The notes beneath the pieces were generated by a model, which ran no database searches, was not told the DNA's origin, and saw only the letters and a list, made by a program, of their open reading frames with translations. DNA of 64,000 nt, taken from sequence record PP400785, one strand, 5' to 3'. Below are positions 1 through 64,000 of this stretch, piece by piece; position 1 is the first letter of the stretch; the number at the start of each line of letters is the position of its first letter. Position numbers and translations under genes: made by a program. The stretch is from Escherichia phage FL08.

Positions 1-152
1 GCCATTCACATGCTTAGGGGCAGAGACTAACCGAATAGCAATCCGATGACAATCAGGACATACATCAGTATCTCTTTCAGAAATTTTCTTGATTTTTTCG
101 TATTCTTTTGCGCAGTCTTTTGATTGACATTTATAATCATAAAGCGGCATAA

Positions 153-566
153 TTATTCCTTAAAGTGAGCTTTCAACATCTGATACAAGGACCATGCCTG
201 TTCATCATTTTCAATAGTAACTTTCATTACAGGGAATTTAGATTGATCAGTTATCGGTGCAGATTCTTCCTGCTCTTCAGCTGCCTGGTATGGATTTTCA
301 ACTTCATTAAAGAATTCAGCTTCATTCGATGAAAGCCAAATAAAATCTTCATCCAAAATATCTTTACCAGAAGATAGTACTAAATTTCCAGCAAATGACA
401 TAATTTTAATAGGACGCCCAAGAGCATCCACATCTAAAATTTTAAAAGGGTGCATACCTAAACGGCGTGCATAGATTCCGTTATCAGTATGGTCTTTAAT
501 AAAATTTTCTTGAGCTTGTTTATTTTTAAATTGATACCATTTATTAACTTCAAATTTAATAGCCAT
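153..566 (-). CDS. hypothetical protein (137 aa)
   Basis: ORF tightly packed in minus-strand operon; no recognisable motif. Confidence 0.45.
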
Positions 567-784
567 TAATAAATTTCCTTCCAGTAAGTTGTGCCATCTT
601 CAGTGATTTCACGAAATACACCGTAAATTGGTTGTTTATCCCCAACCTTTTCATACACATAAACCGAAGTCAAGTGAGTAAACTTAGCAGTGTGTTCCTT
701 TTGAACTACTACCAAATCTGGATCGAATAATACATCTTCAAATTCATCATTAGTGCAATTCTGAACAATTTTACGTTTCATCAT
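566..784 (-). CDS. hypothetical protein (72 aa)
   Basis: ORF abutting downstream gene with stop/start overlap typical of T4 translational coupling. Confidence 0.4.
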
Positions 785-854
785 AATTTCCTCATTAATT
801 GAACATTGGAGCGATGCGTTTCAGAAGAGTATCAGCGCACCTTTAACGAATTAT

Positions 855-950
855 CCATTTTATTCTTCAAGTTGTTTTCTGTATCAGTAGTTGATATTGA
901 TATAGTACCATAATCAACTACTGATGTATATAGTTTTATGAAAAAATTTT
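855..950 (-). promoter_or_regulatory. early-promoter-like repeat cassette (possibly decayed)
   Basis: Shares tatagtaccat core and upstream leader-like sequence with other cassettes in window but lacks clear GTTTAC -35. Confidence 0.35.
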
Positions 951-955
951 AAACT

Positions 956-1447
956 TTATGCATAGCGAGCTTTGCTGTAGTGTTTAATCCAACTTTCAGG
1001 AATGACTTTGTATGTTCCTAAAAATACCGCGTTGTATAACTTAACGCCATCTTCTACCCATTGATCAGTAATGTATGCACACATAGCGCGAGTACGCTGA
1101 GGAAGTGGTTGTCCACCTTCGGTAAATTCAAACTCATAAGGAGCAATGAACTTGATAGCTTGACCAAGTTTCCACTTAAAGTCTACACCTACATGCGAAG
1201 TATCAATCGTTTCAATTCCTTTAGCAGGAACAGCTTTCAAAAACGCAGGCTCAAGAAATTTCCATCGAACATAACCAAACTGGGGCTTAGACATTCCATC
1301 TTTAGCAATGATACGTACTTTTACTTCAGAATCTTCATCTTTAACACCGTGTTTAAGCTGAATGCTTACAACTTCGACCAATTTTCCTGCTGCTTTAGAA
1401 CGGGATTTATCAGATACACGAGCAATTTCACCGATATTAATATTCAT
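956..1447 (-). CDS. hypothetical protein, paralog A of tandem pair (163 aa)
   Basis: C-terminal segment YITDQWVEDGVKLYNAVFLGTYKVIP closely matches neighbouring ORF 1521..2069. Confidence 0.5.
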   Translation of the reverse strand: MNINIGEIARVSDKSRSKAAGKLVEVVSIQLKHGVKDEDSEVKVRIIAKDGMSKPQFGYVRWKFLEPAFLKAVPAKGIETIDTSHVGVDFKWKLGQAIKFIAPYEFEFTEGGQPLPQRTRAMCAYITDQWVEDGVKLYNAVFLGTYKVIPESWIKHYSKARYA

Positions 1448-1520
1448 AATTATCTCTCACTTGTTAAAAAGATTTTATACTCCACAGGACCATTATACTC
1501 TGGTCCCAAGAGTTTGTAAA

Positions 1521-2069
1521 CTAGCTTACACGAACATTAATCACTGCGCTACGAGGAACTACAGAGTATTCTCCAGCATGAACTACGTTCAGAAGTTCAA
1601 CACCATCTTCAATCCACTGGTCTGTTACCCAACCACAGATAGGATTATCAAAAGGACGACGGATAGACACAGCAGCACACAACAGGTCTGTAGGGTCTTG
1701 TTCTTCAACTTCTTGGAACAGGATGAACTCATCTTCATAAACCAGGTTTTTCTTTATTTTGTTATTATCTAACCGGCGACCGTGGATGACGTAAGATTTG
1801 TCAAACCACTCACTTTTGGCAAATTCTTCAACAATAAATTCGCCTTCGCCAAAAACATCAGTCAGAGTTTTATGACCAGAAATCAAGGCATTAGTTTTAA
1901 TTTTAGGTTCAACCAGTTTGTAGGTTTTGCCGATTTCAATAGCGGTAGTCATAGTAGGTTCCTTAATTTCCAGTGGTTTAACAGGGCATACATAAGTGCT
2001 TACAACATCAAAATCAATCAGTTTAGCTACCGGATTTGGTATGTATTCAGGATTATAATTAAATTTCAT
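1521..2069 (-). CDS. hypothetical protein, paralog B of tandem pair (182 aa)
   Basis: C-terminal segment GWVTDQWIEDGVELLNVVHAGEYSVVP matches ORF 956..1447. Confidence 0.5.
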   Translation of the reverse strand: MKFNYNPEYIPNPVAKLIDFDVVSTYVCPVKPLEIKEPTMTTAIEIGKTYKLVEPKIKTNALISGHKTLTDVFGEGEFIVEEFAKSEWFDKSYVIHGRRLDNNKIKKNLVYEDEFILFQEVEEQDPTDLLCAAVSIRRPFDNPICGWVTDQWIEDGVELLNVVHAGEYSVVPRSAVINVRVS

Positions 2070-2071
2070 AA

Positions 2072-2572
2072 TTATCTCATTTCAATAAAATCTACGAGTT
2101 CAGCATGCGATTTGCGGAACATTACTTGGTGCCCACCAATGATAACTTCATCTTCAGGAACTTCGTATACAGCGAGATAAAATCCTTTAGAAGATAATTC
2201 TTCCCGCTCTTCTCGTGTGAACCATCTCATCATATCATATTCACTAGCGAAAGCAAAATGATAAAGACCTATAAACCATCCTGGAATATGATATTCTACT
2301 CCAACATAATCTTTCTTGAACTTAGTATTAATTACTATATTAGCGTTTTTAACTAATAGTTTATCTTCGTGTGGTAAAGGAATTCTTTTATTATTATCGC
2401 TGTGATGCATAAAATTAGGTCTGTCATAACCTACGTGTAATAGCCACTCTTCGCTCCATGAATCTATTATACTCCTGTACGGCGTTATTTGAACACAAAG
2501 ATTTCGACGTATTGTTATAGCATCTTCATTATTAAGAATACTAAAAGATGATTCAACACGATAAATTTTCAT
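2072..2572 (-). CDS. hypothetical protein (166 aa)
   Basis: ORF in operon, early promoter-like sequence (GTTTAC ... TATTAT on minus strand) just upstream at ~2595..2636. Confidence 0.45.
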   Translation of the reverse strand: MKIYRVESSFSILNNEDAITIRRNLCVQITPYRSIIDSWSEEWLLHVGYDRPNFMHHSDNNKRIPLPHEDKLLVKNANIVINTKFKKDYVGVEYHIPGWFIGLYHFAFASEYDMMRWFTREEREELSSKGFYLAVYEVPEDEVIIGGHQVMFRKSHAELVDFIEMR

Positions 2573-2635
2573 TTTATTATCCTCAGTAGCTATGGTGTTA
2601 TAATACCATAACTAACCGAGGAAGTAAACAACTTT

Positions 2636-3319
2636 TTATCGTTTTGTTGGAAGAGATAGAGGATCGCATTCTTCCTCTGATGGAGCGTCTTCAAGACCCA
2701 TAGCATACCGCAAAGCATACTTCATCATCAGGATGTCTTTCGCACAGTCATGAATAGAATCATGTGCAACAAATCCATCTAAAGTTCCCTTTGGAAGAGG
2801 ACACGTGGTCATATCACGAACAAGGAGAAGTGCTTCAATTCTGGTACGAATATCACGCTGATTCCAGAATTTACATGGTTCTAGCTTAAATGTGTCAAGT
2901 TCATTCTCAGAAACACCATTAAGACGTTGAATATCACGAATTAGATCGACTAAAATTGGAAAATCAAACGACATTCCACGGCACCAGCCTTGAGATTTCC
3001 AAGGATCGATATTATGCGAATTGATGTAATCATTAAATTTTGCAATACCATCGATGGTGCTTACATCTTCATCTGATGGCGCAATATTTTTTCGAGCTTC
3101 GGGAGATTGATTCTTCCACCATTCGATAGTGCTTTTAGTAAAAAGACGATGTCCTTTTTGGCTTTTTAAATCAAATTTGATTTTAATGCCGCGTGAAACT
3201 AATTCATCAAATGTTTCAACTACTTCTGGGTTAGGGTCAAAAGCAATTACAGCTAAATCAATAACAGCTGCTTTTTCACCACTTCCCATTGTTTCAAAAT
3301 CTATAATAAAATCAAACAT
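2636..3319 (-). CDS. dexA: exonuclease A (DexA), DEDD-type 3'-5' exonuclease
   Basis: 227 aa, N-terminal FIIDFETMG acidic exonuclease motif; size and position next to dda as in T4. Confidence 0.85.
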   Translation of the reverse strand: MFDFIIDFETMGSGEKAAVIDLAVIAFDPNPEVVETFDELVSRGIKIKFDLKSQKGHRLFTKSTIEWWKNQSPEARKNIAPSDEDVSTIDGIAKFNDYINSHNIDPWKSQGWCRGMSFDFPILVDLIRDIQRLNGVSENELDTFKLEPCKFWNQRDIRTRIEALLLVRDMTTCPLPKGTLDGFVAHDSIHDCAKDILMMKYALRYAMGLEDAPSEEECDPLSLPTKR

Positions 3320-3594
3320 TAAATTTTCCTTGCTAAATCGCGAATTTGACCTACAGTATAGTCTTGAATATAAACTTTATTAATAGGTTCATCAATAAAT
3401 TTTGCCATAGATTCAATATCTTTTTGCATCTCTTCAAGACTGTATATTATCTTTAAAGCTTTTTCGCGAATAGTAATATTTTCAGGACCAGAATTTTTCT
3501 CAATGACAGCTTTAACATTTGTCATAAGAGATTTAAACTGACACCAACTTAATTCAATCATTAATAACCGCCTTATAAAGATGGCTAATTTCAC
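3319..3594 (-). CDS. hypothetical protein (91 aa)
   Basis: small ORF between dexA and dda, packed. Confidence 0.4.
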   Translation of the reverse strand: MKLAIFIRRLLMIELSWCQFKSLMTNVKAVIEKNSGPENITIREKALKIIYSLEEMQKDIESMAKFIDEPINKVYIQDYTVGQIRDLARKI

Positions 3595-3814
3595 CTAAAA
3601 TGTAATCGCTGATTGTAACAGTTTTTACTTCACCACAAAAGAATTCTAACGCAATCAAATCTCGTTCAATTTCTTCCAATTGAAGCATTAACTTGCCTGA
3701 TTCAGTTTTCACATTTTTGCGATTTTTGCTATAAGCTATTTCATAAATTTCGCTTACTTTATCTTGAAGAAGATAAAACTGATCTTTAGTTATTTCCACG
3801 AATAGCTTCCTCAA
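3554..3814 (-). CDS. hypothetical protein (86 aa)
   Basis: small ORF between dexA and dda; start may lie downstream of track start. Confidence 0.4.
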   Translation of the reverse strand: MRKLFVEITKDQFYLLQDKVSEIYEIAYSKNRKNVKTESGKLMLQLEEIERDLIALEFFCGEVKTVTISDYILGEISHLYKAVIND

Positions 3815-3820
3815 ATTTAA

Positions 3821-5140
3821 TCATACATAAAATACATCATAACGACCACGGGTAACACCAACATAAAGAAGTTGTTGGGCCAATTCAGCATCTGCATAAT
3901 GAATGCAAGGCGTATAAATGAAAGCACGGTCTACAGACATACCCTGAGCTTTATGGAATGTTGATGCAGGAAGTGCTTTCACTTTACTAAACTGTGATTT
4001 AGCATCCCAAAAATCACTCCATGGAGCTTTTCCGCCTTTGTTCCAATTTTTATAAGTTTCTGCCGTTTTACCTAAAAATAGGTTAAACTTATACAGTTCT
4101 TCATCAGATGAAATTATTTTAATCTTTTCACGATAATATTCATCATCGCCATAAGTTTCTACTGTTAAATCCCAGTGACGAATTAGATATTCTCCAGAAA
4201 CACCACGAGCTTTAACAAAGGTTGATGTATACTCTGCTTCTATAATACGAACTAATTGTCCGTTATTAAAAATAATTTCTGACACAGGCTTTCCATCAAT
4301 TTTATATGTTTTAATTAATGGTTCCTGCATTACAATAATTTCACCGACAATAAAATCTTTATCAGTTTCAAAAATCTTTTTACGAATAATGCTATTTAAC
4401 TTGTCAACAGATTTATTCGTAAATGCCATTACGCGATTTTCAAACAAATCATCTAGTGATTTGACGATTGAAAAATAATTTACCATAAAATCGCGTAAAG
4501 CGGTATCACCAGTAAATCCACGTACTCCATGCCCGTCAACAACTTTATCATAAATCCACTTACCGTTACGAACGTCAGTAGCTACATCAATAATAGGAGC
4601 ATTACTGCGTTTAACTTCAGTGAGTTCACACTGATAAAAATCTTTGTGTGTAAAGAATGGACTGATATAAGCAGTATTTTCTCCTGGGTCAACAGGTCTA
4701 ATTTGCTTATTATCACCTATTCCAATTATAGTACACCAAGGTGGGATAGTTGAAAGCAAAATTTTGAAGAGCTTTCTATCATACATTGACACTTCGTCGC
4801 AGATTAATACCCTGCATTTAGCTAAATCTGGTACTTCTTTTTGTTCAAAAAGAACGTTTTCTTCATATGTTACTGGGTTAATTTTAAGAATGCTGTGAAT
4901 AGTACTTGCTTCTTTCCCAGATAGTTTTGAAAGAATCTTTTTAGCTGCATGAGTAGGAGCTGCTAAAATAATACCAGTTTCACCTGTAGATATTAAAGCT
5001 TCAATGATGAATTTGGTAAGAGTAGTCTTACCAGTACCAGCAGGTCCATTAATAGTTACATGATGTTTCTTTTCTTTAATAGCCTTCATAACAATGTTAA
5101 AGGCATTTTTCTGGCCTTCGGTCAAATCATCAAATGTCAT
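3821..5140 (-). CDS. dda: Dda DNA helicase (SF1B)
   Basis: 439 aa, Walker A GPAGTGKT, sequence recognisable as T4 Dda; T4 size 439 aa. Confidence 0.9.
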   Translation of the reverse strand: MTFDDLTEGQKNAFNIVMKAIKEKKHHVTINGPAGTGKTTLTKFIIEALISTGETGIILAAPTHAAKKILSKLSGKEASTIHSILKINPVTYEENVLFEQKEVPDLAKCRVLICDEVSMYDRKLFKILLSTIPPWCTIIGIGDNKQIRPVDPGENTAYISPFFTHKDFYQCELTEVKRSNAPIIDVATDVRNGKWIYDKVVDGHGVRGFTGDTALRDFMVNYFSIVKSLDDLFENRVMAFTNKSVDKLNSIIRKKIFETDKDFIVGEIIVMQEPLIKTYKIDGKPVSEIIFNNGQLVRIIEAEYTSTFVKARGVSGEYLIRHWDLTVETYGDDEYYREKIKIISSDEELYKFNLFLGKTAETYKNWNKGGKAPWSDFWDAKSQFSKVKALPASTFHKAQGMSVDRAFIYTPCIHYADAELAQQLLYVGVTRGRYDVFYV

Positions 5141-5448
5141 CGTAAATTCCCTGCAATTGGTATACTAACAATACGCCCAGTATCTAAAATTCGCTGATAT
5201 AATCTTTGTGTGTCTACATCAGGCTTAACATGTTTAACTTCTATTTTATTAAACCAAAATTTACGTGGAGTCTCAACTAATCTTGGAATTCCCTTACCTA
5301 AAGCTAGTCGATACTGCTCTTTAAGAGTAGTAAATACTTTATCAGCAATATTCCATTCAAAAAATACAGCAGGACGATGTTCATCAAGTGGAACTGGCGC
5401 TGTAAATCCGTCTTTGTCTCGGTAAACTATCGCATATACATAAACCAT
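5137..5448 (-). CDS. hypothetical protein (dda.1 position)
   Basis: 103-aa ORF overlapping dda start by 4 nt. Confidence 0.45.
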   Translation of the reverse strand: MVYVYAIVYRDKDGFTAPVPLDEHRPAVFFEWNIADKVFTTLKEQYRLALGKGIPRLVETPRKFWFNKIEVKHVKPDVDTQRLYQRILDTGRIVSIPIAGNLR

Positions 5449-5449
5449 A

Positions 5450-6196
5450 TTATCCTCGGATAAGTTTAAAAATTGAACAATTTAGCGGGTATCCTCTTTT
5501 CAGTTTAAGTTTATCAATAAAAGACAAATTTTGATATCGCTCTACACCTTGAATAATTTTATCACACATATCATATTGCATTTCTGCTTCTGACAGCTTT
5601 TTCACAATTTTCCAATCCGAGCCTTTAAGAAGAACGTTCAATTTAACAACTTCAGCGCCTTCTGCTATGCGAGAACCATCAATACGTGCTTTAAGTGCTA
5701 TAATCCTTAGCTTAATGTCAGAGGTCTGTTTTGATTTAGAAAGCTGAGAAATGTGTTCAATTCGGTTTTCACGTTTTTTCTGTATAGCTTTAATTTGATT
5801 ATAAGTCTTTTTGATTTTAGCCCATTTCTTTTCATCTAAATTTAGTTTATGAACTTTTTTCGCAGATGAACGACCAATTCGCAAAGCAAATAAATCACGC
5901 TTTTCAATCAACTCTTCTAAAGTATAATCAGAACGAAATGTATTATACTTTTTCTTTACTGCAATAACATTCCCTTTAATGTATCCAACGTTATTATCAA
6001 AACGTTCTAATGATAATTTCTCTCCTTCAATACGATTATCAAAAGGTTCTCCCGAGTAAGCGCAAACTTTTTGATCTAAAATGTTCTTAATGTAATTGAA
6101 GTCTAAGTTAAAATCTTTAGAACGTCTTTTTGCAGATGCCTGAGTGTGCTCTAAACGACGTTTAATTTTACGAATTTGATTATTAGACAGTTTCAT
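5450..6196 (-). CDS. hypothetical basic protein, possible Srd-like (T4 srd position)
   Basis: 248 aa Lys/Arg-rich ORF between dda.1 and mod genes; assignment by position and size only. Confidence 0.4.
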   Translation of the reverse strand: MKLSNNQIRKIKRRLEHTQASAKRRSKDFNLDFNYIKNILDQKVCAYSGEPFDNRIEGEKLSLERFDNNVGYIKGNVIAVKKKYNTFRSDYTLEELIEKRDLFALRIGRSSAKKVHKLNLDEKKWAKIKKTYNQIKAIQKKRENRIEHISQLSKSKQTSDIKLRIIALKARIDGSRIAEGAEVVKLNVLLKGSDWKIVKKLSEAEMQYDMCDKIIQGVERYQNLSFIDKLKLKRGYPLNCSIFKLIRG

Positions 6197-6319
6197 ATTT
6201 TTCTCACATCTTACGGACGGTTAACTACTTATACTATAACATTTTTACTTTAACTTGTAAACAACTTTATGTAAAAATGCTTTAAAACTTTCGTGGTATA
6301 ATGAATCTAAGTCCTTCCA

Positions 6320-6922
6320 TTATAGATTAAATCCTTCAAAATCAAGAGTATAGATAGCGTATGTTGAATACTTTTTGTACTCATATCTATCTGCAATTCT
6401 AAATACACTTCCAGCTGGTATCATTACTTCTTGTTCATCTGAAACTAATTCCATATTACGATAACGATGGCTATCCGGAAACTTAAAGTTTGGATTGTAT
6501 TCTTTACAGCGTAGAGCTTTTATAGCATACTCCTGGAAATTGAATACCATAGGAGCTTTGAATTCAAAAATAACTTGTGTGTTATACTCTAAACTGGAAG
6601 CAAAATGCAGAGCTATATTTTTATCATATGAAGCTGATACTACTTTATCAAATGTAATAACATCAATTCCTTGATTTAATATTTGTTTAGTCTCAACTGG
6701 AACACCTCTCCAAAGAGGTTTATCGTTTGGTTCCAAACGAGATTTGATTATTTCATTTAACCAAGTATGGTCATCTGGTTTGTTGGTAATACAATGAATT
6801 AAAAGTTCAATTTCAGATAAATTAAACCCTTCAGAAAGTAATTCTTCACGAATAGAAGCACGCACCGATGCATCCATTGATTTTATTTTAAAATCTTTTA
6901 GTTGCATTACTGAGTATTTCAT
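6320..6922 (-). CDS. modA: ADP-ribosyltransferase, ModA-like
   Basis: 200 aa (T4 ModA size); Arg (WRGVP), STS-like (SASYD) and catalytic EQE (EQEVMIP) motifs of R-S-E ADP-ribosyltransferases; modA/modB order assigned by size. Confidence 0.65.
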   Translation of the reverse strand: MKYSVMQLKDFKIKSMDASVRASIREELLSEGFNLSEIELLIHCITNKPDDHTWLNEIIKSRLEPNDKPLWRGVPVETKQILNQGIDVITFDKVVSASYDKNIALHFASSLEYNTQVIFEFKAPMVFNFQEYAIKALRCKEYNPNFKFPDSHRYRNMELVSDEQEVMIPAGSVFRIADRYEYKKYSTYAIYTLDFEGFNL

Positions 6923-7542
6923 TCAACTACCTCAATATCATAAACTTTAAATGTTCCAAATGAATCGTGTAATTTTTCTTTTGAAATAGAAGTTATTTTA
7001 TACTTTCCAATTGGAATCATCCATTCTTGTTCACGCACAATCATCATTAAGTTATCAGTACGCTCTGAATCTAATCCATCAGTATCTTCATACGTGTACT
7101 TAAACTCAGTATTAGGAGAAGAAAGTATAATATCGCTGATATGGTCAGAATAATTAAAAGCTTTATTAGTTTTTAAGCGAAGTATTATTTTAGTAAAATA
7201 TTCAGCGTAAGAAAAAGAACATGCTGTGAGCAAACTAGTAGTAAATGAATCTACCCTGTTCGTTGAAAACACTTCTCCAACTTGTAAATCTTTAATAAGT
7301 TCTTTTGTTGATTTTGATATACCACGATATAACTGATAAGGCGATTTAGTTAAATGCTTTTTAATGATTTTATTCAACTGCCTATGAAGAGCTTCATTCT
7401 TTTTAGCTTCCATACATTGCCAAAGAATTGACTGCTCAAAGTCAGTAAATTTTTCACAGACTTTTTTATACATATCATATTGAAAATCAACGCTTTCAGC
7501 TTTTATAGATAACTGTTCAACATCTGCAAGATTAATAATCAT
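6919..7542 (-). CDS. modB: ADP-ribosyltransferase, ModB-like
   Basis: 207 aa (T4 ModB size); YRG ... STN ... EQEWMIP motifs; paralog of adjacent ORF. Confidence 0.65.
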   Translation of the reverse strand: MIINLADVEQLSIKAESVDFQYDMYKKVCEKFTDFEQSILWQCMEAKKNEALHRQLNKIIKKHLTKSPYQLYRGISKSTKELIKDLQVGEVFSTNRVDSFTTSLLTACSFSYAEYFTKIILRLKTNKAFNYSDHISDIILSSPNTEFKYTYEDTDGLDSERTDNLMMIVREQEWMIPIGKYKITSISKEKLHDSFGTFKVYDIEVVE

Positions 7543-7609
7543 GATAGCCTCCGTATACTTCAGAAGCTATCATATCATCGTTAGAAAGGAAAGTAAACAA
7601 CTTTTTGAA

Positions 7610-7792
7610 TTATTTTGCCCAGGGAGCCCAGGGCGGAGGGTCAAGATGGTATGAAGCTAGTTCTTCTAGAAGAGCATCTGGGGCTTCAATTCCATAATTC
7701 TGTAATACTATACGGTACTCTTTCTTATAATCACTAGAATCATTCTGGATATTCGTAGAATGATTATCTTCTAACATCTCAAATAAATCCAT
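7610..7792 (-). CDS. hypothetical protein (60 aa)
   Basis: small ORF, packing only. Confidence 0.3.
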   Translation of the reverse strand: MDLFEMLEDNHSTNIQNDSSDYKKEYRIVLQNYGIEAPDALLEELASYHLDPPPWAPWAK

Positions 7793-7800
7793 ATTAATTC

Positions 7801-8271
7801 CTAGCGATAAAAACCAAAATGACGATTAGCTTCAATAATCTTTCTTTCTTCTTCGGACATTCTCCAGCGTAGTCCAACATCAAAATGAGCCCAGACCATC
7901 TTAACAAATGCATTTATATCTTTAATATCTTCAATAATGAATGTTTTACTTTTAGAAGGTTGACTAGCTAATTTAACTTTATCGTCTTCAAACAGGTCAA
8001 AAAGACCATATTCATGAGCTCTTTTATAGCCTTTAATAGTTAAAGCTTCAGAAGAAGAAAACGGTGAATCAGTATTCTGCAAAATATCTTCAGTATGCTT
8101 TATAATTAGAATAACATTTTCTGGATATTTTCTTTCTTTTATATCTTTAATTAAAAGATCCGGATTTTCTGCTAAAGGAATAATTAATGAGCACTTTTTA
8201 TCAAGCGTATTCACTGATTTACCTTCTTTAGACATAAATTCTATTGAATAATGTTTTGCTACTTCAATCAT
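7801..8271 (-). CDS. hypothetical protein (156 aa)
   Basis: ORF in operon. Confidence 0.45.
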
Positions 8272-8424
8272 GGGATTTCCTTTTGCCTACTAATGGACCG
8301 TCGGGAATTTTGTTTTCCTGGATATATTTCTCATTTTCTTCCATCATTTTACTGCCAATTTTAAGAAGCAAATCCATTGCTTCATTTGCTTTTGCTTTAG
8401 CCTCTTCCAGCGTCATATCTTTGC

Positions 8425-8628
8425 TCATGATTTATCCCCATAGATGTCTCTCATCAATTTAAGCGCTGAGCGTTCTAATTTCTTTTCTTTCTCGGCACTA
8501 ATCATTGATTTCATCCATTCTTCTGATTCGTTCTGCATTTCTTTATTTGCCTGTTCAACCCAACCATCATCAATATACATTGAGTTTGGTCTATTGAACC
8601 ATTCAAGCATCTTCTTCAGAGCTTTCAT
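8425..8628 (-). CDS. hypothetical protein (67 aa)
   Basis: small ORF. Confidence 0.35.
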
Positions 8629-9100
8629 TTGTTTTACCTAAAACAACAGTAGGAGCATCATCAAATTCATGAATTTTGAGCAAATTTGGATGTAAACTAT
8701 TCCATACAGAAGAAATAAAGTATGATAAAGCATCTTCACTCGCAATTATAAATTTATTTCCTTTATCTATTTTCCAACTATATACTGAATCGTACGAATA
8801 AAAAGATAAAGGTTTATCATTATATTGTTCTGCGCTAACATTAATGTATTCTGATTTAGTAAATGCTTCAATTGCTCTAAACGGAATATTTGGTACAGTT
8901 TCAATAATACCAATCTTTTTAAGTTTTATTTCAGCATCTTCTGGAACTGGCATTGAAACGAAATTTTCTACGAGATACATTGGGTCACAATAACCCTTAT
9001 CAATCATTACTGCTACAGTAATTGGAACATCTTTAGCAAATGACAAACTATTACTGCTAATATACATTTCAAACAAAATCGCTTCCATAATTTTCCTCAA
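8603..9100 (-). CDS. hypothetical protein (about 161-165 aa; possible Mrh-like by position)
   Basis: ORF between modB and soc; start uncertain. Confidence 0.45.
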
Positions 9101-9435
9101 TCACAAGATGTAGATGAACAACTAGAATCACAAGAACTTCCACATGAATCGCCCGTCCACACATGAACAGGAACATTAGTATCATATGAATCAGAACTAG
9201 ACTGTGTATTCTGCGTATTAGATGATGTAGGTGTTGACCAACGCCAAGGATTTTTATAATATTCCTGGGCTTCTTCATAAGTCATAGTAACTGCTTCTAC
9301 TGTTCCATCTCCCATATAAACATATTCAACTACAGTTAAAGGAAGGTAGTCATTTGAAATAGGAACTACACCTTCTCCGGGAGTTGTAGAGAAAAAATCC
9401 GTAAAGAAACTTTTAAACCAATTAAAGATAAACAT
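9097..9435 (-). CDS. hypothetical protein with Cys/Ser-rich C-terminal tail
   Basis: Start moved to MFIFNWF (TAATG stop-start overlap with upstream ORF); hydrophobic N-terminus; C-terminus [18 protein letters not shown]. Confidence 0.45.
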
Positions 9436-9647
9436 TACAAAAAGCCTCTTTGAAATTCGACTCTTTGAAATCCACCCCAATCAGTGTATCGCATTTCAGC
9501 ATTGAACTCGACTGAACCATCTGCATGCATCATGAATGAATGCGTGACGACATCACAATCCCAGCTTTTCATACCCCATTTATCAGCGATAGCTTTATCA
9601 AGAACCTTCTGGAGGTCTTCATTTGGTTTAATCCAACGATTTAACAT
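9435..9647 (-). CDS. hypothetical protein (70 aa)
   Basis: small ORF upstream of Cys-rich ORF; stop overlaps its start. Confidence 0.4.
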   Translation of the reverse strand: MLNRWIKPNEDLQKVLDKAIADKWGMKSWDCDVVTHSFMMHADGSVEFNAEMRYTDWGGFQRVEFQRGFL

Positions 9648-9718
9648 AGTGTTCTCCTCTATAAGATATTTTTATTATACCACACTCATTTTGACATGTA
9701 AACCATAAAATGAAAAAA

Positions 9719-9736
9719 GGAATCCCGGAGGATTCC
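9719..9736 (-). terminator. intrinsic terminator hairpin downstream of soc
   Basis: ggaatcc-cgga-ggattcc inverted repeat followed by U-run on minus transcript. Confidence 0.6.
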
Positions 9737-9745
9737 TTAAATTAT

Positions 9746-10003
9746 TTAACCACCGACACCAGGTGTCGGTGTAACAGTCCAAAGACCTTCATTAGCAGTG
9801 ATCCATTCAGTACGCTGATTTTCTTCATATACTGTAGAATATGCTGCTTTTTCAGAAGGGAATGTCTGATAATGAGCATCAGAAATTTTGTGAACATCAG
9901 AATAAAGAGGGAAAGCTACAGAAATTTCTTTACCCTGAATTGTACCACCATCAACTGCTTGGTCAAATGTTTTGATATTAACATAACCACGAGTACTAGC
10001 CAT
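9746..10003 (-). CDS. soc: small outer capsid protein Soc
   Basis: Sequence MASTRGYVNIKTF...ISVAFPLYSDVHKIS...YQTFPSEKAAYSTVYEENQRTEWI recognisable as T4 Soc. Confidence 0.85.
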   Translation of the reverse strand: MASTRGYVNIKTFDQAVDGGTIQGKEISVAFPLYSDVHKISDAHYQTFPSEKAAYSTVYEENQRTEWITANEGLWTVTPTPGVGG

Positions 10004-10033
10004 GTAATTCTCCTTTTATTTAAATTACATGAT

Positions 10034-10041
10034 TATTTATA
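10034..10041 (-). promoter_or_regulatory. late promoter (TATAAATA) for soc
   Basis: Minus-strand TATAAATA about 30 nt upstream of soc ATG; matches T4 gp55-dependent late promoter consensus. Confidence 0.6.
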
Positions 10042-10071
10042 ATAAATTCTCGCGGCTTTTAAGACGAGCTG

Positions 10072-10590
10072 TTAATAACCTCGGTCTTGACGAGCGAAAT
10101 TTTCAGCATTTTTCAGATAATAAAGTTTAAAGATTTCTTCTGCTGTAAGACCAAGACCTTGAAACATGTTCAGAACAAAATGGAGAATATCAATCATTTC
10201 GAATTTGATTTCTAACTGGTCCTGTGGAGACAAATCAGTAATCAGAGTTTCACGACGTTCACCATGCTGAGCTTTCCACGGCTTCCATACAGCAGATGCA
10301 TCTTTTTCGCCATTGCTCATACCACCAAGAGAAGTCAGAAGTTCGCGGAATTCATCATCAATATAATCTTTCTGATTACGCAGCCAATCAACAACTTCAC
10401 CTGCAGTAGCCAAATCATCAGGATGACGGTTATATTCAGGTTTATCTTTAGCTAAACGAACTTGCAGAGATTTCTGCATATCAAGCATTACCTGCAGCGG
10501 GTCTTTTTCATCACCGAGAATATCCCAATATTCATTTTGAGCTTTATCAGCGCCTTCGATCAGTTGACTACATTCGTTGAAATGTGGCAT
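10072..10590 (-). CDS. 56: dCTPase / dCTP pyrophosphatase (gp56, MazG-like)
   Basis: 172 aa; position between soc and 61; all-alpha MazG-like composition; T4 gp56 about 171 aa. Confidence 0.8.
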   Translation of the reverse strand: MPHFNECSQLIEGADKAQNEYWDILGDEKDPLQVMLDMQKSLQVRLAKDKPEYNRHPDDLATAGEVVDWLRNQKDYIDDEFRELLTSLGGMSNGEKDASAVWKPWKAQHGERRETLITDLSPQDQLEIKFEMIDILHFVLNMFQGLGLTAEEIFKLYYLKNAENFARQDRGY

Positions 10591-10591
10591 G

Positions 10592-11242
10592 TTATTTTTC
10601 CTTTCTTATGAAGTTTTCTATCATATGTCTATAGCAGATATTAGGATAACCTGCCTTGACAGCTATTTTATTAAATTTTGTGCGCTTAGGTCTATTATTA
10701 TAAACCCATAATTCATAAAGCGCATCATAACTATTCCATATTTCTCCTCGCCTAGGATTTGGTAAACCATATCGAGGTGAATTTTTACCGCTAAATCTTC
10801 CTTTTCGGGCTTTACTCATATTAGCCTTGGCTTCATCGGATATAATTTTACCTTTATGAGCTAGACGCATTTTGGCTTTAGTTTCTTCTGGGGTCTTTTT
10901 GCCTTTAATCCATGACGGCTTGCCATATCTAGGATTATTTTCACCCGAGAAAAGAACAGAGTTTTGGATTTTAAGGGTTTCTATTAATCTACTTGTTAAT
11001 TTAACACCTTTATTATATCGCATTAAATTTACAGCATAATGCAATCCTCTCACATCTGGATATATTTTAGTTAATAATCTATGAGCTATAAAATGCTCAC
11101 GCGCAGTTAACTCAACAAGATTGTTTTTGTCATCTGCTCCTCCTATACATCTAGGAATTATATGATGGCGTTCTTTATATCCGCCAAGATGCCGGCATTT
11201 AGCTTTTGTAATTAAAGCCGAGTAAATTTTTTGGTAATTCAC
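10592..11242 (-). CDS. HNH homing endonuclease (Mob-like)
   Basis: N-terminal HHIIPRCIGG...NLV.LT..EH..AH HNH motif; C-terminal NUMOD-like repeats (NPRYGK, SPRYGL). Confidence 0.8.
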   Translation of the reverse strand: MNYQKIYSALITKAKCRHLGGYKERHHIIPRCIGGADDKNNLVELTAREHFIAHRLLTKIYPDVRGLHYAVNLMRYNKGVKLTSRLIETLKIQNSVLFSGENNPRYGKPSWIKGKKTPEETKAKMRLAHKGKIISDEAKANMSKARKGRFSGKNSPRYGLPNPRRGEIWNSYDALYELWVYNNRPKRTKFNKIAVKAGYPNICYRHMIENFIRKEK

Positions 11243-11313
11243 ATATATCCTTTCAATTCATGGGTTAGTAGATTAATTATACAATAAATATATAAAAGCA
11301 ATAAGGAGGACAT

Positions 11314-11514
11314 ATGGTACAAAAATTAATGGCACTTGTTGATGCCATAAAAGGTAATAAAAAACGTATAGCTTTTACTATTTCTGCTATGGTAGGAATT
11401 TTACTCTGGAACTTTATTTTATCACCCATTGCAATTGCACATGGTATTAATATTCCAGTAGTTACTCTTGATACATTCGTAGATTTAGCATTTGCTTTAG
11501 TTGGGTTAATTTAA
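11314..11514 (+). CDS. small hydrophobic (membrane) protein, 66 aa
   Basis: Plus-strand ORF preceded by consensus Shine-Dalgarno (AAGGAGG, 5-nt spacer); two predicted TM segments. Confidence 0.5.
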   Translation: MVQKLMALVDAIKGNKKRIAFTISAMVGILLWNFILSPIAIAHGINIPVVTLDTFVDLAFALVGLI

Positions 11515-12539
11515 ATCTTAGCATATTTAGATAACCGCATTTTAGCCATCAACCCCTGTGCAATATTATTTTTCATATATTCCATAATTTGTTCAGGGGT
11601 TGCACCTTCCTTTCTAATCATATCATTAACATCTTTTGATTTCCAGGGAGATTTATCCCAAAACATAACCCTTTCTCCTGCATCAACTAATTTAGTCATT
11701 CGCTTGATAGTGTCAGGGTGACGAGGTTCATTATCTAAAACCCATACTCGTCTATCTTTAAATGGAACAACTTCTAGGTCTAATTGACCACCCGTAATAG
11801 CTATACCATTTTCAATAAAAAGCGAATCTATAGGTCCTTCTAGAACATATACATCACCGTCTTTAACTCGTTCGACTCCATATATTTTTGTTGCCTCAGG
11901 ATAAGCTTTAATGGTGATATATTTTTGAGGAGCATCTTTCTTTAATGCACGTCCTTGAAAAGACTCAGCTTTTCCATTAGCATTATAAATTGGAATAACA
12001 AGACGAGGCTCAGGTATTTCCTTTTTATATGTTCCCGGTGCTATGCTATTAACTAATTTAGGCCATTCGGTTGTAAACCAAAGATATTTCCATTTATCCT
12101 TTGGAATACAACGAGCTTTTACATATTTTATAATTGGATGGTCTTCCGCCAGTTTATCTAATCTAACACATGACGGAAGAGATTTAATTATTTTCTTCTC
12201 AGGTTGTTTAGGAAGTTCTTTAGGTTTTTCTACTGGACGACTTTTACCTTTTTCTTTTCTTATTTCAAAAATATACTCACGATATAAATCGGGTTCAAAC
12301 TCCTTTAAATATATTCCGATTGGTGCATGATAGTTACAGTTATAACAATGAATATTTCCTTCATTATTATCGCCATAATACCATCCACGGGCTTTATTTT
12401 GGTCGGTTTTTGAATCTCCACAAACAGGGCATCTAAACCGCAATTTAAAAGTTGAACTATTATTTACTTGTGTGAATTTAGGTAAATGAGCTAATGCACG
12501 GTATGCAAACTCATTATCAATCCAAGGTATTGATGACAT
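11511..12539 (-). CDS. 61: DNA primase (gp61)
   Basis: 342 aa; N-terminal zinc ribbon CPVCGDS...CYNC; TOPRIM-like core; T4 gp61 size. Confidence 0.9.
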   Translation of the reverse strand: MSSIPWIDNEFAYRALAHLPKFTQVNNSSTFKLRFRCPVCGDSKTDQNKARGWYYGDNNEGNIHCYNCNYHAPIGIYLKEFEPDLYREYIFEIRKEKGKSRPVEKPKELPKQPEKKIIKSLPSCVRLDKLAEDHPIIKYVKARCIPKDKWKYLWFTTEWPKLVNSIAPGTYKKEIPEPRLVIPIYNANGKAESFQGRALKKDAPQKYITIKAYPEATKIYGVERVKDGDVYVLEGPIDSLFIENGIAITGGQLDLEVVPFKDRRVWVLDNEPRHPDTIKRMTKLVDAGERVMFWDKSPWKSKDVNDMIRKEGATPEQIMEYMKNNIAQGLMAKMRLSKYAKI

Positions 12540-12541
12540 TT

Positions 12542-12706
12542 TTACTCTTCTTTTTCTTTAGATTCCTCTTTTTTCTTTTTAGGAATCTGTTCAGGACCTT
12601 TATTTACTACAGCGCCTGACGTTGTTCCAGTAGAGATATTTTCAGGATTACCACCTGAATCTCCAGCTACCATATCTTCTTTGATAAATTCTTTATATGT
12701 TTTCAT
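12542..12706 (-). CDS. small protein (54 aa) with capsid-targeting-sequence-like N-terminus
   Basis: Sub-threshold ORF exactly filling the 61-upstream gap; SD AGAGG; N-terminus MKTYKEFIKE resembles T4 CTS MKTYQEFIAE; Lys/Glu-rich tail. Confidence 0.4.
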   Translation of the reverse strand: MKTYKEFIKEDMVAGDSGGNPENISTGTTSGAVVNKGPEQIPKKKKEESKEKEE

Positions 12707-12707
12707 A

Positions 12708-13064
12708 TTAACCTCTATTCATAAAAGCATTAAAAATTTGGTCATCAATAGATGGTGCAGTAATATTTTCTGCATCATTTAGCAAATCATTAATTTCATC
12801 AGATAGCATAACACATGTACCTTTATTTCCTGTAATTGTTACTGCGCAATTACGAACGTTTTCTTTATTAAATTTTAGGTTAATATTTTCGTAATGAAAA
12901 TCCTTTAATGCTGAATATATTTTTAAAATAAAATTATCTTTTACTACAATAAACCCAACCTCACTATTAAAACGTGGTTCATGGAAACTGTAATAAACCT
13001 TTTCATCTATAAAATCGTATGAAATTTTTTCCATTTTTAAATATGAAAATTCAGAACTATACAT
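12708..13064 (-). CDS. hypothetical protein (118 aa)
   Basis: ORF in 61-41 interval. Confidence 0.45.
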   Translation of the reverse strand: MYSSEFSYLKMEKISYDFIDEKVYYSFHEPRFNSEVGFIVVKDNFILKIYSALKDFHYENINLKFNKENVRNCAVTITGNKGTCVMLSDEINDLLNDAENITAPSIDDQIFNAFMNRG

Positions 13065-13076
13065 ATTAACCTCTAA

Positions 13077-13370
13077 TTACTCACCTACCACTTCAGCGAT
13101 AATATTTTTATTATTAAAGTTTTTATCGCAATACAGAACATAATTATACTGCATTACACCACCAGACTTAAGCTGTTTTTGCACTTCGGCTTTCATTTCA
13201 GGACGATCACGCTCAACGATATTCATAATATCCGCTTCAATTTGAGTTTCAACTTCAGTCTGATCCGCAGTCATAGACCATTCACACAAATCTTTATCAT
13301 ATCCTGCCATAGCAGGCTGAGCAGCACAAGAAGCCAAAGCAAAAATTGTAGCAAAGATAAATTTTTTCAT
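13077..13370 (-). CDS. hypothetical secreted/periplasmic protein (97 aa)
   Basis: N-terminal signal peptide MKKFIFATIFALASCAAQPAMA. Confidence 0.5.
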   Translation of the reverse strand: MKKFIFATIFALASCAAQPAMAGYDKDLCEWSMTADQTEVETQIEADIMNIVERDRPEMKAEVQKQLKSGGVMQYNYVLYCDKNFNNKNIIAEVVGE

Positions 13371-13430
13371 GATAATCTCCTCAGTAGTTTATGTTTATAT
13401 AGTATCTCAATTTCCAATAAAAGTAAACAG

Positions 13431-13730
13431 TTATTTTAAAACTTCTGCGTAATCACATGTTACAAACTGTTTCTCTAGCTTAACGATCTTACGAAAATAC
13501 CTTTTACACTGACGAATCTGCCTCTTCGTAGGGCGAACAGCAAACTTAATAAATTCCACTCGACCAAATGGAGGGTTTTCTTCTGCTGGAATATCTAACA
13601 CCAATTCCCACATATCTGCAATAAGTGCTTTGAATTGCGTATTTTTCCTGACGTTATACGGAGTAGGTTTAAATAAAACAATATGCATATTATCCTCGGC
13701 AATCCACTTCACACACTTTCTTGTCATCAA
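13431..13730 (-). CDS. hypothetical protein (99 aa or shorter)
   Basis: ORF in 61-41 interval; overlaps upstream ORF so true start probably internal. Confidence 0.4.
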   Translation of the reverse strand: MMTRKCVKWIAEDNMHIVLFKPTPYNVRKNTQFKALIADMWELVLDIPAEENPPFGRVEFIKFAVRPTKRQIRQCKRYFRKIVKLEKQFVTCDYAEVLK

Positions 13731-13872
13731 TGAAAGCTTTAACTAATGCTTTATTAACTTCAGCATATTGAGTAGTAGCCCATTGAACGTCATCTTTCAT
13801 CATTGTGATTTCTTTAGTAAACATGCTTTCATTCTTAAACCACCCCATAAAAACTACCTTTACCAATTCCAT
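13690..13872 (-). CDS. possible Dmd-like antitoxin (60 aa)
   Basis: 60-aa ORF immediately downstream of gene 41, the position and size of T4 dmd (61.5); sequence identity not verified. Confidence 0.4.
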   Translation of the reverse strand: MELVKVVFMGWFKNESMFTKEITMMKDDVQWATTQYAEVNKALVKAFIDDKKVCEVDCRG

Positions 13873-13930
13873 AACAATCTCCTCATTTAACCAACAAGAC
13901 TACTATACCATAGTCTTGTCAGCTTGTAAA

Positions 13931-15358
13931 CTAAAATTTTAATTCATTTGCCAAAGCATCTAACTGAGCTCGAGTGGATTCATTTCTTTGATAACGATTC
14001 TGCTCAGCCTGAATCTGTTGTGAACCTGCTACTTCGTTCACTTCAGTTGGAGTAGAATCTTGTTCAATTTCTACCCATTTCTGATTTCCCTTTTGAACAC
14101 CCATCAAAAACTTATTCCATTTGTTCTTATCACCATATCGTGATTTGATTTGCTTAATGAGTTGTTGTTCAGCAGCTGCTAGCTCCTCGGTTTCAATGAC
14201 CGCAAGCATAAAATCGGCTGTTGCTGGAAGACCAGCAGATTCTGCAATATCGCTCATGTTAACATCGGAAGAGTCCCAAGCTTGTTTACCAACCTGTGCT
14301 GCAGTCCAAAGAACAGTTTCGGTTTCAACAGCCAGAGCACGCAATTCCTCGGCAATAGCTTTAACAGTTGTGTAACTATTTTCTGAATAAACTCTAATGC
14401 GGCAAGATTTACAAATACCTAGATAGTCGACAATAATGATTGTTGGAACAAAATTCTTCTTGAGCTTCAATTCGTTTAAAAGTGATCGAAATGTATTAGC
14501 GTCTGCTCCACCAGTAGGATACTGTTTAACGATTAAACGGCCGAGAGTAGATTTCTCACGCCATTTTTCCATTTTTCCTTTATATTCAGCGTAAGAAATA
14601 TGCCCATCATCAATGTCATCAAGAGAAACATCAAGCATGTTAGCGTCAATACGCTTAGCACAGACTTCTTCTGCCATTTCCATGGAAATATAAAGAACAT
14701 TATGTCCGAGCTGTAAATAATCTGCCGCTAATGAACACAATCCTAATGATTTACCAACGTTAACGCCAGCCATTAAAACGTTCAGTGTTCCAGTTTCAGC
14801 TCCGCCTTTCGTAATTTTGTTTAGAATTCTGAGTTTAAATGGAACCTTACGAGCTTTATTCATATAAGATAGCCAACGCGCTTCATAGTCATCCATCCAA
14901 TCATGACCAACGTAGCTATCAAATGAAATTGATAATGCTTGGCGCATGATGTCAGGAATAGCACCTACATCTGGCATTTTCTTATTTCGTTTTTCCGGAG
15001 GAAGCTCAGCATTAGTTTGAATTTCGATTATTTTAGACGTAGCATTAAACATCGCCCTTTGCTGAACATATTTTTCTGTTTCTTTTACTAACCAGCTGTG
15101 GTCTTCTGGAGAATCAGCCAGTTTTGAAATAAGTGTTTTTACACCAGAATATTCTGTTTCAGTAAATGAACTATTTTCTAATGCAACATTTAACGCATTA
15201 ATAGATGGAACGCTATGATACTCATTAACATGAGATTTAATTAATTTGAATGTATTTTTAGCTGGACCACTTTCAAAATATTCTGAATCCATATATGGCC
15301 AAACTTTTGAAAAATAAGCTTGATCAAATATGAGATGAGAAAGAATAATTTCTACCAC
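13931..15358 (-). CDS. 41: replicative DNA helicase (gp41, DnaB-like)
   Basis: 475 aa; Walker A GVNVGKS; T4 gp41 size and neighbourhood. Confidence 0.9.
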   Translation of the reverse strand: MVEIILSHLIFDQAYFSKVWPYMDSEYFESGPAKNTFKLIKSHVNEYHSVPSINALNVALENSSFTETEYSGVKTLISKLADSPEDHSWLVKETEKYVQQRAMFNATSKIIEIQTNAELPPEKRNKKMPDVGAIPDIMRQALSISFDSYVGHDWMDDYEARWLSYMNKARKVPFKLRILNKITKGGAETGTLNVLMAGVNVGKSLGLCSLAADYLQLGHNVLYISMEMAEEVCAKRIDANMLDVSLDDIDDGHISYAEYKGKMEKWREKSTLGRLIVKQYPTGGADANTFRSLLNELKLKKNFVPTIIIVDYLGICKSCRIRVYSENSYTTVKAIAEELRALAVETETVLWTAAQVGKQAWDSSDVNMSDIAESAGLPATADFMLAVIETEELAAAEQQLIKQIKSRYGDKNKWNKFLMGVQKGNQKWVEIEQDSTPTEVNEVAGSQQIQAEQNRYQRNESTRAQLDALANELKF

Positions 15359-15367
15359 ACTTACTCC

Positions 15368-15730
15368 TTAAAAGAATTTAAATTTTTTCTTTGACCTTTT
15401 ATTAAATGCATCTTGTAGTTGCATTGTAATACATTTTTCTACATGAGGAGCTAACTCAGCTTTTCTTTCTTGGTCAAGAACAGCAAAGTCCATTACGACT
15501 TTTCCATCAACCCAATCTAATTTTGTCACATACACAATGTGTGTAGAACCATCTTCTAGTTTAATGACAATCTCCTGGATAACATTTTCCATAGCAGATT
15601 TAATTATCTTAAGAGACTCATTAAAAAGACGTTCTTTTCTTTCTTCTTCCCCCTCCGAAGAGGGGGATTCATCGATAATTTCTAGATCTAAATCTAAATC
15701 ATCTTTATTCATTAAATTCTTCCATATCAC
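15368..15730 (-). CDS. 40: head vertex assembly chaperone (gp40)
   Basis: 120-aa acidic ORF between uvsX and 41 as in T4. Confidence 0.55.
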   Translation of the reverse strand: MIWKNLMNKDDLDLDLEIIDESPSSEGEEERKERLFNESLKIIKSAMENVIQEIVIKLEDGSTHIVYVTKLDWVDGKVVMDFAVLDQERKAELAPHVEKCITMQLQDAFNKRSKKKFKFF

Positions 15731-16886
15731 TTAACTGCTCGAGGTCAGTTTCTAAATCAGATGCTGATTTACTTTTACTTTCTGGAGATTTAAATTTTTC
15801 AACCTTTGAGTTAATCAATTCATCAACTTCAGCTTCAACAATTTCATTGCTATCAATAGCACCTAACTGATAAGCACGTTTAATAGCATCTCGGAATGGT
15901 TGATGCTTAAATAAAGGACCCCAGAATGTAGTGCAGTTGGTATCTTTTGCACGCCAAGATTTTTCTTCGCGAATCATCTCACCGGTTTCTTCATCAAGAA
16001 ATTCACGGGCATACCAGCCATTTTTAGGTTTTACCACGAATCCTAATTCTAGAGCCATATCTAACAATCCAGAATAAGGATCGATACCACCGTCAAATTT
16101 AACATCAATAAAGAATTTACTTTTTTCTTTAACGGTACGAGATTTTTCTACATTTAGAACAAATTGATACCCCTGAAGATCAGAACCATCTTTAATCTGG
16201 CGTTTACCGATAATGAATACGGTATCAGCCGAATACATTACGCCTGTACCACCTGTCATCACGGTTTTACTAAACATTTCAATTGTTTCAATTGTATGGT
16301 TAACCGCAACACATGGAATATTTTTAATGCTAAAATAAGGAGTAACAATACGGAATAATGACTTCAGTGATTTAGCACGAGTCATATCTGCCACAGATTT
16401 TTCATTCAAGGCATCTTCCGTTTCTTTCTTAGAAGCCATATTACCGATTGAGTCGATGAATACAATAACCTTTTCACCACGCTCAATAGCTTCAAGCTGA
16501 TTCACCATGTCAATTTTCAGTTGTTCAACTGACTGGATTGGTGTATGAATTACTCGTTCCGGGTCAACTCCCATGGATCGCAAATAAGCTGGAGTAATAC
16601 CAAATTCGCTATCATAGAATAGACAAACCGCGTCAGGATATTTGTTCAAATATGCCGCAACCATAGTCAAAGACATATTTGATTTAAAGTGTTTAGAAGG
16701 CCCTGCGAAAATAGTTAAACCAGACTGCATGCCGCCATCAATCGCACCAGAAATAGCAATATTAAGCATTGGGATTTTTGTACGGATTACATCCTTTTCA
16801 TTAAAGAATTTAGATGTAGTCAGTTCAGCAGTCATTTTAGAAGTGGAAGCTTTAATCAAACGGGATTTTAAATCTGCAATAGACAT
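15705..16886 (-). CDS. uvsX: UvsX recombinase (RecA/Rad51 family)
   Basis: 393 aa; Walker A GPSKHFKS; long stretches recognisable as T4 UvsX. Confidence 0.9.
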   Translation of the reverse strand: MSIADLKSRLIKASTSKMTAELTTSKFFNEKDVIRTKIPMLNIAISGAIDGGMQSGLTIFAGPSKHFKSNMSLTMVAAYLNKYPDAVCLFYDSEFGITPAYLRSMGVDPERVIHTPIQSVEQLKIDMVNQLEAIERGEKVIVFIDSIGNMASKKETEDALNEKSVADMTRAKSLKSLFRIVTPYFSIKNIPCVAVNHTIETIEMFSKTVMTGGTGVMYSADTVFIIGKRQIKDGSDLQGYQFVLNVEKSRTVKEKSKFFIDVKFDGGIDPYSGLLDMALELGFVVKPKNGWYAREFLDEETGEMIREEKSWRAKDTNCTTFWGPLFKHQPFRDAIKRAYQLGAIDSNEIVEAEVDELINSKVEKFKSPESKSKSASDLETDLEQLSDMEEFNE

Positions 16887-16963
16887 TCATTTTTTCCATA
16901 GGCATCATTATATTTTCCTCACTGGTTAAAGATAGAGTAATTATAACACAATAAATTTAGGCA

Positions 16964-17812
16964 TTAATCAACTGCTATCGGATGAATAGCATTAAACTTA
17001 TGAAATGCTTCTGATTTTTCTTTACGCGAAACACACATGCGAAGAACCTTTAATGGCTCGTCTTCTTCACCCAACGATTTTCGTTTTTCAATATTAGAAG
17101 TTTTCCAACGAGCTTGTTCTGGAAACTCTCTATTGATTTGCTCAAGCGCTCTATTATGTTTAGAATTACTACGAATTGAACTGCACCCGCCAGGAGCTTG
17201 TGCTTTTCCAGATACAACCAGATATTTGAACAAGGCCAAATGCGGATAACCTTGATTAATTAAATTGAGAAATGCATACATATCTTCGCATAAATCAATT
17301 TTTCCATACCCAATTTGTTCTGTCGTAAGTTTTCCGAGGTCATACCATGTATTCGTGAATCCATATGAATTTTCACGATAATTACCCCAAGATGAAGTAA
17401 TTTTAAAAATAGGTAGACGAGCATGACCATGATAATACCCGCAATCCATGGCATCCTCAACATATTGAATCAATTCATAGAACTGTTCACGAGTCAATTG
17501 ATTGACTTTATCTACACAACGACGATCATCTCTTTTTCGCATTGAACTCATACGAATAGTAGTATCATCGTCAATCATCCAGATTCGTTGACCTGCATAC
17601 ATATCAGTAATTGCTTTACGAGTACCGGCAATTCCATTTACATCATCAGGAATAGTTATAATTTTAGCTCTAGACCCATAGGCATCATAATAAGCTTTTT
17701 CTTCGTGTTCACGTACTACAATATGTGGTTCATAATCAGTCGGAAACATATCAAGGGCAGAAACTGCCCCTACACGTTGATAGCTTGGAATTACGAATTG
17801 AATCATTTCCAC
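16964..17812 (-). CDS. glycosyltransferase with DxD motif at the bgt locus (possible T2/T6-type beta-glucosyl-HMC-alpha-glucosyltransferase)
   Basis: 282 aa; WMIDDDT DxD motif; lies between uvsX and 42 where T4 has 351-aa bgt, but does not resemble T4 Bgt. Confidence 0.5.
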   Translation of the reverse strand: MEMIQFVIPSYQRVGAVSALDMFPTDYEPHIVVREHEEKAYYDAYGSRAKIITIPDDVNGIAGTRKAITDMYAGQRIWMIDDDTTIRMSSMRKRDDRRCVDKVNQLTREQFYELIQYVEDAMDCGYYHGHARLPIFKITSSWGNYRENSYGFTNTWYDLGKLTTEQIGYGKIDLCEDMYAFLNLINQGYPHLALFKYLVVSGKAQAPGGCSSIRSNSKHNRALEQINREFPEQARWKTSNIEKRKSLGEEDEPLKVLRMCVSRKEKSEAFHKFNAIHPIAVD

Positions 17813-18543
17813 TCACCGTTATAATCTTTTTTCACAATATGAGTTTCGCCAGTATTCCACCAATGATCAACCAAGTAAAAATGACGAGAATATACATGAA
17901 GACTTCCAACATTCCATATAATAGAACCTGCTTTATACTGACGAGTTGAATCGCCTGCATTCAAATCAGATACTAATTTATCTAATACGTATTTTTGCCA
18001 TGCATAATCATTACGGAATCCGAAGACCACGTCATTTGAGCGCATGCTTACTACTGCATTGACTTTCTTATCACGAATCAGGTACTGTACTGTATTCGTA
18101 CACATGAAATCTGACATACCATCTTTATTGTAGTCAAATTGCATGGATGGACGAGTATAAATCATGATACCACGTCGAGAATCAGGATTTTGACCAAGTT
18201 CAGCTAAACACATATCATACTGGGCATAGTTATCTTCTGACCAGATAGCCCAGCCATAATTCGAGTTAATTTCACCTTTAGAAGATGCTACTTGTTGCCA
18301 AATCTTCGGTGTTTCACCCGGAATATCTTTAACAAACAGACTTTGAGACTTGTACCATTCAAGTTCACGCTGAATGTATTCATCATTAAGAGCGCCAAAA
18401 ATAAACGGTTCATCTGCTACAAATGATGCGCCAATAATTTCAATAGTTTTAACGCCAGTTTTATCAACTACGAAATCTTTTTCTTTTAATGCAAGCCCCA
18501 AATGAAGACGGATTTCTTCAACTGTCATAGAGTCACTAATCAT
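17803..18543 (-). CDS. 42: dCMP hydroxymethylase (gp42)
   Basis: 246 aa (T4 gp42 size); thymidylate-synthase-like sequence. Confidence 0.9.
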   Translation of the reverse strand: MISDSMTVEEIRLHLGLALKEKDFVVDKTGVKTIEIIGASFVADEPFIFGALNDEYIQRELEWYKSQSLFVKDIPGETPKIWQQVASSKGEINSNYGWAIWSEDNYAQYDMCLAELGQNPDSRRGIMIYTRPSMQFDYNKDGMSDFMCTNTVQYLIRDKKVNAVVSMRSNDVVFGFRNDYAWQKYVLDKLVSDLNAGDSTRQYKAGSIIWNVGSLHVYSRHFYLVDHWWNTGETHIVKKDYNGEWK

Positions 18544-18696
18544 TTAAACCTCAATTGATACATTCATATTTAACTTGTAACAGTAATAAACCCCACCCTA
18601 TGATAAGAGTTGGAATCATAGCAGGAACTGTTACGCTATAGTATATACTTATTATAACCATCAAGATTAAAAGCAACACTGTTATAATTTTGCTTT

Positions 18697-18948
18697 TCAT
18701 TCCTTCTCTCTGATGATAATTACCTGATTTGGTTGTGCAGACTTTTTAGTTTCACCCGCAATTGACCAAATAAATGTAATAAACCAACCAATAATTGACC
18801 AGTTAAACAGTAAAGACGTGAAAAAGATTCCTACTGTAGATTTTGACCCACGCATCAAGGCGATAAACCATGGAAGCATGTATATAATAATAGCCAACAC
18901 ACCTGAAACTAAAACCATAAAAATTGAACCTGCTACTAAAGTTTCCAT
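18697..18948 (-). CDS. imm: superinfection immunity protein Imm
   Basis: 83-aa two-TM membrane protein between 42 and 43; T4 Imm is 83 aa. Confidence 0.75.
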   Translation of the reverse strand: METLVAGSIFMVLVSGVLAIIIYMLPWFIALMRGSKSTVGIFFTSLLFNWSIIGWFITFIWSIAGETKKSAQPNQVIIIREKE

Positions 18949-18955
18949 GTTTTCC

Positions 18956-19336
18956 TCACTTAGTCAAATTTTTTACACATGAATTATAAGAATTCACTAC
19001 ATACTCCATCGGAGCATTTTTACCAGTACGCCATTGGTAATTATTAGCCCAATTAGCCCAAATTTCGGCGCAGTAGTTTTCAATTTTTTCTTCGCGTGTA
19101 ATTACATCTGAATTACGATATGCTTGAGCAGATTCATCTGGACGAATAGCTTCGTCAAAATTCGCCTGCATTTGTTCTACTGTTTGCTTTGGAGCTTCTT
19201 TATAACACTTGACATTAGGATTATAAAATTTGCTTGAACAGTTTACAATTTTTCCTGCATCAGACTGATTTACTACCGGTCCTTGAGCTACACAACCAGT
19301 AAGACCTAATGCAATAACCAAAATAGCGATTTTCAT
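18956..19336 (-). CDS. putative lipoprotein (imm.1 position)
   Basis: Signal peptide with lipobox LTGC at N-terminus. Confidence 0.5.
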   Translation of the reverse strand: MKIAILVIALGLTGCVAQGPVVNQSDAGKIVNCSSKFYNPNVKCYKEAPKQTVEQMQANFDEAIRPDESAQAYRNSDVITREEKIENYCAEIWANWANNYQWRTGKNAPMEYVVNSYNSCVKNLTK

Positions 19337-19346
19337 AATAATTTCC

Positions 19347-19583
19347 TCAAATGCAAGTAGTAATTACTCCAGTAGTGCTTATGCAGGTATTACCCATTTG
19401 CACACCTAAAGATCCATTTGTATTCACATGAAGATTATCATCAATTTTAACTGATATTTTACCATTAGTGTGAATAACGGTGCTAGATTCAATCACAGGT
19501 TGAGTATCATTTTCAACACTAACAAATGGAACTGCTGCTAATGCAACTAAACAAACTGCTAAGCATCCCATAACAATTTTCAT
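19347..19583 (-). CDS. small secreted protein (78 aa)
   Basis: Start moved to ATG (MKIVMG) preceded by GGAG; signal peptide; track start is a TTG inside the promoter leader. Confidence 0.45.
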   Translation of the reverse strand: MKIVMGCLAVCLVALAAVPFVSVENDTQPVIESSTVIHTNGKISVKIDDNLHVNTNGSLGVQMGNTCISTTGVITTCI

Positions 19584-19609
19584 TTTATTCTCCAAATCCG
19601 TATTAGTTG

Positions 19610-19670
19610 ATAGTTGTATAGTACCATGGAAGAACAGTCTTGTAAACAGTTTTGTGAAAATTTTTTTAGG
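19610..19670 (-). promoter_or_regulatory. early promoter cassette (GTTTAC -35, TACTATAC -10, A/T-rich UP element)
   Basis: Minus strand aaaattttcacaaaactGTTTAC-18nt-TACTATAC; -10 and leader repeated near-identically at 47770..47830, 62488..62550. Confidence 0.6.
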
Positions 19671-19735
19671 GAATTCTAAAGGTCCAGAATCATCTGTTTT
19701 TCATAAGTATAGATTTATATTACTTGTATGAAAAA

Positions 19736-19751
19736 GGGACCCGGAGGTCCC
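19736..19751 (-). terminator. intrinsic terminator hairpin downstream of gene 43
   Basis: gggacc-cgga-ggtccc hairpin followed by U-run on minus transcript. Confidence 0.6.
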
Positions 19752-19764
19752 TAGATTTATTCTA

Positions 19765-22461
19765 TCAGCCAAACAGGAAGTCTAACGAAGCTTTTTCTTC
19801 ATAGTCCATACCAGCCGATTCACACATGCCTGCAAGCGGTTTAACAAACGATTTTTGGAACAAAGTTGAGTAGTCAATCCAAGACAGTACGTCAGAACGA
19901 ATTTCTTTTGGAAGTTCTGTACCCGACGGCCAAGCAATGCACTTGTCACCAAATGGATTTCCTTCACGCAATGGAAGAACCATTACTTTATTTCCATCCA
20001 AAATTGGAGCTACACCTAAACCGCTAACAGCTCGACGATAAGTTAGCACACCACGAATATGGAACGGACATTTAAATCCTGGCCAACCTTTATCATCATA
20101 TTTCGCTATATCGTTCGCAGTTTTTACTTCAGCAATAACTTTATAGTCAAGTTGACGATATTCTTTCTCGAAGTTCTTGTAATATTCTTGGACAGACTCT
20201 TCACCTTCCTGAAGAATACGACGAATACTTTCTTCGAGAGCTTCTTGGACCGCTTTAGGCGTTGAACTCTGCTGAGTTTCCATACCCATGATTTTTAGAT
20301 GTGGTTCAGCAAAACGCTTATCTTCCATATCATAAACGTTCAGAGCATAACGCTTTTTCGCTTTCCAAAATCCACCAACGCCCTTTGAACCAAGTGGAGG
20401 GCAAGAAATAGCTTCACGGTCCATATGCATCAGATGCTCGCGGTTATTCATATAATCACATAACTCACGATATGCAACATCAATCATAGGTTCCATCTTT
20501 TTCTTACCGAACTGATTCATGAATTCAACTAAATCGTTCTGCTCTTTGAATCGGTCAAGACCAACTTTTTCAATAACTTTATCTACACAAACATATACCG
20601 AATCAGTATCACCTGCTGCAATGAAATCTTCGCCATTAGTTCCGCATACTTTATTCAGATATTCATTAATTTTACGAGCAATCCACTGAATACCGACTTG
20701 GCCAAAAATTGTGATAGCAGTAGCATTTCGCAAATCATAGTAACGGAAATGAATATTACCAAGAGCACCATAAAGACTGTTAATGAGAATTTTACGGTTC
20801 AGCTGATTTGTATTAGCAAGTGTAGCCGCTTTTTCACATTCTTCAATCAGACTATTGAGAACAGATTCGGTGTAATTCGACAGTTCATTTAAAAAATCAT
20901 CAGTGAACTTAACATATCGTTCAACTTCTGGTTTAGTTGAACAAGACCCTGCGCCTTTCATAATAATCTTTTTAATAGCTTCGGCATTCATTTCTTCAGC
21001 GAACATTTTCTTTTTCCAGTCTTTACGCTGGAAAAATACTTTAGCGATTTCCTTTGGAATGATACCTTCTTGATGCTTATCATACATCCATCCATTCGGA
21101 GAACAAGAATATTCTTCACTTGGCTTAGGAGCTGTTCCTGCGATATATTCATGAATTGGATGAACTTTAAATTGTCCACGAATAGTCTCAGGACTAATGT
21201 TAACCTGACGAATAATGCTCGGATACAGAGACGTCAAGTCAAAACTCATAATATATCGACGAGCAATTGGTTTAGGTTCAAACACAAATGCACCCGGAAA
21301 ACTCTGTTTAACGTGCGAACCTTGTTGAGGAATAACCTTATGTTCACCTTTCAATGAGTTAAAAATAATAGCATCCCAGGTTTTAATAGGACTCATTACA
21401 CCAGAAAAAGGCATTTTAGCGTAATAAGACATACTTAAAACTAGATCGATAAACCCGCGAATTTTATCAATTGCTTGAACTGATTCTACGTCAATGATGT
21501 TATAACTAATGTATCGTTGATGATTAGTCTCACGAAGTTTATTAATAGGACCATCATACGGTAATTTACCTTTTTTGGTTTCATGTTGAGCAACTGATTC
21601 CAAAGAGAATGACGGCAAATTAGTAAAAGCGAATTTCTTGTACAAATCTAAATAATCAAGAATAGATACGCCATCAATAGAATAAATTTCTTTGCTACCG
21701 TACATATTTTGAATTAGTTTAGATTTTACTCGACCGATTGGAGAGAAGCGTTTCATACTACGTTCACCGAGAACCATTTTAACACGATTCATGATATACG
21801 GAACGTCAAATCCCTCAATATTCCAACCGGTAAAAATAGCAGGTCGTTTCTGTTCCCAGAGATTAATATATTCCATGAGCATATCACGCTCATTATCAAA
21901 TGACATATAAATTACTCGGTCAAGAATTTCTTGAGGAACTTCATCACCACCTTCACAGTCAAGCTTAGCAGCTAACTTTGCATCCCATTTTGATACTGAA
22001 CCGTACATTGAATTCAACAAATCAAAGACGTAAAAACGATCGTCAATTGAATCATAATGAGTGATAGCATCAATTTCATATTCAGCTTTCATTGGGTCAG
22101 GAAATTTATCACCAGTAACCTCAATGTCACAGTTAGCTACACGAACAAATTTTCGGTCATAAACAATTTCTGAACCATACGTATCACTGATATAAGCGAG
22201 TTTAAAATCGTTCATACCAAGAGCTTCGAGACCGATGTCTTCCATTCGCTTCATCCAATCTCGAGCATCTTTCATTGATTGAAATTTTTGAGGAGCGCAA
22301 TTTTTACCATAAATGTCTTTGTACTTTGACTCTTCCTTACAATGCCTAAACATAGTTGGAAGATATTCTACTTCACGAGTACGTTCCTTTCCGTTTTCAT
22401 CAATATAACGTTCAACAATGTTATTTCCGACTGTTTCGATAGAGATATAAAATTCTTTCAT
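19765..22461 (-). CDS. 43: DNA polymerase (gp43, family B)
   Basis: 898 aa (T4 gp43 size); exonuclease and polymerase motifs incl. DTDS; sequence recognisable as T4 gp43. Confidence 0.95.
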   Translation of the reverse strand: MKEFYISIETVGNNIVERYIDENGKERTREVEYLPTMFRHCKEESKYKDIYGKNCAPQKFQSMKDARDWMKRMEDIGLEALGMNDFKLAYISDTYGSEIVYDRKFVRVANCDIEVTGDKFPDPMKAEYEIDAITHYDSIDDRFYVFDLLNSMYGSVSKWDAKLAAKLDCEGGDEVPQEILDRVIYMSFDNERDMLMEYINLWEQKRPAIFTGWNIEGFDVPYIMNRVKMVLGERSMKRFSPIGRVKSKLIQNMYGSKEIYSIDGVSILDYLDLYKKFAFTNLPSFSLESVAQHETKKGKLPYDGPINKLRETNHQRYISYNIIDVESVQAIDKIRGFIDLVLSMSYYAKMPFSGVMSPIKTWDAIIFNSLKGEHKVIPQQGSHVKQSFPGAFVFEPKPIARRYIMSFDLTSLYPSIIRQVNISPETIRGQFKVHPIHEYIAGTAPKPSEEYSCSPNGWMYDKHQEGIIPKEIAKVFFQRKDWKKKMFAEEMNAEAIKKIIMKGAGSCSTKPEVERYVKFTDDFLNELSNYTESVLNSLIEECEKAATLANTNQLNRKILINSLYGALGNIHFRYYDLRNATAITIFGQVGIQWIARKINEYLNKVCGTNGEDFIAAGDTDSVYVCVDKVIEKVGLDRFKEQNDLVEFMNQFGKKKMEPMIDVAYRELCDYMNNREHLMHMDREAISCPPLGSKGVGGFWKAKKRYALNVYDMEDKRFAEPHLKIMGMETQQSSTPKAVQEALEESIRRILQEGEESVQEYYKNFEKEYRQLDYKVIAEVKTANDIAKYDDKGWPGFKCPFHIRGVLTYRRAVSGLGVAPILDGNKVMVLPLREGNPFGDKCIAWPSGTELPKEIRSDVLSWIDYSTLFQKSFVKPLAGMCESAGMDYEEKASLDFLFG

Positions 22462-22521
22462 AGATATTCCTTAGTTTATAGCCCGAGTTATTAGGCTCTT
22501 GATATATTATACTCCAATTAA

Positions 22522-22535
22522 GGGGCCGAAGCCCC
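22522..22535 (-). terminator. UUCG-tetraloop hairpin between regA operon and gene 43
   Basis: ggggc-cgaa-gcccc on plus = GGGGC-UUCG-GCCCC in minus transcript. Confidence 0.55.
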
Positions 22536-22539
22536 TTGC

Positions 22540-22761
22540 TTAAATTAGTACTATTTGTCGGGTGAAAATTGTCAATCCATCTGCATTAATTGACTTAACG
22601 ACCGCGGTAAAGTGTTTTTGTTCTGGGTGAACTAATTTTTGAAATTCTACCTGAAATTTTAGTTGAAGGTTTTCTGGTAAATCGAAAAGTGTTTCTGTTG
22701 CAGAAAGACTATATTTTTCTTTAAGAGACGCCATGTATTCTTGCGGAGTTATAGCAGTCAT
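22540..22761 (-). CDS. hypothetical protein (73 aa)
   Basis: ORF between regA and 43; start trimmed to internal ATG abutting regA stop. Confidence 0.4.
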   Translation of the reverse strand: MTAITPQEYMASLKEKYSLSATETLFDLPENLQLKFQVEFQKLVHPEQKHFTAVVKSINADGLTIFTRQIVLI

Positions 22762-22762
22762 A

Positions 22763-23131
22763 TTAATTACCAATCGTATATTTAGGAACGAGTTTCCATT
22801 CATGTTTTTGTTTAAAAGAAATAACTCGGAAGTTATTAGTTAAATCTTTCATAAAAGTTCTTTGACCAGGAACGATTTCAATCAGTCCCCAATCTTCTAA
22901 TAGCCATGCAATCGAATCACGACGAACTTCATCTTCTTCTGTCATTTCAACTTGACGACCATCCATACGAAGCATTTCTTTAAAATGAACGATATAGTAT
23001 AGTCCTTTTTTCTGAAGAATATGACAGGACTGATACAGAACTTTATCTTTATTATTAGCAATTCCCATACGAGTCAAAGTTTCTTTTACTTTCAGAAAAT
23101 CTTCAGGTTTTTTAAGAGTAATTTCAATCAT
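22763..23131 (-). CDS. regA: translational repressor RegA
   Basis: 122 aa; sequence recognisable as T4 RegA; position downstream of 62. Confidence 0.9.
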   Translation of the reverse strand: MIEITLKKPEDFLKVKETLTRMGIANNKDKVLYQSCHILQKKGLYYIVHFKEMLRMDGRQVEMTEEDEVRRDSIAWLLEDWGLIEIVPGQRTFMKDLTNNFRVISFKQKHEWKLVPKYTIGN

Positions 23132-23132
23132 T

Positions 23133-23696
23133 TTACCATTCCAATGCTAGTTTTTTGAGTTGTTTCTGTTCTTTTACGTTCTTAGTCACTTCTTTCAAAA
23201 AATCATCCGTGACTAAACCTTTTAGTTCTTTTAATACTAAAGGAAGTTTTCCATTTTTAGTAAGAATTGATTTATAGTTAATTGCATCATTTGTATTAAC
23301 TTGATACCGCTTAGCAAGTAACTTAATAATCAATACTTCGGTGGAATCTTCAACCAGTTTTGCCCATTTACCATATCTTTTACCACGAGGAACTGCAGCC
23401 ATTAGATAATTAAAATGAGCTTCATCACTTAAGCCTGATCCAATTAAATTCATAGCATATACAGCTGGCATGCACTCTGGAAATTGTGATAATGCATTTT
23501 CAACCATGAATTTTGAATAATCTTTTTGGGCAATTGAGCATTTAGTTTTATTATTAATAGCTCCAATTATTTCAAAAAATTCATTTTCAGCTTTTTCTTT
23601 AAAAGAATCAGCAGCAGATTGGACAGCTGTCCAATCTTTTGAATACCAAGCAACTTGATGCTCGTTTAATTGAATATCATCTTCAAATAAGCTCAT
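23133..23696 (-). CDS. 62: clamp loader small subunit (gp62)
   Basis: 187 aa (T4 gp62 size); between 44 and regA. Confidence 0.85.
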
Positions 23697-23697
23697 A

Positions 23698-24672
23698 TCA
23701 CTTCCACTGCATTTCGCATGCTAATTGAATGAAAAGATAAGCTAAATGCAATTCAGTATTAGCTGCAATACCATGATACTGATTATTTTCGCCGACAATT
23801 TCGTACATACGAATAATACTCTGTGGTGTTACACGTGAATAGATTTCTTCGGCAAGTTTACCCACGAACCACGAATAATCGGCTGCATATTTTGGTGCTA
23901 AAGCTCTGAGTTGTTTAACATCTTTATTTTTGAGAGACTCAAGAACATCATCAATAGCACCACGATCGTTAGTAACCAGTGATAAAATACCAGCATCCAA
24001 AACACCTTTAGATGAATAACTATCGAGCTCACCAATAGTTTTACGAAAATCAGGAAAATTCTTTTTAACCAAAGCTGCTACAACTTTCATATCAGCTATA
24101 GCAATTCCTTCATGCTTGCAGATTTCAGTCAATCGACGAATCATCTGCTTCATCATTTCAATTTTATCTTCATCAGTCGGTTGACCGAATGTAATAACAC
24201 GACAGCGTGACTGAAGCGGTTTAATAATACCATCAATATTGTTAGCAGTAATAATAATACTACAGTTTGAACTATAAGCTTCCATAAAGGAACGAAGATG
24301 TCGCTGAGACTCTGCTAACCCTGAACGGTCAAATTCATCAATAACGATTACTTTTTGACGACCATCAAATGAAGCTGCACTAGCAAAATTAGTCAAAGGA
24401 CCACGAACGAAATCAATTTTACAATCTGACCCATTCACAAACATCATATCAGCATTTACATCATGACACAATGCTTTTGCTACAGTCGTTTTACCTGTTC
24501 CTGGAGAAGGAGAATGAAGAATAATATGTGGAATTTTACCTTTACTTGTAATAGATTTAAAGGTTTCTTTATCAAAGGCGGGAAGAATACATTCATCGAT
24601 AGTAGATGGACGATATTTCTGTTCAAGAATGTGTTCTTTTTCATTTACGGTAATCATAATTTCCTCATTCAA
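23698..24672 (-). CDS. 44: clamp loader ATPase subunit (gp44, AAA+)
   Basis: 324 aa; Walker [15 protein letters not shown] Walker B, SRC-like motif. Confidence 0.9.
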
Positions 24673-24692
24673 GTTTTAGTGTAAATTATAAA

Positions 24693-24704
24693 GGGCCGAA
24701 GCCC
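24693..24704 (-). terminator. UUCG-tetraloop hairpin between 45 and 44
   Basis: gggccgaagccc inverted repeat followed by U-rich tract on minus transcript. Confidence 0.5.
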
Positions 24705-24708
24705 TCTA

Positions 24709-25395
24709 TTAAAAATCATGGGTAGAATCAGCTTCAAGAGCTACTACATAATTCGCGTGTTCACCTTCAAATTTAGCAGCACCTTGTTTACCTTTTGCCC
24801 AGAGCAGAAGTTTATAATTTCCTGGTTGCATTTTCATATTTGCCATATTGATAATGAAATTAAATGTATTTTCACCATCATAATCACCAAGAGTCAAAGA
24901 ATATTTAACACGGGTCAGAGCAGAATCTTCTACTTTATTAAAACCGTTAATTACGATTTTACCTTCTTTTACTGTGATAGCAATTGTATCAATTTGCAGA
25001 CCACGAGATACACGTAACAGTTGTTGAAGGTCTTCAGCTTTAATTTCGGTAACAACAGATGCTACCGGGAATGGAATTGGTTTATTAGGAGCAACTACTG
25101 TACTTGGATCGGCTGCTGGCCAAAAAATTGTTGAGCGAGCATCAGCAATTTTAATATTTCCATCTTCTGACTGGGAAATTTCTGCATCATCATTAACTAG
25201 AGACAGAATACCGAGAAAACCGTTCAAATCGTAAATTGCTACATCAAAATCAATAACGTCAGAAATATTTGCTTCCGCATAAGTTGTACCATTAACTGCG
25301 CGAGTCATAATAAATTGACCGGATTTAAGCATAATACCAGAGTTAATAGTAGCGAAATTTTTAAGCAGAGCAGTAGTATCTTTAGACAGTTTCAT
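24709..25395 (-). CDS. 45: sliding clamp (gp45)
   Basis: 228 aa; sequence recognisable as T4 gp45. Confidence 0.9.
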   Translation of the reverse strand: MKLSKDTTALLKNFATINSGIMLKSGQFIMTRAVNGTTYAEANISDVIDFDVAIYDLNGFLGILSLVNDDAEISQSEDGNIKIADARSTIFWPAADPSTVVAPNKPIPFPVASVVTEIKAEDLQQLLRVSRGLQIDTIAITVKEGKIVINGFNKVEDSALTRVKYSLTLGDYDGENTFNFIINMANMKMQPGNYKLLLWAKGKQGAAKFEGEHANYVVALEADSTHDF

Positions 25396-25450
25396 GTAAT
25401 TTCCTTCAATTCAAATGAGATTTAATTTTATAACTAATTTAATAAAGCAA

Positions 25451-25840
25451 TTAACGATTAAAATCAGCTGCGATTGTTTCGGCAACAATTTGAGCAGCAA
25501 CAATTAGACGTTCATCTGCATTGCCGCAATATTCATCTTCAAGGCGTTCACCACATGAAGTCATAATAAATTTAGCACCAGCGTTTAGGGATTCTGTAGT
25601 ATGTTTGCGCATTAGTTCAATCCATTTATTACTTACTTCACGATCGATAGCTTCATAATACGCATGACGAGCAGGTGCAGATTTAATTTTGTTCTGAATA
25701 ACTTCCATTGCGTTATCAGAAAGAGACAAAACCCATGCTCGACGAATTTTATTTTGGTTTTGTGGATTTGATTCAGAACGCACGTGTTTTGGCTGAATAT
25801 CTTTTACATCAACAGTATAATTCACAGTAATTTTAGTCAT
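25451..25840 (-). CDS. rpbA: RNA polymerase binding protein RpbA
   Basis: 129 aa (T4 RpbA size), located just upstream of 45. Confidence 0.7.
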
Positions 25841-25849
25841 AATACACCT

Positions 25850-26041
25850 TTAGTCATAATAATCAGTAACAGTCCAAGCTTCATTTCTATTGGACATTAT
25901 TTTTGTATATTCTGCTTTAAATGCATTCCTAAGCATAGATTCAGTAACTATATGCTCTTCATTAGAAAAATTATTTCTCAGAATATATCGTTTTATTTCA
26001 GGAATAGTTAATAGATGCTGTCCGGTTGAATATTCTGCCAC
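25850..26041 (-). CDS. hypothetical protein (63 aa)
   Basis: small ORF upstream of rpbA (45.2-like position). Confidence 0.4.
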   Translation of the reverse strand: MAEYSTGQHLLTIPEIKRYILRNNFSNEEHIVTESMLRNAFKAEYTKIMSNRNEAWTVTDYYD

Positions 26042-26092
26042 AATTCCTCCGTATAAATATGTTTATCACTCGCTGTATCAAAAGGATATGTT

Positions 26093-26809
26093 ATGAATTA
26101 TAAACTAATTTATGAAAAGTTAATCTCTAATGCTAAATCTCGAAAACTTGATTGCTATACTGAATCTCATCACATTATACCACGCTGTTTAAATGGCAGC
26201 GATGATGCTTCAAACTTAGTAGATTTAACACCAGAAGAGCACTATGTAGCTCATCAACTTTTAGTAAAAATTTATCCTTCTGAACCAAAATTAGTCTATG
26301 CTGCTAACATGATGACAGTTTCCACGAAATACGCTAAACGCAACAATAAAACTTTCGGTTGGATTCGTCGTAAACTCTGGGAAATAGAAAAGAATAAAGA
26401 ATTCTCCCAAGAGACACGAAAGAAAATGTCTGATGCAGTAGCTAATAAAGCAAGACTAACTTGTCCTCATTGCGGTAAGTCTGGATTAAGCGGGAATATG
26501 AATCGATGGCATTTTGATAACTGCCCGAATCACCCTAATCCTAAAGTTAGACCACCGATGTCTAAAGAACACAGAAATAATATCTCAAACGGGCTTAAAG
26601 CAATCATTCTTGAAGAAACATCCTGCGAATTCTGCGGAATGATAGGCAAGAAATGCGTTATCGCAGCGCATAGAAATTTCTGCAAGAAAAATCCAAATGG
26701 ACGCAAGAAAACTGAAAAGACTGGTACTTGCGTCCATTGTGGTAAAGTTACCACTTTCGGAAATTTATCAAGGTGGCATAATGATAACTGTAAATATAAA
26801 CCTAGCTAA
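26093..26809 (+). CDS. HNH homing endonuclease (Mob-like) with C-terminal Cys-rich zinc-finger repeats
   Basis: Plus strand; N-terminal ESHHIIPRCLNGSDD...NLV.LT.EEH..AH HNH motif shared with the two minus-strand HNH genes; CPHCG / CEFCG / CVHCG repeats. Confidence 0.8.
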   Translation: MNYKLIYEKLISNAKSRKLDCYTESHHIIPRCLNGSDDASNLVDLTPEEHYVAHQLLVKIYPSEPKLVYAANMMTVSTKYAKRNNKTFGWIRRKLWEIEKNKEFSQETRKKMSDAVANKARLTCPHCGKSGLSGNMNRWHFDNCPNHPNPKVRPPMSKEHRNNISNGLKAIILEETSCEFCGMIGKKCVIAAHRNFCKKNPNGRKKTEKTGTCVHCGKVTTFGNLSRWHNDNCKYKPS

Positions 26810-28490
26810 TCTTAGCTAAACTAAATCTACCAACTTTTTCCATTTGAATATGCTGACCATATTCTTGTGGGTCATGGTCTTTATGCGAAATTATGAAGAA
26901 GTTGGTATCCTTCAAACCATCTAAAATTTTAGCTACATTTTTAATACCTTCAGCATCAAATGCACCGTCATACACTTCATCAAGAAATAAACAACTTATT
27001 TTAACACCTGAAACTTTTTCAGCAATATCACGCCAAGTAAATAAAAGAGCAATATCAATTCGTGCTTTTTCGCCTTGACTGAATGAAGCATAACTAAAAT
27101 CTTCGCGACCGCGGGATTTAATTGTCTCATTAAATTCTTCATCTAATGTAAACACATAATCCGCTTCCATTATTTTAAGATAATGGTTAATCTGCTTATT
27201 AAATAATGGAATGTACTTTTTAATAATAGCACCTTTAATACCAGAATCTTTGAGCATATCAGTCAAAATTCCTCGGTGGTATTTTTCCATTACCAAATTA
27301 GTTTTTGTCTTAACAATTTTATCAAGTTCTTCTTGAAGCAGTGCTATTTCATCAGCATGGTCAATAAACTCAGAAGATGCTTTTTCTATAGCTGCTTTAA
27401 CTTTTTTGGCTTTATCTACCGTCGTGATTAGAGATTGCTTTTTATTGCGAATATCATTTGCCAACGACTGTTGGGTTTTAATATTATCTCGGTATTCATC
27501 AACAAGAACTTTTAAATTATCACGATGTGTTGAAAGCTGTTCAAACGAATGAGTACATTCAGAAACTTTATCTTTAATTTTAGAAACAACTTTATCACCG
27601 GAACTTAATTGTGACAAACAGGTTGGACATAATCCACCTTCGTGATACATATTAATGACTTTATTATACGAGTCAATTTTCGATTTAATTAAAAATGCTT
27701 CTTGGCCGATTTTATTAAATGCATCAGTCGGGTCTTCATCCAAAACAATATTAACTAATCTTTCATTAGCTTCTTCTATTTCCGATTTTAGCGTTCTAGC
27801 TTCTTTTGCCAAATCATCGTACATATTTTGCAGACGAGTAAGGTTGTCACCCGTTAATTTTTTCTGGCGTTCAACGTTATCATTATATATTTTAATTTGT
27901 TGGATAATACTATCTCTTTTAACATCAAGCACTTGGTTTTGTGAATTTAATTCACGTATTAGCGCTTTATTAAGCTTATCCATTTCAGCTAATGTTCCTA
28001 CCTCAAGCAGGTCTTCCACAAGCTTTCTTCGTGCAGGGGTCGACAAACCCATGAAAGGGGTATACCCTGCTGTACCAAGGACAACAATCTGCTTGAAACT
28101 GGCATATGACATTCCGATAAGCTGTTCAAATTCTGCTTGGAAATCTTTACTGCTGGCAGATTCATTAAGACGTGTACCGTTAACGGTGATTTCGAAAACG
28201 TTTGGTTTTTGTCCTCTTTTGATATAGTACTTTTTCTCATCATATTCCATCCACAGTTCAACTAAAAGTTCTTTCTTATTTGTGCTGTTTATTAATTGAC
28301 CTTTCTTTACATCACGGAATGGCTTGCCAAAAAGCCCAAATGTGATGGCTTCTAACATAGTAGACTTACCACCGCCATTTCGTCCAGTAATAAGAGTTTT
28401 TTGAACCTTATCTAATTGAATGTCAATAGGATTTCCACCTACTGACATTATATTTTGATACCTAACTCGGTTTAGTTTAAAATTCTTCAC
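26802..28490 (-). CDS. 46: recombination endonuclease subunit gp46 (Rad50/SbcC-like)
   Basis: 562 aa; Walker A GRNGGGKST, central coiled coil with CPTC zinc hook, C-terminal signature/Walker B LFLDE. Confidence 0.9.
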   Translation of the reverse strand: MKNFKLNRVRYQNIMSVGGNPIDIQLDKVQKTLITGRNGGGKSTMLEAITFGLFGKPFRDVKKGQLINSTNKKELLVELWMEYDEKKYYIKRGQKPNVFEITVNGTRLNESASSKDFQAEFEQLIGMSYASFKQIVVLGTAGYTPFMGLSTPARRKLVEDLLEVGTLAEMDKLNKALIRELNSQNQVLDVKRDSIIQQIKIYNDNVERQKKLTGDNLTRLQNMYDDLAKEARTLKSEIEEANERLVNIVLDEDPTDAFNKIGQEAFLIKSKIDSYNKVINMYHEGGLCPTCLSQLSSGDKVVSKIKDKVSECTHSFEQLSTHRDNLKVLVDEYRDNIKTQQSLANDIRNKKQSLITTVDKAKKVKAAIEKASSEFIDHADEIALLQEELDKIVKTKTNLVMEKYHRGILTDMLKDSGIKGAIIKKYIPLFNKQINHYLKIMEADYVFTLDEEFNETIKSRGREDFSYASFSQGEKARIDIALLFTWRDIAEKVSGVKISCLFLDEVYDGAFDAEGIKNVAKILDGLKDTNFFIISHKDHDPQEYGQHIQMEKVGRFSLAKIS

Positions 28491-28750
28491 AAAAGATTCC
28501 TTTTAATGTATCTTTTAGACCATTCTATCATATCATCATAATCTAAAAAGTATTCATCAAATTCAGCCATGCAAACAACACCTTGTGCTGCTTTTGATGT
28601 GATATAAATTATTCCAACATATCTAGAATCTTCTTCGGTATAATCAATGTTTGCTATGAATTCATCATTAATGTCAAATGTCGAAAACTTCACAGTATGC
28701 ATCCTTAATACAAGATACGGCCATATCTCGCAATGATTTAGGTGTGTCAT
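28487..28750 (-). CDS. hypothetical protein (87 aa)
   Basis: small ORF between 47 and 46. Confidence 0.4.
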   Translation of the reverse strand: MTHLNHCEIWPYLVLRMHTVKFSTFDINDEFIANIDYTEEDSRYVGIIYITSKAAQGVVCMAEFDEYFLDYDDMIEWSKRYIKRNLL

Positions 28751-28937
28751 TATCTAAAATGTTGAAGTTAAAAGATACAGCCCAATCTGTACAGACCGTA
28801 ACTTTTTTAATACAATTATCTTCAACTTCTAGTGGTTCAAACCAATATTCAATAATTTCTTTATGCCCAATATCATCTTTTACTTCGCATTCAAAATGCT
28901 GACTCATCATAACATTTTTAAATTCATCAAAAGTCAT
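28674..28937 (-). CDS. hypothetical protein (87 aa or shorter)
   Basis: small ORF between 47 and 46; overlaps neighbour so start may be internal. Confidence 0.35.
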   Translation of the reverse strand: MTFDEFKNVMMSQHFECEVKDDIGHKEIIEYWFEPLEVEDNCIKKVTVCTDWAVSFNFNILDNDTPKSLRDMAVSCIKDAYCEVFDI

Positions 28938-29953
28938 TGTGTTGCCTCTACATATAACTGATTTGCATATTGAATAAGTGCTTCACGGTCAGAATCAGTG
29001 ATGTCTGGAATTGCATTAATGTATTCTTCCATCAACGTCTGAAGCGATTGAACTTCAACTTCTTCACTATCATCTGACCCGACAGAGTTATCAATCTTTG
29101 ACACAACTCGTAATGAATGCACAACTTTTTCTAGTTCAGATTCGAACTTCGTCAGATTTTTGTCTACTTCAGTTACTATAACACGTACTGATAGATTTGT
29201 AAAATCTTTATAGTCAATTTTTCCTTTAAATGGATAATGAATTCTACGATGCCAGGTAGTGTTGTTTGGAATAAATTCCATTCGTTCTGTTTCTGTATCA
29301 AACATCCAGAACCCACGAGGGTCATTCTCGTCACCTGCAGTTAGTGTCCATGGTGTCCCAATATACTTGACGTTTGCAGCCTCAGAAATAGTATGGAAGT
29401 GACCAGACCACACTTCTTTATAAGTCTTAAGGAAATCAGGTTCAAGACCATGAGATTTCATTCCTTTATAAAAATAAAATCCGTTCAGTTCCCAGTGACC
29501 AACACAAAAAGAAGCAGATGAAGTTTTGATATGCTCAAGAATTTCACCAGTATTTTCTTCACACATCCAAGGAATTAAATCAATCAAACATCCATCAAAA
29601 TCTACTGTAGTAGGCTTATCATACACTTTAACATTAGGATATTTAGCCAAAAGCTCAGTAGAGGCATTTGGATGCATTACATTTTTGTAGTGGAGATCGT
29701 GATTTCCTACAATAGTATGTAATGTGATTCCAGCGTCATCAAGCATTTGAACTATTTCACGGGCAAACTCCATAGTTTTATGCGTGATTGCTTTTCGCAC
29801 ATCAAAAATATCACCATATTGAATCCATACAGTAATTCCATTTTTCTTAGAATATTCTATCGCTTGCTTAATTCCATCAATTTGAATACCGCGAATCCAC
29901 TCATCATCAGCTTTAACGCCTAAATGCCAATCACCCAAGTTTAGTATTTTCAT
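28934..29953 (-). CDS. 47: recombination endonuclease subunit gp47 (Mre11/SbcD-like)
   Basis: 339 aa (T4 gp47 size); calcineurin-like phosphoesterase motifs GDWHLG, GDIFD, GNHD. Confidence 0.9.
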   Translation of the reverse strand: MKILNLGDWHLGVKADDEWIRGIQIDGIKQAIEYSKKNGITVWIQYGDIFDVRKAITHKTMEFAREIVQMLDDAGITLHTIVGNHDLHYKNVMHPNASTELLAKYPNVKVYDKPTTVDFDGCLIDLIPWMCEENTGEILEHIKTSSASFCVGHWELNGFYFYKGMKSHGLEPDFLKTYKEVWSGHFHTISEAANVKYIGTPWTLTAGDENDPRGFWMFDTETERMEFIPNNTTWHRRIHYPFKGKIDYKDFTNLSVRVIVTEVDKNLTKFESELEKVVHSLRVVSKIDNSVGSDDSEEVEVQSLQTLMEEYINAIPDITDSDREALIQYANQLYVEATQ

Positions 29954-30554
29954 GGTGTCTTTTCCATCCTAATTTAGCTGCTTTTGAAACCAGTTCTTTA
30001 ATTTTTCCTTTTGTCCATTCAGGACCAGGAGGTTCATGACATAACATTTGCTTAACTCCGTTATTATACCATTTTTTACCTTTATTATGTGATGAAGCTT
30101 TAAATTTATTTGACCTTCCTTTTACATAACCTTCTGGAATATAAGGCAAAAAGGCAGATTTTCCTGTTAATGGATCATGTGAATGTATATTTCCTTTACA
30201 ATTATGAGAACCATATAATGGATGATTTTGTCCTTTATTATCTCTTCCAAACGAACCTTTTGGAGCAGCATATGACATATTAAAGAATAATGGATTTTTA
30301 ACTGCATCATGCAATCGTTGATAATATAACTCGCATTTAATAGCTTCTTCACGCGTATCAAATTCAGCTAAAATGCATGAATCAAATAAGTGAGGATTAT
30401 CTGAAAGCTCTTTATTATAAATTTTCTTATACTTTTTAGATAAAACTGAACCATGATATCCAGCTAAATGCCTATCTAAAGACGTAGATCCAATATAAAA
30501 AGGAGGAAGTTTATCTCCACTATATATTGTTAAATAAGTTATATATTTTTTCAT
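29931..30554 (-). CDS. GIY-YIG homing endonuclease (Seg-like)
   Basis: N-terminal YITYLTIY...FYIGST GIY-YIG motif; C-terminal NUMOD-like GxxHPLYG repeats; inserted between 47 and a-gt. Confidence 0.65.
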   Translation of the reverse strand: MKKYITYLTIYSGDKLPPFYIGSTSLDRHLAGYHGSVLSKKYKKIYNKELSDNPHLFDSCILAEFDTREEAIKCELYYQRLHDAVKNPLFFNMSYAAPKGSFGRDNKGQNHPLYGSHNCKGNIHSHDPLTGKSAFLPYIPEGYVKGRSNKFKASSHNKGKKWYNNGVKQMLCHEPPGPEWTKGKIKELVSKAAKLGWKRHHENTKLG

Positions 30555-30716
30555 ATATCAAGAACCGTCATTGAAATGCAAAATAAAATTATTGAAATAA
30601 ATCCATCTGGAGTGCTAAAGAACCCAATCCAACATGCTCTAGTGAATAGATAAAATGCAAGAAAAAGTATCACATATCCAAGAAATATCATTATATCAAA
30701 CTCCGTATAAAGCTAA

Positions 30717-30730
30717 AGGGCCGAAGCCCT
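30717..30730 (-). terminator. UUCG-tetraloop hairpin immediately downstream of a-gt
   Basis: agggccgaagccct adjacent to a-gt stop codon. Confidence 0.5.
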
Positions 30731-31933
30731 TTATTTTGTAATAATGTCAAACTGTTCTTTAAAGCAGAAGCTTGAATCTTGATGTTGATACAAAAATTCA
30801 TACGCTTTTTCTCGCTCACGGTCATAAAGAGCTCGGTCAGATGACAGTTCTTTAATACGTTCAAATGTTGATTCCATATCATTTTCATCAAACCAAATGA
30901 TACCACTATCATGCGAGGTCAAAGGAGTATTATCAACACGGAATTTTAAATTTTCGCCAGTAGATTTCCAAAATACCGGAATTGTTCCACATGCACCAAG
31001 CTCGAGGTGAGTATATTCTAAAGAACGTTGTAGATATTTTTTATCCAACTTACTCAACTGATAACCAAATCCGGATTTACTCATGCGTTCAAGCATTTCG
31101 CTATTTACATAACGGTCGAGAATTTGCGTCGGCAAATTAGGAGCAATTTTAATTTGGTCTACTTGATGAAGACGATAATACTCGTATGGAATTCCTTTTT
31201 CTTTAATAGGAATGAACGCTGGAGAACGTTCCAGACCTTCCATAATAGTACTTAGTCCTGCAGGTTTAAGATGTTTTTCGTGAAAATCAAACATCTGATA
31301 AAAACCTTTCCATGTAGTCGTACGACCAATCCAACGGTTGATATTCATGTTAATTTCAGAAACATCTTTCCAGTAGGTTGATCGAACCTTCGCAATATCC
31401 ATAGGAGGCTGAAAGTTGTATACGGTCGGTGCTTCTTCAATATCATCAAACAGAGAAACTGTTTCTGGATACCATTCTTTCATCAGAACTTTATTAAAAT
31501 CGCCATTATCAGAATGACTAAAAATAACATCAGCTCGACGAACAGTTTCTTCTAATCCCAAATTTCGACGCAAAGAAAGAGAAGAATGGTCATGCTGATA
31601 AACTACAACACGAACCGAAGGTTTAATGTTATCAATAATTTTTTTATAGTTATTAATAGTGTCTTCTTCAACTGAAGTAGCAGGAACTGAATTGATAATT
31701 AGAATATCACAATCATTTACCAGCTTAAGTGTTTTATCGTATTCTTTTGCCAATAAAACCGGAATTGAAAATGATTTATAATCATGTGCACAGTTACGAG
31801 TAAATGATTTATCTTTAGCATAAACCAAAGTTACTTCATGACCATTTTTAATAAACCAATCACGCTGCTCAAGAGAAAATTTAGTTACACCACAACCTTC
31901 AAGACCTCGAGCCATAAAAATACATACTTTCAT
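30731..31933 (-). CDS. agt: DNA alpha-glucosyltransferase
   Basis: 400 aa; N-terminus ICIFMARGLEGCGVTKFSLEQRDWFIKNGHEVTLVYAKDKSF recognisable as T4 a-gt. Confidence 0.9.
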   Translation of the reverse strand: MKVCIFMARGLEGCGVTKFSLEQRDWFIKNGHEVTLVYAKDKSFTRNCAHDYKSFSIPVLLAKEYDKTLKLVNDCDILIINSVPATSVEEDTINNYKKIIDNIKPSVRVVVYQHDHSSLSLRRNLGLEETVRRADVIFSHSDNGDFNKVLMKEWYPETVSLFDDIEEAPTVYNFQPPMDIAKVRSTYWKDVSEINMNINRWIGRTTTWKGFYQMFDFHEKHLKPAGLSTIMEGLERSPAFIPIKEKGIPYEYYRLHQVDQIKIAPNLPTQILDRYVNSEMLERMSKSGFGYQLSKLDKKYLQRSLEYTHLELGACGTIPVFWKSTGENLKFRVDNTPLTSHDSGIIWFDENDMESTFERIKELSSDRALYDREREKAYEFLYQHQDSSFCFKEQFDIITK

Positions 31934-31983
31934 TTAATATCCTCTTTGTTTTGGTTTATTTTACCAAAAATTTATAAAGCAAT

Positions 31984-32003
31984 ATAGGAGCCGAAGCTCC
32001 TAT
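31984..32003 (-). terminator. hairpin upstream of a-gt (terminator of 55.x transcripts)
   Basis: ataggagccgaagctcctat inverted repeat. Confidence 0.45.
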
Positions 32004-32176
32004 CCGCATAATACGCCATACAAAGGCTCATTAGAACTTCTAAATTTTATGCGCTTATATGTTATAGTTCCTTCTGCTTTAGCTTTATCATGAGACTCTT
32101 TAAAACGTCTCATCATTTCCTCTTTAGAGGAACGAATTTTATTATAATCTATTTCAGAAGTCTGGGTGTTCATCTT

Positions 32177-32383
32177 TCATAACTGCCACCATTTTTTAAC
32201 TTGATAAGAATCAACCCACACTTTCATATTAGGGTCTGCTCTTACAATAGGAGGATTAACTTCTTTAATTGAACTATCATGGTATTCTTTTTCAGAAATT
32301 TTCACACAAAGATGACCATTCAAAGATTCAGTAAATCCTGCATTAATTTTAAGACGCTTGAATTTTACGTGTGTAAGCATCAA
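32177..32383 (-). CDS. hypothetical protein (68 aa)
   Basis: small ORF between a-gt and 55. Confidence 0.35.
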   Translation of the reverse strand: MMLTHVKFKRLKINAGFTESLNGHLCVKISEKEYHDSSIKEVNPPIVRADPNMKVWVDSYQVKKWWQL

Positions 32384-32666
32384 TCATATCCTCAATCTGC
32401 GATCTAGTAGTCTTCCAAAGAATACTGATGAGTTCATCGTTATATGGCTGTTTTAGAATATCCCGACTTTTCTTGATAGCATATTCGTATTGAGCAAAAT
32501 TATTATTTTCAGCTGCAATCTGAGCGTGCTTATAAAGACGATTCAGTTCGCGTTTGTTTTTAGACAATAACTTATTTGCTTTTCTTTCTGCTTCAAGACG
32601 GTTCTTTTCTTCAATAGAAGAAATAAGCTTTTCCACTTCATCATTAATTTCGGGTTTATCAGTCAT
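32349..32666 (-). CDS. hypothetical protein (105 aa)
   Basis: ORF between a-gt and 55. Confidence 0.4.
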   Translation of the reverse strand: MTDKPEINDEVEKLISSIEEKNRLEAERKANKLLSKNKRELNRLYKHAQIAAENNNFAQYEYAIKKSRDILKQPYNDELISILWKTTRSQIEDMIDAYTRKIQAS

Positions 32667-32667
32667 A

Positions 32668-32886
32668 TTATTTCTCTAATATAAAATAAAAATCATCATC
32701 TGTTAAATGATACCGATAGTTTAATTCTACACCATTAGATTTAAAAGCGGTATCATACGGATTTTCTGGATCAATATCAATGTCAAGAGCTAAAACTTCC
32801 CTGAGATACATTTTAAGTAAATAGGGAATAGCTTCAACTTCAGGTATTTCTTCCAAGAATCCGGAGAGGTTAATCGTTAGCCTCAT
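32668..32886 (-). CDS. hypothetical protein (72 aa)
   Basis: ORF immediately downstream of 55. Confidence 0.4.
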
Positions 32887-33433
32887 ATAAAAAATCCAAA
32901 CTAGGAGAATCGTCTACAACACTTTTCTTTTCAGCCCCCGGTGTTCTATAGGTTGATTCTTCGTAATGCGTCATTTTATCATAGATGTCTTGAATAAAAG
33001 TTTCATCTATTAACGCAACCATATCGTCGTCACGACTGTCATAGACATTGTGAACGAAGTAACTATATTTCTTTGCAACTTCCTTACGTTCTTTTTTAAT
33101 ACGTTGGACGAATGCATTAAAACAAGCTTGAGTTATATACGCATGTGGGTTTTTATATTTCGTTTCGTCAAAATTGTGAAGCCCCTTAATAGAAGCTTCT
33201 ATACCATCTGCAATCATTTCTTGTTTCCAAGACTGGGTGTATCCTGAAAAGTTGAAACGTTTAGATAAGCCTTCTGCAATAAGCATAATGGCTAATCCGA
33301 TAGTATCATTCTGACGAACTACTTTATTTGGGTCTTTATTATTTGCTAATTCTGTTTTCCAATCAATAATAGCCTGTAAAAGCTCTTTATTGTTTACGTA
33401 ATTATATTTAGGCTTAGTTTCTGACATTTTCAC
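32870..33433 (-). CDS. 55: late-transcription sigma factor gp55
   Basis: 187 aa; sequence recognisable as T4 gp55 (T4 size 185 aa). Confidence 0.85.
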
Positions 33434-33505
33434 CTCTTAGCTCAATTCATAGATCTATTATATCATAATATTTGAAGATCTATCTTAAAGCATAGAGGAT
33501 ATCAG

Positions 33506-33775
33506 TTATCTAAGTAAGCAGTATGCTTGGAACACTTTCTCCATCATCTTTTTAAATTCATGAATATCTATATAATGACTAGTTAGATCAGCATGATATA
33601 AAAAGTCTAAAAACTTTTCATGTGTACTAACATATTCACTTTCATTTAATTCAGAAACATGGCTTTCCCAATATCCAACACCAGTCTTATTTGGGAAAAA
33701 TGAAATTTTCATGTATTGGTCAACATAGAAAATGCCATAATTTTCAATAGTAATAGAAATATTAATAAATTTCAT
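33506..33775 (-). CDS. hypothetical protein (89 aa)
   Basis: ORF upstream of 55. Confidence 0.4.
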   Translation of the reverse strand: MKFINISITIENYGIFYVDQYMKISFFPNKTGVGYWESHVSELNESEYVSTHEKFLDFLYHADLTSHYIDIHEFKKMMEKVFQAYCLLR

Positions 33776-33993
33776 ACATTCATCAATTTAGCCGCTTCAA
33801 GAGCTGCATCTAGTGAATCAAATTGGTCAACATATTCAATTAATTCGCCGTAATTAGCGTATAACCACCATTGGCTAAATTCATACTCAAGGATGAATCC
33901 GTTTCCTTCAATTTGAGTTAAACCAATGCCATTTGTATTTACTTCATATCCGGCAAGACGCAAATCGTTAATAAGAGCTTCGTTCATATTCAT
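33772..33993 (-). CDS. hypothetical protein (73 aa)
   Basis: ORF, 4-nt overlap coupling. Confidence 0.4.
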   Translation of the reverse strand: MNMNEALINDLRLAGYEVNTNGIGLTQIEGNGFILEYEFSQWWLYANYGELIEYVDQFDSLDAALEAAKLMNV

Positions 33994-34316
33994 ACCTTAG
34001 TAATTTTCAGGTCTGCAAATTTTTTCTTGCGTTGATTTTTCATACGACGAATAGTTTTATCAGAAATTTCATGCTTTTGATAAGCTTTAGATTCTACACC
34101 AAAAGCTTTAACATCAAATTCTGACAAGATATATTGAACCAACAATTCACGGACAGTATTGCGTCCAATCTTCTGATCATTCTGTTTCATCGTCTGATGA
34201 AGCTCTTTTTCCCATTTATCCAAAATTTGAGGAGTTACAATATCGCCTTTTTCTAGCAAAGAAACTACTTTATCATATGCATAAGAATTGATGGCGTTTT
34301 TAATTTGAATAGTCAT
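33990..34316 (-). CDS. hypothetical protein (108 aa)
   Basis: ORF, basic C-terminus. Confidence 0.4.
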   Translation of the reverse strand: MTIQIKNAINSYAYDKVVSLLEKGDIVTPQILDKWEKELHQTMKQNDQKIGRNTVRELLVQYILSEFDVKAFGVESKAYQKHEISDKTIRRMKNQRKKKFADLKITKV

Positions 34317-34356
34317 ACATTATCCTCAATTACGTTAAAATTTTATTATCCAAAAA

Positions 34357-34370
34357 AGGGCCGAAGCCCT
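34357..34370 (-). terminator. UUCG-tetraloop terminator hairpin
   Basis: agggccgaagccct followed by UUUUUU on minus transcript. Confidence 0.55.
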
Positions 34371-34570
34371 TAGCTAAACTTTTTGGCACCCTTCCAGCCT
34401 TCGTACATCATTGCGACTGACAATGACAAAGCTCCTTCACATGCTGCATACTTATTATTCCAGAACCAATTTAGAAAAACTTCATCCTCAATACCATTGT
34501 GTTTCATGTTCTGGAAAAATTTGGCGCGTTCTTCGGCAATTCGCTGTGATAATTTAGATTCAGGATTCAT
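34370..34570 (-). CDS. hypothetical protein (66 aa)
   Basis: small ORF. Confidence 0.4.
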   Translation of the reverse strand: MNPESKLSQRIAEERAKFFQNMKHNGIEDEVFLNWFWNNKYAACEGALSLSVAMMYEGWKGAKKFS

Positions 34571-34705
34571 TTAAATTTCCCACCAATTGCCATTTTCATC
34601 AATAAATTTAATCCAGTCATTTACTGACCACTTGGTCGTATCGCCTTTTGGAGTAACATTTAAAGTATATAGTCCTTGCTTAAAAAGCATTCGTTTGATA
34701 TTCAT
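34571..34705 (-). CDS. hypothetical small protein (44 aa)
   Basis: start trimmed to internal ATG just downstream of upstream ORF stop. Confidence 0.3.
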   Translation of the reverse strand: MNIKRMLFKQGLYTLNVTPKGDTTKWSVNDWIKFIDENGNWWEI

Positions 34706-34712
34706 ATTTTCC

Positions 34713-35006
34713 TCAGCTGTAACGATAACACTCGTTTGATTTACGTTTAGCAACTCGTTGAGAAGTATTATAATCAAAATCATCGTCAATGTAAACTGAT
34801 TTTTTCAACTTTCTTACTTCACCGCGTAATTGACGATTTAACTCATCTTTAACTTCTGAATCAATACCTTTCATTCTACGCCATTTATCTGAGCGAAAAA
34901 TGTTTTCAACCATATCTTTATGACTTACACCATCAGGAGCTTTACGTTTTCCGAAATAGTCATAATCACGCACTTTTAAGTCTTTACGACGATACGTTTT
35001 ACCCAT
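34713..35006 (-). CDS. hypothetical basic protein (97 aa)
   Basis: start trimmed to MGKTYRR ATG preceded by AAGGAA. Confidence 0.4.
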   Translation of the reverse strand: MGKTYRRKDLKVRDYDYFGKRKAPDGVSHKDMVENIFRSDKWRRMKGIDSEVKDELNRQLRGEVRKLKKSVYIDDDFDYNTSQRVAKRKSNECYRYS

Positions 35007-35189
35007 GGAGTTTAATTTCCTTAGCAACTGAACTAAATACAGCACGATCGCAAATCATCTGTTTATTCCATTTAAGTACAGTATAATGAACATCTAGATC
35101 ATCTACTGCTGTAACAATAACAATATGTCCGTTAACACGATAATACTGATCTCTTTTAATCTCTTTATCAACCATATCAAATCCTCAAA

Positions 35190-35255
35190 GGTAATTCATA
35201 TGTTAATAATACCACAGTTTGAACTTCTTGTAAACAACTTTGTGAAAATTATTTT
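35190..35255 (-). promoter_or_regulatory. early promoter (GTTTAC -35 with upstream A/T tract)
   Basis: minus strand aaaataattttcacaaagttGTTTACaag ... tattatta. Confidence 0.5.
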
Positions 35256-35315
35256 AGGGAATGATAAGAAGGGAACGATAGTTAGAATGGTAATATACAG
35301 AATGTGAGAAAGAAA

Positions 35316-35328
35316 GGCCCAGAGGGCC
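35316..35328 (-). terminator. hairpin downstream of nrdH
   Basis: ggccc-aga-gggcc inverted repeat just after nrdH stop. Confidence 0.45.
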
Positions 35329-35332
35329 CATC

Positions 35333-35641
35333 TTAGTCTTCTATGATATCTCTATCATATCCAAGTGAAATGAGAGTTTCTTTGAAGTGTTTAATGTTCT
35401 TTTGTCTAGAATCATTGATGAAAATGACTGGATAACGAATGTTAAGAGATGTGAATCCAGCTCGTTTAGCAAGAGATACAATCAGTGGACGATCATACTC
35501 AATCTTACCATTATTTGTAAGAACTTTATAGAAAGTAAAAGGAGCATTGAGCTCCTTTAGAAGTTTTGTAACTGATTGACATCCAGGACAACGACCTACT
35601 TCATCTGGAATTCCATAGACTTCAATCTTATTTTGTTTCAC
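35333..35641 (-). CDS. nrdH: glutaredoxin-like protein NrdH
   Basis: 102 aa; CPGC redox motif; position next to nrdG/nrdD. Confidence 0.7.
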   Translation of the reverse strand: MKQNKIEVYGIPDEVGRCPGCQSVTKLLKELNAPFTFYKVLTNNGKIEYDRPLIVSLAKRAGFTSLNIRYPVIFINDSRQKNIKHFKETLISLGYDRDIIED

Positions 35642-35643
35642 AA

Positions 35644-35856
35644 CTATTCCTTACTAAGAGCAGAATTCAGCTTGTTAGTAATTTTATCCAGACGCTCATT
35701 AAACTCACTAGAAGATAAGCCCTTTTCTGGAGAAATCAAACTAATCACGAAAAATATAGCAATAAAAGGAATAAGGAAAATAGCTCCAACTGCCATAAAC
35801 AGAAAGAATGTTACAGTTGTAAGAAAATCAGCTAAACCTTTACGAAATTTATACAT
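35644..35856 (-). CDS. small membrane protein (70 aa)
   Basis: single long hydrophobic segment. Confidence 0.4.
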   Translation of the reverse strand: MYKFRKGLADFLTTVTFFLFMAVGAIFLIPFIAIFFVISLISPEKGLSSSEFNERLDKITNKLNSALSKE

Positions 35857-35971
35857 ATTTTACCCTTAATTGATTAACCAAGCATTGATAAGCACTAAAC
35901 TATACTGCGAATAAAATTCTGGACCAAAATGAAAAATCATATCATTTATAGTATCCATAATGTAATTCAAT

Positions 35972-36442
35972 TTAATCATGTTTCCACACCCAATCGGTAT
36001 TTGACCAAAGTCGCTGATTATTTGATCCTCGCCACAGCTTTTTAGTCGGAAGATTTTTCTCATACTTCCCATCAATAATAACATCAACATATTTAAGCAT
36101 TTCTAGTTGTTTAATATCTTCAAACTTATATCCTGTCCACAACCAAATGCTTTTATTGGGATAAAGATTTTTTACTGTTTGAACAATGCAATGAATAACA
36201 TCTCGGTTATCAGGATAGAGAGGGTCTCCTCCAGTTATAGTTAATCCTTCTATATAATCATTATTCAAACATTCAATTAATTGTTCTAGTGTTTCGCCAG
36301 TGAATGGAATACCATTTCTAGCATTCCATGTTGATTTATTATAACACCCTTCACATTTATGCAAACAACCTGTAACGAAAAGAACGACCCTGCAACCAGG
36401 GCCATTCACAAAATCGCAAGGATAAAATCTATCATAATTCAT
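35972..36442 (-). CDS. nrdG: anaerobic ribonucleotide reductase activase NrdG (radical SAM)
   Basis: 156 aa; CLHKCEGC CxxxCxxC radical-SAM cluster motif. Confidence 0.85.
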   Translation of the reverse strand: MNYDRFYPCDFVNGPGCRVVLFVTGCLHKCEGCYNKSTWNARNGIPFTGETLEQLIECLNNDYIEGLTITGGDPLYPDNRDVIHCIVQTVKNLYPNKSIWLWTGYKFEDIKQLEMLKYVDVIIDGKYEKNLPTKKLWRGSNNQRLWSNTDWVWKHD

Positions 36443-38256
36443 TGGTGCTTAACCCTATGCATGATTTCTTTATTTTTACCGAGATTAAATCCGCGTTCGT
36501 TCGGATTTCCCAAATAACCACATGTTCTTCTTATTGTATTCATCTTTTTAGGATCAGTTTCTCCACAAATAGAACAAACAAATCCGTTTTCGGTAGGAGT
36601 CATTTCATGGGTACTTCCACATGTAAAACATTTATCTACTGGCATATTAACACCAAAATAATCTAAATGTTGCGCAGCATAATCCCATACAGCCTCAAGA
36701 CCCTTTAGGTTATTTTTCATATCAGGAAGTTCAACATAAGAAATGTGACCACCTGTCGCAATGAAATGATATGGCGCTTCACGAGAAATCTTTTCAAACG
36801 GAGTAATATTTTCTTCTACTGAAACATGGAAACTATTAGTGTACCAGCCTTTATCGGTAACATCTTTTACACTTCCATATTTTTCTGTATCAAGTTTACA
36901 GAAGCGGTAACAAAGGTTTTCAGCAGGAGTCGAATATAAACTAAAAGCAAATCCGGTTCTTTCAGTCCACTGTTTAAGATGAGCATTCATTTTAGTTAAA
37001 ATTTCTTGTCCAATATCACGACCGACAAGAATATTCAATTCGTGAATACCAATGTATCCTAAAGACACTGAACTTCTACCGTTTTTAAATAACTCAATTA
37101 TATCGTCATCGGGTTTAAGACGAACCCCGAATGCACCTTCTTGGTAAAGAATAGGAGCAACAGTAGCTTTAACTCCTTTTAAGGAACTAATTCTACACAT
37201 CAAAGCTTCAAAACACAAATCCATTCGCTCATTGAATAATTCAGTAAATTTCTGTTCATTGAATTGTGTTCCAATATAAGAATCTAACGCAATACGAGGA
37301 AGATTCAGTGTTACAACACCAAGATTATTACGTCCATCAAGAATTTCATTACCAGTCGAATCTTTCCATACGCTCAAGAAACTACGGCAACCCATTGGAG
37401 AAATAGGAACAGATGAACCAGTGATAGCTTTATTGTTCTTAGCTGAAATAATATCAGGATACATCCTTTTGCTTGCACACTCTAAAGCAAGCTGCTTAAT
37501 ATCATAGTTCGGATCGTCTTTATAAAGATTAACACCTTCTTCAACGAACATAACAAGTTTAGGGAAAATAGGAGTTATCCCGTCACGACCAAGACCTTTA
37601 ATACGATTTTTCAGAATTGCTTTCTGAATCATTCGTTCAGTCCAGTCAGTTCCCGTACCAAATGTAATTGTTACAAAAGGCGTTTGTCCGTTTGAACTAA
37701 AGAGAGTATTTACTTCATATTCATAAGCTTGGAATGCATCGTATACGTCTTTTTCTGTTTTAGATTGAGCATAATTCAACGCATCAGCGATTTGCCATTT
37801 TTCTGCATCCTCAATATGTTTTGCATAGGTGCGTTTAACATAAGGAGAAAGTACTTTATCTACATTCGCAAAAGTTGTTCCGCCATATTGATGGGAAGCA
37901 ACTTGCGCAGTAATTTGTGCCATAATTGCAGTAGCAACACCGATTGATTTAGGAGTTTCAATCTGTGCATTACCGAGCTTAAATCCGTTCTCAAGCATTC
38001 CTTTTAAATCTACTAAACAGCAATTAGTAAAAGGCAATGATATACTGTAATCTAAATCGTGAAAATGAATTAATCCGACATTATGAGCATTTACAATATG
38101 GCTCGGAAGAATACTACAAGCGATATGTTTAGAAACAATACCGGCCATTAAATCTCTTTTTGTTGGAAAGACACGAGAATCTTTGTTGGCATTTTCGGTA
38201 TTTAATTCTTTATCTTTATTTGAAATAAAATTTAAAACATCTTTCTCTAAAGACAT
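36439..38256 (-). CDS. nrdD: anaerobic ribonucleotide reductase NrdD (glycyl radical enzyme), uninterrupted
   Basis: 605 aa continuous ORF; C-terminal glycyl radical motif RRTCGYLG; C-terminal Cys4 zinc ribbon. Confidence 0.9.
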   Translation of the reverse strand: MSLEKDVLNFISNKDKELNTENANKDSRVFPTKRDLMAGIVSKHIACSILPSHIVNAHNVGLIHFHDLDYSISLPFTNCCLVDLKGMLENGFKLGNAQIETPKSIGVATAIMAQITAQVASHQYGGTTFANVDKVLSPYVKRTYAKHIEDAEKWQIADALNYAQSKTEKDVYDAFQAYEYEVNTLFSSNGQTPFVTITFGTGTDWTERMIQKAILKNRIKGLGRDGITPIFPKLVMFVEEGVNLYKDDPNYDIKQLALECASKRMYPDIISAKNNKAITGSSVPISPMGCRSFLSVWKDSTGNEILDGRNNLGVVTLNLPRIALDSYIGTQFNEQKFTELFNERMDLCFEALMCRISSLKGVKATVAPILYQEGAFGVRLKPDDDIIELFKNGRSSVSLGYIGIHELNILVGRDIGQEILTKMNAHLKQWTERTGFAFSLYSTPAENLCYRFCKLDTEKYGSVKDVTDKGWYTNSFHVSVEENITPFEKISREAPYHFIATGGHISYVELPDMKNNLKGLEAVWDYAAQHLDYFGVNMPVDKCFTCGSTHEMTPTENGFVCSICGETDPKKMNTIRRTCGYLGNPNERGFNLGKNKEIMHRVKHQ

Positions 38257-39068
38257 AATTCTAATTTATCCTTTTGAAATTCTTCGTCTAAATATGGGTT
38301 CCAACCCATTTTAAACCTTTTGATGAAATTATCAATTCTAAATTTCGGTAAATTTAACTCCGCAAAAATAGATGATTTACTTTTAAAATCTGGACCTAAA
38401 TAATCATATAAAATTTCTGCGTATTTTAACCATAATATATAAGTACCAGATTTAATTGCTCTAGGAGTTTTCCAAGGTTTTACGCCGTACATCGGATTTC
38501 CACTTCCTTTATGCCTGATAGAAGATGAAATTCCAATTTTAATTTTAGCTTCCTTTGTGTGCGAAAATCCATGATGTGGATTTTCTTTCCAGTATTTTTT
38601 AGAAGCTTCTGATATTTTCTTTCTGGCTAAATTAGTATGATGCTTTCCATAAAATCCATGATTTTTACCTTTATTACGATTTCTTTTAATCATGGTTATT
38701 GATTGCTTTTCTCTAGTTTCTTTAGAAGGAGAAACACCGTACGTTGTAAATTGACCATTAGCATATGCTAAATTAAAATACTCTTTATTCCATATATCTT
38801 TTTCTATATTCTTTTGAAATTCAGCTTCAATGCTAGTTATTTGTTCATCTCCGACTAATTGAAAATATAATATTTCAACTTTCGGTGTTTCTTTCAACAG
38901 AGCTTTTTGAAATTCGGAAGATGACGAAGACGAATAATAAAATTTACCATTTTTATCAATAATATTCGTTCCGTCAAAAGTGCAATTGGTTTTACTTCCA
39001 ATATAATAATATGGCGGGGTTTTAGCATTAATTCTACTAATAAATGATAGTTTATATACTACATTCAT
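38247..39068 (-). CDS. GIY-YIG homing endonuclease (Seg-like), free-standing upstream of nrdD
   Basis: N-terminal VYKLSFISRINAKTPPYYYIGSKTN GIY-YIG motif; NUMOD-like repeats (NHGFYGKHHT, GSGNPMYG). Confidence 0.65.
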   Translation of the reverse strand: MNVVYKLSFISRINAKTPPYYYIGSKTNCTFDGTNIIDKNGKFYYSSSSSSEFQKALLKETPKVEILYFQLVGDEQITSIEAEFQKNIEKDIWNKEYFNLAYANGQFTTYGVSPSKETREKQSITMIKRNRNKGKNHGFYGKHHTNLARKKISEASKKYWKENPHHGFSHTKEAKIKIGISSSIRHKGSGNPMYGVKPWKTPRAIKSGTYILWLKYAEILYDYLGPDFKSKSSIFAELNLPKFRIDNFIKRFKMGWNPYLDEEFQKDKLELCL

Positions 39069-39538
39069 TTTAAACTCTTTCTAAGCTGCTTCTTAAATGA
39101 AGCTATTAACTGTGTTTTGGTGTCAGATTCATTATATTCAAATCCTCTTTGAAGCATCTCGGCCATCATTTCCTCTTTTCCTAAACGAGAAAATTCCTTT
39201 GATTTATCTCCAACAAAGTTAGGGTGAATATTATTTTGGGTGTAATCGGATTTTAAGTAAGTAAGTAAATTTTCTAACCATTCAAGATAATCAACACCTT
39301 GTCCCTTTAAGCCAGAACGATTAAATTTATGCTTCATTTGACCTTCTGCGGCATTGCAGAGATTACAAAGCAATCCACGTACCTTTCCAGCTTTCGGTCC
39401 GTTTAATTCATGGTCATGGTCGAGGTGATTAGCTTGAACATCAGGATTTAGTTCTCGTTGGCAAATTAAGCATTTACCGTTTTGCGCATCATAAAATTTC
39501 TGTTTTTCTTCTTTATATAATTTGCCAGTCAATAACAT
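39065..39538 (-). CDS. 49: endonuclease VII (gp49), Holliday junction resolvase
   Basis: 157 aa (T4 gp49 size); CLICQ ... HLDHDHELNG ... CNLCN zinc/H-N-H-type motif. Confidence 0.85.
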   Translation of the reverse strand: MLLTGKLYKEEKQKFYDAQNGKCLICQRELNPDVQANHLDHDHELNGPKAGKVRGLLCNLCNAAEGQMKHKFNRSGLKGQGVDYLEWLENLLTYLKSDYTQNNIHPNFVGDKSKEFSRLGKEEMMAEMLQRGFEYNESDTKTQLIASFKKQLRKSLK

Positions 39539-39579
39539 AATAAACCCTTACCTTAAATAGATAAGGGTATTTATTATTT

Positions 39580-40083
39580 TCAAGTATTGTAAAACATTTG
39601 ATGCAATCGCTTATATTGCCGAATCTTTTGGTCAGAAAAAGAAATTTGATTTTCAAGCCATTCAATGTATTCTGCGGCAGCTTGCATCAGGTTACCTTCA
39701 TAGCCATCGTTATTTTCTTGTGCAGCTAATTTAGCTAATGCGTATGAAATACGTTCACCTTGAAAATCGGCTTTAGGCTTCTGAACAACTTGATTAGTTC
39801 GCTCTACAACTTCTTCAATTTCGCCATTTTCGACTGATTCAGTATTCCACAAGCACCAATACGTAATTGGCTTATCGTAGATGTTAATAATTTTTCCATC
39901 AGAAAGTTCAATTTCAATAATTCCAGTGTCAGGCTCTATATCATCTTCACATTCTTTTGCAAGTTCACGAACTTTAAAGACAGTACCTGCACTAAGTTCC
40001 GGCCAGTAATTACACAACCCTGTATCAGCACGATTAATTCTAAACCACTTATCTACTGTAATCATGTCCCATCTCCATATCAA
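39580..40083 (-). CDS. hypothetical protein (pin position)
   Basis: 167-aa ORF upstream of 49 where T4 encodes Pin; identity not verified. Confidence 0.4.
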   Translation of the reverse strand: MIWRWDMITVDKWFRINRADTGLCNYWPELSAGTVFKVRELAKECEDDIEPDTGIIEIELSDGKIINIYDKPITYWCLWNTESVENGEIEEVVERTNQVVQKPKADFQGERISYALAKLAAQENNDGYEGNLMQAAAEYIEWLENQISFSDQKIRQYKRLHQMFYNT

Positions 40084-40188
40084 TTAAGTCATTTATCGTT
40101 GGTTCATTATATACTGTTTCTTCATCAGTGTAAACCGGTTCTTCCGGCTCTGGCTCTACAGTTTCCCATCTAGCCGCCCACCAAGGTT

Positions 40189-40509
40189 TTATAGCGTAAT
40201 CCATTCTCGTACTGTCTGAGTTACTACACGTTCTCGAAGCTCAACCAGTTCAACGGTAGGAACTGCATAATACCAGTCAGAATGGTAAGAACCTGAGCGA
40301 GATTCATTTACAGAAACATATACGTAGTGTTTTGGGCTAAAGTAAATTACTCGGCGATATTGGCATTTGCCTTGTTGAGTCCATTCTTCGGATTCAATCT
40401 GAATAAGATAGTCGGAAAAATCGAAATCATAGTTTTCCGAAAATGCATCGTGGTCTTCGATGATTTCGCTCAGAACTGCATCAACATCTAATTTATTTTC
40501 AATAGTCAT
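40189..40509 (-). CDS. hypothetical protein (106 aa)
   Basis: ORF in operon. Confidence 0.4.
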   Translation of the reverse strand: MTIENKLDVDAVLSEIIEDHDAFSENYDFDFSDYLIQIESEEWTQQGKCQYRRVIYFSPKHYVYVSVNESRSGSYHSDWYYAVPTVELVELRERVVTQTVREWITL

Positions 40510-40519
40510 TTTTCACCAA

Positions 40520-40729
40520 TTAATTTCGCAATTTATTAAGTTCTTCATAATCAATCCAGGATTCTAATCCTGATGGCAAATCAGATTCAATTTCCCACAG
40601 AAGTTCTTCAATTTTATGAAGACGATCTAATTCTTCAGCTGGAATAGTAACCATTGATGGAGCTCTTGATACACTAATATCGTAAATCATATTTACCCCA
40701 GTTTGACCATACAATCGCCGTATTTCCAC
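40520..40729 (-). CDS. hypothetical protein (69 aa)
   Basis: small ORF. Confidence 0.35.
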   Translation of the reverse strand: MEIRRLYGQTGVNMIYDISVSRAPSMVTIPAEELDRLHKIEELLWEIESDLPSGLESWIDYEELNKLRN

Positions 40730-40908
40730 TTAGAAATAGACTTTTCACCATTAGAATAATAAACTTCGAGTTTAGCGCGGCCATTTTTAATTTGAATAAC
40801 CTTGGCTGTCATCAAAGTTCCATACCCATAGTAAACTGCAACTTCATCACCTACATATACCGCGCTTCCGCGGTAATCATGGATATAATCAGTTCCTTCG
40901 AGCATCAT
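40693..40908 (-). CDS. hypothetical protein (71 aa)
   Basis: small ORF downstream of nrdC. Confidence 0.4.
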   Translation of the reverse strand: MMLEGTDYIHDYRGSAVYVGDEVAVYYGYGTLMTAKVIQIKNGRAKLEVYYSNGEKSISKWKYGDCMVKLG

Positions 40909-41168
40909 TTAAAGTATTCCCGCAATTGGTCAAATCCACCAATATGACTTCCATCAGGAGCAAATACCTGAGGCATTGTCAAGCCGATTTGAGTATCACG
41001 ACCTAGTTTAGTCAGAAGCTCAGCGATTTTCTCATCATCAAAAACACCTTTTTCCGGCATAATGTTGATAAATTCAAACGGCTGTTTCTTCACGGTCAAA
41101 AGACGTTTTGCATTATCGCAATACACACATTTATGGATGTTGCTATCATAACCATATACTTTAAACAT
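40905..41168 (-). CDS. nrdC: thioredoxin/glutaredoxin NrdC
   Basis: 87 aa (T4 NrdC size); CVYC redox motif. Confidence 0.8.
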   Translation of the reverse strand: MFKVYGYDSNIHKCVYCDNAKRLLTVKKQPFEFINIMPEKGVFDDEKIAELLTKLGRDTQIGLTMPQVFAPDGSHIGGFDQLREYFK

Positions 41169-41169
41169 A

Positions 41170-41412
41170 TTATTCCTTAATTCCTAGTACTTGTTTAAAA
41201 GTCTCGTCGTAATCAAGACTTTGGCCCGTTTGTTCTTTATGTTTGTATATAATATCACTTACTTCTGATAGCATATTTTTATATGAACGAGTTAAAGCAG
41301 ATTTAAGCACGCTGTATCTATCAGGAAATTTACCATGTTCATTATAATAAGCTATTGCTAATTCACGGACTGCCTTTTCAGCAGTCTCCATATATTCTTT
41401 ACGCTTGGTCAT
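41170..41412 (-). CDS. hypothetical protein (about 73-80 aa)
   Basis: ORF trimmed to avoid zinc-ribbon gene upstream; alternative start at 41391. Confidence 0.35.
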
Positions 41413-41713
41413 TTTCTTCTCGGTCAAATCGGTGTTTACAATGACGACATTTATAACGAAGATTACTAGTCTGCCAATGGACCAATTGCACCTGTTCAGT
41501 TCCACATTCAGGGCAATTAGGAACGTTTTTAGAAGCACGTTCGCGGCGTTCAACCATGACCATTACAGAATCCCAATTAATAGGGCTGCTATAATCATCA
41601 CAACCATAAATCTTTCCACGCATTTCCAAATCGTCTTCTTCACCAGCCATAATAATTTTAATTAGACTAGAATTACTTGAAGCTGCAATGTCTTCTAATA
41701 GACGCTTTTTCAT
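41399..41713 (-). CDS. zinc-ribbon protein (104 aa)
   Basis: CPECG ... CRHCKH Cys4 zinc-ribbon arrangement. Confidence 0.45.
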
Positions 41714-42666
41714 TTCAATACCTCAATAGCATTACGTAAACCATTTGCTTTTGCATTAAGAGCTTTTAACAATTTGGTGTGTTCTGCAATTTGGGCTTCA
41801 ACTTCAATCAAACGAGCATTGAGATATTCACGTTCTTCGCTCAAGTTATCAACTTTTTCTACTTTAGGTTCTTTTACAACTGGCTTATACGTATTAGGGT
41901 TCTTCAGTTTAATTAGAATGCGTGAACTGTATAACATTGAACCATTATCTTCGGTTTCATCATACATTTCTACTACGTCCATGATTTTTAACATCATGCG
42001 AAGTTTATAAGACAACGAACGAATAGTTTTGTTGTGCTTATTAATTTCTTTAGCTGTCATGGTGCCGAGATTACGTGAGTAATAATAAGGAACCTGGATA
42101 TTAATTAATACTGATGAACCACCTGGCTTGTGTGTTACTTCATCAGCAATAACCCAGTCCTTAACATGAACTGTATTTGTACGGTCATCGCCTGCGGTAA
42201 ATAGTTTACGAGCATGCTTAAAAAGCATATTCACTTGGTCATTGAATTGACAAGCGAATTTATCAGCAAATTTAGTTTCAGGAATGGTAGATAACCAATC
42301 AGCCAAATGGGTCTTTTTAACATCGTTAACAATAGTAAATTCAACCAAATCGGTTATAGATGTCGCAGATTTAATGAAGCTCGGCTTCATAAAGTTTTTA
42401 ATGTTCTCATGAGCTACAGTAGAAGATAACATACGAGAACGTTTAAACCATTCAAGCAAATTGCCTAACGAATGAGAATAAGCGTTTTGAGTATCTTTAC
42501 AGATATGATTTTCCTGGCCAACATATTGAAGGAAATCACGAAGAATATTATTAATTACTGCTCTGTGTCCGATCTGATAATTGCGGTGTTTAGTAATAAG
42601 ACTGTCAAAATAATCAATATAATGTTTACGAGTCATATTAATCTCCTCAGTAGAAAGTAAGAACAT
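41710..42666 (-). CDS. hypothetical protein with C-terminal coiled coil (318 aa)
   Basis: Large ORF; last ~45 aa heptad-rich ([44 protein letters not shown]). Confidence 0.5.
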   Translation of the reverse strand: MFLLSTEEINMTRKHYIDYFDSLITKHRNYQIGHRAVINNILRDFLQYVGQENHICKDTQNAYSHSLGNLLEWFKRSRMLSSTVAHENIKNFMKPSFIKSATSITDLVEFTIVNDVKKTHLADWLSTIPETKFADKFACQFNDQVNMLFKHARKLFTAGDDRTNTVHVKDWVIADEVTHKPGGSSVLINIQVPYYYSRNLGTMTAKEINKHNKTIRSLSYKLRMMLKIMDVVEMYDETEDNGSMLYSSRILIKLKNPNTYKPVVKEPKVEKVDNLSEEREYLNARLIEVEAQIAEHTKLLKALNAKANGLRNAIEVLK

Positions 42667-42693
42667 TATACCACATCCTTGTGGCGAAGTAAA

Positions 42694-43713
42694 CTAGTTT
42701 AGTGCATTTAGTGCATTGTTCAGTTTAGAACGTTGCTTCGTGAGATTTTTGACTTTTTCTTGAGCTTTTTCTAGCATCTTTTCAGCTTCTAACACTTCAT
42801 TAGTTGCTTTAACGAGTTCATCATCTACTGCCTTAAGGGACTTCTCAATCGCATCCGCGTGCCATTTTTCAACAGGTTTAAGACTCGGATTTTCAACAGG
42901 AAGAAAATTCGCTTTATTGAATTTCCATGCATCCTTATTACCTGAACTATACATCCAATATTTAGGATCGTTTGATGAGTAATTGGATAAATTTAAGATA
43001 TCTTGCACTTCCTGCTTTTTCTCTTGCGGGATTTCGTCCTTTCTCAAAAAATCGTATTTAAATGAAACGATCATATCAAGTTCATATGTTGTTGTGTCTA
43101 ATTTAAATCGCTCAAAACGAGGTAAAATCTTAGACTGAACAGCGGCAACAACATCCATATACTTAAATGCTTCTGCCAACTGCGATTTAAGGCATTCGCA
43201 AATTGAAAGAGAATTTTTTGTATTAGGTTTAAAGCTAATTCGTGCAGTTCTATTATTTTCTTTAAATGGTCTTACTTCCATCTGAAGAGTATAACCATCA
43301 AATTTCAGATTCTTTAAGTTAATATCAGAGCCCTTTAATCGACTAGCAGTAGACAAAATTTGCTTTAATTGTTTACGAAATAGAGCAATAAATCTCCATT
43401 CAATACGATAATGATTTGGATTAAAAAATCCTGTTGATAAATCAACCTTACTCTGACCAACGCCTTGAACAAATAGAGGATTTTTATAATCAATAGTTTT
43501 ACAGAAATCGGTGAGCTGCTCACGAGCAGTCATTTGTGTAATATATCCCGCTTTACTAAAATGACGTAACCATTCACTGCTATTCATATACTTAAAGTGA
43601 ATGGAACTATTAACTCTATCAGGGTCTAAATTATTTTGGCACAAAAATGTCATAACATTACGGGTATAGCTGGCATTACGAACCATATCTTCAATTTGAG
43701 AACGAGTTTTCAT
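42694..43713 (-). CDS. hypothetical protein with C-terminal coiled coil (339 aa)
   Basis: Large ORF; coiled-coil tail (DELVKATNEVLEAEKMLEKAQEKVKNLTKQRSKLNNALNALN). Confidence 0.5.
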   Translation of the reverse strand: MKTRSQIEDMVRNASYTRNVMTFLCQNNLDPDRVNSSIHFKYMNSSEWLRHFSKAGYITQMTAREQLTDFCKTIDYKNPLFVQGVGQSKVDLSTGFFNPNHYRIEWRFIALFRKQLKQILSTASRLKGSDINLKNLKFDGYTLQMEVRPFKENNRTARISFKPNTKNSLSICECLKSQLAEAFKYMDVVAAVQSKILPRFERFKLDTTTYELDMIVSFKYDFLRKDEIPQEKKQEVQDILNLSNYSSNDPKYWMYSSGNKDAWKFNKANFLPVENPSLKPVEKWHADAIEKSLKAVDDELVKATNEVLEAEKMLEKAQEKVKNLTKQRSKLNNALNALN

Positions 43714-43721
43714 AGTGTTCC

Positions 43722-44627
43722 TTAAGATTTAAGTAAATCAACAATTTTAATTAATTTTTCACGCTCAGATTTAGCTTTACTACTCAATCCAGATAATCTG
43801 AAAATTTCATCGTCATATTGTTGAATAGAAATATTCAGCTCTTCAATTTGCTTATTAAAATAATCAATTTGTTCAGAATGTTTTTCGTTACTACGAACTG
43901 GTACAAGTTTTGTAGGCAATTTAGTTGAACTGGATTCATCCGGGCGATAAATTAAAATACAACTTGAACCAATAGGGCATTTAGCACCAGATGAATATTC
44001 TAATGTTCCGGCTTCTTTTAAAACTTCAAAAGCTAAACAGAGATGATGCCCCATATTAACATAATCTGTAGAGTGAGCTCTGATATAATAATCATCGCCG
44101 CGAATACTAAATTTAAAGCATTTAAGGTCTTCTGTATTATTGGTCTTAAAAATCATTTGTTTATCTAGACCTTTAGCTAATCGAGCGCCTAATGCTAATA
44201 ATCGTCGTTGATTTTCCCACAAATCCGCAATCATTTGATCGAATGATAATTTCGGCATTAGTCGACCATAAAGGTCATATCCTTTATTATAATTGCGAAG
44301 GATTTCACTCGCATTAATACGAGACAACGCTCCAATTTTATTAAGGGCTTTCATGATGCGATCAGATAAACTCATTCCAGACCCGTTTGTTCGCTGTAAA
44401 TGTTTTTCTAATCCAAATCCAATATCAACTTTAAATTTATCTAAAATTTCAGCATGAACATCTCTGTCAATAACACTCAAATCCAAAGTTGTGTTAAATC
44501 TATGAAAAAACTTATCTGGCTCTCCACGACGAAATACAGTCCATTCATTCATCATTTTTTTATTAACTAAAGATTTAATTACTGCATTGACATTATTAAT
44601 TACTACTGACATATTTTTCTCACTCAA
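43722..44627 (-). CDS. hypothetical protein with C-terminal coiled coil (301 aa)
   Basis: Large ORF; coiled-coil tail (IDYFNKQIEELNISIQQYDDEIFRL). Confidence 0.5.
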   Translation of the reverse strand: MSEKNMSVVINNVNAVIKSLVNKKMMNEWTVFRRGEPDKFFHRFNTTLDLSVIDRDVHAEILDKFKVDIGFGLEKHLQRTNGSGMSLSDRIMKALNKIGALSRINASEILRNYNKGYDLYGRLMPKLSFDQMIADLWENQRRLLALGARLAKGLDKQMIFKTNNTEDLKCFKFSIRGDDYYIRAHSTDYVNMGHHLCLAFEVLKEAGTLEYSSGAKCPIGSSCILIYRPDESSSTKLPTKLVPVRSNEKHSEQIDYFNKQIEELNISIQQYDDEIFRLSGLSSKAKSEREKLIKIVDLLKS

Positions 44628-45028
44628 TTTTCAATTTTACTAAATACACAGAATATGATGGAAAAGACTATATAAGCACCGCATACAGATTGAACTAATA
44701 CCATTCCAAAGAACCAAACAATATTATCAAACAATGTCTGTTTTACGTCGAAAGGACGTAAACTTACAGTAATATTATCACCTTTTTCTATTGACGAATA
44801 CATCTCTGGTGAAATATATTCACTAAATCTATAACCGTCTTTGAGTTCATATACGGCAATAAACGATAAACTAGACCCCTTTCCTTGAGTTCCTGTAAAG
44901 GTATTAACTACAGTAACATCATAATCTTTATAATGCATATAATCATTAATTGCGTAATAACCATATGCAATTACTATACATAAACAACATATCAATAAAT
45001 TCAATCTTTTAATTATCAACTGTTTCAT
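44624..45028 (-). CDS. membrane protein (134 aa, TM at both ends)
   Basis: N- and C-terminal hydrophobic helices. Confidence 0.45.
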   Translation of the reverse strand: MKQLIIKRLNLLICCLCIVIAYGYYAINDYMHYKDYDVTVVNTFTGTQGKGSSLSFIAVYELKDGYRFSEYISPEMYSSIEKGDNITVSLRPFDVKQTLFDNIVWFFGMVLVQSVCGAYIVFSIIFCVFSKIEN

Positions 45029-45083
45029 AATAATCTCAATTAAAAGGGCTTAGAACCATTATACCATCCTTGGTATAAAGCGG

Positions 45084-45611
45084 TTATGCGAGTACCGTCT
45101 TTAACCGTTCTTCAAACTTCCGAAGAGTATTCTGGCGTTCAGCTCTTTGCTTTTTGTAAGTTTCAATACGCTCTGAAATGAGAGTGTATCGTTCATTTAC
45201 TGATTCTTTCATAAAATCAGGAATTTCACGAGAAGCTTTAATCTCATCAAATTTATCAATAACAGCTTGCTCTTCAGCAATTAAGTTATCATACATCAAA
45301 ATATCTTTCTTGATGAACTCAATATCTTCTTGAGTTACACGAGATAATTTAGATGCTTTATCCTTTTTGTACTGTTCGTTAGTATCACGAGACCAGTGTA
45401 ATGTACGATTTTTATTCGTATTTTTGTAAATTTCTACAATACCAATCTCATCGATAATAACGATCCAATTCCAACGAGATTTGTAAATTTGTCCTCCATC
45501 AACCGTGATTTCACCTCCAATTGAGATGTCATTAAAGAACTTGCTTTGAGCTTCAGATTTAAATTTACCATCATTGTAGTTTACCAAGTTGAAAATATCT
45601 TTAGCATTCAT
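45084..45611 (-). CDS. hypothetical protein with C-terminal coiled coil (176 aa)
   Basis: Start trimmed to ATG after GGAGG; track start lies inside promoter. Confidence 0.45.
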   Translation of the reverse strand: MNAKDIFNLVNYNDGKFKSEAQSKFFNDISIGGEITVDGGQIYKSRWNWIVIIDEIGIVEIYKNTNKNRTLHWSRDTNEQYKKDKASKLSRVTQEDIEFIKKDILMYDNLIAEEQAVIDKFDEIKASREIPDFMKESVNERYTLISERIETYKKQRAERQNTLRKFEERLKTVLA

Positions 45612-45617
45612 TTTCTG

Positions 45618-45675
45618 TTCCTCCGTAGTTGATAGTTGTATAGTACCACAGAGGAACGGTCTTGTAAACAACTAA
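45618..45675 (-). promoter_or_regulatory. early promoter cassette
   Basis: tagttgatagttgtatagtaccac ... cttgtaaaca core shared with other cassettes. Confidence 0.5.
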
Positions 45676-45986
45676 AAGAAACTTCTTTCACAATTTTTTC
45701 CACTGAACCACGCGCTCACTGCTTTCTTAGTCTCAGGAGCAGTGTTATCCATAAACCATTCAAAGGCAGCCTTTTTATGATTCTGGAGGGCTTCTCGGGC
45801 TTTAATCTGCTCACGGTCTATTAACACTAACATATGAGCCTTTCTTGTCACCATGGGCTTCTTATGATTTTTTGAATACTCCCAGTCATTTGTCCATCGC
45901 ATTGTCGTTGCGAATTGAAATACAGCTTCTTTAATTTTAGTTTCGTAAATTTCACGAGCCTTTGAGTATAACATCATTACCTCCAT
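45672..45986 (-). CDS. hypothetical protein (104 aa)
   Basis: ORF in operon. Confidence 0.4.
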   Translation of the reverse strand: MEVMMLYSKAREIYETKIKEAVFQFATTMRWTNDWEYSKNHKKPMVTRKAHMLVLIDREQIKAREALQNHKKAAFEWFMDNTAPETKKAVSAWFSGKNCERSFF

Positions 45987-46057
45987 TTACCAGTTTAATT
46001 CTAGTCATCTTTTTGATGGCAGTCCATATAATCTATTTCTGAACTGCCTTTTTTGTC

Positions 46058-46777
46058 TTAGGATTCTTCTAAATGTCTTTTCTGAAAAGTTGATACCATA
46101 CTACGATACGGTTCATTTGGATATCCGTGTTTTATAGCTTCCTTTGTAAATTTTCTCCATCCATATTTAGTTTCTTTCCAAAGCTCGAATAATTCATCTT
46201 CATACTGCCATATAGTTAAATGAGAACGCTTTGCAGCTTTAATTCCATTAATATGCTTTTCTTTTACTGCAGGATTGCTTAGTTTCTTTTTAATAATATT
46301 ACTAACTTTTCTAACAAAAACTGGGTCCTTATATCGTTGCGAAGTTTTTATTGAAGTGTTTAATTTAGCTTCCGGCGTGGATGTAACCTCTTTCATCTTT
46401 TTCTTCATATGCTGTATATGATTAGGATTTTTCCATAAATTTATAGAATGCTTTTTGCATTTTATCCTAGTTTCATCTGCAACCTTTCCTCCTTCACCCC
46501 CGTATGACAGGTTAACACAGTTTTTTCCATATTTCAATTTACCTGCCATGATATATAATATTTCAGCTTGTACCATTTTATCATAATTATCAAAAACTTC
46601 TAAAACCGTTTTTGATAATATGTGGTCATTTGACACTTTTACACGTTCTATATAATTTCCACTACCAACATACGAATCATTGATGTTATTAGTTATATGT
46701 CGACCATAATAGTATTTCTTAATACCTGTCTTTAAATTTAATATTTCAGTTTTATAGATAGTAAAATATTTTTTCAT
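46058..46777 (-). CDS. GIY-YIG homing endonuclease (Seg-like)
   Basis: N-terminal IYKTEILNLKTGIKKYYYGRH GIY-YIG motif; basic C-terminal DNA-binding region. Confidence 0.65.
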   Translation of the reverse strand: MKKYFTIYKTEILNLKTGIKKYYYGRHITNNINDSYVGSGNYIERVKVSNDHILSKTVLEVFDNYDKMVQAEILYIMAGKLKYGKNCVNLSYGGEGGKVADETRIKCKKHSINLWKNPNHIQHMKKKMKEVTSTPEAKLNTSIKTSQRYKDPVFVRKVSNIIKKKLSNPAVKEKHINGIKAAKRSHLTIWQYEDELFELWKETKYGWRKFTKEAIKHGYPNEPYRSMVSTFQKRHLEES

Positions 46778-47742
46778 TTTAATAATACCGTTTCAGCAAT
46801 TTCTTCCCAACCGTTTTTGTCGGTCATAATAAAGTCAGCAAGATAAAGAGCAGTACGCAGTGAAACATTGCGTAAACGATTAACATTAACTTTCATCCAT
46901 GATAATGCTTTATAAGTTTCTTCATCAGAAAGACCGCGCTTTTGCATCATGTCAGTTGAAAGAATAACATCTTCAACCCTGACCATAATTTCTTCATTAG
47001 TGTGAACACCCAAATCCAAATAAACCGAGCGGGACACTAATGCTTGTAAATGTGGAGCAAGTTTAGTACCACGGTCTAATTCGCGGTCAATGTCAACGTT
47101 TGTGATAAAAACAATCGTTCCTTTAAATTCAAACTCACGCTCAATGCCTTTTTCTTCTAAGTAAGAAGATGCAGTGCTCCAGCAGACTTTACGGGTCTCT
47201 CCAGTGTCCAGAGCGGCTTTTAGAAGATTAAGAATGTCCATATCAGAGAAAACATCCACATCATCAATCAAAAGGACAGAATTCTCTTCACGATTATTCC
47301 AAAGCTGCTCATAAAGACCAATACCAGAGATTTTACCATTAATGCTTTTATATTCAATGTATCCAATATCATTTGCTTTATTTAAAGCTTTATCTAAAGA
47401 ATACGTTTTACCAATACCTGCTGCTCCCGAGATAATTAATGAACGAATGTTTCCGTTAATAATACCATTCGTCATCATTCCCATAACATTAAATCTTTTA
47501 TTAATGCGGGTTTTCATATCTTCATACGATTCTTTAACTTCTTCAACTTTTACACCATCATATGAAATGTCTGATTTGTAAACCCAAACACCGCGACGCT
47601 TACCGTCAATTTCAACAAAAACTTTACCATCTCCTTGTGCATCTACCGGAGCATTATCAGGAAACCACTCACCTAAGAGTTCAAAAGTTCCAGAGATTTC
47701 TTTACCAAAGTAGATACCCTTATTGATAGTTACAGTTTTCAT
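46774..47742 (-). CDS. P-loop NTPase (about 323 aa)
   Basis: Walker A GAAGIGKT; Walker B-like LLIDDVD; start trimmed to MKTVTI ATG after GGAG. Confidence 0.55.
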   Translation of the reverse strand: MKTVTINKGIYFGKEISGTFELLGEWFPDNAPVDAQGDGKVFVEIDGKRRGVWVYKSDISYDGVKVEEVKESYEDMKTRINKRFNVMGMMTNGIINGNIRSLIISGAAGIGKTYSLDKALNKANDIGYIEYKSINGKISGIGLYEQLWNNREENSVLLIDDVDVFSDMDILNLLKAALDTGETRKVCWSTASSYLEEKGIEREFEFKGTIVFITNVDIDRELDRGTKLAPHLQALVSRSVYLDLGVHTNEEIMVRVEDVILSTDMMQKRGLSDEETYKALSWMKVNVNRLRNVSLRTALYLADFIMTDKNGWEEIAETVLLK

Positions 47743-47769
47743 TTTATTCTCCAAATCCGTATCAGTTGA

Positions 47770-47830
47770 TAGTTGTATAGTACCATAAAGCTTTATGCTT
47801 GTAAACAGTTTTGTGAAAAATTTTTGAAAT
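47770..47830 (-). promoter_or_regulatory. early promoter cassette
   Basis: GTTTAC -35 and TACTATAC -10; leader and RBS identical over ~50 nt to cassette at 19584..19630. Confidence 0.6.
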
Positions 47831-47835
47831 AAAAA

Positions 47836-47853
47836 GGGAGCCCGAAGGCTCCC
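47836..47853 (-). terminator. UUCG-tetraloop terminator hairpin
   Basis: gggagcc-cgaa-ggctccc followed by U-run on minus transcript. Confidence 0.55.
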
Positions 47854-47855
47854 TA

Positions 47856-48866
47856 TCATTTATAATAACTTCGGTGGTTTTCAAGATAGACCTTCTCAAG
47901 GAAGTCATCCCAGAAACCCATGTCTACTTTTTGCTGCATACCATTCTTAGAAGCTTCAGTAGATGCTGCTTCTACTTGATCGACCACATCTTCCAAAAAC
48001 TCTTGAACTGTTTTAAATGGATGTTTACCCAACTTCACGTCGAGAATAAATGGAGCATCTTGAAGTGGATAGACTAAGTCACCAGTTTTGTAAATTTCCA
48101 ATAGTTGGAGTCCACCACGACAAGCATGACTCAGAGCTTTCCAGTCAATACCTTCGTTGGCTTCGGCCTTACGAGCGCGTTCACCGTATTCAGCATCTAA
48201 TTTGTTCAGTGACTGCTTAAGCTCAATAAGAGAAAGCGTTGTCTGATATTTACGACCCAACACAGTGTAAAACGTCTGTGGGCCTGTTTTCTCATGATTA
48301 TGAAACACCCATTCACAAAATTCGTTTTCTGGAAGACGATGCTTAATATCTTCAACTTTAGTGCGACGTTGCTTAATAGAACCATCTTCTTGGTAATCAA
48401 CCCATTGCTCAGGGATTTGATTAACTACTTTCAATACATCACGTAATGCAGCCAAACGAGAACCCTTGACACCGTATTTAGAAGCTTGCTTGCGGACATA
48501 TCCTAAATATGATTTCATGTTAGTCGTATAAAAACGAGAACGGTTGTCTTGAATAAACTTCCACACATCAGGCAAATCAGATTTAACCACTAGCTCAGGT
48601 GGAGTGTGAAGCATATCTAATGCTACAGTTTCACCATCTGCTGCTAATTTAAAGAAATATTTAAGACTGTATAGTTCATGGTCAATATCATCTTTAGTGT
48701 TTTTAGATGATGTGTTGTTAGTGTTTTTACTCATGTGCTCTTTGACATTTCCGATAAGAATATCGCGAGCAGGAGGAACAAAAATTTCTTTAAAATCTAC
48801 ATCAGATTCTGGGGTAGAAGTTCCATAAAGATGACTACCAAAATAAGACTTAACTACAGTTTTCAT
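47856..48866 (-). CDS. Pol-beta-superfamily nucleotidyltransferase-like protein
   Basis: N-terminal G-S-x10-D-x-D signature (GSHLYGTSTPESDVD); start taken at MKTVVK (track ORF extends to 48902). Confidence 0.5.
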   Translation of the reverse strand: MKTVVKSYFGSHLYGTSTPESDVDFKEIFVPPARDILIGNVKEHMSKNTNNTSSKNTKDDIDHELYSLKYFFKLAADGETVALDMLHTPPELVVKSDLPDVWKFIQDNRSRFYTTNMKSYLGYVRKQASKYGVKGSRLAALRDVLKVVNQIPEQWVDYQEDGSIKQRRTKVEDIKHRLPENEFCEWVFHNHEKTGPQTFYTVLGRKYQTTLSLIELKQSLNKLDAEYGERARKAEANEGIDWKALSHACRGGLQLLEIYKTGDLVYPLQDAPFILDVKLGKHPFKTVQEFLEDVVDQVEAASTEASKNGMQQKVDMGFWDDFLEKVYLENHRSYYK

Positions 48867-49629
48867 TATTAGACCTTTCATAATCTTCATTAAATTGTAC
48901 AATCAATCGATGATAATTAGATTTTGGATATCCTAATTTACTTATATAAGTTCCGAATGACCCACGTTTAGGTCTATTTAATTTAATCCATAACTTATAA
49001 AGTAAGTCATAGTCTTGCCAATGTTTACCAGTTCTTTGTCTAATTTTAGATGAATTTGATTGTTTCTTTTTAGTTTCAAAATTATTCAAAGATTTTTTGA
49101 CTGCAGCAGAGTGTTTTTCTTTAACTCCCGGTCGTTTAAAAGCAGCTTTCACCCCTTTAGATATTTTTTCTTTAACTTCCGGTTTGTTTTGTGCTTCTAA
49201 CTGGGATTCTGAAATTTTAGCCCTTATTTCAGGAAGACTTAATGTTATCGAACGTTTTTCTCTGTATTCATTAGACTTCCACATTTCTTTCATTGTATTA
49301 GAATGTATTTTTGAAAATTTTTCTCTAACTAACTGATATCCTCTTGAAGTTAATTTGAGATTTCTTCCTAAAGAATCTTCTCCAAAATTATAAAATGACC
49401 ACCATGCATAAATTAATCCAGGCGAATTATAATGAATTTTAGCTAAAAGCCAATGGGCTATAAAATGCTCTCTAGCTGTTAATAAAACTAGATTATCAGA
49501 ATCATCATTACCACCAATACAAGATGGAATAATATGATGCTTTTCCGTATAAAAATTTAATTTAGATTTATCTAATTTTCTGAGTTTTCCTTTCTTAATT
49601 AAATTATTATATACTTTAGTATAATTCAT
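48850..49629 (-). CDS. HNH homing endonuclease (Mob-like; mobD position)
   Basis: N-terminal EKHHIIPSCIGGNDD...NLV.LTAREHFIAH HNH motif; Lys-rich C-terminal repeats. Confidence 0.8.
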   Translation of the reverse strand: MNYTKVYNNLIKKGKLRKLDKSKLNFYTEKHHIIPSCIGGNDDSDNLVLLTAREHFIAHWLLAKIHYNSPGLIYAWWSFYNFGEDSLGRNLKLTSRGYQLVREKFSKIHSNTMKEMWKSNEYREKRSITLSLPEIRAKISESQLEAQNKPEVKEKISKGVKAAFKRPGVKEKHSAAVKKSLNNFETKKKQSNSSKIRQRTGKHWQDYDLLYKLWIKLNRPKRGSFGTYISKLGYPKSNYHRLIVQFNEDYERSNNENCS

Positions 49630-49703
49630 TGGTTCTTCGTCTCATTTAATTTTGCTTTGCATTTATAACACATGTCTGTTCCACTTGAAATAAACATATT
49701 TCC

Positions 49704-50261
49704 TCACTTTGAAATCATAGTTGGAATGACAGAATCAAGATAAGTCTTTAGCGCAATAGCTTCGTCTTTGGTAAATGTGACAATATGTGATCGAAAATCG
49801 TCAATTTGGCGAATAGATACTACATCTCCCTCTTCATAACATTTTGATACATTTAAAAGAGTTTCATCATTCTGATTGCAAGCGTTAGTAATAATAGCAT
49901 TGCAATTTTTGAGCCATTTTAAACTATGTTTTCTTTCATTAGAATAATAAAAATATTTAATCTTAGCTATAAAACTATCCCAATGGATAACTGATAAACG
50001 CATTGACTCACTTTTAATATTAAATCCTGGGCATGAAGAATAAAAATGAATTTTGTGCTCATCATTGATGCTTACAATTTTATCAGTATAAGGATATTCA
50101 ATTTGGGTTAAATGAATAATTTCACTAGATGTAAAATACAGCATATCGTCTTTTTGCGTCAAACGATACATGTTATTTACTTTTTCTATAGCAAATTCAC
50201 CAAAAAGCGGACTAACTTCTAATACTAATCGTTTCATATTGATTCTCTTCGACTCGCTCAC
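49704..50261 (-). CDS. hypothetical protein (185 aa)
   Basis: ORF in operon. Confidence 0.45.
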   Translation of the reverse strand: MSESKRINMKRLVLEVSPLFGEFAIEKVNNMYRLTQKDDMLYFTSSEIIHLTQIEYPYTDKIVSINDEHKIHFYSSCPGFNIKSESMRLSVIHWDSFIAKIKYFYYSNERKHSLKWLKNCNAIITNACNQNDETLLNVSKCYEEGDVVSIRQIDDFRSHIVTFTKDEAIALKTYLDSVIPTMISK

Positions 50262-50430
50262 AATTACATACTCCTTTGAATAATATCAATAATGTTGTTC
50301 ACCAAATTATAAGTAAACATTGGGTAATTTTATATTGAATCATCACATACACAACAAACAAAATTTTCATTCTCTTCTCCCCAGCAGTTGACAAGATTAC
50401 TATACCATAACCTTGCCAACTTGTAAACCA

Positions 50431-50604
50431 TTAAATGACGTTTTCAATAAAATTCTGAAGCTTTGTATGAGCATCAACCATGATTTTCATTTCTTCTTTG
50501 GCGAAAGCTATACCTCTTTCCCGAGAAGAACACTCATAGTCAGAAACTGCATTAGCATATTCTTCAATTAACTTCATTAAAAACATCTGCTTTTCAGTTT
50601 TCAT
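50431..50604 (-). CDS. small acidic protein, member of MxT(R/E)(E/K)Q paralog family (57 aa)
   Basis: Sub-threshold ORF MKTEKQMFLMKLIEEYANAVSDYE...; resembles N-termini of 50594..50788, 50791..50982, 52793..52981, 52978..53163. Confidence 0.35.
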   Translation of the reverse strand: MKTEKQMFLMKLIEEYANAVSDYECSSRERGIAFAKEEMKIMVDAHTKLQNFIENVI

Positions 50605-50788
50605 TATTCCACCTAATCATTTCAAGATATTGAACTAACTTAGCTTTAGATTTATCCAAATCCTTTTTAGCTGCTTCTATACCGTCGTATGAATATCCTT
50701 CACAATGCTCAACTGCTAATTGATATGAATCTATTTCAATATCACGTGCTAATTTAATGATTTTTTCAAACTGTTCGCGTGTTAGCAT
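50594..50788 (-). CDS. small acidic protein, paralog family member (64 aa)
   Basis: MLTREQFEKIIKLARDIEIDSYQ N-terminus shared pattern. Confidence 0.4.
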   Translation of the reverse strand: MLTREQFEKIIKLARDIEIDSYQLAVEHCEGYSYDGIEAAKKDLDKSKAKLVQYLEMIRWNNEN

Positions 50789-50790
50789 AC

Positions 50791-50982
50791 TTAAACTCTC
50801 GTATTATGATCGATAATTTCATCAAGAAACATATCTAACGCTTCTACAGCATTATTAAATTTAGCTTCAAATTCTTCAATACCTGATAAACCTGATAAGG
50901 CAAAGTTAATGCGTTCCTCATCTGCTTTACGAATTAAAGCTACCAATTCCTTAATTTTATCCGCTTGTTCGATACTAATCAT
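50791..50982 (-). CDS. small acidic protein, paralog family member (63 aa)
   Basis: start trimmed to [17 protein letters not shown]. Confidence 0.4.
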   Translation of the reverse strand: MISIEQADKIKELVALIRKADEERINFALSGLSGIEEFEAKFNNAVEALDMFLDEIIDHNTRV

Positions 50983-51170
50983 TATTCCACCACATATGAA
51001 AGAGAGAACATTGCACACGCCATGTGAGTTGCAACTTCATCACACATATTATAACGTTTCTTAAGAAGTTCTACAAGTTCTTCACTAGTAACTTCATCCA
51101 TGTCGACGAAAAAATCACCATTAATGATGACGTAGATATTTCCTTCTTGATTGAGTGCTTCAATTTTCAT
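50982..51170 (-). CDS. hypothetical small acidic protein (62 aa)
   Basis: start trimmed to MKIEALNQ after GGAG; track start is inside promoter. Confidence 0.4.
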
Positions 51171-51187
51171 GATGTTCTCCTCTTTAT

Positions 51188-51232
51188 CCGATAGTTGTAT
51201 AGTACCACAGCTCAAACGGAAAGTAAACCGGT
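51188..51232 (-). promoter_or_regulatory. early promoter cassette
   Basis: gatagttgtatagtaccacag ... gtaaacc core. Confidence 0.5.
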
Positions 51233-51244
51233 AAAATGAAAAAA

Positions 51245-51260
51245 GTCTCCCGAAGGAGAC
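51245..51260 (-). terminator. UUCG-tetraloop terminator hairpin
   Basis: gtctcc-cgaa-ggagac followed by UUUUUU on minus transcript. Confidence 0.55.
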
Positions 51261-51265
51261 TAATG

Positions 51266-51652
51266 TTATTCGAGGGAAAGAAGATACTTACTCTGGTAAA
51301 ACATTCCAGTAATATCATCTATCGTGCTTTGGATGGCTGGAGGCATTTCTTTATAAATGCTGTTAGATTGGTCTAGTATGCGATCAATCATTTTAATTGT
51401 GTCGGTAGGAAGTTTACTGGCATCTGGAATTGAAGGTGTGTATTTTCTACCAGAATACCCCAAATATTGCTCACCAAATTTATCAATCAAATCTGGTAAC
51501 TCGGAGAAAATAAAATCGTATGCTTTGTGTCTAGCATAACTTTTAGTTTCAAAATGTGCAGAATGAAAATAAGCTTGTGCAGCCATTAATAAACCTAAGT
51601 ATTCATCTGCCTTTGAAGGTTTTCCACTTTGTGAAAAGTCGCTGAATTTCAT
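51266..51652 (-). CDS. hypothetical protein (rI.1 position)
   Basis: 128-aa ORF downstream of rI. Confidence 0.45.
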
Positions 51653-51942
51653 TCAGTCTCCAATTTAATGTTCATAATTCTAGCGTATGATTGTGCCATC
51701 TCCGCGCCTCGCTCTATACATTCAAAATCAGAAGAGCACGGGTCATTTTTATAGGTCGTTCTCATAAAACTATAGAATTGTTCAGACGATTCTACGCTTT
51801 TATTTTCAAAAAGCATATAAACGTGCCTAATACCAGATTCCATAAATTTATCAAAATGAGGATCGACATTCGCTTCAATTGGTGGAGATAAAACAAATGA
51901 CAATCCTAGCATGGCAAATAGTGCCGTTGCTTTTAAGGCCAT
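51649..51942 (-). CDS. rI: lysis inhibition regulator RI
   Basis: 97 aa; signal-anchor N-terminus and sequence recognisable as T4 RI. Confidence 0.8.
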   Translation of the reverse strand: MALKATALFAMLGLSFVLSPPIEANVDPHFDKFMESGIRHVYMLFENKSVESSEQFYSFMRTTYKNDPCSSDFECIERGAEMAQSYARIMNIKLETE

Positions 51943-51954
51943 AAAGGCCTCCTA

Positions 51955-52167
51955 TCATTTTTGTCCTGTATTTACTTTATGCCGATGCACGGCCTTAACT
52001 TTATCAAGGTATTTTTCAAAATTTCGCAATCTAGTATAGTCTGCCGGAGATTGGTTGAGTGATACTTCTCGACGCAAAGCTGAAATGATATTTCCAACTT
52101 CCCTACGAATTTCATCTAATTGAAGCACAGTAAGATTGCGAAGTTGCTTTTCAGTTAATTGTAGCAT
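51955..52167 (-). CDS. hypothetical protein (70 aa)
   Basis: ORF between tk and rI. Confidence 0.4.
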
Positions 52168-52209
52168 ATATACCCCTTTAGTTAGATAAACCTATTTATA
52201 ACTTTTGCA

Positions 52210-52791
52210 CTAACCGAGCTTTTTAGTTAATTCATTCCAATGTTTTCTACACAAAGAAACATAAATTTCATCACCAATACAGATTTGATTACCTTCTTTA
52301 ACTGGTGTTCCATCTTCCATTAATCGAGCTGTCATAATCGCTTTTTTTCCGCAATGACAAACTGCCTTTAGTTCAATAAGTTTATCTGCAATCGCTAAAA
52401 GTTCTTTAGAACCTTCAAACAATTTTCCAGCGAAATCAGTCCTTAATCCATAAGCCATAACAGGAACATTATATGTATCAACAATTCGGCTCAATTGATG
52501 CACTTGTTCAGTTTTTAAAAACTGAGCTTCATCTACAAATACACAATGAATATCTTTTTGTGCTTCAGCCCATTTATAGAACTCGAAAATATCCATATCA
52601 TCTGTGATAATATTCGCTTCCTGTTTAATTCCAATGCGAGAAACGACTTCACAGACAGAGTCGCGAGTATCAATAGCAGGCTTAAGAACTAATACACTCA
52701 TTCCGCGTTCTTTATAATTATGTGCAGCAGTCAAAAGAGAAGCAGATTTTCCAGCATTCATTGCTGCATAAGTAAAAATTAAACTCGCCAT
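52210..52791 (-). CDS. tk: thymidine kinase
   Basis: 193 aa (T4 Tk size); P-loop AAMNAGKS; C-terminal Cys4 zinc motif. Confidence 0.9.
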   Translation of the reverse strand: MASLIFTYAAMNAGKSASLLTAAHNYKERGMSVLVLKPAIDTRDSVCEVVSRIGIKQEANIITDDMDIFEFYKWAEAQKDIHCVFVDEAQFLKTEQVHQLSRIVDTYNVPVMAYGLRTDFAGKLFEGSKELLAIADKLIELKAVCHCGKKAIMTARLMEDGTPVKEGNQICIGDEIYVSLCRKHWNELTKKLG

Positions 52792-52792
52792 T

Positions 52793-52981
52793 TTAGTCCT
52801 TAGTTAAATTTTCTAAATATGTTTCTAAATCATTTTCAGCTTTATCGATAGATTTTACTAATTCGTAATATGTTTCGGCATCTCCATAATCAGAAGATAA
52901 TTCAAAAGACAAATCCTTTTCTAAACTAATAATTTCACCAACTAAAAATAATATTTCGTTCTTTTGTTCGCGAGTAATCAT
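52793..52981 (-). CDS. small acidic protein, paralog family member (62 aa)
   Basis: MITREQKNEILFLVGEIISLEKDL pattern. Confidence 0.4.
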   Translation of the reverse strand: MITREQKNEILFLVGEIISLEKDLSFELSSDYGDAETYYELVKSIDKAENDLETYLENLTKD

Positions 52982-53163
52982 AATGAATTTATATAATCAA
53001 TGAGTTCTTGTTCTTTATTATCGAATTCTTTAGAAAGTTCTTCGTATTCATTTGCATTAAAAGGACCGCATTCATCACAAACTTTTTCCAATTCACTGTT
53101 TTTATCCATAACTTCGTGGATAAGAGAAAAGAGTTTGTCTTTTTGTTCTTTGCTTAAACTCAT
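52978..53163 (-). CDS. small acidic protein, paralog family member (61 aa)
   Basis: MSLSKEQKDKLFSLIHEVMDKNSELE pattern. Confidence 0.4.
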   Translation of the reverse strand: MSLSKEQKDKLFSLIHEVMDKNSELEKVCDECGPFNANEYEELSKEFDNKEQELIDYINSL

Positions 53164-53329
53164 ATATTAATTTCCAAAAGTTTTAAAATAATTCGCTTTT
53201 GCTTAAATATTTCCACAGTTAAATGATCAGTATCTTTTTGACCAATTCCAATGGCAAAACCTTTATTAACAGCGAGTTCAATTAAATTATCAAGTTCACG
53301 TAACACTTCATATTGTAACTCAGAACTAT

Positions 53330-53542
53330 TCATTTCGGTTTACCTTCTTTAACGAATTCTGGATAAGGATAAAATCCCGAATAAAATCCTTCACCTTTAT
53401 GATTGATGCATCCTTTATTAGAACAATAGCACCAATAATCAAAATCACAAGCCATTTCATCGTTGCATAAAGCAAAAACAACCGGCCATTTACACTTTTC
53501 ACAGTGGGCATTTTTAAGAATACTAGTTTGGCTCATAACCAT
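53330..53542 (-). CDS. small Cys-rich (putative zinc-binding) protein (70 aa)
   Basis: 7 Cys incl. CEKC pair. Confidence 0.4.
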   Translation of the reverse strand: MVMSQTSILKNAHCEKCKWPVVFALCNDEMACDFDYWCYCSNKGCINHKGEGFYSGFYPYPEFVKEGKPK

Positions 53543-53760
53543 GTCACCTTTAAGCAGTATTCTTCTACATGCTGTTTACGACCTTTCTTATCAATAAAGG
53601 TATATTCAACGAATGTTCCAATGTAGTCTTTATCTACATCATGTGGACTATTAATTGGACATTTAGTACGGCAAATGCGTTCCCATTGACGAATAATTAC
53701 TGCCTTATTCTTTGGGTCATATGGATGTGGATAATGTATATTCATAATAACGGTTCCCAA
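53533..53760 (-). CDS. hypothetical protein (75 aa)
   Basis: ORF in operon. Confidence 0.4.
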   Translation of the reverse strand: MGTVIMNIHYPHPYDPKNKAVIIRQWERICRTKCPINSPHDVDKDYIGTFVEYTFIDKKGRKQHVEEYCLKVTWL

Positions 53761-54209
53761 TCAACAATCACAATTTCTAATTTAGAGGAATATGTATCTA
53801 AAATATCTTCAATAATATCCCAGTTCCCTTTACCTATGCCTGCACCAATCCTAGGCATATAGATTGTAGGTTTAATCAGTTTATTTTTACCAAACTCATT
53901 TAATTTTAACATACAATTCATTAAAGCGGAATACTCAAAATTTGGCCCTGGTTGAAATTGAGTATAAAGATTAAAGCAGTAAGCTTTATGAGTCCTAAAG
54001 TATTTTTCATAAACTGAGTAAGAACCAAGTTTAGTTACATCACCCCATTCAGTCTGTAATTTATCAGCTTCCAAAATTTTAGGGAAAGCTTTGGTTAATT
54101 GACCCGCTACGCCTGAACCCATAGTATGAAAACAATTGCATCCATGCGCAATATTTTTACCTTCAGCGAAAAGGGCGACAATATCGCCCTTGATATATTT
54201 TACAATCAT
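53742..54209 (-). CDS. macro domain protein (ADP-ribose binding/processing)
   Basis: 155 aa; macro-domain signatures GDIVALFAEGKNIAHGCNCFHTMGSGVAGQL and PRIGAGIGKGNW. Confidence 0.6.
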   Translation of the reverse strand: MIVKYIKGDIVALFAEGKNIAHGCNCFHTMGSGVAGQLTKAFPKILEADKLQTEWGDVTKLGSYSVYEKYFRTHKAYCFNLYTQFQPGPNFEYSALMNCMLKLNEFGKNKLIKPTIYMPRIGAGIGKGNWDIIEDILDTYSSKLEIVIVDWEPLL

Positions 54210-54553
54210 CTAGTACTCAATCCTCGATTATAAGAATCTACCAAACGGTCAACCATTGAATGACAAGCGGCTTTATCTTTCTCCTCCGCAACTGAACATT
54301 CTAAGGTATTCCACTTTTTAGCATATCGTTTTAATAATGTATCATTTTTGTATCTGCTTGATTTATCTCTTTCTCCGTCTTTATATGCATATATTAATTT
54401 CTGTGCAAATTCAGCTTGGCATGCTTTATTTTTCCCACAATAATCTGCCGCAGTGCGGTTTACATATTCTCTAATTTCAGTATATGATGTATCTGCTGAC
54501 GCAGAAGCAGAAAATGAAATTAATCCTATACATAAAACCAAAATTTTAGTCAT
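54206..54553 (-). CDS. secreted/periplasmic protein (115 aa; vs position)
   Basis: Signal peptide MTKILVLCIGLISFSASASA; size equals T4 Vs but identity not verified. Confidence 0.4.
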   Translation of the reverse strand: MTKILVLCIGLISFSASASADTSYTEIREYVNRTAADYCGKNKACQAEFAQKLIYAYKDGERDKSSRYKNDTLLKRYAKKWNTLECSVAEEKDKAACHSMVDRLVDSYNRGLSTR

Positions 54554-55091
54554 TTACTATTTCCAAAAGTTTATTATTTTTAAGGTAATTAGCCTTTTCT
54601 AGGACTTCAGAAGCATATTTAGAACCAGCTTTAACATTCCATCCCGAATTATAAGAGGATATTGCTTTTCTTATATCGCCCTTATGTATATTTAACCAAT
54701 AAGAAAGTTCAATGTACGCCCAGGAAGCTGAATTGGATCGTTTATTCAACATTCTTTTTATTTCAGCATCGGTCATATTATAACCAAGTTCCTTAACTCT
54801 TGCTCGCATAGTAGGCAAATAATTTTGGAACATTCCGTAGGCGTGATGCTTTGGTTTAGATTTTAAATTAACTCCGCCAGAGCTTTCTTGCCATAAAATG
54901 GCTGCCATTATATGACCTAATCCACTCTTGTGGATATTTTTGTGTGTTTTATATTTTCCATCCTTAGAAAATTGTTCCCCGAATTGATATGCATAACGCA
55001 TGTTATCGAGTTGGACATTACTGAAAGTATGCTCGGAGCTATGTGCCATCATTGAAATGGCCAATAGACCAGCGAGTAGTGCTTTTCTCAT
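54546..55091 (-). CDS. secreted lytic transglycosylase-like protein (SLT domain)
   Basis: Signal peptide; ILWQESSGG catalytic-glutamate motif typical of lytic transglycosylases. Confidence 0.55.
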   Translation of the reverse strand: MRKALLAGLLAISMMAHSSEHTFSNVQLDNMRYAYQFGEQFSKDGKYKTHKNIHKSGLGHIMAAILWQESSGGVNLKSKPKHHAYGMFQNYLPTMRARVKELGYNMTDAEIKRMLNKRSNSASWAYIELSYWLNIHKGDIRKAISSYNSGWNVKAGSKYASEVLEKANYLKNNKLLEIVND

Positions 55092-55098
55092 GCTTACC

Positions 55099-55560
55099 TC
55101 ATTGAGTTTTAATTACTGCTTTAGAAGCCTTTCCTGGTAAACGACGACTGTTGATAATTGCCATCCTACATTGAAGTGACGGGTCTTTGAACTTCTCGTT
55201 AGGTTTACAAACTGTAAATCCAAGCCAAAGATTTCCATCTGTGATTTCTAAACGTCCAGGACGATATTCAACCCCATCAATAAAATCTTCGTCAATGTCA
55301 GGACGCGGAGGCATACTCAGGAATTCATTAACTTCTAAAACATGGTCTTTTATTTTATGGAATAATTCAAAAACGTATGTCTCATCAATCTCCCGTTGAA
55401 TTGCGCGATCAAGAAGATGTTGAGAATATTTTAGATGAAACGATGAGACCCCTGCTGCTTTTGATGCCTCACGAATCTCATTGTTAATTTGACGAAACTC
55501 CGACTCAAAGTGACGACGAAGCTTATTTCGACGGATAAAAACTTCTGTATTGATAGTCAT
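55099..55560 (-). CDS. regB: endoribonuclease RegB
   Basis: 153 aa (T4 RegB size); sequence recognisable. Confidence 0.85.
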   Translation of the reverse strand: MTINTEVFIRRNKLRRHFESEFRQINNEIREASKAAGVSSFHLKYSQHLLDRAIQREIDETYVFELFHKIKDHVLEVNEFLSMPPRPDIDEDFIDGVEYRPGRLEITDGNLWLGFTVCKPNEKFKDPSLQCRMAIINSRRLPGKASKAVIKTQ

Positions 55561-55691
55561 GTTGTTCTCCTCTTAACTGATAGAAAAATTATACCACAGT
55601 CAAGAGGAAAAGTAAACAGTTATTCTTTAAATCTAATCAATTTATTCATAGACTTTGAAACTTCTGCACGAACCTCATGTAGATTTTTGAG

Positions 55692-55940
55692 CTATTCAAG
55701 ACGCTGCGTATAGTAAGCAATTTCATCTTCTTCGAGACAGTCCTGCGAATCTTCTTTAAGATAACGTGCATAGTCCTGGAAAGCGTTACGGATTACTTCC
55801 TGGAAATCATCAAGACTTTGAATTTTCTTAGGAGCAGCAGATACACGACGAGGGGCAGTATAATACTCATAACCAAACCCTGCGCTTAATTGAGCCATTA
55901 GTATTTTTCCTCTGGTTGGAACACTGCACGACAAGCCCAC
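55692..55940 (-). CDS. hypothetical protein (82 aa)
   Basis: ORF in operon. Confidence 0.4.
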
Positions 55941-56200
55941 ATACTGGCTTCTTTGAGTTTCGTTTTAGCAATAGTTAACTGATCGAGGCTTTCGGCATAA
56001 TTCTTCGCGAATTCACAATCTTCACAATTATCTAGTGCTTCCCAGAATTCATCATACAAAGCATCAAAGATAAGTCCTAAACGAACTTCAGCGTCTTTGA
56101 TAGCATTCACTTTACCGATTTTCTCTTCAGTATGTGGTTTATAACCCTTAATATCTTCAATCATATTTGACTTCCTCACCAGTACATAAATCATATTCAA
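55898..56200 (-). CDS. hypothetical protein (100 aa)
   Basis: ORF in operon. Confidence 0.4.
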
Positions 56201-56378
56201 CTAAACGAATAGGTTCATGAATGCCATATCCCTGAACAGAAATTTCTGTCGTAGGATAAATTCCATCAATATCACCCATATTCCAGGCTTCATTAAATTG
56301 CTGTTCGCCTGAATTACTAAACCACTCGGCGAAAGCATTTAGCACATCTTTAGAACCTTCAATAATTATCTTTGCCAT
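56157..56378 (-). CDS. hypothetical protein (73 aa)
   Basis: ORF in operon. Confidence 0.4.
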   Translation of the reverse strand: MAKIIIEGSKDVLNAFAEWFSNSGEQQFNEAWNMGDIDGIYPTTEISVQGYGIHEPIRLVEYDLCTGEEVKYD

Positions 56379-56740
56379 TACAAACTCTCGGTGAAGGTAC
56401 GAGCGATAACGTCGCGCTGCTGTTCCGGAGTCAGAGAGTTAAAGCGAACTGCATAACCGGATACACGGATGGTCAGCTGCGGATATTTTTCCGGATGCTT
56501 AACTGCATCTTCCAGAGTTTCACGACGCAGAACGTTAACGTTCAGGTGTTGACCACCTTCAATTTTAACTGTAGGTTGTTGCTCAATTTCAATTTCACGG
56601 GCATGCAAACCGTAGAAAATTTCTGGGTCTACAAAAGAGTCCTCTTTAAAGGTTTTAGAGACAATAATTCGTGCTTGAATACCATCTTCAAAATAAATAG
56701 TACCTTTATGTGTGCCTTCAAGAATTTGATATGCTTTCAT
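56378..56740 (-). CDS. autonomous glycyl radical cofactor (GrcA/YfiD-like)
   Basis: 120 aa; glycyl radical signature RVSGYAVRF near C-terminus; PFL C-terminal domain-like. Confidence 0.7.
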
Positions 56741-56747
56741 ATAAACC

Positions 56748-57077
56748 TCAATTAGAAAATAAATTTATCCAAGATTGTTCTTTAATTAAAAATGGCTCAG
56801 AATCATATGCCATTAAACTTTGCGTAATTAATCCTTTAAAAGGTCCATCAATAAATTCCATGGTAAAATATGGAATTTTATTCATTAGCCGTGCATTAGG
56901 AGCAGTGCACAAAACTCTGCATCCTTTGAATACGCCTTTTTGTAATTTGTATTGCTTAGGATAAAATTCGCTTAAAATGTTATTTTTTGCTAAAATTTCA
57001 AAATGATTCACCAATTTATTTTTAATAGTTTTTGGCGAAAAATAAAGATATTCGAAAAGCTGAGTGTCTGTCATCAT
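56748..57077 (-). CDS. hypothetical protein (about 110 aa)
   Basis: start trimmed to ATG overlapping upstream stop. Confidence 0.4.
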
Positions 57078-57613
57078 TGCATTCCAATTACGAAAAACTG
57101 TGGACGAGTAATACCACCAATACAACATTTAATATTACAGCAGCAGTGTACAGTGTCAATATGGACACTATAAATCTTATCCATATCAGGAGATTTGACA
57201 GGCTCATCAATTATATACAAAATTCGCGAAAGCGATAAACCTCTGAACTTACTTCCTTTATTACCAATAAAACTGCGTACAGAATCAGTAAATAAACGAA
57301 AACGTATATCATCATTAGAATAACGCGAAAATTCCTTTTTGATGTTATTTGCAGAAATTTTAGCATAAGCTGAAGTATTAGAAAGAACAATAACTGTTCC
57401 GCCATCATACAACCAATTAGCAGCGAAGTTAGTCACAGCAATTGATTTACCGGATTGACGTCCACCATCTAGTCGAAGTGTGCAATACTGTTTAAGTAAG
57501 TCTTCAAATGGCGGGATATATTCGTTTTTACAAATTTCTTCTACTCTAGCATCAGAATGGTGTGTAAAAGCATTCATCAGGGATAGATAAGGACCAGTTA
57601 AAAATGTTCTCAT
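57074..57613 (-). CDS. P-loop-containing protein with Cys-cluster C-terminus
   Basis: GRQSGKS Walker A-like motif; C-terminal HCCCNIKCC; start trimmed to MRTFLTG. Confidence 0.45.
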   Translation of the reverse strand: MRTFLTGPYLSLMNAFTHHSDARVEEICKNEYIPPFEDLLKQYCTLRLDGGRQSGKSIAVTNFAANWLYDGGTVIVLSNTSAYAKISANNIKKEFSRYSNDDIRFRLFTDSVRSFIGNKGSKFRGLSLSRILYIIDEPVKSPDMDKIYSVHIDTVHCCCNIKCCIGGITRPQFFVIGMQ

Positions 57614-57754
57614 TTTGTTCTCTCTAGGTTTGGGACAATTCATGCGCCATGAATTGTCCATTTCTGTATTTACCCATTACCGCACTTAGGCTCGACCTTA
57701 TTACAGGTTGGCGGGAATCCCTTATAGAATCATAAGGTCCAGGTTGTTCCCATA

Positions 57755-58228
57755 TTATTTGAACGATTTAACGTACTGAATAGAACCTTTACTATTTACA
57801 AAGACAATTTTACCATTTTTATTATACATGGTAGCAGTACGTTGATAGCCATAAGTTTGTTTACCAGATTGATAACCAACTAATGCGAAATTATCTTCAC
57901 CCATTTTATTCTGTTTAGCGCGAATGCGTTCATGGCCATGTGCCATAAGAACCTTAGCATCACCTGTTGCAATGGATCGACGAGTTTTTTCATCTTCAAC
58001 TGTATTAACAAAATCGTCAAATGAATCAAATTTAGCATGAGATTTATTATACAGTTTTCCATCTACTGCATAATTATATCCTTGTACATCCATCTCAACT
58101 TCTGTACCATCATCCAGTACAGCAGTGATTTTCTGTCCTTTTTTAAATTTCAAAAGATCAGTAAAAGATTCAGCAATAATTTGAGAATTAATAGCTGCTT
58201 CAGTAATAAATTCTTGATATGTTTTCAT
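57755..58228 (-). CDS. internal protein (IP) with capsid targeting sequence
   Basis: N-terminus MKTYQEFITE matches T4 CTS MKTYQEFIAE 9/10; basic 157-aa body; position upstream of regB, adjacent to e. Confidence 0.6.
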   Translation of the reverse strand: MKTYQEFITEAAINSQIIAESFTDLLKFKKGQKITAVLDDGTEVEMDVQGYNYAVDGKLYNKSHAKFDSFDDFVNTVEDEKTRRSIATGDAKVLMAHGHERIRAKQNKMGEDNFALVGYQSGKQTYGYQRTATMYNKNGKIVFVNSKGSIQYVKSFK

Positions 58229-58322
58229 GTGTATCCTTTAAATGTAAATATTTTAATTAATAATTTATCTCTTCAAGTAACTGTGAATATACTATCACAA
58301 TTCTAGGAGAAAGTAAATAACT

Positions 58323-58853
<531 letters not shown>

Positions 58854-59309
58854 TTAAAAGAGGGTGTTCATTATTCGGTAAAGTGAAGGACCCATCACAT
58901 ATTGCCACTGAGTACGAGGAATAAGAGCAAAAGCGTCCATTTCTGGAATCATAACGCCATCTTTATTTTCAAAATAAGACTCGCAGCGGCAATTTCTAAA
59001 CATCTCATGCTCTACTGGAATCGTATAATAAAATAACTGTAGGTCTTTATTACTAGAATATTTAAATACACCTAGGTCTTCTAGAAGGTCTGGATTATAA
59101 TTGCTAAAACCGGTCTCTTCTAAACATTCTCTTCGTGCTGCATCTAATGCGCTTAAATCCGAATTTTCTACACGGCCCTTTGGAATATCCCAACGATGTG
59201 CCATCATTCCAGGCTTACGAGAACCAGTAACCCGACCCATAAATAAATCTTTATCTTCTGTCATAAAGATAATACCAGCTGATAATGTTTTCATTTTAAT
59301 TTCCTGCAT
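58854..59309 (-). CDS. nudE: Nudix hydrolase NudE
   Basis: 151 aa; Nudix box GRVENSDLSALDAARRECLEETGF. Confidence 0.8.
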   Translation of the reverse strand: MQEIKMKTLSAGIIFMTEDKDLFMGRVTGSRKPGMMAHRWDIPKGRVENSDLSALDAARRECLEETGFSNYNPDLLEDLGVFKYSSNKDLQLFYYTIPVEHEMFRNCRCESYFENKDGVMIPEMDAFALIPRTQWQYVMGPSLYRIMNTLF

Positions 59310-59779
59310 TCAGTGATAAAGTTATTTAAATTTTGAGTATATTTCTTTTCATCAAAAATCTTTTGTTGTCTGCGTAAACGCCATGGCATTTCAATGAACA
59401 CACACCATATCCCAGATAATATTGCTGCTGTCAAAATATTAACAAATATAGTACAAAGAACCCAATCTCCTATTCTGTCCATTGGATTTTTTCCAAAGAA
59501 GTAAAATACGAATGATGACACAGGAAGACTAATGATATACCACAGAAGCATATTCTTATCCGTAAACCATTCAGCGTTCGTTAACTTAGCACGACCGTTT
59601 TGAATACACACGAATTTATCGTCTGTTATAGTAGATGGCTTAGCTGCTTGATATCCCATTCTAAACTCCCTAATCAACAAATTTTTCATATCTTCGGAAC
59701 AACCATTCCAGTCAACTCTATCAACTGAAATGCCATCGTCCCCATCGTCTAAATCATACCAGCGAGTTTTTAAAATCAT
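59291..59779 (-). CDS. membrane protein (162 aa)
   Basis: two hydrophobic helices in C-terminal half. Confidence 0.45.
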   Translation of the reverse strand: MILKTRWYDLDDGDDGISVDRVDWNGCSEDMKNLLIREFRMGYQAAKPSTITDDKFVCIQNGRAKLTNAEWFTDKNMLLWYIISLPVSSFVFYFFGKNPMDRIGDWVLCTIFVNILTAAILSGIWCVFIEMPWRLRRQQKIFDEKKYTQNLNNFITECRKLK

Positions 59780-59855
59780 TTGATTTTCCTACAATTACTC
59801 ACAAACTCTTCCATTGATTCTTTTTCAATATAAGACATGTAGCTATTATATTCTT

Positions 59856-60137
59856 TTAATTGTATTTTGTAATCTTTTTTCTTTGCCAATTTATTTTAAA
59901 ATTATCATAATGAAAATATAACATAGTACCAAAGAATGAAAATAATGAAATCGCTATAGTATAACGAAGTTCACTCCAAACCTCTGTTATAATTACTGTG
60001 CCGTCAATGTTTAAAATAAAACAGTCAATTAACAATCCAATAAGACTACCCGCAAGAGCTGCAAATACTGATACAGCAAGAATTAATAGTGCCTCAGGAA
60101 ACGAATATTTGACTTTATTTAATTTTGGCTTTTGCAT
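59856..60137 (-). CDS. small membrane protein (93 aa)
   Basis: two TM helices. Confidence 0.4.
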   Translation of the reverse strand: MQKPKLNKVKYSFPEALLILAVSVFAALAGSLIGLLIDCFILNIDGTVIITEVWSELRYTIAISLFSFFGTMLYFHYDNFKINWQRKKITKYN

Positions 60138-61087
60138 CGTGATTCCTTAACAAATTTCATAATTTCATTAAATTCATACATATCAAGTTTAAGCTGATGT
60201 TCTTTTTTAATCTTTTTGCACTGGGCTTTCCAATCACGTACACGTTTACGATAGTGTCTTCCTTGATACCAGTATCCTACCCAATTTACAGGTATTAATA
60301 AAAGCGGAACTACCAATGGAAGAATTAGTGTTGCTCCAAATATTACACCAGATTCAATATCAGTCATAACGTCTATAACCATTCCAGCAATCAGCAGAAT
60401 CACAAATGATACAGCTACCACAGGACCTATTAACACATCAGTAGAAATTATCTGACGCTTTAATTCATACTTCAACGGTTTACTTGGAAGGTATAGTGAT
60501 GGTTTTGACATATTCTCTGCATTCCTTAACAAATTTTCTAATAATAAATCGCTTTCAAAATTGGGATTTTCTACGAATTTATCAAAAAGATCATCAACAA
60601 TAGTTAAGATATTCTTTTTACTAAGAATACGTTTATTTTCATGCTTCGTTTCAGAATCAACTATAAGAGTAAAGAAATATTTCTTGCCCTGAAATTTTAC
60701 AGTAGTATCAATATAAAATAAATTTGACTTTTGTAAATTACGTTTAAACCATGCATCACTTAAACTATAAACGCCAAGATAATCATAATCGTCGTTTAAA
60801 TAACAGACCGTCCATTCAGGAGAAACAAAATCAGTAAATTCAACGTCAAAATCGCATGTTAATAAATGAATTGATTCAATACTGTTAATAAGTATTCCAG
60901 GACGTATTAAAGACTTTTTACCTCTGGAAAATCTTCCAGAAAGACTTTCATCAGTTTCATATGAAGAACCCCAATAATAATTACGTCCTTCTGCCATACG
61001 TTTAAGAGCATTTAATAATTGATCTGGAACATCAACCTGTCTTTGGAACTCTTCAAACATTGAATTGAAATCACTTTGCATTTTCAT
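60119..61087 (-). CDS. membrane-anchored protein (322 aa)
   Basis: soluble N-terminal domain, two C-terminal TM helices, basic tail. Confidence 0.45.
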   Translation of the reverse strand: MKMQSDFNSMFEEFQRQVDVPDQLLNALKRMAEGRNYYWGSSYETDESLSGRFSRGKKSLIRPGILINSIESIHLLTCDFDVEFTDFVSPEWTVCYLNDDYDYLGVYSLSDAWFKRNLQKSNLFYIDTTVKFQGKKYFFTLIVDSETKHENKRILSKKNILTIVDDLFDKFVENPNFESDLLLENLLRNAENMSKPSLYLPSKPLKYELKRQIISTDVLIGPVVAVSFVILLIAGMVIDVMTDIESGVIFGATLILPLVVPLLLIPVNWVGYWYQGRHYRKRVRDWKAQCKKIKKEHQLKLDMYEFNEIMKFVKESRCKSQN

Positions 61088-61107
61088 TCCTACTTACTCC
61101 AAGTAAT

Positions 61108-61123
61108 AGGGGCCGAAGCCCCT
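61108..61123 (-). terminator. UUCG-tetraloop hairpin
   Basis: aggggccgaagcccct inverted repeat. Confidence 0.5.
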
Positions 61124-61128
61124 TATCA

Positions 61129-61722
61129 TTATTTCAGAGAATTAATATATTCCTGAACATCGGCAGAGGTAGTTTCAACCCCAGAAATATTACCATTAAA
61201 GGTTTCAACTCGAGCAAGAGTATCTTCAATATCAACCTTAGTCAGCGCTGCAATTTCAACTACATCATCAGCAGTACTAATTCCAAGTGCATTCGCTGCA
61301 CGAGTTTCACGGATATATTCCAATTTAACTGCAAGTTCTTGGCGAGCATCATCTAACTCAACTACTTTCTTAGCGATTTCAATTCGCATTTCAGCATAAC
61401 CATCAGCTTTAGTAGTCAGCTGTTCAGCTGTTCGACGATATAGCAAACCGAGTTTAGCATGCATTGTTACATCTTGACCTTCGGAAAGAAGCTTGCGAAT
61501 TTCACGCTCTTTTGATTCGGCTTGCTTATTCTTTTCGACAATAAGTTCACGAATACGCTTTTCTTCATTAATAGATTTAACGGAAGCAGTTTTTAGATCT
61601 TTAATCTTATCAAGTAGTTTTGCTGCCGCAGCAGTATACTGTTCTTCAACAGATAAATTTTTAGCCATAGCAGAACCAAGTTTAGTGCGAATAAACTCAA
61701 CAATTTTCTTCAGCATGTTCAT
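61129..61722 (-). CDS. coiled-coil protein (197 aa)
   Basis: heptad-rich alpha-helical sequence throughout. Confidence 0.45.
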
Positions 61723-61797
61723 AGCATTTCCTTTAGTTAATTAAGAGTTTTTATAATCCGTGGGAGTATTATACTCTACTCCCAAGAGTTTGTAAAC

Positions 61798-62130
61798 TTA
61801 TTCTTCGTCCAATTCATCAATAAATTTATCGATACTACTATTAATAGACTCATCGATGATTAACAAAGCATCATCATCCATAATATTAATATTTTCTAAA
61901 GCATCAATATAAGCTTGATTGACTATAGACCATGCCCTTTGAAAATATGGGGCTTCATCATCAGGACTGAACCAACGTACACCTTCAAAGATACGTTTGG
62001 CATAATCTAACACCCATTGTACAGGCATGTTTTGAGAACGTTCGTTAAACTCTTTAAAGTCCTTAGATTCAAAAAGCTCTTCAGGATAATAATTTCTATT
62101 ACAAAAAGCTTTACTAAAGTTACGTTTCAT
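61798..62130 (-). CDS. hypothetical acidic protein (110 aa)
   Basis: ORF preceded by GTTTAC early-promoter-like sequence. Confidence 0.4.
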   Translation of the reverse strand: MKRNFSKAFCNRNYYPEELFESKDFKEFNERSQNMPVQWVLDYAKRIFEGVRWFSPDDEAPYFQRAWSIVNQAYIDALENINIMDDDALLIIDESINSSIDKFIDELDEE

Positions 62131-62186
62131 AATGTTCTCCTCAAAGTTATAGGCTCATAATATCTCAATCATGAGCCTGTGTAAAC

Positions 62187-62450
62187 TTATTTCATATTAT
62201 TGAAATATTCTTCTGCGATTTCATCGTTATCATGGTAAACTTTAGAAGACAGTTTAACATAACCTTCAGCAGTGAACATGTTAATCACAACCTTTACAGT
62301 ATACCACTGACCATCTTCATTACCCATTACTGCGTAAGTTTCAAACATCGGATGATCAGGACCGATAACTTTAATATCATTCACTGTACGACCAAAATCT
62401 TCTGAAACACATTTCATAAAGAAGTTGAACAGTTCGCCGTAATTATCCAT
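62187..62450 (-). CDS. hypothetical protein (87 aa)
   Basis: start trimmed to ATG after GGAG; track start is a TTG in promoter leader. Confidence 0.4.
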   Translation of the reverse strand: MDNYGELFNFFMKCVSEDFGRTVNDIKVIGPDHPMFETYAVMGNEDGQWYTVKVVINMFTAEGYVKLSSKVYHDNDEIAEEYFNNMK

Positions 62451-62487
62451 TTCATTCTCCAAGTTGTTTTCTGTATCAGTAGTTGAT

Positions 62488-62550
62488 AGTTGTATAGTAC
62501 CATGGAAGGGTAAGGATGTAAACTGTTTTGTGAAAAAATTTTTAAAAAGT
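62488..62550 (-). promoter_or_regulatory. early promoter cassette
   Basis: aaaaattttttcacaaaacaGTTTACatcc-18nt-TACTATAC on minus strand. Confidence 0.6.
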
Positions 62551-62633
62551 TTTGGGGAATTCTAGGGCAGGGAGGGGCAATTAAAAGATAGGATAATATA
62601 TTATAAAGGGTAGAAACTAAATGATGTCTAGAG

Positions 62634-62649
62634 AGGCCCGGAAAGGCCT
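62634..62649 (-). terminator. hairpin (aggcc-cggaa-aggcct)
   Basis: inverted repeat in 3' region of IP-like gene. Confidence 0.4.
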
Positions 62650-62660
62650 AGATACCAAAA

Positions 62661-62684
62661 AGCCCCAACCTTTTGGTCGGGGCT
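62661..62684 (-). terminator. terminator hairpin, copy 1 of direct repeat flanking IP-like gene
   Basis: agccccaacc-tttt-ggtcggggct; followed by UUUUU on minus transcript; near-identical copy at 63217..63240. Confidence 0.55.
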
Positions 62685-62691
62685 AAGAATG

Positions 62692-63165
62692 TTATTTGAT
62701 TTGTTTAGCAGACCAAATGCGATCTTTAATAATTTTTTGGATGTCTTCAACATACTCTAGGTCATGAGCATGTGGATTATCTTTGAAACTATGAGCTCGC
62801 GCAAGTTTCTGGCCTTCGGTCTTAATTATCAAAAGTTCTTTAAGAATTGCTTCATACCTAGAGATAATTCCTTTAGCAATATTTTTTTCTTGTGCTGCTT
62901 TAGGGTCAGCCTTAGGAGCAGGTTTACCTGAAGCCTTTGCAAAAGCAGCTCCAGTAGCAACTAAACTTTTCCAGGCCATACTAACTGCATTTCCCGTAAA
63001 TCCTTCCGCTTTCATGTCGCGTGCGAACTGGAATCGCGATTCATCAGAAGCATCTTTATAAGAATATTTACCCGCTGCAATGGCTGCTTTTGCGACAGCT
63101 TGAATTTCGGTGCTAGATGCTTCATTTAACACCGCTTCATTTAAAAATTGAGTATATGATTTCAT
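62692..63165 (-). CDS. internal-protein-like protein with CTS-like N-terminus
   Basis: 157 aa; N-terminus MKSYTQFLNE resembles CTS; Lys/Ala-rich; late promoter TATAAATA upstream. Confidence 0.55.
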   Translation of the reverse strand: MKSYTQFLNEAVLNEASSTEIQAVAKAAIAAGKYSYKDASDESRFQFARDMKAEGFTGNAVSMAWKSLVATGAAFAKASGKPAPKADPKAAQEKNIAKGIISRYEAILKELLIIKTEGQKLARAHSFKDNPHAHDLEYVEDIQKIIKDRIWSAKQIK

Positions 63166-63201
63166 CTTATTTCCTGTTTTAATTCGTGGTTTTAATATAC
63201 T

Positions 63202-63209
63202 TATTTATA
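63202..63209 (-). promoter_or_regulatory. late promoter (TATAAATA) for IP-like gene
   Basis: minus-strand TATAAATA ~35 nt upstream of ATG, directly after terminator hairpin. Confidence 0.55.
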
Positions 63210-63216
63210 CTAAAAA

Positions 63217-63240
63217 GCCCCAACCTTTCGGTCGGGGCTA
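63217..63240 (-). terminator. terminator hairpin, copy 2 of direct repeat
   Basis: agccccaacc-tttc-ggtcggggct with U-run on minus transcript. Confidence 0.55.
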
Positions 63241-63287
63241 AGCCTTGCGGCAACCTTGTCGGGGTTCCACCTGCTAAGGCAAGTGTT

Positions 63288-63382
63288 TGTACGAAACGCC
63301 GGGATTCGAACCCGGTTATCAAGCAGTTGACGCTACTCAATATTTTTAAAAGGCCATATCTCGACCATATCCGAACGTTCCG
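63288..63382 (-). ncRNA. tRNA-like / small stable RNA candidate (unresolved)
   Basis: Minus-strand T-arm CCGGG-TTCGAAT-CCCGG and 7-nt acceptor-like 3' segment pairing with CGGAACG ~90 nt upstream; could not fold a canonical cloverleaf by hand. Confidence 0.3.
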
Positions 63383-63555
63383 TCAAAAACGCTACTCGGC
63401 TTACGGCAAAGATATTTCCTCGAATCGATAATTCGGTGCGCCGTTTCTGCTGTGATGTAAGGGGACATTAACAAAACATAAAGATTTATTAATGCCAGTC
63501 CTTAAACAGGGAACATCAGTCCGACGACTTGCCGGTAGCGACCCGGCTTCTTGTC

Positions 63556-63631
63556 TGGTCGAGGCAGTAGGGATCGAACCTACGACCCAGGACTTAGAAG
63601 GTCCTTGCTCTTCCTTCTGAGCTATGCCTCG
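63556..63631 (-). tRNA. tRNA-Arg (anticodon TCT)
   Basis: 76-nt cloverleaf on minus strand: 7-bp acceptor CGAGGCA/TGCCTCG, anticodon loop CTTCTAA, T-loop GGTTCGATCC, encoded CCA. Confidence 0.85.
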
Positions 63632-63634
63632 TAG

Positions 63635-64000
63635 TTAAAATTTCATTTTTCGACCTTTAAACCATCCTTCTGGAATTGGGTCAGTTTTCTTAATACGTTT
63701 AGAAACTTTTTCATCTAATGAATGAATCCACATCATACCAAATTGGGAATTCTTTTCACCTTTCTGGTGATTATTTTTAGCGTGAGATTCTTTCATTTTA
63801 TTAATAGTTTCAGGAGTATGGGTCTTACCCAAGAAAGATTTAGTATTTAAAAATTTCTCTCTATACTTAGGATTATCCCAAAGCTGTTTAAACCTTTCTG
63901 AACCCATTTTACGATATTTTTCTTTAAGGTCTGGGTCGTTCTCAAATCTGGTTTTAAAAGCGGCAGCTCCTTTTAAGGAAGCTTCTTTCTTTTTATCCAA
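63635..64000 (-). CDS. GIY-YIG (Seg-like) homing endonuclease, C-terminal part; segB-like by position
   Basis: Truncated by window edge; NUMOD-like repeats (GKTHTPETINKMKESH, GEKNSQFGMMWIH); stops 3 nt from tRNA-Arg. Confidence 0.5.
   Translation of the reverse strand: MDKKKEASLKGAAAFKTRFENDPDLKEKYRKMGSERFKQLWDNPKYREKFLNTKSFLGKTHTPETINKMKESHAKNNHQKGEKNSQFGMMWIHSLDEKVSKRIKKTDPIPEGWFKGRKMKF

What the first reader, a model, noticed from the sequence alone, without database searches (positions are those of the whole stretch)
50431..53163. Five-member family of small acidic paralogs flanking the rI-tk locus
ORFs 50431..50604, 50594..50788, 50791..50982, 52793..52981 and 52978..53163 encode 57-64-aa proteins sharing an N-terminal pattern M-x-(T/S)-x-E-Q-x-x-x-(I/L)-x-x-L followed by an acidic helix; three are tandem downstream of rI.1 and two are tandem just downstream of tk. 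One member (50431..50604) is below the ORF-track threshold.
Basis: seen in the sequence. Interest (0 to 1): 0.45.

Follow-up and report, generated by a model that had tools for sequence, protein, structure and literature searches.

The report
Five small helical-hairpin paralogs (DUF7438)
Five tiny neighbouring genes in this T2/T4-like phage really are diverged copies of one gene family, already catalogued as Pfam DUF7438, that encodes small helical-hairpin proteins of unknown function, so the finding is real but ordinary.

Summary
Confirmed, and already catalogued. The window is a T-even phage, 98% identical to T2 and wV7. The five ORFs are the annotated minus-strand genes mobD.2a, mobD.3, mobD.4, tk.1 and tk.2.

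- **Family membership:** all five score 52-69 bits against Pfam PF24219 (DUF7438, cut-off 25). Neighbouring small ORFs do not. A family HMM finds exactly five members in the 64 kb window.
- **Not just composition:** pairwise BLASTP is weak. Models built without a given subfamily still rank that member first of about 1,180 six-frame ORFs, with E from 8e-8 to 2.4e-4. mobD.2a is the weakest.
- **Structure:** AlphaFold predicts the same two-helix hairpin for Tk.2 and MobD.2a (pLDDT 91 and 95).
- **Real genes:** pN/pS is 0.07-0.41. Published T4 omics tables give the four intact members RNA and protein timing classes.
- **Copy number:** 0-5 across T4-like genera and 4-5 intact within Tequatrovirus, with a frameshift, a truncation and in-register Tk.2/Tk.1 chimeras. 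A copy directly upstream of tk is the most conserved position.

Function is unknown. My best guess, with low confidence, is Rop-like dimeric hairpins that bind a host or phage protein as dispensable accessory factors. The labels "MobD molybdopterin", "helicase loader" and "acb2" are unsupported.

The parts
52978..53163 (-). tk.2: 61-aa DUF7438 member, net charge -9. Its ATG overlaps the stop of the upstream 57-aa ORF (ATGA).
   Evidence: ORF; T2/T4 annotation; Pfam DUF7438 68.8 bits; leave-one-out E 5e-7; AF2 hairpin H5-30/H37-60 with pLDDT 90.6; junction sequence.
52793..52981 (-). tk.1: 62-aa DUF7438 member, net charge -10. Its ATG overlaps the tk.2 stop (ATGA). Its last codons (ACT AAG GAC) carry an AAGGA that I read as the likely ribosome-binding site of tk, which starts 1 nt after the tk.1 stop.
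   Evidence: Pfam 56.2 bits; leave-one-out E 8e-8; pN/pS 0.27.
50791..50982 (-). mobD.4: 63-aa DUF7438 member, net charge -7. Its ATG overlaps the mobD.5 stop (TAATG). It carries a 9-nt tandem duplication (TTATCAGGT x2, 50881-50898) in the loop.
   Evidence: Pfam 55.5 bits; leave-one-out E 5e-7; loop-length variants of 60/63/67/70 aa among orthologs.
50594..50788 (-). mobD.3: 64-aa DUF7438 member, net charge -3. It starts 2 nt after the mobD.4 stop.
   Evidence: Pfam 64.1 bits; leave-one-out E 6e-6; pN/pS 0.18.
50431..50604 (-). mobD.2a: 57-aa DUF7438 member and the most divergent of the five (net charge -2). Its ATG lies 11 nt inside the end of mobD.3, behind an AGGTGGA that looks like a ribosome-binding site. 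It is intact here and in T2 but frameshifted in the T4 reference.
   Evidence: Pfam 52.4 bits; phrog_2758; leave-one-out E 2.4e-4 at rank 1; AF2 hairpin with pLDDT 94.7; pN/pS 0.07; T4 frameshift.
50982..51170 (-). mobD.5: 62-aa first gene of the mobD.5-mobD.2a unit. It is co-transcribed with the family members but is not one of them.
   Evidence: No DUF7438 hit; phrog_3024; annotation.
51199..51228 (-). T4-type early promoter upstream of mobD.5 (GTTTAC, 18 nt, TGG-TACTAT).
   Evidence: Sequence read. A mobD.5 promoter, and a transcript insensitive to RegB, are reported for T4 in PMC1702504. The T4 early-promoter consensus is from my own knowledge; the generic sigma-70 scan did not list this site.
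51244..51261 (-). Terminator-like hairpin followed by a T-run after rI.-1. It separates the tk-rI unit from the mobD.5 unit.
   Evidence: 7-bp stem, 4 GC pairs, TTTTT tail; sequence.
52210..52791 (-). tk (thymidine kinase), the gene immediately downstream of tk.1. Not a family member, but the conserved neighbour of the family.
   Evidence: A DUF7438 gene sits directly upstream of tk in every genome examined that has the family near tk.

Best explanation
The five ORFs are old, diverged paralogs of one lineage-specific gene family (Pfam DUF7438; PHROGs 653, 2758 and 4859) found in T4-like phages of enterobacteria.

**What is shown**
- Each gene encodes a soluble protein of about 7 kDa that is predicted with high confidence to be a single antiparallel two-helix hairpin.
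- The conserved residues are a helix N-cap-like start (M-[IL]-[TS]-x-E-Q), an a/d hydrophobic stripe on each helix with a central small Ala, and the C-terminal L-x-x-[YF]-[LI]-E-x-[LI].
- The 'open' end of the hairpin, where the N- and C-termini meet, is the conserved part. The loop varies in sequence and length.
- The genes are expressed early, in two tightly packed units. Tk.2 and tk.1 sit at the end of the vs-tk.4-...-tk string, with overlapping stop and start codons. MobD.4, mobD.3 and mobD.2a follow mobD.5 behind its own early promoter.
- In T4, mobD.2a and mobD.3 at least are dispensable in the laboratory.

**What is inferred (about 0.3 confidence)**
- A single 60-residue hairpin with one hydrophobic stripe per helix is unlikely to be stable alone. 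The proteins therefore probably pair into Rop-like four-helix bundles, as homodimers or with the adjacent paralog made from the same mRNA.
- The variable, mostly acidic surfaces of those bundles would bind a host or phage protein.
- That would make them accessory host-takeover or counter-defence factors that diversify by duplication, recombination, loop indels and loss.
For: **Homology**
- Pfam DUF7438 hits at 52-69 bits for all five and for all 40 diverse relatives tested.
- Exactly five hits in the window; the next ORF scores E = 1.6.
- Leave-one-subfamily-out HMMs rank each member first.
- Profile-profile tk.1-tk.2 P = 1.3e-6 and mobD.3-mobD.4 P = 5.9e-5, each over 57 columns.
- Natural Tk.2-N/Tk.1-C chimeras joined in register (P0027, P0063).

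**Fold**
- AF2 hairpins with pLDDT 90.6 and 94.7.
- Heptad pattern and the conserved Ala at Tk.1 positions 20 and 48.

**Real, expressed genes**
- pN/pS 0.07-0.41, compared with tk at 0.06.
- A mobD.5 promoter is reported for T4.
- Overlapping stop/start junctions.

**Accessory and fast-turnover character**
- The nrdC.11-mobD.3 block is deletable in genome-reduced T4, and the corresponding fusion protein P0083 was recovered.
- Copy number is 0-5 across genera and 4-5 intact within Tequatrovirus, with a frameshift and a truncation.
- Only 45 clusters among 1.84 billion representative proteins, so the family is narrow.
Against: - No experiment or annotation gives a function. The papers found mention these genes only in a deletion list and in omics supplement tables, with no functional study.
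- Dimerisation and target binding are inferred from general coiled-coil principles. The tools could not run a multimer prediction.
- MobD.3 and MobD.2a are barely acidic, so an 'acidic surface' is not a family-wide property.
- Purifying selection as strong as that on tk for mobD.2a (pN/pS 0.07) does not fit a simple arms-race picture.
- Homology of mobD.2a rests on the weakest statistics. It was not significant with shallow profiles and reached only E = 2.4e-4 with the deeper family.
Confidence: 0.55

Rival explanations
1. The tk-adjacent members are accessory partners or regulators of thymidine kinase or nucleotide metabolism. They would be made in fixed ratio with Tk through translational coupling, and the mobD copies would be later dispersed duplicates.
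For: A DUF7438 gene lies immediately upstream of tk, with overlapping or near-abutting stop and start codons, in every examined genome that has the family near tk:
- the window, T2, T4, FL12, SH-2, sb4 and SNUABM01;
- Mosigvirus APCEc01, Gelderlandvirus STP4-a, Dhakavirus QL01 and Klebsiella phage Roth16;
- a metagenomic T4-like contig with three tandem copies before TK.

In STP4-a, Roth16 and that contig this is the only location within the stretch examined. In another metagenomic contig a member abuts a P-loop AAA_33 kinase. Tk.1 and Tk.2 share Tk's protein timing class (early RNA, middle protein).
Against: - CC31, Matisse and JEP8 have tk without any DUF7438 gene within 8-12 kb, so Tk does not need the family.
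- Three of the five copies sit in a separate transcription unit with no enzyme gene.
- Gene order in T4-like genomes is conserved generally, so adjacency alone is weak evidence of functional linkage.
- There is no sequence or structural feature that suggests nucleotide binding.
Confidence: 0.15
2. The resemblance is convergent. These would be unrelated small amphipathic helical ORFs of an AT-rich phage that share composition and a helix-capping start, not common ancestry.
For: - Pairwise BLASTP among the five is weak. The best pair reaches E = 6e-5 in a five-sequence database and several pairs score E > 0.1.
- With shallow ortholog-only profiles, mobD.2a and mobD.4 were not recovered significantly.
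- One reversed-sequence control reached P = 4e-4.
- The Pfam model may have been seeded with these same proteins, so its scores could be circular.
Against: - Leave-one-subfamily-out models that exclude every sequence similar to the tested member still rank it first of about 1,180 ORFs from the same AT-rich window.
- Other small helical ORFs next door (rI.1, mobD.5, the 57-aa ORF) score nothing.
- The matches are full-length and collinear with the same loop position.
- Intermediate sequences bridge the subfamilies.
- Natural chimeras join Tk.2 and Tk.1 in register.
Confidence: 0.04
3. The ORFs matter mainly as translated spacers. Translating them would deliver ribosomes to downstream genes such as tk by coupling, and the peptides themselves would have no function.
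For: ATGA and TAATG overlaps join the ORFs. There is no obvious Shine-Dalgarno sequence before tk.1. An AAGGA that I read as tk's likely ribosome-binding site lies inside the last codons of tk.1.
Against: - The amino-acid sequences are under purifying selection (pN/pS 0.07-0.41).
- The fold-defining residues are conserved across genera at 20-40% identity.
- The T4 omics tables assign the proteins protein-level timing classes.
- The last gene of the mobD cluster (mobD.2a) has the strongest constraint yet is followed by a promoter-like site rather than by a coupled gene.
Confidence: 0.05
4. They are members of a characterised family, as suggested by database labels: the Acb2 anti-CBASS sponge, a helicase loader, or a MobD molybdopterin-guanine dinucleotide biosynthesis protein.
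For: - GenBank calls the Roth16 member 'anti-CBASS protein acb2'.
- PHROG 4859, a subfamily of this family, is labelled 'helicase loader'.
- RefSeq names MobD.4 homologs 'molybdopterin-guanine dinucleotide biosynthesis protein MobD'.
Against: - The Roth16 protein hits DUF7438 at 57 bits and does not hit Acb2_Tad1_hairpin, whereas T4 Vs.4 (Acb2) hits that family at 71 bits.
- The family profile against Vs.4 gives hhalign probability 0.2%.
- No Pfam family other than DUF7438 reaches its cut-off, and there are no NCBIfam hits.
- 'mobD' is the name of the neighbouring HNH homing endonuclease gene. I infer that the molybdopterin name is a propagation artefact from that gene symbol.
Confidence: 0.03

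Closest known systems
Pfam PF24219 (DUF7438); PHROGs phrog_653, phrog_2758, phrog_4859; T4 genes tk.1, tk.2, mobD.2a, mobD.3, mobD.4
   Same: Direct membership. All five score 52-69 bits against a 25-bit cut-off. They are 93-100% identical to annotated proteins of T2, wV7 and T4.
   Different: Nothing structural. In this window, as in T2, all five copies are intact, whereas the T4 reference has a frameshifted mobD.2a. This window's MobD.4 has a 3-aa loop duplication shared with wV7.
Rop/ROM (ColE1 repressor of primer), a 63-aa helical hairpin that dimerises into a four-helix bundle
Acb2/Vs.4 (Pfam PF24729, Acb2_Tad1_hairpin), the phage cyclic-nucleotide sponge encoded about 3 kb away in T4
   Same: A small helical phage protein containing a hairpin, encoded in the same early region. 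One GenBank record labels a DUF7438 member 'acb2'.
   Different: Neither the HMM nor the profile comparison shows similarity. Acb2 is 88-98 aa and belongs to a different family.

Membership tests
Pfam DUF7438 (PF24219) | Whole-protein HMM score at or above the curated gathering threshold (25 bits). | tested here: met
   Scores are 52.4, 64.1, 55.5, 56.2 and 68.8 bits for mobD.2a, mobD.3, mobD.4, tk.1 and tk.2, each covering nearly the whole 57-position model.
Pfam DUF7438 (PF24219) | Similarity that does not depend on the member's own orthologs being in the model, as a control for circularity and composition. | tested here: met
   Leave-one-subfamily-out HMMs rank each member first of about 1,180 window ORFs, with E = 8e-8, 5e-7, 6e-6, 5e-7 and 2.4e-4. 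With ortholog-only shallow profiles, mobD.4 and mobD.2a were not significant.
Pfam DUF7438 (PF24219) | Single-domain protein of about 55-67 aa with an N-terminal M-[IL]-[TS]-x-E-Q...[IL]..L and a C-terminal L-x-x-[YF]-[LIV]-x-x-[LI]. | tested here: met
   See alignment A3 and the column statistics. Three members fit literally, Tk.2 fits with a +1 offset, and MobD.2a fits with a -1 offset and E-K in place of E-Q.
Pfam DUF7438 (PF24219) | Two-helix antiparallel hairpin fold. | tested here: met
   AF2 predictions: Tk.2 H5-30/H37-60 with pLDDT 90.6; MobD.2a H4-30/H36-55 with pLDDT 94.7. These are predictions, not experiments.
PHROG phrog_653 | Best PHROG hit is phrog_653. | tested here: met
   Met for four of five (E 1e-17 to 2e-25). 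MobD.2a's best hit is phrog_2758 (E 2e-35), and it reaches phrog_653 only at E = 0.09.
Acb2/Tad1 hairpin (PF24729), anti-CBASS sponge | HMM match to Acb2_Tad1_hairpin, or profile similarity to Vs.4. | tested here: not met
   The Roth16 member and all 40 family members show no PF24729 hit. hhalign against T4 Vs.4 gives probability 0.2%.
Acb2/Tad1 hairpin (PF24729), anti-CBASS sponge | Binding of cyclic oligonucleotide signals. | not testable with these tools
   Needs biochemistry.
Rop-like four-helix-bundle dimers | Sequence homology to Rop. | tested here: not met
   No Pfam hit other than DUF7438. Identity is 12-14% in the structural alignments.
Rop-like four-helix-bundle dimers | Hairpin monomer that superposes on Rop. 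| tested here: met
Rop-like four-helix-bundle dimers | Homodimeric antiparallel four-helix bundle. | not testable with these tools
   No multimer prediction was available. The idea is inferred only from the single a/d stripe per helix.
Helicase loader (label of phrog_4859) | Similarity to a characterised helicase-loading protein such as T4 gp59. | tested here: not met
   No Pfam or NCBIfam family apart from DUF7438 is hit. phrog_4859 is simply the Mosigvirus-type subfamily of this family.
MobD molybdopterin-guanine dinucleotide biosynthesis protein (RefSeq name) | Match to any molybdenum-cofactor biosynthesis family. | tested here: not met
   No NCBIfam hit at E <= 0.1 and no Pfam hit. I infer that the name derives from the gene symbol of the neighbouring mobD homing endonuclease.

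The most novel reading that the evidence does not exclude
The DUF7438 hairpins could be a diversifying set of small inhibitors. Adjacent paralogs would form homo- or heterodimeric four-helix bundles that each neutralise a different host factor, for example an anti-phage defence protein or a nucleotide-metabolism enzyme. That would explain the copy-number turnover, the chimeras and the loop indels. The tk-proximal copy would be the ancestral one, functionally tied to thymidine kinase or dNTP supply.
Probability: 0.2. Interest if true: 0.55.

Novelty: already known. Interest (0 to 1): 0.22.

Why it matters
T4 is the best-studied large lytic phage, yet many of its small early genes still have no assigned function, and these five are among them. 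This work gives anyone screening T-even accessory genes for host-takeover or counter-defence roles a tidy, testable unit:
- the five genes are one family with one predicted fold;
- published T4 omics tables give the four intact members RNA and protein timing classes;
- they are under purifying selection, and at least mobD.2a and mobD.3 are dispensable in the laboratory;
- they are gained and lost between close relatives.

It also flags three misleading database names. It does not reveal a new kind of system.

Tried and rejected
- **Pairwise BLASTP among the five:** too weak to decide.
- **Ortholog-only subfamily profiles (hhalign) and shallow leave-one-out HMMs:** these linked tk.1, tk.2 and mobD.3 but not mobD.2a, and mobD.4 only partly. 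The question was resolved after the exhaustive representative search added about 35 divergent relatives.
- **PDB sequence search:** the only hit, an anti-CRISPR protein (23aa_A, E = 0.0025), consists of two short non-collinear pieces with individual E-values of 0.41 and 5.7. I rejected it as noise.
- **PADLOC and NCBIfam:** nothing meaningful.
- **Database labels Acb2, 'helicase loader' and 'MobD molybdopterin':** tested and rejected.
- **Literature searches** for DUF7438 and for the tk.1, tk.2 and mobD.x gene names: no functional study found. The T4 genome review (PMC150520) is not held in the library.
- **tblastn of two metagenomic members (P0115, P0126) against the phage collection:** no match.
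- **DNA-level repeats between the copies:** none beyond the roughly 23-nt stretch encoding the shared N-terminal motif. The duplications are therefore old, with no sign of recent gene conversion.
- **A sixth member in the window:** none found; the next-best ORF scores E = 1.6.
Full report
**Identity of the region**

The 3.1 kb around the finding is 98.2% identical to phages wV7 and T2. It matches 544 phage records, almost all of them Tequatrovirus. All genes here are on the minus strand. Using the T2 record that carries T4-style gene names and the T4 reference, the five ORFs are:
- mobD.2a (50431-50604)
- mobD.3 (50594-50788)
- mobD.4 (50791-50982)
- tk.1 (52793-52981)
- tk.2 (52978-53163)

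Read in the direction of transcription, the gene order is: vs, tk.4, tk.3, two extra small ORFs, tk.2, tk.1, tk, rI.1, rI, rI.-1, a terminator-like hairpin, an early promoter, mobD.5, mobD.4, mobD.3, mobD.2a. Tk.2 and tk.1 are upstream of tk, not downstream. The other three follow rI.-1 and mobD.5, not rI.1.

**Is the similarity real?**

A MAFFT alignment of the five shows only 19-25% identity to the first sequence, with four invariant columns. Pairwise BLASTP is marginal. Profile methods, however, are clear.

- All five hit Pfam PF24219 (DUF7438) at 52-69 bits against a 25-bit cut-off, over essentially the whole model.
- The neighbouring small ORFs (rI.1, mobD.5, the 57-aa ORF at 53160-53333, the Zn-binding ORF, tk.3) do not hit it.
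- Four of the five fall in PHROG 653 and mobD.2a falls in PHROG 2758.

The Pfam seed may contain these same proteins, so I tested for circularity in two steps.

1. *Ortholog-only profiles.* These link tk.1 to tk.2 (P = 1.3e-6, 57 columns), tk.1 to mobD.3 (2.9e-5) and mobD.3 to mobD.4 (5.9e-5, 57 columns). They do not link mobD.2a, and reversed-sequence controls reach 4e-4. A shallow leave-one-out HMM likewise failed for mobD.4 and mobD.2a.
2. *A deeper family.* An exhaustive profile search of 1.84 billion representative proteins returned only 45 clusters at E <= 1e-3. About 35 of them are proteins of 58-65 aa beginning MITKEQ or a close variant. I added these, excluded every sequence that BLAST-matches the tested subfamily, and rebuilt the models. 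Each left-out member then ranks first among about 1,180 six-frame ORFs of this same AT-rich window. The E-values are 8e-8 (tk.1), 5e-7 (tk.2), 6e-6 (mobD.3), 5e-7 (mobD.4) and 2.4e-4 (mobD.2a). The next-best ORFs score E = 0.02-2.

Two further checks agree. A family HMM finds exactly five members in the 64 kb window, with the next ORF at E = 1.6. Tk.2 carries the motif one residue further in, and MobD.2a is a shifted variant. MobD.2a is the weakest member, but it is still supported.

**Anatomy of the proteins**

AlphaFold2 predicts the same two-helix hairpin for the most typical member, Tk.2 (helices 5-30 and 37-60, pLDDT 90.6). It predicts the same for the most divergent member, MobD.2a (helices 4-30 and 36-55, pLDDT 94.7).

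Column statistics on 40 diverse members show the following, in Tk.1 numbering:
- hydrophobic positions at 10, 13/14, 17, 24 in helix 1 and at 38, 45, 52, 55/56, 59 in helix 2, which is an a/d heptad stripe on each helix;
- a conserved small Ala at positions 20 and 48;
- a near-invariant T/S-x-E-Q at the start of helix 1, which I read as a helix N-cap.

The termini (the open end of the hairpin) are the conserved part. The loop varies in sequence and length. MobD.4 orthologs come in 60, 63, 67 and 70-aa forms. This window's copy has a perfect 9-nt tandem duplication at 50881-50898.

Net charges are -10, -9 and -7 for Tk.1, Tk.2 and MobD.4, and -3 and -2 for MobD.3 and MobD.2a. 'Acidic' is therefore only partly a family trait.

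**Are they real, expressed genes?**

Summed pairwise pN/pS across four to seven Tequatroviruses is 0.07 (mobD.2a), 0.18 (mobD.3), 0.28 (mobD.4), 0.27 (tk.1) and 0.41 (tk.2). For comparison, tk is 0.06 and rI is 0.13.

Supplementary tables of a time-resolved T4 transcriptome and proteome study (PMC9697503) classify the genes as follows:
- MobD.3 and MobD.4: early RNA, early protein.
- mobD.2a: early RNA, with no protein class assigned. This fits its frameshift in the T4 reference.

A mobD.5 promoter, with a transcript insensitive to RegB, is documented for T4 (PMC1702504). The corresponding sequence, GTTTAC-18 nt-TGGTACTAT, lies at 51228-51199, just after a terminator-like hairpin at 51261-51244.

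The gene junctions point to translational coupling:
- ATGA overlaps before tk.2 and before tk.1;
- a TAATG overlap before mobD.4;
- an 11-nt overlap before mobD.2a;
- an AAGGA that I read as tk's likely ribosome-binding site, lying inside the last codons of tk.1.

**Distribution and turnover**

I scanned regions around tk in other phages with the family HMM:

| Phage or group | DUF7438 copies found |
|---|---|
| This window, T2 | 5 intact |
| T4 reference | 4 intact, plus a frameshifted mobD.2a |
| FL12, SH-2, SNUABM01 | 3 mobD copies plus one divergent Tk.2-like gene before tk; no tk.1 |
| sb4 | 3 mobD copies, tk.1, a truncated tk.2 and a short remnant of a further copy |
| Mosigvirus APCEc01 | 3 |
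| Gelderlandvirus STP4-a | 2, both before tk |
| Dhakavirus QL01 | 2 |
| Klebsiella phage Roth16 | 1, before tk |
| CC31, Matisse, JEP8 | none within 8-12 kb of tk |

A metagenomic T4-like contig has three tandem copies immediately before TK. Tk.2-N/Tk.1-C chimeras joined in register occur in other phages (P0027 from UFV-AREG1, and P0063). Relatives of the family also turn up by tblastn in Citrobacter phage Merlin and Pectobacterium phage PM2.

Between the copies there is no DNA-level repeat beyond the roughly 23 nt that encode the N-terminal motif. The duplications are therefore old. The nrdC.11-mobD.3 block can be deleted from T4 (PMC9825161), and the resulting fusion protein appears in the database as P0083. 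In T4, mobD.2a and mobD.3 at least are therefore dispensable in the laboratory.

**How it most likely works**

The following points are shown by the evidence above:
- the five are one family of expressed, selectively constrained early proteins of about 7 kDa;
- the predicted fold is a helical hairpin;
- they are made from two tightly packed units;
- copy number turns over between relatives.

The mechanism below is inferred. A lone 60-residue hairpin with a single hydrophobic stripe per helix is unlikely to be stable on its own. The proteins therefore probably pair into Rop-like four-helix bundles, possibly with the adjacent paralog made from the same mRNA. Their variable surfaces would then bind a host or phage protein, making them dispensable accessory factors for host takeover or counter-defence. 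I put about 0.3 on this mechanism and about 0.95 on the family, fold and expression statements.

The main rival is a functional tie to thymidine kinase. It is supported by the universally conserved position directly before tk and by one case next to an AAA_33 kinase. It is weakened by T4-like phages that have tk without the family, and by the separate mobD cluster.

Three other rivals are disfavoured:
- **Pure convergence** is contradicted and by the in-register chimeras.
- **Translated spacers with no protein function** is contradicted.
- **The database labels** fail direct tests. 'Acb2' fails. The 'helicase loader' PHROG 4859 is just the Mosigvirus subfamily of this family. 'MobD molybdopterin biosynthesis' has no HMM support and looks like a gene-symbol propagation artefact.

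**Novelty and score**

The genes have been annotated in T4-type genomes for decades. An old T4 record in the hit list (X04567) already lists ORFs of 62 and 61 aa next to tk. Their grouping into one family is already curated as Pfam DUF7438 and in PHROGs. What this work adds is an independent confirmation of the paralogy, including for mobD.2a. It also adds a copy-number survey, evidence of selection and expression, and the rejection of three misleading names. Function remains unknown. This is a correct but ordinary finding, and I score interest at about 0.2.

Noticed in passing
window 53160-53542 (minus strand): There are two extra small ORFs between tk.2 and tk.3: a 57-aa ORF (phrog_3452) and a 70-aa ORF matching Pfam Phage_zn_bind (PF23895, 100.9 bits). 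They are present here and in T2 but absent from the T4 reference, where tk.3 abuts tk.2.
   Followed up: partly
window 48850-50261 (minus strand): A 259-aa ORF has an HNH-like motif (HHIIPSCIGGNDDSDNLVLLTAREH), and it is followed by a 185-aa ORF. Both correspond in size and position to T4 mobD and mobD.1. T2 lacks the endonuclease and has a shorter mobD.1. The window is therefore T2-like at tk.2-tk.3 but T4-like at mobD, which makes it a mosaic. I did not confirm the HNH domain with an HMM.
   Followed up: partly
window 50881-50898: A perfect 9-nt tandem duplication (TTATCAGGT x2) adds Ser-Gly-Leu to the MobD.4 loop. The resulting 63-aa form is shared with wV7 (P0035). Other Tequatroviruses have 60, 67 or 70-aa loop variants.
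   Followed up: yes
L002 (T4 NC_000866) 14168-14349: The T4 reference mobD.2a is split by a frameshift into an N-terminal piece (the annotated 38 aa) and a C-terminal piece in another frame. It is intact in this window, T2, FL12, SH-2, sb4 and SNUABM01. The T4 omics table gives mobD.2a no protein class.
   Followed up: yes
P0027 (phage UFV-AREG1) and P0063: These are natural in-register chimeras with a Tk.2 N-terminal helix and a Tk.1 C-terminal helix. They imply deletion by recombination between the tandem paralogs.
   Followed up: partly
RefSeq/GenBank annotations of relatives (T4p101; L007 7834-7998; phrog_4859; rI.-1 homologs): Several product names look misleading. MobD.4 homologs are called 'molybdopterin-guanine dinucleotide biosynthesis protein MobD'. 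The Roth16 DUF7438 gene is called 'anti-CBASS protein acb2'. PHROG 4859 is labelled 'helicase loader'. None of these three is supported by the HMM tests. The label 'starvation-inducible transcriptional regulator' on rI.-1 also looks doubtful, but I did not test it.
   Followed up: yes
L014 2277-3622 (metagenome SRR26329164): A weak DUF7438 member abuts a 385-aa AAA_33/Zeta-toxin-like P-loop kinase, with the stop and start codons sharing a base. This echoes the position before thymidine kinase in T4-like phages. It is a single case.
   Followed up: no
L019 (Shigella phage sb4) 409-486 and 3252-3380: There is a roughly 20-aa remnant (MTSEQAFKLRDLIETLIGE) that looks like an internally deleted Mosigvirus-type member. 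There is also a tk.2 copy lacking its ATG and its C-terminal helix. Both are signs of ongoing decay of family members.
   Followed up: partly
window 50399-50427 (minus strand): A strong promoter-like site (TTTACA, 17 nt, TATAGT, with a TG extension; 10 of 12 matches) lies immediately downstream of mobD.2a. It may mark the start of the next early unit, mobD.2/mobD.1.
   Followed up: no

What the first reader, a model, noticed from the sequence alone, without database searches (positions are those of the whole stretch)
53742..54209. Macro-domain protein in a genome that also encodes two Mod ADP-ribosyltransferases and a Nudix hydrolase
The 155-aa ORF has the hallmark macro-domain motifs (GDIVALFAEGKNIAHGCNC...GSGVAGQL and PRIGAGIGKGNW). 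The same window encodes ModA/ModB-like ADP-ribosyltransferases (6320..7542) and NudE (58854..59309). A phage macro domain could reverse or read ADP-ribosylation, process ADP-ribose-derived signals, or counter host NAD-based defences.
Basis: partly seen in the sequence, partly recalled or inferred. Interest (0 to 1): 0.55.

Follow-up and report, generated by a model that had tools for sequence, protein, structure and literature searches.

The report
T-even phage tk.4/adfM macrodomain gene
This is the well-known T-even phage gene tk.4, a macrodomain protein recently named AdfM because deleting it in T4 makes the phage sensitive to DarTG2, a bacterial defence that ADP-ribosylates DNA; it is a real feature, but its function is already assigned.

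Summary

The window comes from a T2/RB14-like Tequatrovirus. The ORF is gene tk.4, 152/155 identical to T4 Tk.4, in the conserved vs-tk.4-tk.3 order with ATGA overlaps at both ends.

A 2025 preprint (HIDEN-SEQ) found tk.4 to be the only T4 gene needed on hosts carrying DarTG2. A clean knockout was sensitised, and the gene was renamed adfM. So the function is already known.

The implied link to ModA/ModB and NudE is not supported.

One nuance comes from this work. Tk.4 is not DarG-like at its active site. An invariant Gln84 sits where DarG and TARG1 have their catalytic lysine, and Asn25 and Gly124 are also conserved. This is the arrangement in Streptomyces SCO6735, which cleaves thymidine-linked ADP-ribose from DNA without a lysine. 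The PhiKZ protein also called AdfM is a separate, truly DarG-like lineage.

No enzymatic assay of Tk.4 was found in the held library.

The parts
53742..54209 (-). tk.4 / adfM coding sequence: 155-aa single-domain macrodomain protein of the ALC1-like class
54132..54146 (-). Codons for H22-G23-C24-N25-C26. Asn25 is the conserved macrodomain asparagine, equivalent to SCO6735 Asn27 and to the asparagine of the VN motif in DarG; TARG1 has Ser here.
   Evidence: Codons read. N25 is present in 120 of 121 homologues, H22 in 116 of 121, G23 in 120 of 121. SCO6735 N27S is almost inactive (PMC9411070).
53958..53972 (-). Codons for N80-L81-Y82-T83-Q84. Gln84 occupies the position of the catalytic lysine of DarG (K80) and TARG1 (K84), and of Gln85 in SCO6735.
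   Evidence: Q84 is present in 121 of 121 homologues, Y82 in 121 of 121, N80 in 120 of 121. The alignments 'NlYTq' to 'YLITK' (TARG1), 'NFPTK' (DarG) and 'NMIGQ' (BT1257, SCO6735) are. SCO6735 Q85A is dead on thymidine-ADPr DNA (PMC9411070).
53820..53855 (-). Codons for P119-RIGAGIGKGN-W130, the glycine-rich diphosphate-binding loop. Gly124 is equivalent to SCO6735 Gly128. Gly126 sits where TARG1 has catalytic Asp125.
   Evidence: Codons read. P119, I121, G122 and G124 are present in 120 of 121 homologues. Alignments.
54206..54209 (-). ATGA overlap: the stop codon of vs overlaps the start codon of tk.4, suggesting translational coupling and one transcription unit
   Evidence: ORF coordinates. 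The same arrangement is in T4 (vs 61386.., tk.4 ..61389).
53742..53745 (-). ATGA overlap: the tk.4 stop overlaps the ATG of tk.3 (53536..53745, 100% identical to T4 Tk.3)
   Evidence: 'tcat' at 53742-53745. (tk.3 mapped at 53745..53536). T4 annotation.

Best explanation
The ORF is tk.4 (adfM) of a T2/RB14-like Tequatrovirus. It is an early-region, single-domain macrodomain enzyme that protects the phage from the host DarTG2 toxin-antitoxin defence. DarT2 ADP-ribosylates thymidines in TNTC motifs of single-stranded phage DNA and blocks replication. Tk.4 most likely binds the ADP-ribose moiety in its macrodomain cleft and hydrolyses the thymine-N3-ribose bond, releasing free ADP-ribose and restoring the DNA.

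The active site is not the lysine type of DarG and TARG1. It is the glutamine type described for Streptomyces SCO6735. There, Gln (here Gln84), held by Asn (here Asn25), positions the distal ribose, and a backbone-held water starts the reaction.

What is shown: the fold, the orthology with T4 Tk.4, the conserved residues, and (in T4, from a preprint) the DarTG2-specific knockout phenotype. What is inferred: that the protein is catalytically active on thymidine-ADPr DNA, and that it uses the SCO6735-type mechanism.
For: Orthology: 98.5% DNA identity to T2/RB14 over 4 kb; 152/155 aa identical to T4 Tk.4, with K102E, K108E and D135G all outside the conserved columns; the vs and tk.3 neighbours are 100% identical to T4.

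Genetics in T4: tk.4 is the single significant HIDEN-SEQ hit on a DarTG2 host, and a clean knockout is sensitised (10.1101/2025.11.20.689424). T4 lacking adfA and adfN remains DarTG2-resistant, so another factor was expected (PMC11825919).

Active site: Gln84, Asn25, Gly122 and Gly124 are invariant or nearly so in 121 homologues. They align with SCO6735 Gln85, Asn27, Gly126 and Gly128. In SCO6735, Q85A abolishes and N27S nearly abolishes thymidine-ADPr DNA hydrolysis.

Precedent: another phage macrodomain, PhiKZ gp104, removes DarT2 marks from DNA in vitro (PMC13309987).
Against: No biochemical assay of Tk.4 was found in the held library. The preprint itself says only that enzymatic removal 'seems likely'. 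The genetic evidence is for T4, not this phage; it comes from a preprint, and I saw no complementation or catalytic-mutant control in the passages I read.

Tk.4 lacks the catalytic lysine that DarG and TARG1 need. SCO6735's 'specific' Val25 is Gly23 here, and the DNA-binding mobile loop carrying Lys89 is 5 residues shorter. Transfer of the SCO6735 mechanism is therefore by analogy. That mechanism itself rests largely on MD simulation.

Sequence scores do not place Tk.4 clearly inside the SCO6735/BT1257 branch: BT1257 69 bits, TARG1 58, SCO6735 56.5, Poa1p 55, Mtb DarG 49.5.
Confidence: 0.8

Rival explanations
1. Tk.4 neutralises DarT2 mainly by binding and inhibiting the toxin stoichiometrically, with hydrolysis secondary or absent.
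For: Catalytically dead SCO6735 Q85A, DarG K80A and TARG1 K84A all inhibit DarT in vitro, and SCO6735 does so most strongly (PMC9411070). Other phage anti-DarT factors (AdfA, AdfB) are direct inhibitors (PMC13309987 introduction). Tk.4 lacks the catalytic lysine.
Against: Near-invariance of the ADP-ribose-pocket residues N25, Q84, G122 and G124 across 121 homologues from phages of many host genera fits a conserved substrate chemistry better than recognition of one variable toxin surface. Tk.4 has no counterpart of the DarT-binding C-terminal domain of DarG: it is 155 aa, and it scores 31.6 bits against the 250-bit cut-off of the DarG model.
Confidence: 0.12
2. Tk.4 is the eraser for the phage's own ADP-ribosylation by Alt, ModA and ModB (or for ModB RNAylation), tuning the modification of host RNA polymerase and the translation apparatus. 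This is the association the first reader emphasised.
For: ModA- and ModB-like ARTs are in the same window. SCO6735 and TARG1 can remove some protein-linked ADP-ribose (glutamate-linked).
Against: The T4 ARTs are arginine-specific CTX-type enzymes, and the known Arg-ADPr erasers are DraG/ARH-type, not macrodomains (PMC8120803 tables). The genes are 46 kb apart with no shared operon. tk.4 was recovered only as conditionally needed in the presence of DarTG2, so no requirement was seen without that defence.
Confidence: 0.04
3. Tk.4 processes small ADP-ribose derivatives: ADP-ribose-1''-phosphate (the RefSeq 'phosphatase/A1pp' annotation, Poa1p-like), O-acetyl-ADP-ribose, or ADP-ribose-derived immune signals. 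The DarTG2 phenotype would then be indirect.
Against: The annotation comes from a motif, not from an assay. A specific, single-hit DarTG2 phenotype is hard to explain through a small-molecule activity, because DarT2 acts directly on DNA. Side activities are not excluded.
Confidence: 0.05
4. Tk.4 reverses ADP-ribosylation of RNA, for example by mRNA-targeting defence ARTs such as CmdT.
For: RNA ADP-ribosylating defences against T-even phages exist (PMC11618068). The authors of PMC11825919 speculate that some anti-DarT factors may also detoxify other nucleic-acid modifications.
Against: CmdTAC defends robustly against T-even phages, and RNA from T4-infected cmdTAC cells carries a strong ADP-ribose signal, although T4 has tk.4 (abstract). 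So Tk.4 does not cancel that modification. There is no direct evidence for RNA substrates.
Confidence: 0.04

Closest known systems
T4 Tk.4 = AdfM (anti-DarT factor Macrodomain), NP_049723; bioRxiv 10.1101/2025.11.20.689424
   Same: 152/155 aa identical, same length, same position between vs and tk.3 with the same overlapping start and stop codons. It is the same gene in a sister phage.
   Different: Three substitutions (K102E, K108E, D135G) lie outside the conserved columns. The window has two extra small ORFs between tk.2 and tk.3 that T4 lacks.
Streptomyces coelicolor SCO6735 (PDB 5E3B) and Bacteroides BT1257 (2AFC/2FG1): glutamine-type ALC1-like macrodomains
   Different: Only 20-29% identity. 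Val25 is Gly23 in Tk.4. The mobile loop with Lys89 is 5-6 residues shorter. Tk.4 has its own invariant residues (C24, C26, D49, Y82, T83, W130). It is phage-borne, not chromosomal or DNA-damage-induced.
DarG antitoxin macrodomain (Mtb 5M3I, T. aquaticus 5M31/5M3E; NCBIfam NF048014)
   Different: The catalytic Lys80 is replaced by Gln84. There is no C-terminal DarT-binding domain (155 aa against about 340). There is no adjacent darT. It scores 31.6 bits against the 250-bit cut-off.
PhiKZ gp104 'AdfM' (Cell Rep 2026, PMC13309987)
   Same: A phage-encoded single-domain macrodomain that counters DarTG2. It carries the same name.
   Different: gp104 is a true DarG-type protein: E 9e-25 to Mtb DarG, with an FPTK lysine motif. 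It matches Tk.4 only over 23 residues (BLASTP E 0.004) and scores 31 bits against the Tk.4 family profile. These look like two independent recruitments. gp104 has in vitro activity data; Tk.4 has none that I found.
Human TARG1/OARD1 (4J5S) and yeast Poa1p (6LFQ)
   Different: The TARG1 catalytic dyad K84/D125 corresponds to Q84/G126 in Tk.4. Poa1p is an Appr1p phosphatase with a longer chain and no Gln at the aligned position.

Membership tests
Macro domain (Pfam PF01661) | Score above Pfam's gathering threshold | tested here: met
   28.4 bits against a cut-off of 22, covering profile positions 2-117 of 118.
Macro domain (Pfam PF01661) | Three-layer alpha/beta/alpha macro fold | tested here: met
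ALC1-like macrodomain class (TARG1, DarG, Poa1p, SCO6735, BT1257) | Closest structural and sequence neighbours are members of this class rather than MacroD, PARG or macroH2A types | tested here: met
T-even Tk.4 / AdfM | Orthology with T4 tk.4: high identity and conserved gene order vs-tk.4-tk.3 | tested here: met
   98% identity. The neighbours vs and tk.3 are 100% identical to T4. The annotation of T2 and RB14 at the matching place is 'tk.4'.
T-even Tk.4 / AdfM | Loss sensitises the phage to DarTG2 | not testable with these tools
   Reported for T4 in a preprint. Not tested for this phage.
DarG antitoxin (NCBIfam NF048014 equivalog) | Score above the curated cut-off; two-domain architecture with a C-terminal DarT-binding domain | tested here: not met
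   31.6 bits against 250. Only profile positions 2-147 of 338 are matched, and the protein is 155 aa.
DarG antitoxin (NCBIfam NF048014 equivalog) | Catalytic lysine in the 'TK' motif (K80) | tested here: not met
   Gln84 aligns with this lysine and is invariant in 121 of 121 homologues.
DarG antitoxin (NCBIfam NF048014 equivalog) | Encoded next to a darT toxin gene | tested here: not met
   The neighbours are vs, vs.1 and regB upstream and tk.3, tk.2, tk.1 and tk downstream.
TARG1/OARD1 | Catalytic Lys84-Asp125 dyad | tested here: not met
   K84 aligns with Q84 and D125 with G126 (family consensus Ala).
SCO6735/BT1257-type (glutamine-type) macrodomain hydrolases | Gln at the lysine position, stabilising Asn, and the Gly of the diphosphate loop (Q85, N27, G128) | tested here: met
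   Q84, N25 and G124 align with them and are invariant or nearly so.
SCO6735/BT1257-type (glutamine-type) macrodomain hydrolases | Val/Ile25 and the extended mobile loop with Lys89, features called SCO6735-specific in PMC9411070 | tested here: not met
   Gly23 is at the Val25 position. The loop between Gln and the following helix is 5-6 residues shorter, with no aligned lysine.
SCO6735/BT1257-type (glutamine-type) macrodomain hydrolases | Hydrolysis of thymidine-linked ADP-ribose on ssDNA | not testable with these tools
   Needs an enzyme assay. None for Tk.4 was found in the library.
Poa1p-type ADP-ribose-1''-phosphate phosphatase (basis of the RefSeq 'phosphatase' label) | Appr1p phosphatase activity; active-site His23 and Ser30 | tested here: inconclusive
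   His22 aligns with Poa1p His23, and Thr29 with Ser30. His22 is also conserved in TARG1, SCO6735 and BT1257, so it does not discriminate. Activity was not tested.

The most novel reading that the evidence does not exclude
T-even AdfM (Tk.4) is a lysine-less, glutamine-type DNA ADP-ribosylglycohydrolase. Phages recruited it independently of the DarG-derived AdfM of PhiKZ-like jumbo phages. On this reading phages have evolved anti-DarT2 erasers at least twice from different macrodomain branches. The large Tk.4 family, with matches in about 2,800 phage records across Escherichia, Klebsiella, Salmonella, Pseudomonas, Vibrio, Acinetobacter and Aeromonas phages, would be a natural test bed for the still unproven lysine-independent mechanism of thymidine de-ADP-ribosylation. 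It might also have additional inhibitory or broader substrate activity.
Probability: 0.55. Interest if true: 0.35.

Novelty: already known. Interest (0 to 1): 0.22.

Why it matters
This finding adds nothing new to the gene catalogue. tk.4 has been annotated as an A1pp/macro protein since the T4 genome annotation (as annotated in NC_000866), and a preprint now assigns it the anti-DarTG2 role.

The modest value lies in the mechanistic nuance. The T-even protein carries the glutamine-type active site of SCO6735, not the lysine-type site of DarG with which the preprint compares it. It is also unrelated at family level to the PhiKZ protein that shares its name.

This matters for three groups: people who annotate phage macrodomains, people who design catalytic-dead controls (Q84A or N25A, not a lysine mutant), and people who study how thymidine-linked ADP-ribose is cleaved.

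Tried and rejected
(1) DarG membership. Rejected on the NCBIfam score, the missing C-terminal domain, the missing lysine and the missing darT neighbour.

(2) Equivalence with PhiKZ AdfM. Rejected: only a 23-residue BLASTP match, whereas gp104 matches DarG at E 9e-25.

(3) Genomic context of homologues labelled as bacterial, in search of a darT neighbour. The 'Bacilli MAG' contig carrying P0071 is a T4-like phage fragment (Rnl1, Dda-like helicase, PNKP, dCMP deaminase). The contigs carrying P0088 have no informative neighbours. So there is no independent guilt-by-association evidence.

(4) Promoter and terminator scan of 52000-57500. The counts are not above the shuffled expectation (27 against 23.1, and 4 against 2.9). 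No transcription-unit boundary can be claimed from it.

(5) Search of the window for the other anti-DarT genes. T4 gp61.2 (AdfA) gives only a weak partial match. adfN (gene 30.3) was not searched for in the window.

(6) Literature searches for a biochemical assay of Tk.4 found none.

(7) I could not inspect the 3D positions of Gln84 and Asn25, because model coordinates are not exposed. Residue equivalences rest on profile alignments.

Full report
**Observation.** Window 53742..54209 on the minus strand is an ATG-to-TGA ORF of 155 aa. I checked the codons for HGCNC (54132-54146), NLYTQ (53958-53972) and PRIGAGIGKGNW (53820-53855) directly on the DNA.
- The protein passes Pfam's curated threshold for the Macro domain: 28.4 bits against 22, over nearly the whole model.
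- A profile built from 38 homologues hits solved macrodomains at E 4e-18 to 5e-10.
- The AlphaFold2 model is confident, with pLDDT 94.7 and pTM 0.90.
- The two Mod-like ADP-ribosyltransferases (6320..6922 and 6919..7542, minus strand) and the Nudix hydrolase (58854..59309, minus strand) are also real.

**Identity.** The 4 kb around the ORF is 98.5% identical to phages T2 and RB14, where the gene is annotated tk.4.
- Against T4 itself the protein is 152/155 identical. The differences are K102E, K108E and D135G.
- The neighbours vs, vs.1 and tk.3 are 100% identical to T4.
- The vs stop overlaps the tk.4 start (ATGA at 54206-54209), and the tk.4 stop overlaps the tk.3 start (ATGA at 53742-53745). 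T4 has the same arrangement. This indicates one translationally coupled unit on the minus strand.
- RefSeq labels the T4 gene 'phosphatase; contains A1pp phosphatase motif'. That label comes from a motif, not from an assay.

**What is already known.** A bioRxiv preprint of November 2025 (HIDEN-SEQ, 10.1101/2025.11.20.689424) screened a T4 transposon library on a DarTG2-expressing host.
- tk.4 was the single significant hit, and a clean knockout was sensitised to DarTG2.
- The authors renamed the gene adfM (anti-DarT factor Macrodomain). They noted structural similarity to Mtb DarG and wrote that enzymatic removal of ADP-ribose from DNA 'seems likely'.
- This fits an earlier report that T4 lacking adfA and adfN remains DarTG2-resistant, so a further factor was expected (PMC11825919).
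- I found no biochemical assay of Tk.4 in the held library.

The gene and its biological role are therefore already known. The molecular activity is inferred.

**Mechanism: what the sequence adds.** DarG and TARG1, the two classical erasers of thymidine-linked ADP-ribose, depend on a lysine in a 'TK' motif: K80 in DarG and K84 in TARG1 (PMC8120803 and PMC9411070).
- Profile alignments place Tk.4's 'NLYTQ' on TARG1's 'YLITK' and on DarG's 'NFPTK'. Gln84 therefore sits at the lysine position. TARG1's second catalytic residue, Asp125, corresponds to Gly126.
- In a MAFFT alignment of the query with 120 database homologues, Gln84 is present in 121 of 121 sequences. Asn25, Gly122 and Gly124 are each present in 120 of 121.
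- This is the arrangement of Streptomyces SCO6735 and Bacteroides BT1257. SCO6735 Asn27, Gln85 and Gly128 align with Tk.4 Asn25, Gln84 and Gly124.
- SCO6735 has been shown to cleave DarT-made thymidine-ADPr from DNA and to protect against DarT. Q85A is dead and N27S is nearly dead. The proposed mechanism is water-initiated and lysine-independent. Catalytically dead SCO6735 also inhibits DarT by interaction (PMC9411070).

The best-supported mechanism for Tk.4 is therefore a glutamine-type DNA ADP-ribosylglycohydrolase acting on DarT2-modified phage ssDNA.

There are caveats. SCO6735's Val25 is Gly23 here, although the proposed role is a backbone one. The lysine-bearing mobile loop is 5-6 residues shorter. 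Bit scores do not place Tk.4 unambiguously inside the SCO6735/BT1257 branch.

**Membership.**
- Tk.4 is a macrodomain of the ALC1-like class.
- It is not a DarG. It scores 31.6 bits against the 250-bit cut-off of the NCBIfam equivalog, has no C-terminal DarT-binding domain, no lysine and no darT neighbour.
- It is not a TARG1, because it has no Lys/Asp dyad.
- The PhiKZ gp104 protein, independently named AdfM in Cell Reports 2026, has in vitro de-ADP-ribosylation data (PMC13309987). It is a genuine DarG-type macrodomain: E 9e-25 to Mtb DarG, with an FPTK motif. It matches Tk.4 over only 23 residues.
- The shared name therefore covers what look like two independent recruitments.

**Rivals.**
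- Stoichiometric inhibition of DarT2 is possible as a second activity, by analogy with SCO6735. The deep conservation of the ADP-ribose pocket across phages of many hosts argues for catalysis.
These are arginine-specific ARTs whose marks are reversed by DraG/ARH-type enzymes. The genes are 46 kb away, and tk.4 showed a requirement only on DarTG2 hosts.
- NudE could in principle dispose of the released ADP-ribose. From my own knowledge, T4 NudE hydrolyses ADP-ribose. This was not tested here and is speculative.
- Small-molecule activities (Appr1p, OAADPr) cannot be excluded as side reactions, but they do not explain a DarTG2-specific phenotype.
- Reversal of CmdT-type RNA ADP-ribosylation is unlikely. 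CmdTAC defends against T-even phages, and RNA from T4-infected cmdTAC cells is strongly ADP-ribosylated.

**Distribution.** tblastn finds Tk.4-like sequences in 2,780 of 50,697 phage records, from Escherichia, Klebsiella, Salmonella, Pseudomonas, Vibrio, Shigella, Acinetobacter and Aeromonas phages. In Tevenvirinae they often lie next to vs. The contigs I inspected for 'bacterial' homologues were phage-like or uninformative.

**Verdict.** This is a real, correctly recognised macrodomain gene, but it is tk.4/adfM of a T2-like phage and its function is already assigned. Interest is low. The only added value is the active-site typing (Gln-type, not DarG-type) and the distinction from PhiKZ AdfM.

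Noticed in passing
window 53160..53333 (-) and 53330..53542 (-): Two small ORFs lie between tk.2 and tk.3 and have no counterpart at this place in T4, where tk.2 abuts tk.3. One is 57 aa (phrog_3452). The other is 70 aa (phrog_2306) and Cys-rich (CEKC...C...C.C...C), which may be a zinc-binding fold. Both are of unknown function.
   Followed up: partly
window 12708..13064 (-), tblastn match 12711..13118: The homologue of T4 gp61.2 (AdfA, anti-DarT1 factor) is highly divergent. It is only 31% identical over 142 aa, and the open ORF is 118 aa against 209 aa in T4, sharing mainly the C-terminal end (...DDQIFNAFMNRG). This may be a different or truncated adfA allele in this phage.
   Followed up: partly
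window 54206..54553 (-) (vs): vs is translationally coupled upstream of tk.4. The same HIDEN-SEQ preprint reports vs as the most strongly depleted T4 gene in minimal M9 glucose medium, and the DarTG2 assays were also run in M9 glucose at 30 C. It is worth keeping in mind for polar or medium effects when interpreting tk.4 phenotypes.
   Followed up: no
window 54546..55091 (-) (vs.1): Vs.1 (181 aa, 100% identical to T4) has an N-terminal signal-like hydrophobic stretch and weak matches to lytic tail protein and endolysin families (phrog_2013 E 1e-5, phrog_669 E 5.5e-4). This hints at a transglycosylase-like periplasmic protein, although the gene is annotated as hypothetical.
   Followed up: no
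window 54171..54191 (+): A terminator-like hairpin (8-bp stem with 5 GC pairs, followed by a T-rich tail) lies on the plus strand, antisense to the 5' end of tk.4. The terminator count in the region is not above the shuffled expectation, so it is probably chance.
   Followed up: no
L003:41-2397 (NCBI GCA_051648945.1 contig JBOFGC010000414.1): A contig labelled 'MAG: Bacilli bacterium' that carries a Tk.4 homologue is evidently a T4-like phage fragment (Rnl1, Dda-like helicase, spanin, PNKP, dCMP deaminase). There the macrodomain gene lies two genes downstream of the RNA ligase 1 gene and a DUF4326 gene, a different neighbourhood from the vs-tk.4-tk.3 order of Tequatrovirus.
   Followed up: no

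Follow-up and report, generated by a model that had tools for sequence, protein, structure and literature searches.

The internal proteins (IPs) of bacteriophage T4 are ejected into the host together with the DNA (PMC12373910, PMC9026906). The first 10 residues of T4 IPIII are enough for incorporation into the head, and amber-suppression analysis of IPIII assigned targeting mainly to residues 4 and 7 and processing to residues 8 and 10 of this leader, the capsid targeting sequence (CTS), whereas gp21 cleaves after the glutamate in the motif L/I-x-E (PMC9026906). The GmrSD type IV restriction enzymes act on glucosyl-hmC DNA; T4 Ip1, Ip2 and Ip3 are mutually unrelated and were recently shown to be specific inhibitors, each of another member of this enzyme family (PMC12373910, PMC3012670). 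Of the three proteins, T4 IPI/IPI*, which inhibits GmrS/GmrD of E. coli CT596, is small, packaged, gp21-processed and injected, and it represents the paradigm for the anti-restriction role that is proposed below for Ip4.

The window analysed here, a stretch of 64,000 nucleotides (64 kb) from Escherichia phage FL08 (sequence record PP400785), contains a 157-aa ORF whose product has the N-terminus MKTYQEFITEAAINS (in a longer view MKTYQEFITEAAINSQIIAESF) and opens with MKTYQEFITEA. A sequence-only reading of the window had described this ORF, with its strand unstated, as a gene for a CTS-bearing internal protein next to the lysozyme gene. The ORF was confirmed and lies on the minus strand, and its neighbour is the lysozyme gene e (PF00959). 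Searching the profile collections with the ORF product revealed two full-length matches: PHROG 3155 (phrog_3155), "internal virion protein" (3.3e-101, 337 bits, positions 1-157 of 157), and Pfam DUF7412 (PF24183; 3.3e-95, 317 bits against a curated cut-off of 27 bits, residues 1-157 of the 158-position model). The annotation Ip4 is carried by the records of the phages RB14, RB27, ime09 and K3; the RB14 label reads "Ip4 ... similar to T2, RB70 Ip4" and the RB27 note reads "Ip4". We take the name, which also appears in the UniProt/K3 entry, to have been in use since the 1990s. The 2.4-kb DNA around the gene was 97-98% identical to RB27, RB18, RB14, RB3 and many other Tequatroviruses. The Ip4 proteins of T2, K3, RB14, RB27 and RB70 (UniProt Q38388) have the same length of 157 aa, are encoded at the same e - ip4 - vs.8 locus and are 97.5-99.4% identical within Tequatrovirus (99.4% for the T2 protein and the Ip4 of the window); the database copies differ from the Ip4 of the window by one or two amino-acid substitutions and by nothing substantial. 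The ORF is ip4, a known, named and widespread internal head protein gene of T2-type T4-like phages, and as such an ordinary gene and not a discovery. The profile matches, the Ip4 annotations and the detection of an orthologue in virions (see below) all back the view of it as a CTS-bearing internal protein. The AT-rich context, in which many spurious short ORFs occur, could be taken to favour a chance open frame at this position. This reading is effectively excluded by the full-length HMM matches (E < 1e-90), the presence of the gene in 470 phage records with 61-70% conservation between genera, the observed peptides of the orthologue and the Shine-Dalgarno sequence AAGGA 5 nt from the ATG. The coordinates of all features are given in Table 1.

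Table 1. Features of the ip4 locus, its neighbours and the other CTS-like ORFs of the window (arrow, predicted gp21 cut).
Feature	Position	Strand	Remarks
ip4 coding sequence	57755..58228	minus	157-aa precursor, stop codon included; ATG start
CTS MKTYQEFITE, ip4 codons 1-10	58199..58228	minus	predicted gp21 cut ITE↓A after Glu10
Mature Ip4 body, residues 11-157 and stop codon	57755..58198	minus	~16.5 kDa, pI 9.1
Second (I/L/M)-x-E-(S/A) motif, at Glu20 (Ip4 residues 18-20)	58169..58177	minus	invariant in 14/14 homologues, flanking linker variable
Shine-Dalgarno sequence AAGGA of ip4	58238..58234	minus	5 nt 5' of the ATG
Conserved upstream cassette	58229..58322	minus	94% identical to T4 e-ipIII, 80% to T4 ipII upstream region; alignment of window, RB14, T4 ipIII and T4 ipII
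TTTACT, 17-nt spacer, TAGTAT	58317..58312, 58294..58289	minus	inside the ip4 upstream cassette
Palindrome AATTGTGA/TCACAGTT	58302..58279	minus	8-bp; perfect in T4; stems conserved, loop varies
Lysozyme gene e	58323..58817	minus	conserved upstream neighbour; PF00959; 96% identical to T4 e
Pair of T4 late-promoter boxes TATAAATA	58831-58838, 58844-58851	minus	exact matches, upstream of e
T4-homologous block 1 (blastn)	56700..57755		96% identity; ends on the final nucleotide of the ip4 stop codon
T4-homologous block 2 (blastn)	58197..59000		94% identity; begins within ip4 codon 11
Stretch without T4 counterpart	57756..58196		441 nt between the two blocks
vs.6	56378..56740	minus	C-terminal glycyl-radical domain sequence
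vs.8	57074..57661	minus	PHROG 1488; 195 aa
e.3, first part	59856..60137	minus	93 aa; split by frameshift
e.3, remainder	59779..59883	minus	in other frame
e.5 and e.4 as single ORF	60119..61087	minus	322 aa; PHROG 2607 and PHROG 2604 in tandem
Second CTS-like ORF	62692..63165	minus	157 aa; leader MKSYTQFLNEA; Y4, F7, L8, E10 present
Late promoter TATAAATA of the second CTS-like ORF	63202-63209	minus	exact match, 37 nt upstream
gp61.1 ORF	12542..12706	minus	54 aa, directly upstream of primase gene 61; PHROG 1823, no function

The Ip4 leader was compared with the translated T4 record (NC_000866), in which the leaders of IPII and IPIII both read MKTYQEFIAE. Nine of the ten residues are identical, as had been claimed from the sequence, with A9T as the sole change; the alignment to IPII and IPIII, proposed in the same reading as a check, revealed an unrelated mature body behind this leader. 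Both targeting residues (Y4 and F7) and both processing residues (I8 and E10) are kept in Ip4, the A9T change sits on the free "x" of L/I-x-E, and the gp21 motif reads I8-T9-E10↓A11. Throughout an alignment of 14 homologues F7 and E10 do not vary, with Y or F at position 4 and I, L or M at position 8. The leader positions are also kept in Klebsiella, Salmonella and Serratia phages at 61-70% overall identity. Moreover, an exhaustive profile search turned up three remote relatives (E 1e-17 to 1e-22) in which DNA homology to T4 is gone and which open with a leader of the type MNF(E/K)(Q/D)FLNE↓S. Block 2, which covers T4 ipIII codons 1-11, the intergenic region and e, is 94% identical to T4 DNA, and the leader match therefore reflects homology and not chance. 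The conservation of the leader in genera that do not have the upstream cassette indicates that it is kept as a peptide and not as mere recombinogenic DNA. These comparisons support the prediction that the Ip4 precursor would be targeted to the head by a 10-residue address tag.

The gene order at the locus is e - ipIII - ipII - denV - vs.8 in T4 and e - ip4 - vs.8 in the window, RB14, RB27 and T2, and ip4 lies 94 nt downstream of e. The T4 segment that matches the stretch without T4 counterpart comprises 1441 nt and carries the ipIII body, ipII and denV. From the alignment, the ipIII body, ipII and denV of T4 are replaced here by a single Ip4 body, the leader and the upstream cassette in front of it being the same, and the site would have been formed by cassette recombination: the leader and the ~95-nt upstream element, common to T4 ipIII and ipII, would serve as homology anchor while the body is swapped. 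No tblastn match to denV (endonuclease V, the pyrimidine-dimer glycosylase encoded between ipII and vs.8 in T4) was found in the whole 64 kb window, the stretch 57662..57754 between vs.8 and ip4 included. Ip4 was also considered as a simple allele of ipII/ipIII and this was rejected, given that Jiaodaviruses carry e - Ip4 - ipII - ipIII in tandem; this arrangement makes Ip4 an additional member of the internal-protein set. Downstream of ip4 (57650-57770) an RNA structure or terminator was searched for and the predicted fold was no better than that of shuffled sequences (z = 0.12). Ip4 shares with T4 IPIII and IPII the leader (9/10), the upstream cassette, the slot downstream of e, the predicted prohead-core targeting, the gp21 I-x-E logic and the character of a small basic protein. 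It differs from them in its mature body, which is unrelated (best blastp E 0.05 without the leader), and the T4 locus holds two IP genes and denV whereas that of the window holds one gene.

The upstream cassette contains a promoter-like element and a small palindrome. The sequence TTTACT-N17-TAGTAT agrees at 11/12 positions (5/6 in the -10 box) with the PeSL early-promoter consensus TTTACW-N17-TAYWAT, which was reported for the pair of PST and T4, and PeSL elements have been linked to cassette shuffling with express recall of the IP locus (Comeau et al., PMC4122927). The same element falls below the threshold of a generic sigma-70 scan. We infer from the consensus match that it may have promoter activity; the palindrome could form an RNA hairpin or a protein-binding site. 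As in the PeSL-type mobile regulatory cassettes (Arbiol 2010; Comeau 2014), a promoter-like element and a small palindrome are located at the boundary of a swapped cassette; unlike in these, the homology anchor of ip4 reaches into the coding leader (the CTS). The idea that ip4 has a late promoter of its own was examined and rejected: no exact TATAAATA was found between e and ip4, and the surroundings of e/Ip4 in the Klebsiella and Salmonella loci gave no exact late box either. The two boxes upstream of e are a possible source of late e-ip4 transcripts, and the abutting or overlapping arrangement of e and Ip4 in other genera argues for co-transcription.

The distribution of Ip4 was assessed by tblastn. 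The 470 phage records with Ip4, T2 included, compare with 261 records for IPIII. Identity to the Ip4 of the window was 95-99.4% in Tequatroviruses of Escherichia, Shigella, Yersinia and Citrobacter and 61-70% in phages of Klebsiella (Jiaodavirus), Salmonella (Gelderlandvirus) and Serratia. The order e then Ip4 was found in three genera, namely in the window, RB14, RB27 and T2 as well as in Jiaodavirus and Gelderlandvirus. In Jiaodavirus ip4 abuts e, in Gelderlandvirus it overlaps e by 14 nt, and the upstream cassette is missing in both. Cross-genus identity was 68-70% for Ip4, 66-67% for e, 57-65% for regB, 55% for nudE and 37-42% for vs.8. The similar identity of Ip4 and e argues for a functional protein under purifying selection, and by these comparisons Ip4 has been vertically inherited and is not diversifying fast.

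The tandem e - Ip4 - IPII-like - IPIII was located at 8561..10767 in Klebsiella phage ValerieMcCarty03. The IPIII of the Klebsiella phages and that of T4 share ~87% identity, as compared with only 57-68% for e, Ip4 and regB between these genera; this hints that ipIII/ipII were transferred horizontally more recently. In the published Jiaodavirus virion table Ip4 has 66/66 PSMs and the IPII-like protein 1/26, and IPIII was not seen there (PMC13119998).

The most direct evidence for packaging came from a 2026 study in which CsCl-purified virions of Jiaodavirus ValerieMcCarty03 and 04 were analysed by LC-MS/MS (PMC13119998). A "gp127/119 internal virion protein" was identified with 66/66 spectra (PSMs) and listed beside the gp128/120 lysozyme; the portal protein in the same table had 112-120 PSMs as compared with 66 for this Ip4 orthologue (PMC13119998). 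Locus tag 127 of ValerieMcCarty03 is a 159-aa gene abutting e and matches the published gp127. The protein of Klebsiella phage ValerieMcCarty04 (WKM80649.1) is 69% identical to the Ip4 of the window over its full length, and the supplementary peptide table of this phage contains 66 rows for it. Within this table the string KTYQEFLNESR occurs 66 times, in the full-sequence column only; the leader peptide TYQEFLNESR (residues 3-12) is present in 0/66 PSMs, and no peptide from residues 1-12 of WKM80649.1 was found among the 66 PSMs. By comparison, the string RLATVGVMTESVGSNLLKF was counted 69 times, which means that three spectra stem from the tryptic peptide LATVGVMTESVGSNLLK (residues 13-29). 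Because the Ser-Arg dipeptide left over after a cut behind Glu10 is too short to be detected, the peptide pattern is as predicted for this cut. The pattern fits gp21 cleavage after Glu10, and the position is read from internal peptides and not from a direct N-terminal determination. By orthology with this 69%-identical protein from another genus, the data support the presence of Ip4 in virions and the removal of its leader. Virion proteomics and mapping of the gp21 cleavage site had been named in the sequence-only reading as checks, with absence from purified virions as the finding that would speak against packaging; in the orthologue, if not in FL08 itself, the opposite was found and the peptides fit the predicted cut.

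These observations also bear on the reading that Ip4 is not packaged at all, the leader being a recombination by-product of the conserved upstream cassette and the protein working in the producing cell. The leader and the upstream cassette are 94% identical to T4 DNA, and at this identity leader conservation within Tequatrovirus alone is no proof of selection on the peptide. Against this, Y/F4, F7, I/L/M8 and E10 persist in phages of Klebsiella, Salmonella and Serratia, where the gene abuts or overlaps e and has no upstream cassette, and the remote relatives retain the MNF(E/K)(Q/D)FLNE↓S start even at E-values of 1e-17 to 1e-22. Finally, the orthologue is abundant and leaderless in purified virions, which already contradicts an unpackaged Ip4 and leaves this reading very improbable.

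A second gp21 site was considered at Glu20, given the invariance of the (I/L/M)-x-E-(S/A) motif there and the disorder of residues 12-19 in the AF2 model of Ip4. This candidate was weakened by the orthologue, since its three spectra of residues 13-29 span the site uncleaved and show that some of the virion protein, at least, is uncut at Glu20. The semi-tryptic peptide SVGSNLLK was absent from the orthologue peptide table, though other semi-tryptic peptides are listed. The Glu20 motif might be a conditional or post-injection processing site. A similar second L-N-E-S is present in one remote relative of Ip4.

The mature Ip4 body is basic (11% Lys). The search of Ip4 without its leader against T4 IPI, IPII and IPIII by blastp gave nothing significant. 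The search of PDB sequences with phmmer gave nothing meaningful and that of NCBIfam gave sub-threshold noise only. An exhaustive profile search of 1.84 billion representative proteins returned 8 matches, all of which are Ip4-family members, remote relatives or fragments save two weak partial matches. The AF2 model of Ip4 (pLDDT 77, pTM 0.73) had a sole neighbour among predicted viral structures, the BFVD model of UniProt Q38388 "Ip4 [Enterobacteria phage K3]" (98% identity, TM 0.92), and no informative fold match was obtained. The Ip1, Ip2 and Ip3 bodies showed neither sequence nor fold likeness to Ip4. As the body is without detectable outside relatives in sequence or fold, its function is argued by analogy only.

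A six-frame scan of the 64 kb window for the CTS-like pattern revealed three ORF starts only. Besides ip4, the window has the second CTS-like ORF, whose product carries a duplicated L-N-E-A motif (FLNEAVLNEA). The gene is carried by 511 records; its homologues keep MK(S/T)Y..FL.E↓A, and it is hypothetical in all records listed and belongs to PHROG 2280, to which no function is assigned. In RB14 the corresponding position between e.8 and rnaC is taken by a gene with an identical leader and a body only 20% identical, which follows the pattern of the ip loci, a shared leader with differing bodies. This suggests a third internal-protein locus, which may be under-annotated. The claim that this ORF has the same length as ip4 and a different body was borne out, as blastp of Ip4 without its leader against this product gave nothing better than E=3.8. 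That the window encodes two distinct injected proteins, as was also claimed, is plausible: the part concerning Ip4 is strengthened by the orthologue in virions, and for the second product no proteomic evidence from virions was found. A further ORF, which starts with MKTYKEFIKED (8/10 to the T4 CTS, with an I-K-E motif), is gp61.1 and occurs in ~1230 T4-like phage records, Acinetobacter and Aeromonas phages included.

Several neighbouring genes showed features of their own. The genes e.5 and e.4 of T4 are read as a single ORF, and a frameshift splits e.3; the fusions or truncations may be real, or sequencing errors may account for them. The vs.8 ORF, 195 aa long in the window as compared with 219 aa in T4, has a GGRQSGKS Walker-A-like motif and weak P-loop-type matches over residues 59-158 (AAA_14, E 0.029; terminase-large-subunit PHROG 2, E 1.5e-5). 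The vs.6 product is described in RefSeq as an autonomous glycyl radical cofactor (GrcA-like); this glycyl-radical protein is already known and is easily mistaken for an nrdD fragment.

Taken together, ip4 is very probably a non-essential gene of T2-type Tequatroviruses whose product is packaged by its CTS and processed by gp21 and whose body is an exchangeable cassette. According to the proposed mechanism, ip4 would be expressed late together with e, with a PeSL-type promoter of its own as a possible second source. The leader MKTYQEFITE would then attach the precursor to the prohead's scaffolding core during assembly, as judged from T4 IPIII genetics and from conservation. Cleavage by gp21 after Glu10 at the I-x-E motif, which the orthologue proteomics supports, would leave the basic ~16.5 kDa protein inside the head, amid the packaged DNA. 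Analogy with T4 IPI*, IPII and IPIII suggests that Ip4 would be ejected with the DNA into the cell at the next infection. In the last and least certain step, to which we give about an even chance, the injected Ip4 would neutralise a host defence against the incoming glucosyl-hmC DNA, most likely a nuclease-type system.

In published assays with active GmrSD variants, the proteins ip4-10 did not reproducibly inhibit or interact with the enzymes (PMC12373910 section 10, Suppl. Fig. 9), and T2 is restricted by GmrSD-ECOR17 and GmrSD-ECOR21 (PMC12373910). Since no reproducible inhibition was seen with ip4-10 and the Ip4-bearing T2 is restricted, Ip4 is not assigned to the GmrSD inhibitors. T4 Ip2 and Ip3 have identified GmrSD targets whereas Ip4 has none, and a full-text search of the literature revealed no paper giving Ip4 a target. 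Tentatively, and at somewhat less than even chance, Ip4 could inhibit a host defence other than the GmrSD enzymes tested so far, maybe another class that senses incoming modified DNA. Ip4 diverges no faster than lysozyme, which is unusual for an arms-race inhibitor and counts against a defence role.

This slow evolution between genera would rather suit a packaged Ip4 that acts mainly inside the particle, as a core or assembly aid or as a neutraliser of DNA charge, comparable to the contribution of IPIII to assembly. T4 IPIII mutants show slower head assembly and ~40% of the normal burst (PMC9026906), and Ip4 sits where T4 has ipIII, with the same leader and regulatory cassette in front. The basic character of the mature protein (pI 9.1, 11% Lys), the abundance of the orthologue in virions (66 PSMs as compared with 112-120 for the portal) and the direct screen that gave no GmrSD target also agree with such a role. 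However, T4 IPIII is itself a specific GmrSD inhibitor, so that an anti-defence role is compatible with an assembly phenotype. Moreover, Jiaodaviruses hold Ip4 alongside IPII and IPIII and need no stand-in for IPIII, and T4 does well without Ip4. A mainly intra-capsid function is the main rival, less likely than injection followed by inhibition of a host defence, which itself has about an even chance.

What the present analysis adds on Ip4 is a precise placement of the cassette boundaries with respect to T4, the finding that the four mapped leader positions are conserved, and virion proteomics of an orthologue that fits the cut after Glu10. The CTS leader is a reliable sequence-only marker of packaged proteins in T4-like phages. 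If Ip4 has a target other than GmrSD, its near-lysozyme rate of evolution would reflect a conserved and widespread target and not a strain-specific one. Once identified, the target of Ip4 would add to the map of phage counter-defence and help to explain host-range differences of therapeutic T4-like phages.
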